Shown here: piece by piece, positions 1 through 24,000 of the stretch
Numbering within the stretch: position 1 is the first letter of the stretch
How the letters are laid out: each line of letters opens with the position of its first letter
Translations under genes and position numbers: made by a program
Notes under the pieces: model-generated
Told to the model about the DNA's origin: nothing
The model's database searches: none
What the model saw: only the letters and a program-made list of their open reading frames with translations
NCBI GenBank assembly: GCA_041855385.1
Contig: JBHAEC010000106.1
Coordinates: 30,744-54,743 of the forward strand
DNA length: 24,000 bases
Source of the DNA: Veillonellaceae bacterium
Lineage (GTDB): Bacteria > Bacillota > Negativicutes > Veillonellales > Veillonellaceae
Reading direction: 5' to 3'

Positions 1-1
1 A

Positions 2-775
2 CAAATTGCAGCCGGTGTTGCAGAGGATGCCACTTTTGAGGAGATGCGCCTGGGAGAGCTGGCGAAAAAGAAACTGACTGATGCAAACTTGCGTTTGGTT
101 GTTAGTATTGCCAAACGTTATGTGGGGCGGGGAATGTTGTTTCTTGATTTAATCCAGGAGGGGAATTTAGGTCTGATCAAAGCGGTAGATAAGTTTGACT
201 ACACGAAGGGCTATAAATTTTCCACTTATGCTACATGGTGGATTCGTCAAGCAATAACGAGATCTATTGCCGACCAGGCGAGAACAATTCGCATTCCCGT
301 GCACATGGTGGAAACCATCAACAAATTGATTCGCATTTCACGTCAATTATTGCAGGATAAGGGACGGGAGCCGACTCCTGAAGAAATTGCGGAAGGCATG
401 GAAATTTCGGTAGAGCGGGTACGTGAAATTCAAAAGATTGCACAGGAACCGGTTTCTTTGGAAACACCTATCGGGGAAGAAGAGGATTCGCATTTGGGTG
501 ATTTTATTGAAGATCAAGATGCGATTGCTCCTGATGAAGCGGCCAGTTATATCCTTTTGAGAGAACAAATTGACGAAGTGTTTTCCTGTCTGTCCGAGCG
601 AGAGCACATGGTGCTCAGTTTGCGATTCGGCTTAAAAGACGGCAAACCGAGAACATTGGAAGAAGTGGGGCAGCATTTCAATGTAACGAGAGAACGTATC
701 CGTCAAATTGAAGGAAAGGCGCTTACAAAACTTCGTACTCGTGGCAAACGGGAAAAAATTAAAGATTTTATGTAA
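2..775 (+). CDS. rpoD: RNA polymerase primary sigma factor (sigma-70/SigA), 5'-truncated by window edge
   Basis: The frame of ORF 44..775 stays open back to nt 2. Sigma-70 region 2 '[37 protein letters not shown]', region 3, and region 4.2 '[24 protein letters not shown]' are present. Confidence 0.95.
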
Positions 776-788
776 AGAGCGGTTTGAG

Positions 789-864
789 GAGCTTATTTGC
801 TATACTGCTGTTATCCTTCTTGTCTTGGAGAGGACGCAGACATAGGTGGCAAATAAGCTCTTTT
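789..864 (+). terminator. rpoD terminator: long imperfect hairpin plus T-run
   Basis: GAGCTTATTTGC (789-800) pairs with GCAAATAAGCTC (849-860), with further internal pairing (CTGC..GCAG), followed by TTTT (861-864). Confidence 0.6.
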
Positions 865-890
865 GATATGGGAAATTATTAAAGGTATGC

Positions 891-920
891 TTGACGATAA
901 AGAACGATTTTCTGTATAAT
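891..920 (+). promoter_or_regulatory. sigma-A type promoter for the tRNA gene
   Basis: TTGACG (891-896), 18-nt spacer, TATAAT (915-920) preceded by TG. The tRNA 5' end lies 24 nt downstream. Confidence 0.6.
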
Positions 921-943
921 GGTACAGGTAATCCGTTTCCTAT

Positions 944-1018
944 GGGCCTATAGCTCAGGGGTAGAGCAACCGGCTCATAACCGGTCGGTCCCTGGTTCGA
1001 TCCCAGGTGGGCCCACCA
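944..1018 (+). tRNA. tRNA with CAU anticodon (Met by anticodon; features favour lysidine-type tRNA-Ile2), CCA encoded
   Basis: Hand-folded 75-nt cloverleaf: acceptor GGGCCTA/TGGGCCC, D arm GCTC-AGGGGTA-GAGC, anticodon arm ACCGG-CTCATAA-CCGGT, variable loop CGGTC, T arm CCTGG-TTCGATC-CCAGG, then A-CCA. G1-C72 pairs and there is no GGG/CCC anticodon stem, so it is not an initiator. Confidence 0.93.
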
Positions 1019-1027
1019 TAAAAATAG

Positions 1028-1055
1028 ACCGCCTTACTTCGGTAAGGCGGTTTTT
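1028..1055 (+). terminator. intrinsic terminator after the tRNA (10-bp stem, UUCG tetraloop)
   Basis: ACCGCCTTAC-TTCG-GTAAGGCGGT followed by TTTTT (1051-1055). Confidence 0.8.
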
Positions 1056-1070
1056 AAATGTATAAAGAAA

Positions 1071-1098
1071 ACCACGCAACCATGGCGTGGTTTTTTTT
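1071..1098 (+). terminator. second tandem intrinsic terminator
   Basis: ACCACGC (1071-1077), 7-nt loop, GCGTGGT (1085-1091), then T8 run to 1098. An A-rich tract lies upstream. Confidence 0.7.
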
Positions 1099-1287
1099 AT
1101 CTTTTTAAAATATTTAAAGCATTAATCTTTTTGAGAATGGAAGGATTGAAATACAATATAATTCAAGTCAGTAAAAATAAGGGATTATATTAATATTAAA
1201 GGTATTGAAAATGAGAATGAAAGAGAGTAATATAGAATTGCCTATAAATAAATAGTGGGATTTTGGGTTAGTAAGGAGGAGAGAAAA

Positions 1288-3474
1288 ATGGGATCTAAGA
1301 AAGCTCTTTTAGGAACAGTGATTATGGTTACTTCGCTTACAAATATCGCATTAAGCGCGGATAATACTCCCGGCAATGGCAATGGCGTAGCTATTGGTAC
1401 ACAAAGTTCTGCTCCTAAAGCAGAGAATGTTGCTATTGGAAAAAATGCCGTTATTAAGTACAGTAATGGTGCCAGCAACGCTACAGGAGACATTGCTATA
1501 GGAAATAAGAGTGAAATAGATAATTATGCCAGCCAGGGAGGGAGCATTGCAATGGGTAGCAATGCAAAAATTGAGAATATGGCCGGTGGAGCGGAAGCAG
1601 CATTTCCTTTTGGTCAAACCAGCTATAGCGGTAACGCTTGGTCCTCTGTACGCTTACCTGCAGACCCGACCAAGGCCTTGGGAAGCATCGCTTTAGGGCA
1701 GAATACCTTCGCGCGTACAGGTAGCACAATGATAGGAACACATAATTATTCCGGTGCTATGGGGGATACAACGGTAGACAGTGCAAATACAAAAGTCTCC
1801 AATTTAAATGTTTATAGTACTACCGTAGGAACAAACAGTAATAGCAACGGTGCGTTTACTACTGTAACAGGTGCCTATTCTATTATTTCGAGCGATTACA
1901 CAGGAGGGCGATTGTCTAACCCTAATAAAAACTTGGGTGCTGTAATCACAGGCTCGCTAAACAGTATTGAATCTATGAATTCCGGTTACTATTCCGGAAT
2001 TGCCAATAGTATTACCGGTGTGGCAAATCGAACTAATAATGCTAACGGTGCACTTATTTACGGTGCAGGAAACAGCATAACGAACTCCATCACTACGATT
2101 ACGGGGCTACCTGCATCAAGCGGCGATTCTGCAAGAGCGTTCCAGGATTCCCTTATGACGGCAATAAAGGTGAATAAATCGGCCGGAGCTACGATGGCTT
2201 TCGGTGGAGGAAATACGGCGGACTGGACATTACGATCAGCTTTGATTGGCGTTAATAATGAACTGAAAGGCGAGAAAGGAAATGAAAGTGTAGAGAATTT
2301 TATCGCCGGATATAACAATAAAGGGACAAAAATTGATGGCACAATGATTATCGGTAACAACCGAAACGTTGAAGACTCTAATAATGCCGTTATCATAGGA
2401 TCGGCTTCCGGGACAACTACTACAACAGCTGCATCTAATGCTGTTATAATTGGCATGGAAGCAAACGCAAGTGTTGAAGGCGGTGTAGCTATCGGTGCAT
2501 TTTCAAAGGCGTCAACCGGCACGAATACGGGAGGCTATGATGTATCCACCGGAAATGCCTCCTATACAGATGGAACAGCAACTTGGAATTCGGGGGCAGC
2601 AGCTGTTTCCGTGGGAGATGCAGCAACGGGAGTAACGAGACAAATAATCAATGTGGCAGCAGGAAAGAATGATACGGATGCGGTCAACGTGGCACAATTA
2701 AAGAGAGCGGTGTCTGCGGCTTCTGCAGGAAGTGCGGATAAGTACGCGGGGGATACGGGAAGTATCACCATTAATCCGGGTAATGTACTAACGGTTATGG
2801 GCGGAGCTACAGAATTAGCAGATGGAAACATTGGTGTTGTTGCAGAGGGAAGCACACTCAATGTTAAGTTGGCCAAAAATATCACGGGATTGGAATCTAT
2901 TACCACAAATACTTTAAATGCTACAACTATTGCTGTTGGAGATACACAAATAACAACCGGAGGGTTATCGATTACTAACGGGCCATCAATTACTAATACG
3001 GGTGTTGATGCGGGAAATAAACAAATAACCAACGTAGCTGCCGGAACAAACTTGAGCGATGCCGTCAACCTCGGTCAATTAAATAGCGTAGGAAATCGTG
3101 CAGAAAAAGTGGGCGCCGGAGCAGCAGCATTGGCGGCGCTACATCCATTGGATTTTGATCCTGAAGATAAGTGGAATTTTGCAGCGGGATATGGCAATTA
3201 TGCAGGAGAGAATGCAGTGGCAGTCGGGGCATTCTATCGTCCTAATGAAGATACTATGTTTAGTCTTTCCGGCGCCATAGGCAATGGGGAAGATATGATT
3301 AATGCAGGAGTAAGCTTTAAATTAGGCAAATCAAGTGGCCTTTCCACATCGCGCGTTGCAATGGCCAAAGAAATTGATAGTTTGCGCAATCAGGTAGAGC
3401 AATTGACTTCTGTTGTTACTCAGCTTTTAAATAAAGAAAAGAGCGAGAGTAATAAAGATATGGAACAGAAATAA
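1288..3474 (+). CDS. trimeric autotransporter adhesin (YadA-like head/neck repeats, YadA anchor, extra C-terminal coiled coil)
   Basis: ATG 1288 is preferred over GTG 1255 because the RBS TAAGGAGG lies at 1272-1279. Signal peptide 'MGSKKALLGTVIMVTSLTNIALSA'. Many 'xxAIGxxA' head repeats. Two neck motifs, 'RQIINVAAGKNDTDAVNVAQLK' and 'KQITNVAAGTNLSDAVNLGQLN'. Anchor 'ALAALHPLDFDPEDKWNFAAGYGNYAGENAVAVGAFYRPNEDTMFSLSGAIGNGEDMINAGVSFKLG'. Confidence 0.9.
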   Translation: MGSKKALLGTVIMVTSLTNIALSADNTPGNGNGVAIGTQSSAPKAENVAIGKNAVIKYSNGASNATGDIAIGNKSEIDNYASQGGSIAMGSNAKIENMAGGAEAAFPFGQTSYSGNAWSSVRLPADPTKALGSIALGQNTFARTGSTMIGTHNYSGAMGDTTVDSANTKVSNLNVYSTTVGTNSNSNGAFTTVTGAYSIISSDYTGGRLSNPNKNLGAVITGSLNSIESMNSGYYSGIANSITGVANRTNNANGALIYGAGNSITNSITTITGLPASSGDSARAFQDSLMTAIKVNKSAGATMAFGGGNTADWTLRSALIGVNNELKGEKGNESVENFIAGYNNKGTKIDGTMIIGNNRNVEDSNNAVIIGSASGTTTTTAASNAVIIGMEANASVEGGVAIGAFSKASTGTNTGGYDVSTGNASYTDGTATWNSGAAAVSVGDAATGVTRQIINVAAGKNDTDAVNVAQLKRAVSAASAGSADKYAGDTGSITINPGNVLTVMGGATELADGNIGVVAEGSTLNVKLAKNITGLESITTNTLNATTIAVGDTQITTGGLSITNGPSITNTGVDAGNKQITNVAAGTNLSDAVNLGQLNSVGNRAEKVGAGAAALAALHPLDFDPEDKWNFAAGYGNYAGENAVAVGAFYRPNEDTMFSLSGAIGNGEDMINAGVSFKLGKSSGLSTSRVAMAKEIDSLRNQVEQLTSVVTQLLNKEKSESNKDMEQK

Positions 3475-3511
3475 TCATAGTACAACAGTTTATATGAAGC
3501 TCATAGCAAAC

Positions 3512-3540
3512 AAAAACCGCCTTGTGAAAAGGCGGTTTTT
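3512..3540. terminator. bidirectional intrinsic terminator between convergent adhesin and MATE genes
   Basis: Perfect palindrome AAAAACCGCCTT-gtgaa-AAGGCGGTTTTT, with an A-run on one side and a T-run on the other. Confidence 0.85.
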
Positions 3541-3570
3541 GTATTTGTATTACATGACAGCGGTAAGAGC

Positions 3571-4914
3571 TTATTTATAGCGGTTTTGCATATACTGGAG
3601 CCTTACAGTATAGAGAATGCCTGCAAGAAGCAATCCTCCCAACAGTCCGTACCAAATTCCGATGGGACCATAATCAAGCACTTTTGTAAAGTAAAGAGCA
3701 ATAGGCAGGCAGGCACCCCAATAAGTGCCGATAGCAATATAGGTAATGATTTTTACATCTTTATAACCTCGCAAAATCCCCTGAATAGGCGTACCGAAGG
3801 CATCAATAAGAGAGAAAAACAGGGCATAAGAAAGGAATTGAGCAATGAGTCCAATCATATTTAGATCGGAGGTGTAAATAGAGGCAATTTCTCTCAGGTA
3901 TTTAAAACCGAAAGCAAAGACAAAACCGGCCGAGAAGAGAGCAAAAATGCGGGCAAAATTGGCATACTGTCTCGCATCCCGCAGCCGTTTGGCACCCACT
4001 TCATACCCTACGGTAATGGTAGCAGCCATACTGATAGATAGGGGAACGCAATATAAAATATTGGTAAAACTGATGGCCGCTTGATGAGCCGCAATATATT
4101 CAGCACCATAGGTACTCATAAAAAAGGCGGCAATACTGAATATACTAACCTCGCAAAAAAGTGCGATACCGATAGGGATTCCCACTTGTAAGATTTCTCT
4201 TATATAAAGCCAATCAAATCCATGAAAGGAAGAAAAAATACGATAGGCTTTTATTTCTCTGTTAAAAAAAGTGACTGCTATGTAGGCGAAAAAATTAAAC
4301 CATGTACTCGTGACCATGGCATAGCCGGCACCGGCACCACCATAGGCAGGAAATCCGAAATGACCGAAGATAAATGTATAATTAGCCAGTATATTGACGA
4401 AAAGGCTAATCACAACAATGATGGTGGAGTAATAGGTATAACCATGTGTATCTACCGTGTTGCGAAGAATGCAGACATTTAAGATGGGAAATAAGGATAA
4501 CGCTATTCCAATCATATAGTGAAGAGCAACTTTATGAACGTTGGGAGGGAGGTTTAAAAAACTTAAAAACGGATCCAAGAAGAGAACTCCCAATATGATG
4601 AGACCTATTGCCATAGCTGAAGATAACATAAGGCCGTGCTGGATCAGTCTGGGTAAATTTTCTCTCCTGTTTGCACCTAAAGATTGCGCCATAATAGGAG
4701 AGATACCTAAGAGAACACCTAAAAGCCCTGTAAAGAGAGAAACCCATATATTGTAGCCGATAGAAACACCGGCTAAATCTTCCGTGCCATATTGTCCCGT
4801 TAAAAAGATTGAAACAAAGGTCATAGCAAAGAGAGAGATTTGCGTTATGACCATGGGCGAAAAAAGTTTTAAAAATAGAAAACATTTTTCCTGTATTGTT
4901 GAGGTAGGATTCAT
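3571..4914 (-). CDS. MATE family multidrug efflux transporter
   Basis: 12-TM-like hydrophobic protein with a MATE N-terminus 'LFLKLFSPMVITQISLFAMTFVSIFLTGQYGTEDLAGVSIG'. Start chosen at the ATG giving 'MNPTSTIQEK' (AGGGGG RBS, ~448 aa). The track ORF runs on to 5034. Confidence 0.85.
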   Translation of the reverse strand: MNPTSTIQEKCFLFLKLFSPMVITQISLFAMTFVSIFLTGQYGTEDLAGVSIGYNIWVSLFTGLLGVLLGISPIMAQSLGANRRENLPRLIQHGLMLSSAMAIGLIILGVLFLDPFLSFLNLPPNVHKVALHYMIGIALSLFPILNVCILRNTVDTHGYTYYSTIIVVISLFVNILANYTFIFGHFGFPAYGGAGAGYAMVTSTWFNFFAYIAVTFFNREIKAYRIFSSFHGFDWLYIREILQVGIPIGIALFCEVSIFSIAAFFMSTYGAEYIAAHQAAISFTNILYCVPLSISMAATITVGYEVGAKRLRDARQYANFARIFALFSAGFVFAFGFKYLREIASIYTSDLNMIGLIAQFLSYALFFSLIDAFGTPIQGILRGYKDVKIITYIAIGTYWGACLPIALYFTKVLDYGPIGIWYGLLGGLLLAGILYTVRLQYMQNRYK

Positions 4915-5144
4915 AAGTCCCCCTGTAAAAATGTATATCATTAGAGTAATAATCAGTATAGTATGGTTATTATACCATAAATTATGCAATGGGATTAAAA
5001 GACGCACACTTTCAAGTTGCTTATTTTTATGCATGAATTTTTATTTATCTAAAGGAAGGAAAAATTCTAATGGAGAGAGAATTAACTTGTATGTATACAG
5101 TGGATAAACATATAGTAGAAAAAGATAAAAATGCATAAATGTAA

Positions 5145-5173
5145 TTGTAAAAAATGTTTTTTTGTTATAGAAT
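5145..5173 (+). promoter_or_regulatory. candidate promoter for the TerC-family gene
   Basis: TTGTAA (5145-5150), 17-nt spacer, TAGAAT (5168-5173). Confidence 0.35.
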
Positions 5174-5251
5174 ATAGATAAATAAAAGCCCAACAGATTC
5201 AAGGGGATCTGCGATGTAAGAACAAAGAGGCCAAGGGAGGGAATCTTCTTT

Positions 5252-5944
5252 ATGGATGAAATCTTAACAATCGCCGGGATGATAAAAATAGCACAGATTA
5301 TGTTTATTGATATCCTGCTGGCGGGAGACAACGCTATCGTCATTGGTATGGCAGCAAGAAAACTACCCATTTACTTGCGTAGAAAGGCAATATTCTGGGG
5401 AACCTTTGGAGCTATCTTTATACGTCTTGTGTTGGCAATCTTGTTTGTAGGGGCTTTAAAGCTAATTCCTTTCTTACATTTGGCCGGTGGTATTCTTTTG
5501 ATGTGGATTGCCATGCACTTGGTTATTAAAGACAAATCAAAAGAAGGACATAATATTGAAGCAAAAGACAGCCTCCGGAGCGCTATCATGACCATCGTTA
5601 TTGCAGACGGCGTTATGGGCATTGATAATGTACTGGGAGTTGTAGCTGCCGCAGAAGGACATATGGCTCTTGTTGTAGCAGGCATGCTTGTGACAGTGCC
5701 CATCATTATTTGGGGTAGCACTTTGTTTGTTAAGTTGATTGACCGATATCCTATTATTGTTTATATCGGTGGTGCCGTACTGGGATGGGTAGCGGGCGAT
5801 ATGATTATTGCCGACGATTTTGTTAATCCTGTATTGGGACCGTATGAGAAGATTTTTTGTGGTATTTGTGTACTTATCGTGTTTGTGGGGGCTAAGCTTA
5901 TCGAAAAGCTCGGAAAGTCCGGTGAAGATCCCGTTAAAGTATAA
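5252..5944 (+). CDS. TerC/YjbE family integral membrane protein
   Basis: 'FIDILLAGDNAIVIGMAA' and the second-half repeat 'IADGVMGIDNVLGVVA' are the duplicated TerC-family DN motif. GGGAGGG RBS. Confidence 0.85.
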   Translation: MDEILTIAGMIKIAQIMFIDILLAGDNAIVIGMAARKLPIYLRRKAIFWGTFGAIFIRLVLAILFVGALKLIPFLHLAGGILLMWIAMHLVIKDKSKEGHNIEAKDSLRSAIMTIVIADGVMGIDNVLGVVAAAEGHMALVVAGMLVTVPIIIWGSTLFVKLIDRYPIIVYIGGAVLGWVAGDMIIADDFVNPVLGPYEKIFCGICVLIVFVGAKLIEKLGKSGEDPVKV

Positions 5945-5993
5945 AAAGCTATGTGAGATTTAAAAACTGAATAGCATACATAGGAAGAAAAAT

Positions 5994-6029
5994 ACCGTGC
6001 ATTATATCTAAATAATGCACGGTTTCTTG
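5994..6029 (+). terminator. intrinsic terminator after the TerC-family gene
   Basis: ACCGTGCATTAT-atctaa-ATAATGCACGGT followed by TTCTTGT. Confidence 0.7.
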
Positions 6030-6151
6030 TAAATAAGGTATAATAGAAAGGCCGAGATGAGGAATAAAAAGCATAGCACATAAACTTCTTATCTTTGGCG
6101 GGGTAACGTCAAAAGGTCATATAATGGCAGAAAATAGCAGAGGTGAAAGAA

Positions 6152-6571
6152 ATGAAATTAGCTTTAATGATTATTGCTCTTGTACTGGTAGGAGCGTTTG
6201 TATTTACCGGCTGTGGACAAGGAAACAAGAAAGAGGGGGAAAATATGCCTAAAATTAATGCTAAAGAGTGGATACTAAGTCCTGAACAGGGAAAGAAAAT
6301 GATGGAAGAAAATAAATCCATTCAATTAATTGATGTTCGTACCGTGGCGGAATATCAAGAAGGCCACATTGCAGGAGCCAAAAACTTCCCCTTAGATCAA
6401 GTAGTAAGCAAAGTAAGTGCGGCATATCCGGATAAAACTACGCCTATAATCGTATATTGTCGATCCGGACGCCGTTCGGAAGAGGCGGCAAAAGAGCTAA
6501 GAAAAGCCGGATATACCACTGTATATGATATGGGCGGTATCATGGCATGGCCTTATGAAATCGTAAAGTAA
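6152..6571 (+). CDS. rhodanese-domain sulfurtransferase, probable lipoprotein
   Basis: ATG 6152 with RBS AGAGGTG 6 nt upstream. Lipobox 'VFTGC'. Rhodanese active-site loop 'YCRSGRRS'. 'LIDVRTVAEYQEGHIAGAKN' motif. Confidence 0.85.
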   Translation: MKLALMIIALVLVGAFVFTGCGQGNKKEGENMPKINAKEWILSPEQGKKMMEENKSIQLIDVRTVAEYQEGHIAGAKNFPLDQVVSKVSAAYPDKTTPIIVYCRSGRRSEEAAKELRKAGYTTVYDMGGIMAWPYEIVK

Positions 6572-6622
6572 TCATGAAAAGAAAGGTCACGGCATCATAG
6601 TGATTAGGATGTGTTTATAGAA

Positions 6623-8032
6623 ATGAGCGCAAAAAATTTTGCCAAGGAAAAGAAAAAAGAAAAGAGCAGTATTCCCGTAACTAAAGATACGATTTATGAA
6701 CTGGACATTACCGGCCTCGGCACAGGTGGGGAAGGCGTAGGTAAGATAGAGGGATTTACCGTCTTTGTGCCCTTTGCTTTGCCGGGAGAGCGAGTAAAAG
6801 CAATCATGGAAACAGTGAAGAAAACCTATGCAAAAGGGCGCCTACTCGCAGTGGTTCGGCCATCAAAAGATAGGACATCGCCCAGATGCCCCGTATACGA
6901 AGAGTGTGGAGGCTGCCAGTTACAACATGTCAGTTACGAGGCCCAATTAAAACTGAAAACACAGATGGTAAAAGACATGGTGGAGCGTATAGGTCAGATC
7001 GATCCGCGTCTTGTAAAGCCTGCGATTGGGCCGAAAGAACCTTGGTATTATCGAAACAAGATGCAAATGCCCGTCAGCCGAGATGAACATGGTATCGTTA
7101 TGGGCTTTTATGAGCGCGGCTCTCATAAGGTAGTGCACTGTCTCAGTTGTGCTATTCAAAAAGAAGGAAATAACCACATTGCACAGGTTTGTCATACCAT
7201 GGGAGAGAAGCTTGGCATTGAGCCCTATAATGAAATTACTCATACCGGTGTATTGCGCCATATTATCGGTCGCATAGGATGTGATGAGTACATGGTCATA
7301 CTCGTGACAGCGACGCCGGTTCTGCCAAATACAGAGGAATGGGTGGAAGGCATTTGTAAAGCCTTACCGAAAGTAACATCTATTATACATAACTATAATC
7401 CTAATAGAACGAATGTGATCTTGGGAGAAAAGACAACCGTACTATGGGGAAAAGAGCAGATAACCGATACCATTGGTAATACTACCTTCTTGCTATCGGC
7501 ACAATCGTTTTTTCAGGTGAATCCGGCTCAAACAAGTGTACTCTATAATCAGGCGCTTAATTATGCAGAATTAACGGGCCGTGAAACCGTTATAGACGCA
7601 TATTGCGGAACGGGAACGATTTCTTTACTCTTGGCACAAAAAGCGAAAAAAGTAATAGGTATTGAAATCGTGGAGCCTGCCATTTTGGATGCCCGAGAAA
7701 ATGCTCGGCGCAATGGAGTCACCAACACGGAGTTTATTGTAGGTGATGCGGCGATAGAAATGCCGAAATTGTTAAAAAAAGGAATACGGCCGGACGTTAT
7801 CGTCTTTGACCCCATTCGAGCCGGCTGTAAAGAAGAGGTGTTAGAGGCTGCCGTATCGATGGAGCCGAAACGCATTGTTTATGTATCCTGTAATCCTGCC
7901 ACGATGGCACGAGATATTCGTATCTTGGAAGAAAGAGGATATAAGACAATAGAAGTGCAGCCGGTGGACATGTTTCCGCAGACAGCGCACGTGGAAGCAA
8001 TAGGAAAACTTGTCAAGATAGACTCCCTATAA
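6623..8032 (+). CDS. rlmD: 23S rRNA (uracil-C5)-methyltransferase, RlmD/RumA family
   Basis: TRAM-like N-terminus. Fe-S cysteines 'CPVYEECGGCQLQH' plus a later Cys. SAM motif 'VIDAYCGTGTISL'. 'FDPIRAGC' and 'YVSCNPATMARD' catalytic motifs. Start is ambiguous (GTG 6611 or ATG 6623). Confidence 0.88.
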   Translation: MSAKNFAKEKKKEKSSIPVTKDTIYELDITGLGTGGEGVGKIEGFTVFVPFALPGERVKAIMETVKKTYAKGRLLAVVRPSKDRTSPRCPVYEECGGCQLQHVSYEAQLKLKTQMVKDMVERIGQIDPRLVKPAIGPKEPWYYRNKMQMPVSRDEHGIVMGFYERGSHKVVHCLSCAIQKEGNNHIAQVCHTMGEKLGIEPYNEITHTGVLRHIIGRIGCDEYMVILVTATPVLPNTEEWVEGICKALPKVTSIIHNYNPNRTNVILGEKTTVLWGKEQITDTIGNTTFLLSAQSFFQVNPAQTSVLYNQALNYAELTGRETVIDAYCGTGTISLLLAQKAKKVIGIEIVEPAILDARENARRNGVTNTEFIVGDAAIEMPKLLKKGIRPDVIVFDPIRAGCKEEVLEAAVSMEPKRIVYVSCNPATMARDIRILEERGYKTIEVQPVDMFPQTAHVEAIGKLVKIDSL

Positions 8033-8041
8033 GCAAATTAA

Positions 8042-8232
8042 AACTATATTTTAGAAAAGTTTGGGCTTAAAGTATCTACTCTGTACATTGCACAAGCTAA
8101 GAAAAAGCATGGTTCAGAAGTTAGGGAACACTATAATATTTCAAAAAATGAGAATCTGAAAGTTTCTCACAATGTCCAATTGAAAAAGAAGATGATATTT
8201 TGGATGCACTGAAGCATTTTAAGATGTTGTAA
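8042..8232 (+). pseudogene. decayed C-terminal extension of an RlmD/RumA-type gene (stop codons plus one frameshift)
   Basis: In the rlmD frame, after TAA-GCA-AAT-TAA, reads 'NYILEKFGLKVSTLYIAQAKKKHGSEVREHYNISKNENLKVSH'. After a 1-nt slip it reads 'QCPIEKEDDILDALKHFKML*'. This resembles the C-terminal tail I recall from clostridial RumA-like proteins. Confidence 0.55.
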
Positions 8233-8258
8233 TATTAAACCAATAGGGGGCATAGACA

Positions 8259-11200
8259 GTGGCTAATATTGAAAGTATTAAACAAAAAATACTACAACTA
8301 GATGCAGGTTCATTTCAAAACCTTTGTGATTCTTATTTATATAAAACTGGATATCCGAGTATAGTATCTCTTGGCGGAGAGGCAGGTACACGAAAGACTA
8401 CTTTAGGTACACCTGATACTTATTTTATTGCATTAAATGGAAAGTATGTTTTTGTTGAATACACAACTCAAAGGACAAAATTATTTGAAAAAATTTGGGA
8501 TGACCTTGAAAAATGTCTTGATACAGCAAAGACAGGTATTCCGCATGACAAAATCTCTGAAATTATTTATTGTCATACTTCATCAAACCTTACACCATTT
8601 CAAGATAGTAAAGTAAAAAAACTATGTGAAGATGTTGGAGTTAAGCTTACAATTATTGGAATTGATAAGCTTGCAGAAGATATATATCTTTTCCATCATA
8701 ATCTTTCACGTGATTTTTTGGGAATATCAATAAGTACGGATCAAATTCAATCATATGATGAATTTATTAATAGTTACAACGCAAATAGAATGGCTGCTCC
8801 ACTTGACACTAAATTTCTATTCAGAGAAAAAGAATTTCAAGATATCATCAATGCTTATACGAAAGTGGATGTTGTTATACTTAGTGGTTCATCAGGTACG
8901 GGGAAAACCCGTTTAGCCTTGCATTATGTAAAAAATCATGCAGATGCTAAGCATGAAATGACTTACTGTGTTCACAGTAATGCATTACCAATATACGAGG
9001 ACTTAAAACTTTTTTTAGATAGACCAGGAGATTATTTTCTTTTTATTGATGATGCCAATCAATTGTCAGGGCTGCAGCATATTATCCGTTACGTTAGGAT
9101 GAAACCAGAGGGATATAATGTAAAAATACTTATTACAGTAAGGGATTATGCACTTCAAAAAGTGATAAACGATGTTCGAGGAATCACTTCTTATGAGATT
9201 TTGAATGTAAATGTATTTTCAGATAACGAGATTAAGGAATTACTTGAAACTTCATTGTGTATTTTGAATCAAGACTATCAAGCACAAATTATAAGAATTG
9301 CAGAAGGAAATGCTCGTATTGCTATACTTGCTGGGAAAGTAGCGTGCAGTTCGAATCGTTTGGAGTCTATTGATGATGTATCACAATTATATGAAGATTA
9401 TTATGGTTCTAGTTTAGAAGATAATCAATTATTTATAGACAAAAATCTGTGTATAACTGCTGGTATAATTGCTTTTCTTGAAGCAATTCATTTAGATTAT
9501 ATTGATGCACTTTTACCAATTTTACAGGGAAAAGGGCTAAATCGAGATAGTTTCATTGAAAATATCCGTGTCCTTCATGAGCAGGAAATTGTCGATATTT
9601 ATAATGATAAAGCTGTTCGTTTTTCTGATCAATGTTTGTCTAATTATTTGTTAAAATATATTTTCTTTGACAAAAAATTACTTAATTTGTCAAAAATGAT
9701 TAAATCTTGCTTTTCAAGCTACAGAGAGAGAACTGTATCTTCTGTTAATACGTTACTTAATATCTTTAGAAATAAAGAGCTTTTAAATTTTGTTGAGAAA
9801 GAAATAAAGTTATTATGGGATGAATTATCAACAGAAAAATCGCCAATCTTCTTTGAATTTGTAAAAGTCTTTTTTCGTATTAATCCTACGGAAACACTTT
9901 TGCTTTTGCAAAATAAAATTGAATCTGAAGAAAGAATGATTTGTGGATGGAGTGATATAGATACTGAAAAGAGAAAAAACTATCAGCATGTAGAAAATGA
10001 TATCATTAAAATTCTTGGTGGATTTGCAAATATGACTGATTTGCCAACCGCTTGTGATTTGTTTTTTCAATATTATCTAAAGCGACCAGATTTATTTATG
10101 GAATTTTATCATGCAGTCAATATATTTTTTGGGATTCATAGGGATGACATACGTTATGATTTTTACACTCAAATAACATTTTTTGAAAAAATAAAAGAAT
10201 ATTCAGATGACTGGAAACAAGAATTTATTGTTAGTTTCTTTTTACAAATAGCAAAAGAATTTTTGAAATTGTATTTTTCACCAGCGGAGGAAGGGCGAAA
10301 AAATACATTAACCATATATCAAATTCCATTAACTATGTCTGAAGGTGTTGAAAAATATCGCAAGTTAATTTGGGAACCGTTAACTTTTTTGAGTGAAATT
10401 GAAAAATATAGAACAAAAGTGAGGGAAATCCTCAGATCTTATGGTGGCACTATCGACGATGTAAGCATTCCTGTTTTACAATTTGATTTAAAATATATTG
10501 AATTGATTTTGAAGTCATATTTTCTGCCAGATAAATTGGTAAATTGTCTTTTGGTGGACGAAATAGTACAAGTTTTTAGTAGAATGAATTGTCCCTGTAA
10601 ATACTTATTTTCTGAATACTTTGAAGAAGAGAGCTTTCAATTATATTGTCTTCTTAAAGGACCAGAATATAAAGAAGTTTGTTATGAAGAACATGAAAAG
10701 CGGAAGCAGCAATCAATTAATCAATATACTTCGAATTGTGATTTACAAATGTTTAAGAAGTTAATTGATGTTTGTAGCAGTATTTCTGAGCTAAATAACC
10801 ATTCATCTTGGGAGGTTGGCAAAGGATTAAATATTGCCTTTGATTCTATTTCCGATAAAAAAGATTTGTACGTTGATGTAATTAAATATTATATCAAAAA
10901 CGATACACCACACAATTTACATCCATATCATATAGTAGACACTCTATTTTCCTTATTATCTGATTCAGAAGTGTATGAAATTATTATTAGTGAAGAATAT
11001 AGTCAGAAAAACGCTTGGACATATGCATATTATCATGAATTACCGCTGGAATTAATTACAGAAAAGCATTTACAAGAGCTTTATGATTTTTTGAGAGATA
11101 CTTCTGATAGATATATTACCTCATCATCAATGCGTGATGTAGATTTTCTTGAGAAATATAATGTAATAGATGAATTAGCATTGATAGAAGGTTGCAAAAT

Positions 11201-11993
11201 TATTTTGGATAAAAAAGAGTATTCCTCCTTTATCGTGAATATTTATTTTGATTTGTTATTTAATTGCCATTGTAATACACCAAAGGAAGTGATTCAAAAA
11301 TTTAATCGTAATTTGGAATTGCTTGAAGAAATATACTATGCTATGTTGTCATACGATGAACATCATGATTATGGCGGACAATTTTTGAAGGAAATATATT
11401 CGGTTAGACCTTCTATATTGGACAAGTATATAGATTATTTAATAAATAGTGACTCTTTTAGCGTCCATCAAAAAAAGCATTGTTGTTTTTTCGATTTGGA
11501 CGATTTTGTAGAAATATATAATAAAATTTTTGAGCAGTTGATAAGAAACCAACGATATTTTACCCCGTTCATACCGGAGTTCTTAGAATCTTTATTATTG
11601 CCAAAGCAAAATGAGAAAAAGTTGTTAGAAAGACAAGATATGTGGATTCGGCAATGTATTCAACGATTCTGCAATGATGAAGCAAAAATGTATTGCCTAT
11701 TTTCAGTTGTGTCAAAATTAGACTTCAAAAGAAAAAAAGAGTATATCTTGCTCTTTCTTGAGAATAATCCGTTGTTTGAAGACTTTGAAAAAATACCATT
11801 AACACCTACTTCTTGGAGTTGGTCAGGTAGTGCAGTACCTATGTATTCAGCTTGGATTGAATTTCTCGAATCATTGTTACCAAACTGTATAGGTTTGAAG
11901 TGGATAAAACATAAAAACTATATTGAAACAAAAATTGGTTATTTAAAAGGGCGAATTGAATCGGAGCAAATAGATGAAATTTTAAGAGGATGA
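8259..11993 (+). CDS. 1,244-aa STAND-like P-loop NTPase with nuclease-like N-terminal domain and long helical C-terminal region (candidate Avs-like defence sensor)
   Basis: GTG start with AGGGGG RBS 9 nt upstream. Walker A 'SGSSGTGKT' (aa 209-217, nt 8883-8909). Walker B 'YFLFIDD' (aa 259-265). 'KILITVRD' (aa 289-296) and 'IAEGNARIAILAG' are NB-ARC/STAND-like. N-terminal 'FQNLCDSYLYKTGY..GTPDTYF..YVFVEYT'. Low-GC composition. Confidence 0.85.
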   Translation: MANIESIKQKILQLDAGSFQNLCDSYLYKTGYPSIVSLGGEAGTRKTTLGTPDTYFIALNGKYVFVEYTTQRTKLFEKIWDDLEKCLDTAKTGIPHDKISEIIYCHTSSNLTPFQDSKVKKLCEDVGVKLTIIGIDKLAEDIYLFHHNLSRDFLGISISTDQIQSYDEFINSYNANRMAAPLDTKFLFREKEFQDIINAYTKVDVVILSGSSGTGKTRLALHYVKNHADAKHEMTYCVHSNALPIYEDLKLFLDRPGDYFLFIDDANQLSGLQHIIRYVRMKPEGYNVKILITVRDYALQKVINDVRGITSYEILNVNVFSDNEIKELLETSLCILNQDYQAQIIRIAEGNARIAILAGKVACSSNRLESIDDVSQLYEDYYGSSLEDNQLFIDKNLCITAGIIAFLEAIHLDYIDALLPILQGKGLNRDSFIENIRVLHEQEIVDIYNDKAVRFSDQCLSNYLLKYIFFDKKLLNLSKMIKSCFSSYRERTVSSVNTLLNIFRNKELLNFVEKEIKLLWDELSTEKSPIFFEFVKVFFRINPTETLLLLQNKIESEERMICGWSDIDTEKRKNYQHVENDIIKILGGFANMTDLPTACDLFFQYYLKRPDLFMEFYHAVNIFFGIHRDDIRYDFYTQITFFEKIKEYSDDWKQEFIVSFFLQIAKEFLKLYFSPAEEGRKNTLTIYQIPLTMSEGVEKYRKLIWEPLTFLSEIEKYRTKVREILRSYGGTIDDVSIPVLQFDLKYIELILKSYFLPDKLVNCLLVDEIVQVFSRMNCPCKYLFSEYFEEESFQLYCLLKGPEYKEVCYEEHEKRKQQSINQYTSNCDLQMFKKLIDVCSSISELNNHSSWEVGKGLNIAFDSISDKKDLYVDVIKYYIKNDTPHNLHPYHIVDTLFSLLSDSEVYEIIISEEYSQKNAWTYAYYHELPLELITEKHLQELYDFLRDTSDRYITSSSMRDVDFLEKYNVIDELALIEGCKIILDKKEYSSFIVNIYFDLLFNCHCNTPKEVIQKFNRNLELLEEIYYAMLSYDEHHDYGGQFLKEIYSVRPSILDKYIDYLINSDSFSVHQKKHCCFFDLDDFVEIYNKIFEQLIRNQRYFTPFIPEFLESLLLPKQNEKKLLERQDMWIRQCIQRFCNDEAKMYCLFSVVSKLDFKRKKEYILLFLENNPLFEDFEKIPLTPTSWSWSGSAVPMYSAWIEFLESLLPNCIGLKWIKHKNYIETKIGYLKGRIESEQIDEILRG

Positions 11994-12312
11994 TTTATAA
12001 ACACAAAAAGACTGTATAAATATAGAAGTAAAACTGTTTGTGAATTGACATTGTATGATGGTTTAACCTACAAAGAAAAACAAATATATCTAAATTTTAT
12101 TTAAGGTATTTCTTTAAAACTTGTAGATGTTGGAGATGATATGAAGACTAGTTTGGACAATTATTAGCACGTCGAAGCAATAGCCTTGATTACAAGAAGC
12201 GGAAAAGGAGAATAGTATGCAGGAGCCACAGATACCCGGTTTATACCGCTTTGGCGTGTCTGAAATGGCGTTGGGAGAGCAGTAGAAGTTGGTTGACGAC
12301 TGAGATTTATTA

Positions 12313-12639
12313 TTATTTTGAAGTGCCGTATAAGTTTAGTGCTACGCAGCCGGCGATGATGACGATGAGCGAGAGAATACCGGTTAGTGTGATCCGCTCC
12401 TGAAAGAAAAAGATAGAAATCAGGCAGGTCAAGATGATTCCGCCGGCACACCATGTAGCATAGGCAATTCCGAGATTCAACCCTGTCAGCGCCTTGGAGA
12501 GGCAGACAAGCGATGCGATGTAGAGCAAGATTGAAATTGCCGAAGGGAAGACCTTGGAAAAGCCGTCAGAATACTTTAACATGGATGAACCACCGACTTC
12601 CAAAATAATAGCAGCACCTAAAAGAATAAAGTTATACAT
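12313..12639 (-). CDS. SMR family multidrug efflux transporter (EmrE/Qac-like)
   Basis: 108 aa with 4 TM segments. Essential Glu14 context 'AIILEVGGSSMLKYSDGF'. 'GIAYATW' motif as in EmrE 'GIAYAIW'. AGGAGG RBS. Confidence 0.9.
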   Translation of the reverse strand: MYNFILLGAAIILEVGGSSMLKYSDGFSKVFPSAISILLYIASLVCLSKALTGLNLGIAYATWCAGGIILTCLISIFFFQERITLTGILSLIVIIAGCVALNLYGTSK

Positions 12640-12664
12640 TTTTACCTCCTAAAAATAGAAAAAT

Positions 12665-12705
12665 AAAAAGAGCTCACGACAAGAAAACATATCTTATCGT
12701 GAGCT
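12665..12705 (-). promoter_or_regulatory. terminator hairpin inside the SMR 5' leader (attenuator / expression platform of unknown class)
   Basis: On the minus strand: AGCTCACGATAAGA-tatgttt-TCTTGTCGTGAGCT followed by CTTTTTATTTTTCTATTTTT, then the AGGAGG RBS and ATG. It lies between the predicted promoter and the start codon. Confidence 0.55.
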
Positions 12706-12764
12706 TCTCTCAACCTAATGTATTACCATCATGCATGTAAAACCATGCCTTCGATACGCTAATT

Positions 12765-12793
12765 AATATACTATATTTGATTGTTTTGGTCAA
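12765..12793 (-). promoter_or_regulatory. sigma-A type promoter for the SMR gene
   Basis: On the minus strand: TTGACC (12793-12788), 17-nt spacer, TATATT (12770-12765). Confidence 0.55.
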
Positions 12794-12939
12794 GGTCTTG
12801 TTGGTCAGATGCTTCCTTGAATCAATAGGTGATTTTTTATATTACAGAAAGTAGAAGAGAACAATGATGCCTTATCATTTTGTGTAGAAATAGTAGCATT
12901 ATTACTAGAAATATATATCAAAAACAAGGCTATTGTTAT

Positions 12940-12969
12940 AAAAACCACGCAATAATCGGCGTGGTTTTT
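12940..12969. terminator. bidirectional terminator hairpin (downstream of the small minus-strand ORF)
   Basis: AAAAACCACGC-aataatcg-GCGTGGTTTTT. The stem sequence matches the terminator at 1071-1098. Confidence 0.7.
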
Positions 12970-13026
12970 GCGGTTGCGGTTGTAGATTTAATTAATTAAA
13001 ATAAGATAGGAAGTAATTAACCAAAT

Positions 13027-13311
13027 TTATTCCCAAAAATCTTCATCAATTGTGACAACGAATAAAAAAAACACTATAGTTGCTATTAATGCGGATAAAA
13101 TTATAGTTGAAGCTTCAAAAACCGGAAGATCAAACAGTAAAAACATAAACCATTGAAAGAGAAGTAGCAACATTATAAAGCTTAAAAAAATGAAAAACAG
13201 CCAAGGAGAAGTCACTACGAAGCAAACAGTAAGAAATAAAAGTTTTCCTAGGAGCTTAAACAGCATTTTACAAATGGATATTGCAGATAGATTGTGAGAT
13301 CTGTTTAGCAT
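13027..13311 (-). CDS. hypothetical small membrane protein (about 3 TM)
   Basis: ATG 13311 with GAGGGGA RBS 6 nt upstream. 94 aa, very hydrophobic ('LLFLTVCFVVTSPWLFFIFLSFIMLLLLF'), acidic C-terminus. AT-rich. No family recognised. Confidence 0.55.
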   Translation of the reverse strand: MLNRSHNLSAISICKMLFKLLGKLLFLTVCFVVTSPWLFFIFLSFIMLLLLFQWFMFLLFDLPVFEASTIILSALIATIVFFLFVVTIDEDFWE

Positions 13312-13467
13312 AATAGTTCCCCTCACTTCTATATTGCGTAATTAATGTGATTAGTAAATCTATAGATTGAGTATATCATAAAAAAAGATGTAAACAGAAT
13401 AGAGAAAACTGAGAGCAGGTTATAATAGAGTAGAAGTAAACCTAATAAGTATATAAGAAAATAGCAA

Positions 13468-13496
13468 TTGAAATTCTATAGTAAAAGTGGAATAAT
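13468..13496 (+). promoter_or_regulatory. candidate promoter for purC
   Basis: TTGAAA (13468-13473), 17-nt spacer ending in TGG, AATAAT (13491-13496). Confidence 0.35.
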
Positions 13497-13556
13497 AGAC
13501 CTGTACGTTGTGAGAATAGTCCTTTTTGATGGGACGTTATAAAGGAGACAGGAGAC

Positions 13557-14234
13557 ATGGAAAAGATTTACTCAGGTAAGACAAAAGATGTGTATGCGAT
13601 TGATGAAAAGCATGTACTTTTGAAGTTCAAGGATGATGTGACAGGCAAAGATGGAGTGTTTGATCCGGGTGAAAATCAAGTAGGGCTCACGATAGAAGGT
13701 GCCGGACGTTCCGCTGTTCGCATGACGAAGTTTTTCTATGAAAAATTAAATGCTATGGGGCTTAATACGCATTTTGTCAGTGCCGATGTAGAGAAGAATG
13801 AAGCGATTGTAAAGAAGGCATCTCTTTTCGGTAAGGGTGTAGAAGTGATTGTGCGTTATCGTGCTGTAGGCTCTTTCATAAAGAGATATGGCGACTACAT
13901 TGCGTCCGGAAGCGAAATTCCCACCTATGTAGAGGTTACGCTTAAAGATGATGCGAAAGGCGACCCCCTTATTACCAAAGATGCATTGGCTATACTTAAT
14001 ATTATGAGCGCCGAAGAGTATGAAGAGTTGGCAGCATTGGCTAAAAAAATCGGTGATGTGGTAAAAGATGAATTGGCAAAGAAAGGCCTAGACTTGTACG
14101 ACATCAAATTCGAGTTCGGTATGATTGATGGAAAAGTGGCTTTGGTGGATGAAATTTCCGGTGGAAACATGAGAGCTTTCCGCAAGGATGAATATATCCA
14201 GCCCCTTGAATTAGAAAAAATTATGTTGGATTAA
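13557..14234 (+). CDS. purC: phosphoribosylaminoimidazole-succinocarboxamide (SAICAR) synthase
   Basis: 'IYSGKTKDVY', 'LKFKDDVTG', 'VEVIVRYRAVGSF' and 'LVDEISGGNMR' are SAICAR synthetase motifs. AAGGAG RBS. Confidence 0.92.
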   Translation: MEKIYSGKTKDVYAIDEKHVLLKFKDDVTGKDGVFDPGENQVGLTIEGAGRSAVRMTKFFYEKLNAMGLNTHFVSADVEKNEAIVKKASLFGKGVEVIVRYRAVGSFIKRYGDYIASGSEIPTYVEVTLKDDAKGDPLITKDALAILNIMSAEEYEELAALAKKIGDVVKDELAKKGLDLYDIKFEFGMIDGKVALVDEISGGNMRAFRKDEYIQPLELEKIMLD

Positions 14235-14246
14235 CTTATGAAAAGA

Positions 14247-14274
14247 CCCCCACAGCTATGCTTGTGGGGGTTTT
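14247..14274 (+). terminator. intrinsic terminator after purC
   Basis: CCCCCACA-gctatgct-TGTGGGGG followed by TTTT. Confidence 0.8.
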
Positions 14275-14385
14275 ATCAATAATGGACTCCGGAAAAGGGG
14301 GGATACAGCCTTTCCGTTGACACCATTATCAGCAACTTCCGTAGTTGTTATACAGAAATCGGTATATAATCACCGGTATAAATGT

Positions 14386-14898
14386 CTACTTTGTTGGTGG
14401 AACTGCATCGGGATGATTTTGCTTATATGTATCGTTTTGAGCCATTACATTTACCATTACAAGAGGTACATCTCCGGTATTTTCAATGCCGTGTTTTTCT
14501 CCGGGACGACATATGGTCATATCTCCCGTAGCAACAGGGATTTTTTGGCCGGAGGTATCCGTAAATATACCGGACCCGCTTACGATGATATAGGTGTCTT
14601 CGTTAATGGCATGAGCATGATGACCAACAGAGTCGCCGGGGTTCAGTACCAACCATGCCATCTCTTTTACTGCCGATTCAGGTGTTGCCGCATCACGGCG
14701 AAAAGCAAAGTGGCAATGTAAAATGCCCTTTCCGCCGGCTACTTTTTCTCTTTCTACCTGCATCAGTTCGTGGTATTTGTATACCTGCGGCAGGGGGGCT
14801 TTTTCATCAGTTTGAGTTACCGGTATAGAGGCGAATGAGTAAGAAAGAGAGAGTGAAGCATAGCAGCAAAGGGCCATGCACAACAGCTTTGTTTTCAT
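14386..14898 (-). CDS. secreted cupin-domain protein
   Basis: ATG 14898 (GGAGG RBS 7 nt upstream). Signal peptide 'MKTKLLCMALCCYASLSLSYSFA'. Cupin motifs 'GDSVGHHAH..EDTYIIVSGSG' and 'GDMTICRPGEKHGIENTG'. Confidence 0.8.
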   Translation of the reverse strand: MKTKLLCMALCCYASLSLSYSFASIPVTQTDEKAPLPQVYKYHELMQVEREKVAGGKGILHCHFAFRRDAATPESAVKEMAWLVLNPGDSVGHHAHAINEDTYIIVSGSGIFTDTSGQKIPVATGDMTICRPGEKHGIENTGDVPLVMVNVMAQNDTYKQNHPDAVPPTK

Positions 14899-15121
14899 AT
14901 AAAGACCTCCAATCATTAACTACATATAATATTGGTTACAATCTATACTTTTACTCTATCATTGTCCGAAATAAATGTCTACCTGTTATTTCTTTTTTGT
15001 AAAGAAGGATTTCCCGTTCTTTTATGGTACTTATACGGTAAGGATGCAAAATAAAATCTAAAAAATTTAAGCTTAATATCTTGCCGTCTTTATGTATAAG
15101 AGCATTTGGAGGAGGAGTTGC

Positions 15122-15895
15122 ATGAAACAAGATGAAAGAAGACATTATTTATTAGAATATCTTTTACGGGAAAGAAGGGAAGAAGATCGTATTTCCATCC
15201 CTTCAAGTAAAGAAGAAGAGTGGGCGCTACTTAGAGCTCTCATGAATGTACGCCTTCCGGAGCCTGTCAGCAAAGAATTTTTGGAAGTACAAGATGCATA
15301 TTTACAGGAAGAAAAGGAAAAGAGAGGCATTATAAGTCTTGAAACATTGGAAGAAAAAGAACCGCAGATCTATTTGTGGAGAGGCGATATTACAAGGCTT
15401 GCCGTAGATGCAATTGTCAATGCGGCTAATAATAGACTTTTAGGTTGCTTTGTTCCGGGGCATCATTGTATAGATAATGCTATTCATACTTATGCAGGCA
15501 TACAACTGAGATTGGCTTGCCATGAGCTTATGGAAGCACAGGGATACTTGGAACCTACAGGACAGGCCAAGATTACGAAGGCATATAATTTGCCCAGTAA
15601 ATATATCCTTCATACCGTAGGTCCAATTATAACCGGTGTTGTGACAGAGGAGGAAGAACGCTTGTTGGGGGCTTGCTACGAATCGTGCTTGGCCTTAGCA
15701 GATCAACATCAGCTGAATAGCATTGCATTTTGCTCTATTTCGACGGGGGAATTTTGCTTTCCTAATGATAGGGCGGCAAAGATAGCCATAAAGACGGTTA
15801 GAGATTATATAGAGCGCACCAAAACACCTATAGCAGTGGTCTTTAATGTGTTTAAGGAAAAGGATGAGCTGATATATTCGAAGCTATTAGGGTAG
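15122..15895 (+). CDS. macrodomain protein-ADP-ribose hydrolase
   Basis: ATG 15122 behind GGAGGAGGAG. Helical N-terminal extension, then macro motifs 'WRGDITRLAVDAIVNAANNRLLGC', 'ILHTVGPI' and 'FCSISTGEFCFP'. Confidence 0.85.
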   Translation: MKQDERRHYLLEYLLRERREEDRISIPSSKEEEWALLRALMNVRLPEPVSKEFLEVQDAYLQEEKEKRGIISLETLEEKEPQIYLWRGDITRLAVDAIVNAANNRLLGCFVPGHHCIDNAIHTYAGIQLRLACHELMEAQGYLEPTGQAKITKAYNLPSKYILHTVGPIITGVVTEEEERLLGACYESCLALADQHQLNSIAFCSISTGEFCFPNDRAAKIAIKTVRDYIERTKTPIAVVFNVFKEKDELIYSKLLG

Positions 15896-15920
15896 AAAAG
15901 TACATATATAACGGATAAAA

Positions 15921-15950
15921 AAGAGCTACCCCACAGGGGTAGCTCTTTTT
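15921..15950. terminator. bidirectional terminator between convergent macrodomain and permease genes
   Basis: AAGAGCTACCCC-aca-GGGGTAGCTCTT flanked by A-run and T-run. Confidence 0.85.
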
Positions 15951-16016
15951 GCTTTTATGTTCGCAGTTACAGATTAATACATTTTTCCCAAGCTATAAAA
16001 ACTAGCAAAGGCATTC

Positions 16017-17384
16017 TTAGAATGCAATGTAACGAAGTAATACCAAAGCTGCCAATACATACATGATCCAGTTAATTTCTTTTGCACGCCCTGTTACAAT
16101 TTTCATAAGAGGATATGCAATAAGCCCGGCGGAAATGCCGTTAGCGATGCTATATGTAAAAGGCATAAGAACGATAACTAGGAAAGCGGGGAAACTTTCT
16201 GTCCAATCAGCTAAATCAATGTCTCTAATTGCTTCCAGCATGAGCGCTCCAACAAGGATGAGAACAGGAGAGGTTGCCGCATTTGGAACCAGTAATATAA
16301 GAGGAGCAAAGAACAATGCCAAGAGGAATAAAGCTCCACAAGTTACGGCAGTAAGCCCGGTACGACCGCCGGCACCTACACCGGCAGCACTTTCGATAAA
16401 TGCTGTGATTGTACTTGTTCCGAGAATGGAGCCGAAACTTACTCCGATGGCATCTACCGTCATAGCTTTTCCGAGGCCGGGGAAAGAGCCGGTTTTTGGG
16501 TTGGCGATACCTGCTTTTGTTGCCGTGCCGATGAGAGTTCCCATGGAATCAAATAATTCTACGAAGGTGAAAGAAAAAATAATTGTTACGAGTCCCATAT
16601 GAAGAGCTCCGGGAATGTCTAAAGCAAAGAAGGTCGCTTTGCTAAAATCCGGAATCGCCATAAGGGAAAACTTTTCGGGAAGAGTAGCCGTGCCTGTTGC
16701 ATAAGCAAGTGCGGTTGTTGTTAATACCCCTATGAGTAAAGAACCTTGTACATTACGAGCCATTAACAGGGCTGTAAAGACTAATCCGAAAAGAGCTAAG
16801 GCAACTTGCGGATCTGCTAAATTTCCCATGGTAATCAATGTTTCGCTGGAAGAAGGAATATAATTGCCTTTATTTGCGACTACCTGTGCCAATGTGTCAG
16901 GGCGAAGAGATAGGGAAATTGTCATAAGTCCGGAGAGTTTTAATCCTATAATGGAAATAAATAAACCTATCCCGACGGTAATTGCCACTTTCATGGAGGC
17001 AGGAATTCCTTCTACGATCATCTGGCGCACACTGGTTAGTGTGAGAATTAAGAATATAATACCTGAAATGAATACGGCACCGAGTGCTGTTTGCCATGTT
17101 ACTCCCATTCCGAGAACAACGGTAAAGGCATAGAATGCCAGTAGGCCTACGCCGGGAGCCAAACAAATCGGGTAATTTACCAATACGCCCATAGCGATGG
17201 TTACAATACCTGCACCCAAAGCAGTAGCAATGAATACGGCGTCCCGATCCATGCCTGCAATTCCCAAAATATTAGGGGCTAAAAACAAAATGTAAGCCAT
17301 AGTAACAAAGGTTGTTATGCCTGCAAGAATTTCGGTTTTAATTGTCGTATTTCTCTCTTGCAAGGCAAAAAGTTTTTCCCACAT
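16017..17384 (-). CDS. NCS2 family purine (adenine/guanine/hypoxanthine) permease, AzgA/PbuG-like
   Basis: 'LFALQERNTTIKTEILAGITTFVTMAYILFLAPNIL' is a typical AzgA-type N-terminus. 455 aa, polytopic. GGAGGTG RBS. Confidence 0.92.
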   Translation of the reverse strand: MWEKLFALQERNTTIKTEILAGITTFVTMAYILFLAPNILGIAGMDRDAVFIATALGAGIVTIAMGVLVNYPICLAPGVGLLAFYAFTVVLGMGVTWQTALGAVFISGIIFLILTLTSVRQMIVEGIPASMKVAITVGIGLFISIIGLKLSGLMTISLSLRPDTLAQVVANKGNYIPSSSETLITMGNLADPQVALALFGLVFTALLMARNVQGSLLIGVLTTTALAYATGTATLPEKFSLMAIPDFSKATFFALDIPGALHMGLVTIIFSFTFVELFDSMGTLIGTATKAGIANPKTGSFPGLGKAMTVDAIGVSFGSILGTSTITAFIESAAGVGAGGRTGLTAVTCGALFLLALFFAPLILLVPNAATSPVLILVGALMLEAIRDIDLADWTESFPAFLVIVLMPFTYSIANGISAGLIAYPLMKIVTGRAKEINWIMYVLAALVLLRYIAF

Positions 17385-17523
17385 GTTTTATACACCTCCG
17401 AAGGGTTAAATGAAAAAAGTAGATTGTTTTTGTGGGGACACAAACAACATCTCTACGTTACACCTAATAATAGCATATTTTTTAAAAATAGAGAATGGAA
17501 AGAATAATCTTTTTTGTGGATGT

Positions 17524-17552
17524 AAAAAAACAGCCTCAACATCTGAGGCTGT
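17524..17552 (-). terminator. intrinsic terminator of the symporter gene
   Basis: On the minus strand: ACAGCCTCA-gatgt-TGAGGCTGT followed by TTTTTTTA. Confidence 0.8.
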
Positions 17553-17570
17553 TTTGTATGGTAAAGTTGC

Positions 17571-18974
17571 TTAAACAGTTGGGTATTCGTATCTTGGTAT
17601 ACCATCCTGTCTCTTTTCATCATAATCGCGAAGAATGTTTTTAATTTCTTTACGAAGAAGGATAAGGGCGATTAAGTTCGGGATTACCATAATGCCGTTA
17701 AAGAGATCGCTGAGGTTCCATACGAACTCAACTTTTCCGAGGGTTCCAAGGACGATGAAGAGAAGTACGATAATGCGGTATGCTCCGAGGAGAGTTTTAG
17801 AATTGCTGAGAAAACGAATGTTGGACTCTCCGAAATAGTACCATCCGACAATGGTGGTAAAGGCAAAAAAGGTAAGACATATGGCAATGAGCATGGGGCC
17901 TATATTACCGAAGGCGATGTGGAAAGCTTCTTGGGTAACGAGAGCACCTGCCAAACCAAGTTTATCTGCACCGGTCAATAAAATAATGAGAGCCGTACCG
18001 GTACAAACAATAATAGTGTCTACAAATACACCTACGAAAGCGGCAAACCCCTGTAAAACGGGATGTGCTACCAGTGCTGTTGCATGTGCATGCGGAGTGG
18101 AGCCCATGCCGGCTTCATTGGAGAAGAGACCGCGGGCTACCCCATAGCGGACAGCTTCTTTCATGGTAATTCCCAGTAACCCTCCCCCAATAGCTTGTGG
18201 GGCAAACGCTCCTACGACAATGTTATTTATAACCGTTACAATATGTTCGCTGTAGTTGAAAAGTACAATAACCGCACAAGCTACATAAGCGACCGCCATA
18301 ATGGGCACTACAAGTTGAGCAAAATTGGCGATACGCTGTATGCCGCCGATAAAAATCAGTCCGGCTACAACAGCAAGAGCTATTCCCGTTATCAACGGAT
18401 CTATGGCAAAAGCATTGTTTACAGCCGAAGCGATAGAATTGGACTGTACCATACACCCAATAAAGCCAAGAGCGACAATTATGGCGATAGAGAAGAAAAC
18501 AGCAAGTCCCTTTGCGGTTGTTTCGCCCAAAATATTTTTTAAACCTTTGGAAATATAAAAGGCAGGGCCCCCTACAAAGCGACCGGCTACTTCTTGGCGA
18601 TAATTTTGTGCTAAGATAGCTTCCGCAAAAATCGTCCCCATTCCGAAGAGGGCGCTCATCCACATCCAAAAAATAGCACCGGGACCACCTGCCATAATGG
18701 CTGTCGCCACGCCGGCAACATTACCTGTCCCTACCTGTGCTGAAACGGCAACAGCTAAAGCTTGGAAGGAAGAAATGGAGCGACCGTCACGGTCAGTCGG
18801 ATCCTCTTTATACAGTTTGCCAAACACTTGTCGAACAGCAGGACCGAACCGGATGAACTGGGGAAATCCCAGATATAAGGTGAAGAAAATGCCAATTCCC
18901 ACCAGTGCATAAATAAGCACATAGCCCCATAAAATGTCGTTAACTCCATTGACGACGCTTTCCAAAAACTCCAT
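17571..18974 (-). CDS. alanine/glycine:cation symporter (AGCS) family transporter
   Basis: 'VNDILWGYVLIYALVGIGIFFTLYLGFPQF', 'SSFQALAVAVSAQVGTGNVAGVATAI' and 'FSNEAGMGSTPHAHA' are AGCS signatures. AGGAGG RBS. Confidence 0.92.
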   Translation of the reverse strand: MEFLESVVNGVNDILWGYVLIYALVGIGIFFTLYLGFPQFIRFGPAVRQVFGKLYKEDPTDRDGRSISSFQALAVAVSAQVGTGNVAGVATAIMAGGPGAIFWMWMSALFGMGTIFAEAILAQNYRQEVAGRFVGGPAFYISKGLKNILGETTAKGLAVFFSIAIIVALGFIGCMVQSNSIASAVNNAFAIDPLITGIALAVVAGLIFIGGIQRIANFAQLVVPIMAVAYVACAVIVLFNYSEHIVTVINNIVVGAFAPQAIGGGLLGITMKEAVRYGVARGLFSNEAGMGSTPHAHATALVAHPVLQGFAAFVGVFVDTIIVCTGTALIILLTGADKLGLAGALVTQEAFHIAFGNIGPMLIAICLTFFAFTTIVGWYYFGESNIRFLSNSKTLLGAYRIIVLLFIVLGTLGKVEFVWNLSDLFNGIMVIPNLIALILLRKEIKNILRDYDEKRQDGIPRYEYPTV

Positions 18975-19017
18975 GATACGAAACCTCCTAGCTTTTTCTC
19001 AAAATAAAATATGACCT

Positions 19018-19046
19018 ATTCTAACACAGGCTCTTTGGGAAGACAA
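19018..19046 (-). promoter_or_regulatory. candidate promoter for the AGCS symporter
   Basis: On the minus strand: TTGTCT (19046-19041), 17-nt spacer, TAGAAT (19023-19018). Confidence 0.5.
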
Positions 19047-19110
19047 GAAAAAGTTTTCTGGTAAAAGATAAATGTTTTTACACAAAGGACTTGAAGAAGA
19101 GGAAAAAGAA

Positions 19111-19139
19111 ACGAAAAATCCCCTTTTATCAAGGGGATT
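19111..19139 (-). terminator. intrinsic terminator of the YczE-like gene
   Basis: On the minus strand: AATCCCCTT-gataa-AAGGGGATT followed by TTTCGTTTCTTTTT. Confidence 0.75.
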
Positions 19140-19158
19140 CGAGAATGTGTCTTGACTT

Positions 19159-19788
19159 TTATAAGAGGCGATCATGTTTAATATTTGCTACATCAAAATG
19201 TAAAATAGTAAATACCGTTTGTAACAGAAAACCGATGCTGAGGACAAAAAGCAGGGTACCCATCCCTACTTTGGCCCCCAATAGCCAACCAGTGAACAAT
19301 ACCGTTCCTTCCAAGAGGGCGCGGATAATGCCGATAGGTACATTTGGGAAACGCTTAGCGAGAGCGATCATGAGAGAATCGCGAGGACCACAGCCGAGAG
19401 CCGGTTTGATGTATAAATACGAGGCAAAACAGACACAAATTTGTCCGGTTAACATGGTTAGTACCCCATAAAAAAAATCGGTTTGCATGGGGATCAGATT
19501 TAGGTACAGAAAGAAATCAACCATATTACCTATGATGAGAATATTAAGGACAGTACCGATTCCAAATGGTTCTTTCATGTAATGTGTCAATATGAGGATA
19601 AGGAGCCCTACCACAAGAGAGACAAGACCAAAAGAAATTCCCGTAGCATAAGAAAGTCCCATGGTAAAGGCAGCCCAAGGAGAGAGGCCGATGTTGGCTT
19701 TAATATACAGATGAATTCCAAAGGCAAAAAGGAAAAGCCCGGCAATACAAGAGGCAAGACGATTAAAAGAAGGTAACGTTCTTGTCAT
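19159..19788 (-). CDS. YczE/YyaS/YitT-family membrane protein
   Basis: 209 aa, about 6 TM. 'IKANIGLSPWAAFTMGLS' and 'GCGPRDSLMIAL' motifs are typical of this family. AAGGAG RBS. Confidence 0.8.
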   Translation of the reverse strand: MTRTLPSFNRLASCIAGLFLFAFGIHLYIKANIGLSPWAAFTMGLSYATGISFGLVSLVVGLLILILTHYMKEPFGIGTVLNILIIGNMVDFFLYLNLIPMQTDFFYGVLTMLTGQICVCFASYLYIKPALGCGPRDSLMIALAKRFPNVPIGIIRALLEGTVLFTGWLLGAKVGMGTLLFVLSIGFLLQTVFTILHFDVANIKHDRLL

Positions 19789-20015
19789 ATATACTCCTTA
19801 GCATAGTAATTTGCTACAAATCAGTTATATAAATACGTACTTGTATATCATAAAAATAAGTATATGCCTTTATATTATATCTTTAATGTGTAAAGAGGGC
19901 AATGTAGTAATATTGAAAAAAATAGATAACTATATTATGATAAAGGCAGTAACCGTACCATCAGGTATGTGAGAAAAATACTAACTGTTGAGTGAATTGA
20001 AATGAGGTGTTATAT

Positions 20016-20840
20016 ATGGGTTGTGGAAACGGAGGTTGCGGTGGTTGTCCATCAGCAGGCGGATGCGGAAGCAAACAACAGGAACAGGTAGATTTTAGTG
20101 TTCCTATGAATGAATTAAGTTCTGTAAAGCATGTAATTGCCATTATGAGCGGGAAGGGTGGCGTCGGAAAATCCTTAGTTACATCTTTACTTGCCATTAC
20201 TATGGCCAGAAAAGGCTATAAAGTGGGCATTTTAGATGCGGACATTACCGGTCCCTCCATACCGAAAGTGTTCGGCATAACGGAAAAGGCCAAACAAGAT
20301 GAATTGGGGATGTATCCTGTAAGGAGCAAAGGTGGCGTGGATATCATGTCAATAAATCTTCTCTTGGATAATCCGAAAGATCCGGTAGTGTGGCGAGGAC
20401 CGATTATTGCCAATGTGGTTAGGCAGTTTTATAGCGATATCGTGTGGAAAGATTTAGATTATCTTTTTGTGGATATGCCTCCGGGAACGGGGGATGTGCC
20501 GCTTACGGTATTCCAATCTCTACCGGTGGACGGTGTGGTGGTGGTGACCTCTCCACAGGAGCTGGTATCAATGATTGTTGAAAAAGCGGTGCGAATGACA
20601 GAGATGATGAATATCCCCATTGTTGGAGTGGTTGAAAATATGTCCTACTTCCTTTGCCCGGATAACGGAAAAGTGTATGAGATTTTCGGCAAGAGCCACA
20701 TAGAGGATATCCTTAAGGAGTATGAATTACTCCTTTTAGGCAAGTTACCTATCGATCCGGAAGTCGCGACCTTGTGTGATGAAGGTCGCTTGGAAGACAT
20801 AGCTGTTACCCGTATGGAAGAAGTACTTCTTCCGGAATAA
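20016..20840 (+). CDS. Mrp/NBP35 family ATP-binding Fe-S cluster carrier-like protein
   Basis: ATG 20016 (GAGGTG RBS). Deviant Walker A 'SGKGGVGKS'. 'LFVDMPPGTGD'. 'VVENMSYF' motif. Cys/Gly-rich N-terminus. Confidence 0.9.
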   Translation: MGCGNGGCGGCPSAGGCGSKQQEQVDFSVPMNELSSVKHVIAIMSGKGGVGKSLVTSLLAITMARKGYKVGILDADITGPSIPKVFGITEKAKQDELGMYPVRSKGGVDIMSINLLLDNPKDPVVWRGPIIANVVRQFYSDIVWKDLDYLFVDMPPGTGDVPLTVFQSLPVDGVVVVTSPQELVSMIVEKAVRMTEMMNIPIVGVVENMSYFLCPDNGKVYEIFGKSHIEDILKEYELLLLGKLPIDPEVATLCDEGRLEDIAVTRMEEVLLPE

Positions 20841-20880
20841 TCAAATAATAAACAGTTTTAATGAAAACATTTAAGAATAA

Positions 20881-20917
20881 AAGCAATCGGCTTCAAAAGT
20901 CGGTTGCTTTTTATTTT
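20881..20917 (+). terminator. intrinsic terminator after the mrp-like gene
   Basis: AAGCAATCGGC-ttcaaaa-GTCGGTTGCTT (two G-U pairs) followed by TTTATTTT. Confidence 0.7.
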
Positions 20918-21075
20918 GCAAATTCCGAGTTGTTTTTTGATTTGTTATTTGATTATTGGCTATATTTTACGCTTACTGTGGGGATAAATCTATTATAGAA
21001 CGTCAGAAAAGGAACGGACGAGATTGGGTGGAATTGATTGGCGCACAGGATGTATTTGTGAGTAAAGAAAAATTG

Positions 21076-22149
21076 ATGAGGAATGATGGATTAAAAATGT
21101 ACCATGTGGAGATTGAACTGGACAAAATAGTTGAAAATGCAATTTCTGAAGGGGCCAGTGATATTCATTTTGAGCCCAAGGAGAAAGAAATGATAGTGAG
21201 ATACCGGATTGATGGACTTTTGTACAGACGTGTATGCATTGAAAGGGCCTATGTAGATAAAATAATTAATCGTATAAAAATTCTTTCCGGTGTCGATATT
21301 GGAGAAAGACGGGTTCCGCAAGATGGACGATGGAGATGGCGACAGAATCAAAAGGGGGTCGATATGCGCATGTCTACATTACCTACCGTATGGGGAGAGA
21401 AAATTGTACTCCGTCTTTTACCTTCCAATACCGGAGAATTGAGTTTGGCGGAGCTTGGAATGGAGGAACATATTCTAGAAGAGGTAAGGTGTATGCTTGC
21501 TAAGCCGTATGGGATGCTACTTGTGACGGGGCCGACGGGGTCAGGAAAATCTTCTACCTTATATGGATTGTTGCGCGAAATGGACAGAGAAAAGCGTAAT
21601 ATTATCTGTTTGGAAAATCCTGTAGAGCGCGAGATTGAACTGGCCAATCAGGTACAAATTAATGAAAAGATGGGGTTGACATTTTTTAGCGGGTTGAAAG
21701 CGGTGTTAAGACAAGATCCGGATATCATCATGGTGGGAGAAATACGTGATACAGAGACAGCTCAACTGGCTGTTCAGGCAGCGTTGACAGGGCATTTTGT
21801 CCTCTCGTCTCTGCATACGAACAATGCGACCGGTGCCATTGAAAGGCTGGTGGACATGAAGATTGAGCCCTTTCTTCTTAAAGCTACTTTGGTAGGCGTC
21901 GTTGCACAACGACTGGTTAGGCGGAGGTGTTTGCATTGCCAGGGGAGTGCCGGATGCTTTTATTGTAAAGGATGTGGGTATAAAGGTCGTATCGGAATAT
22001 ATGAAATACTTAAAATCCCGAGTAAAAATTGGGATTTAAAAACTGCAGATAAGTATTTACTTTGTACCTTGCGAGAATCGGGAAAACTATTGCTGGAAAA
22101 GGGGATTACAACAAGGGAGGAATTAATGCGTGTCGGAATTTGGGAATAG
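21076..22149 (+). CDS. pilB: GspE/PilB-family type IV pilus assembly ATPase (short form, no N1 domain)
   Basis: 'ASDIHFEP', 'RYRIDGLL', Walker A 'GPTGSGKSST', Walker B 'DPDIIMVGEIRD', His box 'TGHFVLSSLHTN', and a tetra-Cys cluster 'CLHCQGSAGCFYCKGCGYKGRIGIYE'. Start uncertain (21028, 21076 or 21097; the track uses TTG 20956). Confidence 0.85.
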   Translation: MRNDGLKMYHVEIELDKIVENAISEGASDIHFEPKEKEMIVRYRIDGLLYRRVCIERAYVDKIINRIKILSGVDIGERRVPQDGRWRWRQNQKGVDMRMSTLPTVWGEKIVLRLLPSNTGELSLAELGMEEHILEEVRCMLAKPYGMLLVTGPTGSGKSSTLYGLLREMDREKRNIICLENPVEREIELANQVQINEKMGLTFFSGLKAVLRQDPDIIMVGEIRDTETAQLAVQAALTGHFVLSSLHTNNATGAIERLVDMKIEPFLLKATLVGVVAQRLVRRRCLHCQGSAGCFYCKGCGYKGRIGIYEILKIPSKNWDLKTADKYLLCTLRESGKLLLEKGITTREELMRVGIWE

Positions 22150-23272
22150 AATCCGAAGAATTTTAGATAAAGCATCGTCTTTGGGAGCTGTAGACCTACA
22201 TATGGAGGAAAATAAAGATTTGCGTATGCGCATAAAAAACGAATTGGTTGTTTTTCCGGAAGAGCGGATAACGAAGGATGTTTTTGAAGCGTTGTCACAC
22301 TATTGCCAATGGGATTTTGTAAAGGGCGATAAACTAGCAGGGCATGACGAGAGGGAACAGTGGGGCGATTGTTTGCATGAATCTTTGGCCCGTTTTTCAA
22401 AAAAAGAGATTACATCTTTAGCTGATTCTCTCTTGGGAAGGCAGGTCTTTTCAAGAGAGGGCGCATTTACCATGGGAAGAGTCCGCTGTCGTGTTCATAT
22501 GTTTCGGGCACAGAGAAAGCTGTGTTCCGTAGTACGGCTTTTATACTCTCGAAATATGAGCTTGGAAAGGGATTGTCATAAAGATTTATTGCAGCATATA
22601 TGCCACTTGCGAGAAGGACTGGTTATCATTGTAGGTCCTACCGGCTCAGGAAAGAGTCATACTTTGGGATGCTGTATTTCATATATAAATCAGAACTTTT
22701 GTAAGCATATTATTACACTTGAGGATCCGGTGGAAACAATTTTTAAAAGTGATAAATCGTTTATTCGACAACGTCAATTAGGAGAGGATATTCAATCCAT
22801 GGCGGAAGGCCTTAGAGATGCACTGCGAGAGGATCCGGATATTCTTCTTATCGGAGAATTGCGAGATAGGGAAACTCTGGAGGCTGCACTGGAAGCTGCT
22901 GAAACAGGACATTTGGTGTTTGCCACACTACACACACAACGATCTATAACAGCTATAGGGCGAATGATATCTATGTTTCCGGCAGAACGACAAGAAGAGG
23001 TTAGGAATCAACTTTCATTGGTTTTAAAAGCAATTATATGTCAAAGATTGGCCTATATAGAGGATAAGGTACATCCTGTGAGAGATATTTTGCTTAACAC
23101 AAAAGCGGTCAGTAATCTCATAAGGCAGAAGAAGGAAGCACAAATTGTATCTGTACAAGAGACAGCTCCGCACATGCAAACCTTTGAAATGGCCGTGGAA
23201 AAAATGGCGAAGAGTTTCGGACATGAATGGGAGCTGAAATCGGTGGTGGAGGATTTGGATGAAATATTATAA
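22130..23272 (+). CDS. pilT: PilT-like type IV pilus retraction ATPase (with N-domain insertion)
   Basis: GTG 22130 overlaps the pilB end by 20 nt. 'GAVDLHM', Walker A 'GPTGSGKSHT', 'ITLEDPVE', 'REDPDILLIGELRD', 'TGHLVFATLHT', and no tetra-Cys motif, as in PilT/PilU. Confidence 0.85.
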   Translation: MSEFGNRIRRILDKASSLGAVDLHMEENKDLRMRIKNELVVFPEERITKDVFEALSHYCQWDFVKGDKLAGHDEREQWGDCLHESLARFSKKEITSLADSLLGRQVFSREGAFTMGRVRCRVHMFRAQRKLCSVVRLLYSRNMSLERDCHKDLLQHICHLREGLVIIVGPTGSGKSHTLGCCISYINQNFCKHIITLEDPVETIFKSDKSFIRQRQLGEDIQSMAEGLRDALREDPDILLIGELRDRETLEAALEAAETGHLVFATLHTQRSITAIGRMISMFPAERQEEVRNQLSLVLKAIICQRLAYIEDKVHPVRDILLNTKAVSNLIRQKKEAQIVSVQETAPHMQTFEMAVEKMAKSFGHEWELKSVVEDLDEIL

Positions 23273-24000
23273 ATATTTGGTAAAGACAAAGAATGGTGAC
23301 TCGGAGGGAGGAACTATTTTAGCGGAATCTATTGAGGAAGTCCAACTGAAACTATCAAAAGAGAAGAGATTTATTCTTCAAATAGCAGAGGAAAAGGAGA
23401 GTCGACGGTGGTGGAGAAAAGGAGAGTTTTCCCAATGGTCTTCTAAGGAAGTGGCAAGCTTTTCTTTTCAGGTAGGGCTTCTGATACAGGCCGGTATTTC
23501 GATTAAGCAAATTATGAGCGTCTTGGCGAAACAGAATGTGAGAACTCTTAGATACAAGAAAATAAAAGAAGAAGTCAATCGAGGGGAGGCTCTTGAGACA
23601 GTTTTAAAGAAGAACGGATTTCCCGCTTTGGCTTGTACTATTGTTGCGGCCGGAAGGGAATCGGGACTATTGGGAGAGGCGTTTCTTTATGTTCATGAAC
23701 ATTATGAACGGGAAGGAAAGTGGAAAAGTAAAATGATACAGGCTTTGATTTATCCTTCTTTTGTTTTAGCTTTTTTAGGAATAGGCTTTATAGGAGCTAC
23801 CATATTTATTTTTCCTACGTTTAAAGAGGTGTTTGATTCATTAGGAGTGGAGCTACCTTATATTACAAAACTTTTTTTTACATTCGGAGAATGGCTTTTG
23901 CATAGTAAAAAAGAGCTTGCGTTGAGTGTTCTTGCCTTTTTCCTTGTATTGATGGGACTAAAGGAAAATAAGTATATCCGTTTCTTTTGTCACAAAAGGT
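23259..24000 (+). CDS. pilC: type II secretion system F / PilC-family platform protein, 3'-truncated by window edge
   Basis: Not in the supplied track because it has no stop. ATG 23259 (GGAGGA RBS 5 nt upstream) overlaps the pilT end by 14 nt, and I read no stop codon in this frame to nt 24000. 'FSFQVGLLIQAGISIKQIMSVLA', 'GEALETVL' and 'TIVAAGRESGLLGEAF' are GspF-type motifs. Confidence 0.8.
   Translation, partial: MKYYKYLVKTKNGDSEGGTILAESIEEVQLKLSKEKRFILQIAEEKESRRWWRKGEFSQWSSKEVASFSFQVGLLIQAGISIKQIMSVLAKQNVRTLRYKKIKEEVNRGEALETVLKKNGFPALACTIVAAGRESGLLGEAFLYVHEHYEREGKWKSKMIQALIYPSFVLAFLGIGFIGATIFIFPTFKEVFDSLGVELPYITKLFFTFGEWLLHSKKELALSVLAFFLVLMGLKENKYIRFFCHKR

Follow-up and report, generated by a model that had tools for sequence, protein, structure and literature searches.

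Within a window of 24,000 nucleotides from a Veillonellaceae genome, a solitary gene at 8259..11993 (+) encodes an nSTAND3-type STAND protein of 1,244 aa and constitutes the sole cargo of a 4,180-bp insert that interrupts a rumA-type methyltransferase gene at its 3' end. Considered as a whole, the protein is probably a single-polypeptide antiviral sensor of the Avs-like kind, with a PD-(D/E)xK-fold effector, and borne on a decayed or trans-mobilised rumA cassette. If this function is confirmed, it would represent a large Avs-type sensor family (~1,000 clusters at 50% identity) that PADLOC v2.0.0 misses, with a nuclease-fold effector exhibiting an atypical conserved site.

A Single-Gene Insert of Foreign Composition

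The gene is a single ORF of 1,244 codons plus stop, initiated at a GTG, terminated by a TGA and preceded by an AGGGGG ribosome-binding site at 8245-8250, i.e., 8 nt 5' of the start. Its GC content is ~29% (0.28-0.32) compared with ~42% (0.38-0.45) in the flanks; an ORF of 1,244 codons in DNA of 29% GC cannot be chance, and full-length colinear homologues of the protein were found down to 26% identity. The uninterrupted frame described in the first-pass annotation is confirmed, together with the residue positions of all the motifs it quoted, namely FQNLCDSYLYKTGY (aa 19-32), GTPDTYF (aa 50-56), YVFVEYT (aa 63-69), SGSSGTGKT (aa 209-217), YFLFIDD (aa 259-265), KILITVRD (aa 289-296), and IAEGNARIAILAG (aa 347-359). 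That the gene has no partner genes proved correct within the window, where its neighbours are housekeeping genes, and the compositionally foreign island proposed there can now be delimited as the 4,180-bp insert, in which the only other ORF of at least 80 aa is antisense inside the STAND gene.

A Bounded Cassette in the 3' End of rumA

The insertion target at 6611..8032 (+) is a gene for a rumA/RlmCD-type RNA (uracil-5) methyltransferase, identified by the Pfam domains TRAM and tRNA_U5-meth_tr. A repeat search revealed a 17-bp direct repeat present in two copies in the window, for 0 expected in shuffles, with a spacing of 4,180 bp; the left copy (GCACGTGGAAGCAATAG, 7987..8003, +) falls in the methyltransferase codons ..A-H-V-E-A-I.. 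and the right copy (GCACGTCGAAGCAATAG) lies at 12167..12183 (+). The last methyltransferase codons (8004-8032, ...GKLVKIDSL*) come from the insert, and the displaced original 3' end (HVEAIALITRSGKGE*) can be read from the sequence at 12168..12215 (+); in other loci, too, the cassette is followed by the equivalent rumA end, specific to each host. This precisely bounded cassette is a new observation, which the first-pass annotation had missed.

Comparison with other loci indicates that the left arm (8004..8258, +), which holds the ribosome-binding site, is a truncated and frameshifted remnant of a "tail" ORF of ~85 aa, which elsewhere continues the reading frame of the methyltransferase (...YKQIQNYVLEKFGFKVSTLYIAQVKKKHG...LDALKHFKML*); a search of the + strand of this arm yielded no sigma-70-like site. 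The right arm (11994..12166, +), 81-97% conserved in other hosts in cross-host comparison, ends in ...TTGGACAAT(G/T)AT(G/T)AGCA(A/C)GT(C/G)GA, with …LDNDE-Q-VE in relatives, and in P0333 another cassette is connected to a tail ORF through a comparable end, "LDNDEYVE." A second match, "DNDKWVE" in L030, terminates a 295-aa ORF and was attributed to chance. The tail is always preceded by "...HVETxVLLSK," and the 120 relatives closest to it, 81-150 aa long, are small ORFs composed of a rumA 3' fragment and the tail. The idea that the tail stems from the 3' end of a serine integrase gene, exchanged as described for rumA elements, was considered and rejected, since none of these 120 relatives has recombinase domains; the tail is now read as a putative rumA-derived extension carried by the cassettes.

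At 92-94% DNA identity, the cassette occupies the same site in Streptococcus, Veillonella, Vagococcus, Lactobacillus iners, and Streptobacillus, with boundaries common to about 12 hosts. In 20 or more loci, the methyltransferase gene anchors the 5' side of the cassette, the encoded proteins being only 30-61% identical. These features bear on the possibility that the gene product is a housekeeping or regulatory STAND/AAA+ ATPase, i.e., MalT- or ORC-like, linked to the neighbouring rRNA methyltransferase, as its position directly 3' of the methyltransferase gene in many genomes and the presence of MalT and ORC/Cdc6 among the fold matches might suggest. Such a role is most improbable considering that the methyltransferases are host-specific whereas the STAND gene is 80-93% identical across phyla, that the junctions lie inside the methyltransferase gene with direct repeats and foreign GC, and that other defence systems are sometimes found between the two genes; besides, no DNA-binding output domain was found with Pfam, and core-genome synteny with vertical inheritance was not seen.

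The gene rumA is a known target of the site-specific serine integrases of streptococcal conjugative elements, for which direct repeats of 2-21 bp and replacement of the RumA C-terminal end have been described (Ambroset et al., 2016; PMC4701971). The cassette resembles the rumA-targeting ICEs with a single serine integrase, and their decayed or cis-mobilisable derivatives, in its insertion within rumA, in the short direct repeats at its two ends (17 bp here) and in the replaced RumA C-terminal end (PMC4701971). It differs from them in having only 4.2 kb and one cargo gene, in containing no integrase, relaxase or conjugation gene, and in occurring as the same unit in several phyla; no recombinase was found among the window neighbours either. 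Since rumA is a serine-integrase target and the cassette is devoid of integrase, the cassette, inserted at the H-V-E codons near the rumA 3' end, is probably a decayed or trans-mobilised integrative element. No excised form of the cassette was found, and when an empty-site allele was sought via the downstream SMR gene, 22 of 22 contigs carried the insert or broke inside it.

On a broader and rather speculative reading, possible at best, the 3' end of rumA would act as a cassette-exchange platform for immunity genes and, as a separate proposition, the effector would have a relocated active site (D53/K78/D82). Each defence cassette, of a single or a few genes, may open with a duplicate of the rumA 3' end followed by the tail ORF of ~85 aa and close with a conserved "...LDNDExVE" site; a recombinase supplied in trans may insert, stack and swap such cassettes by analogy with integrons, which may have spread the 4.2-kb Avs-like cassette over several classes of Bacillota (Bacilli, Clostridia, Negativicutes, and Tissierellia) and over Fusobacteriota. 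A literature search for rumA as a defence hotspot returned nothing relevant. The cassette offers a concrete case of a single immunity gene without its own recombinase at the same site in distant hosts, and the rumA 3' end a place to seek further defence genes in genomes of Gram-positive bacteria and Negativicutes.

A STAND NTPase Followed by a Helical Arm

Delimited by Pfam, invariant columns and model strands, the P-loop nucleotide-binding domain (8814..9218, +; aa ~186-320) matches Pfam nSTAND3 (PF20720) over aa 189-312 with 32.8 bits for a cut-off of 27.2 (E 6.7e-8), and homologues also carry precomputed PF20720. It displays a Walker A (G210-K216/T217), a Walker B (D264/D265), and R295 in the TVRD strand. 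The next region (9219..9638, +; aa ~321-460), defined by AF2 secondary structure and invariant columns, comprises a helical domain and a winged helix, in which the G350/N351/R353 residues of the "GNxR" helix as well as E443 and Q458 are invariant; by analogy, Q458 (SDQ) may occupy the position of the MHD-like motif. Homologues of 26-99% identity show no variation in the Walker A, Walker B and GNxR residues or in R295. The C-terminal part (9639..11990, +; aa ~461-1244) is an all-alpha solenoid according to AF2 and Foldseek, presumably the sensor arm, in which R701, W920, Y1026, D1037, and H1218 are conserved and where only two very short beta strands near aa 676-686 depart from the helical structure in the AF2 model.

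Modelled with AF2, aa 181-1244 (pLDDT 89.7) fold into a P-loop NTPase, a region of helices with a winged helix, and an all-helical arm, for which the best PDB fold matches in Foldseek are Avs4 (8dgf, E 1.7e-7) and Avs3 (8dgc, E 3.8e-6), followed by karyopherin/HEAT-type solenoids, PAB2304, ORC/Cdc6, MalT, EfAvs5 (9jap), and the AVAST5 filament. The STAND NTPase recognised by eye in the first-pass annotation is thus upheld by a Pfam match above cut-off with which the model and fold matches agree, and the helical sensor-like arm by an all-helical model with Avs4 and Avs3 as top matches. Split modelling followed by Foldseek, with a nuclease fold at the N-terminus and Avs4/Avs3 matches for the remainder, likewise supports the tripartite layout of effector, STAND NTPase and arm.

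An N-Terminal Domain with a Nuclease Fold

AF2, Foldseek and conservation assign a PD-(D/E)xK (restriction-endonuclease-like) fold to the N-terminal domain (8259..8753, +; aa 1-165). The AF2 model of aa 1-180 (pLDDT 85) exhibits an alpha-beta-beta-beta-alpha-beta topology, and the top PDB matches in Foldseek are EcoT38I, Avs4 chains (TMq 0.58), Nt.BspD6I, NucS, and FokI; the first seven matches are all PD-(D/E)xK nucleases, with marginal E-values of 1.5e-3 to 4e-3 for the top ones and of 1.5e-3 to 2e-2 over all seven, none being at or below 1e-3. A nuclease of the Mrr type had been suggested on motif order, of which the PD-(D/E)xK assignment stands at the level of the fold and the Mrr affiliation does not stand at the level of the sequence: Pfam Mrr_cat (PF04471) gave no match to aa 1-175 even at E<=10, and no relation emerged when the N-domain profile was compared by hhalign with two neighbouring Mrr_cat proteins (probability <1%). 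When the PDB was searched by sequence, the single protein, the family profile and the N-domain profile returned only P-loop matches or noise, e.g., haemagglutinin, the profile restricted to the N-domain giving no true match. Residues 50-74 gave a weak Pfam match (E 0.035) to the L-protein endonuclease of bunyaviruses; it fits a PD...E motif but is below threshold and was discarded.

In the family, G39, G50, P52, D53, K78, D82, and C86 are invariant or nearly so, D53, K78, and D82 being 100% invariant even in homologues as remote as 26% identity; about 95% of members also conserve K46 and Q20. D53 belongs to the PD motif at the start of strand 2, and K78 and D82 are on the next helix. The absence of the canonical lysine two residues after the glutamate, recognised at first pass, extends to the whole family, where the position is T, G or S in all members (T69 in the query). 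E67, then proposed as a catalytic residue, is not retained as such: it is kept in 85 of 126 diverse members, about a third having M, A or V at this position, and it is D53, K78, and D82 that are invariant; an E67A mutant is therefore a poor choice. In the PD-(D/E)xK superfamily, catalytic residues are sometimes relocated onto a neighbouring helix. From the pattern of conservation, K78 and D82 may substitute for the missing motif residues, and nuclease activity would need an active site relocated in this way.

The protein could also be a defence STAND whose N-domain serves not as a nuclease but as a DNA-binding, oligomerisation or signalling module, with an output such as host-factor recruitment or DNA occlusion. 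The family-wide loss of the (D/E)xK lysine, the variable E67, the marginal fold E-values and the lack of any link in Pfam, PDB sequences or hhalign to Mrr_cat are all in keeping with this alternative, which is nonetheless unlikely: the invariance of D53, K78, and D82 at such divergence, alongside the high conservation of K46 and Q20, is more what one would expect of an active site than of a scaffold, a shift of catalytic residues to a neighbouring helix is established in the superfamily, and the top fold matches are active nucleases.

Comparison with Known Systems and Proposed Mode of Action

Among known systems, Avs4 (AVAST type 4; EcAvs4, 8dgf) is alike in uniting in a single polypeptide an effector of restriction-endonuclease fold, a STAND NTPase and a long helical sensor, and among PDB entries it ranks first by fold for aa 181-1244 and second, behind EcoT38I, for the N-domain. 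It differs in its length of about 1,540 aa versus 1,244 aa here, in the Pfam nSTAND3 assignment of the NTPase and the missing motif lysine of the effector in the present protein, and in the absence of detectable sequence similarity between the two (no PADLOC match, and 8dgf not recovered at E<=1 by the PDB profile search); that same search gave no sequence-level link to Avs3, Avs4 or Avs5. Avs5 (AVAST type 5; SIR2-STAND) shares an nSTAND3-type NTPase, a domain reported in Avs5 in a preprint, and a helical C-terminal sensor, with EfAvs5 (9jap) and the AVAST5 filament (9nc9) among the fold matches of aa 181-1244, but possesses a SIR2 effector, whereas the protein described here has a PD-(D/E)xK fold, no SIR2 Pfam match and no match to the PADLOC AVAST models.

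The first-pass annotation could not name the family by eye, which holds in part: no family of PADLOC-DB v2.0.0, AVAST models included, matches the protein at E<=1, and an NCBIfam scan gave nothing useful, but databases do label it "nSTAND3 domain-containing NTPase" and it matches above cut-off the nSTAND3 clade of conflict-system STAND NTPases (PF20720). Related NTPase domains occur among the seeds of a 2026 survey of candidate defence STAND clades, whose tested families are mostly from Enterobacteriaceae (Lee et al., 2026; PMC13581612). Two of these seeds, WP_090001116.1 and WP_147556136.1, align with aa 187-364 at 33-34% identity (E about 1e-25) and their NTPase starts at the same residue number as here; the supplementary rows searched contained no direct match to accessions of the present family (Lee et al., 2026). 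In the literature searched, no experiment on this STAND family was found.

On the model of Avs3 and Avs4, a phage-derived ligand, most likely a protein, would be bound by the C-terminal solenoid. This would relieve autoinhibition and permit NTP-dependent oligomerisation of the nSTAND3 NTPase, which would bring the PD-(D/E)xK-fold domains together, whereupon DNA would be cut and the infection aborted.

Distribution and Genomic Neighbourhoods

At E<=1e-30, the family comprises 967 representative clusters (50% identity), which are colinear and share a layout of 1,240-1,260 residues. A single-protein scan of genome contigs, from which the distribution across genomes is drawn, reveals that the gene is patchy across phyla at 63-93% identity. 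The family occurs commonly in Bacillota of the gut and mouth, among them Streptococcus mitis/oralis, Enterococcus cecorum, and Lactobacillus iners. No copy was found in phage genomes, which was counted as neutral.

The relatives reside in defence islands at two independent hotspots, namely (i) after rumA, with SIR2-HerA, GmrSD-like, Hachiman, SAVED nuclease, dGTPase, and RhuM/PDC-S05 as neighbours, and (ii) after smpB in Paenibacillus, with AbiL, Mrr, and McrBC-like genes. PADLOC confirmed known or candidate defence genes in five of six neighbourhoods (E. cecorum, Enterocloster, Frisingicoccus, Diplocloster, and Paenibacillus), a small sample that does not amount to statistical enrichment. The association of homologues with known defence genes was accordingly seen when checked, and the initial proposal of a defence or conflict gene fits this context.

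The same loci speak to whether the gene is rather a weapon or maintenance module of a mobile element, directed at competitors for the rumA site or stabilising the cassette through addiction, than a host antiphage gene. That it always accompanies the cassette ends, often as sole cargo, at the target of rumA-specific integrative elements would suit such a module, which is even so quite unlikely: a member of 42% identity lies after smpB among the AbiL, Mrr, and McrBC-like genes with no rumA cassette, and others are on Bacillus and Leptospira plasmids, so that the family is not tied to a rumA element. Against addiction, frequent frameshifted copies persist in place. Disrupted copies of the gene are indeed frequent among relatives, and comparison of their frameshifts points to an A7 homopolymer at 8615..8621 (+), covering codons 119-121; relatives with A8 at these codons are frameshifted, which breaks the gene into an N-fragment of 123 aa and a remainder of 1,091 aa.

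Architecture and Conservation of the STAND Protein

The STAND gene occupies a single ORF of 1,244 codons in the window (8259-11993, plus strand), with a GTG start codon and a ribosome-binding site, AGGGGG, 8 nt before it; the first-pass annotation had likewise described one uninterrupted ORF, and every motif quoted there sits at the residues given. With regard to the NTPase, aa 189-312 correspond to nSTAND3 (PF20720) in Pfam, at 32.8 bits for a cut-off of 27.2, and profile comparison thus bears out the proposed STAND NTPase; in the same scan, nSTAND5, AAA_16, NB-ARC and NACHT all stayed under their own thresholds. The protein belongs to the nSTAND3 clade, and the database label of its family is "nSTAND3 domain-containing NTPase." A scan against NCBIfam returned nothing meaningful, and PADLOC v2 gave zero matches at E<=1.

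A search among 1.84 billion representatives retrieved 1,825 relatives at E<=1e-3, including 967 at E<=1e-30. Almost all of the best 150 of the 1,825 comprise 1,230-1,260 residues and are colinear end to end, down to 26% identity; as they align over their entire extent at near-constant length, the three-part protein is a conserved unit. In alignments of 53-126 diverse members, the invariant or near-invariant residues are G210, G213, G215 and K216 (Walker A), D264 and D265 (Walker B), R295 (the "TVRD" strand), G350, N351 and R353 (the helix initially compared to GLPL), E443 and Q458 in the winged helix, and R701, W920, Y1026, D1037 and H1218 in the arm.

The AlphaFold2 model of aa 181-1244, built from a 58-sequence alignment (pLDDT 89.7, pTM 0.74), consists of a P-loop alpha/beta domain, a helical domain and a winged helix, followed beyond about residue 460 by an all-helical region, save two very short beta strands. 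When compared with the PDB using Foldseek, this model ranked portal-bound Avs4 first (8dgf, E 1.7e-7) and terminase-bound Avs3 next (8dgc, E 3.8e-6), ahead of karyopherin-type HEAT solenoids and then the STAND ATPase PAB2304, ORC/Cdc6, MalT, EfAvs5 (9jap) and an AVAST5 filament (9nc9). The layout predicted from the sequence, i.e., a STAND NTPase carrying a helical arm, is therefore upheld at the structural level, with Avs4 and Avs3 as the top PDB folds.

The N-Terminal Domain

Modelled separately (aa 1-180, pLDDT 85), the N-domain presents the order helix, helix, three strands, helix, strand, helix, strand. Its top Foldseek matches in the PDB are without exception PD-(D/E)xK nucleases, namely EcoT38I (E 1.5e-3) and Avs4 (chain 8dgf_B, E 3.9e-3, TM 0.58 on the query), with further matches to Nt.BspD6I, NucS/EndoMS, FokI and Card1/Can2; none reaches E<=1e-3, and this is therefore an assignment to a fold and not to a family. 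Against Pfam at E<=10, the only match of the N-domain was below threshold, between aa 50-74 and a PD...E endonuclease of viral origin. A PDB search with the N-domain profile gave no match, and hhalign detected no relation to two Mrr_cat proteins of related islands, so that the label "Mrr-type" originally given to this domain is not sustained.

The catalytic role first proposed for E67 (strand 3) is better abandoned too, as only 85 of 126 members keep this residue and most others have M, A or V; in place of the motif lysine, all members have T, G or S. A non-catalytic role of the N-domain is possible. Elsewhere in the domain, G50-x-P52-D53, where strand 2 begins, is invariant, as are K78 and D82, separated by one turn of the helix that follows strand 3; for Q20 and K46, conservation is about 95%. 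Relocation of catalytic residues occurs in the PD-(D/E)xK superfamily, and judging from conservation the pattern D53/K78/D82 would probably constitute a relocated active site. The N-domain is better described by a PD-(D/E)xK fold in which D53, K78 and D82 are invariant.

A Single-Gene Cassette at the 3' End of rumA

Over the STAND ORF the GC content drops to 0.28-0.32, from 0.38-0.45 on either side, which agrees with the compositionally foreign island noticed earlier. Upstream are found genes for a sigma-70 factor, a YadA-type trimeric autotransporter adhesin (1255-3474, plus strand), MatE, TerC and a rhodanese and, directly adjoining, the TRAM/U5 RNA methyltransferase gene, rumA (6611-8032, plus strand). 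Downstream are genes for an SMR pump, PurC, a cupin, a macro-domain protein (15092-15895, plus strand), permeases, Mrp/ParA and a pair of T2SSE secretion/pilus ATPases (20956-23272, plus strand). These flanking genes are ordinary chromosomal genes; neither a recombinase nor a recognised defence gene is present within the window, where the STAND gene is indeed without partner genes. A second stretch of low GC (0.31-0.35) lies 3' of the SMR gene at 12640-13550 and contains a 99-aa ORF on the minus strand (13027-13326) with no Pfam match, conserved as a 94-aa gene in a twin contig (GCA_041789115.1).

In nearly all loci, the STAND gene is located about 300 bp 3' of the methyltransferase gene. The methyltransferase is host-specific, with 30-61% protein identity to that of the window (61% for a Veillonella genome); the STAND gene is 80-93% identical. 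The 61% figure for the methyltransferase and the YadA-type adhesin both suggest that the host belongs to the Negativicutes. At the DNA level, a segment of about 4.2 kb is shared between hosts at 92-94% identity, starting at H-V-E codons near the C-terminus of the methyltransferase and stopping about 180 bp past the STAND stop codon. The window contains direct repeats, GCACGTGGAAGCAATAG (7987-8003) and GCACGTCGAAGCAATAG (12167-12183), with a spacing of 4,180 bp and a chance expectation of 0 copies. The displaced original end of the methyltransferase can still be read right behind the right repeat (HVEAIALITRSGKGE, then stop; 12168-12215), the present end being made of insert-derived codons (…HVEAIGKLVKIDSL, then stop). 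Vagococcus and a Veillonella genome have comparable repeats of 23 bp, with 4 mismatches in the former and 1 in the latter. Six contigs of the window's own species, identical or near-identical to the window, stop in the right arm of the cassette or within the STAND gene, a pattern suggestive of assemblies broken at the AT-rich insert.

In most hosts, the left arm adds a tail of about 85 aa in frame to the methyltransferase (…ATYKQIQNYVLEKFGFKVSTLYIAQVKKKHG…EKEEAILDALKHFKML); in the window it is truncated and frameshifted (8036-8232, plus strand). Further copies were located at L030 (9663-9977), L001 (17729-17899) and the Diplocloster locus L020 (5007-5337, 9837-9959 and 13932-14278). Other cassettes, too, are delimited by tail copies, which follow an HD gene in Frisingicoccus and flank the STAND gene on either side in Diplocloster. 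Searching with the tail as query retrieved 1,159 small ORFs composed of the tail and a 3' fragment of rumA; in one match, P0333, the tail is joined to a different upstream sequence, whose ending, "…LDNDEYVE," resembles the right end of the STAND cassette, "…LDNDEQVE." On Enterococcus multiresistance plasmids (spw/lsa(E)/lnu(B) region) and on the Anaerococcus plasmid pAPRE01, the tail likewise forms a small ORF next to what is left of a rumA 3' end.

Streptococcal conjugative elements are known to use a single serine integrase aimed at rumA, generating direct repeats of 2-21 bp and an altered RumA C-terminus (PMC4701971). Unlike these elements, the STAND cassette does not encode an integrase. 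It is most economically read as an integrative unit, decayed or mobilised in trans, that is stacked in tandem with further defence cassettes at the rumA site. Neither an excised form nor a cognate integrase was found, nor an empty rumA site in the 22 contigs read that bear the downstream SMR gene, so that movement by this route is an inference.

Hosts and Genomic Neighbourhoods

Close homologues (63-93% identity) are distributed among Vagococcus, Streptococcus oralis/mitis/cristatus, Lactobacillus iners, Enterococcus cecorum, Veillonella, Aedoeadaptatus, many Lachnospiraceae and Clostridia, and Streptobacillus of the Fusobacteriota; more distant members are plasmid-borne in Bacillus cereus and Leptospira. 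No phage record carried the STAND gene.

Wherever neighbours could be read, the STAND gene was found in variable islands, comprising (i) SIR2-HerA, a GmrSD-like enzyme, Mrr and GIY-YIG in E. cecorum, (ii) Hachiman, a DndB-like gene, RhuM and a SAVED nuclease in Enterocloster, (iii) RhuM, KilA-N and an HD dGTPase in Frisingicoccus, where, in one metagenome, a small prophage remnant has the STAND gene at its end, (iv) a 1,136-aa protein, RhuM and KilA-N in Diplocloster, and (v) AbiL, Mrr and McrBC-like genes in Paenibacillus timonensis (42% identity), where the STAND gene lies between them, 3' of smpB. Assignments in these islands were confirmed by PADLOC, on a small sample with two independent hotspots that does not amount to a statistical test.

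A RhuM-family gene (PADLOC candidate PDC-S05) adjoins the STAND gene in four of the contexts read, upstream in two and downstream in two (L001, 13776-14792; L009, Enterocloster, 14620-15651; L020, 8802-9833; L045, 4077-5120). It is missing from the window and may represent a cassette that often accompanies the STAND gene. The 1,136-aa protein of Diplocloster agilis (L020, 5379-8789, plus strand), which has no match in Pfam or PADLOC and belongs to the cassette between the methyltransferase tail and RhuM, is a candidate defence gene. Directly before the STAND gene, E. cecorum (L005, 8739-9572) and Enterocloster (L009, 8488-9300) encode unannotated proteins of 270-277 aa with no PADLOC match; the Enterocloster gene overlaps the end of the DndB/DpdB-like gene.

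Relation to Known Defence Systems

The nearest structural relatives are Avs4, for effector fold and overall layout, and Avs5, for NTPase subtype, the Avs5 NTPase being Pfam nSTAND3 (preprint on Avs5). The STAND protein is a member of neither, since it has no detectable sequence homology with Avs4 and lacks the SIR2 domain of Avs5; the PADLOC AVAST models miss it. By analogy, it probably works in the manner of Avs sensors. A recent survey defined 198 STAND clades associated with defence and no fewer than 90 sensor families, and its 656 seeds include NTPase domains 33-42% identical to family members, with the same starting residue (Lee et al., 2026; PMC13581612). No experiment on this family was found in the literature searched.

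The interpretation as a defence sensor, as put forward in the first-pass annotation, is well supported by architecture and context, its Mrr-type nuclease and E67 components excepted. The gene is sizeable, uncharacterised and of an already known type. The less usual part of the finding is the cassette at the 3' end of rumA, which carries a single gene and no integrase, occurs in several phyla and is stacked with further cassettes for defence; it is open to direct test.

Disrupted Copies

Several copies of the STAND gene are disrupted, with premature stops in 4 of 24 genome loci. At codons 119-121 (window 8615-8621), an A7 tract is found which, when extended to A8, splits off the N-domain, giving a 123-aa N-terminal fragment and a recurrent 1,091-aa remainder, as in L045 (5541-5912 and 6001-9276, respectively). 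The A8 lineage is present in at least seven protein clusters from several samples. Breaks at A/T runs could reflect slippage-driven on/off switching or simple decay; further STAND copies are broken at different A/T runs.
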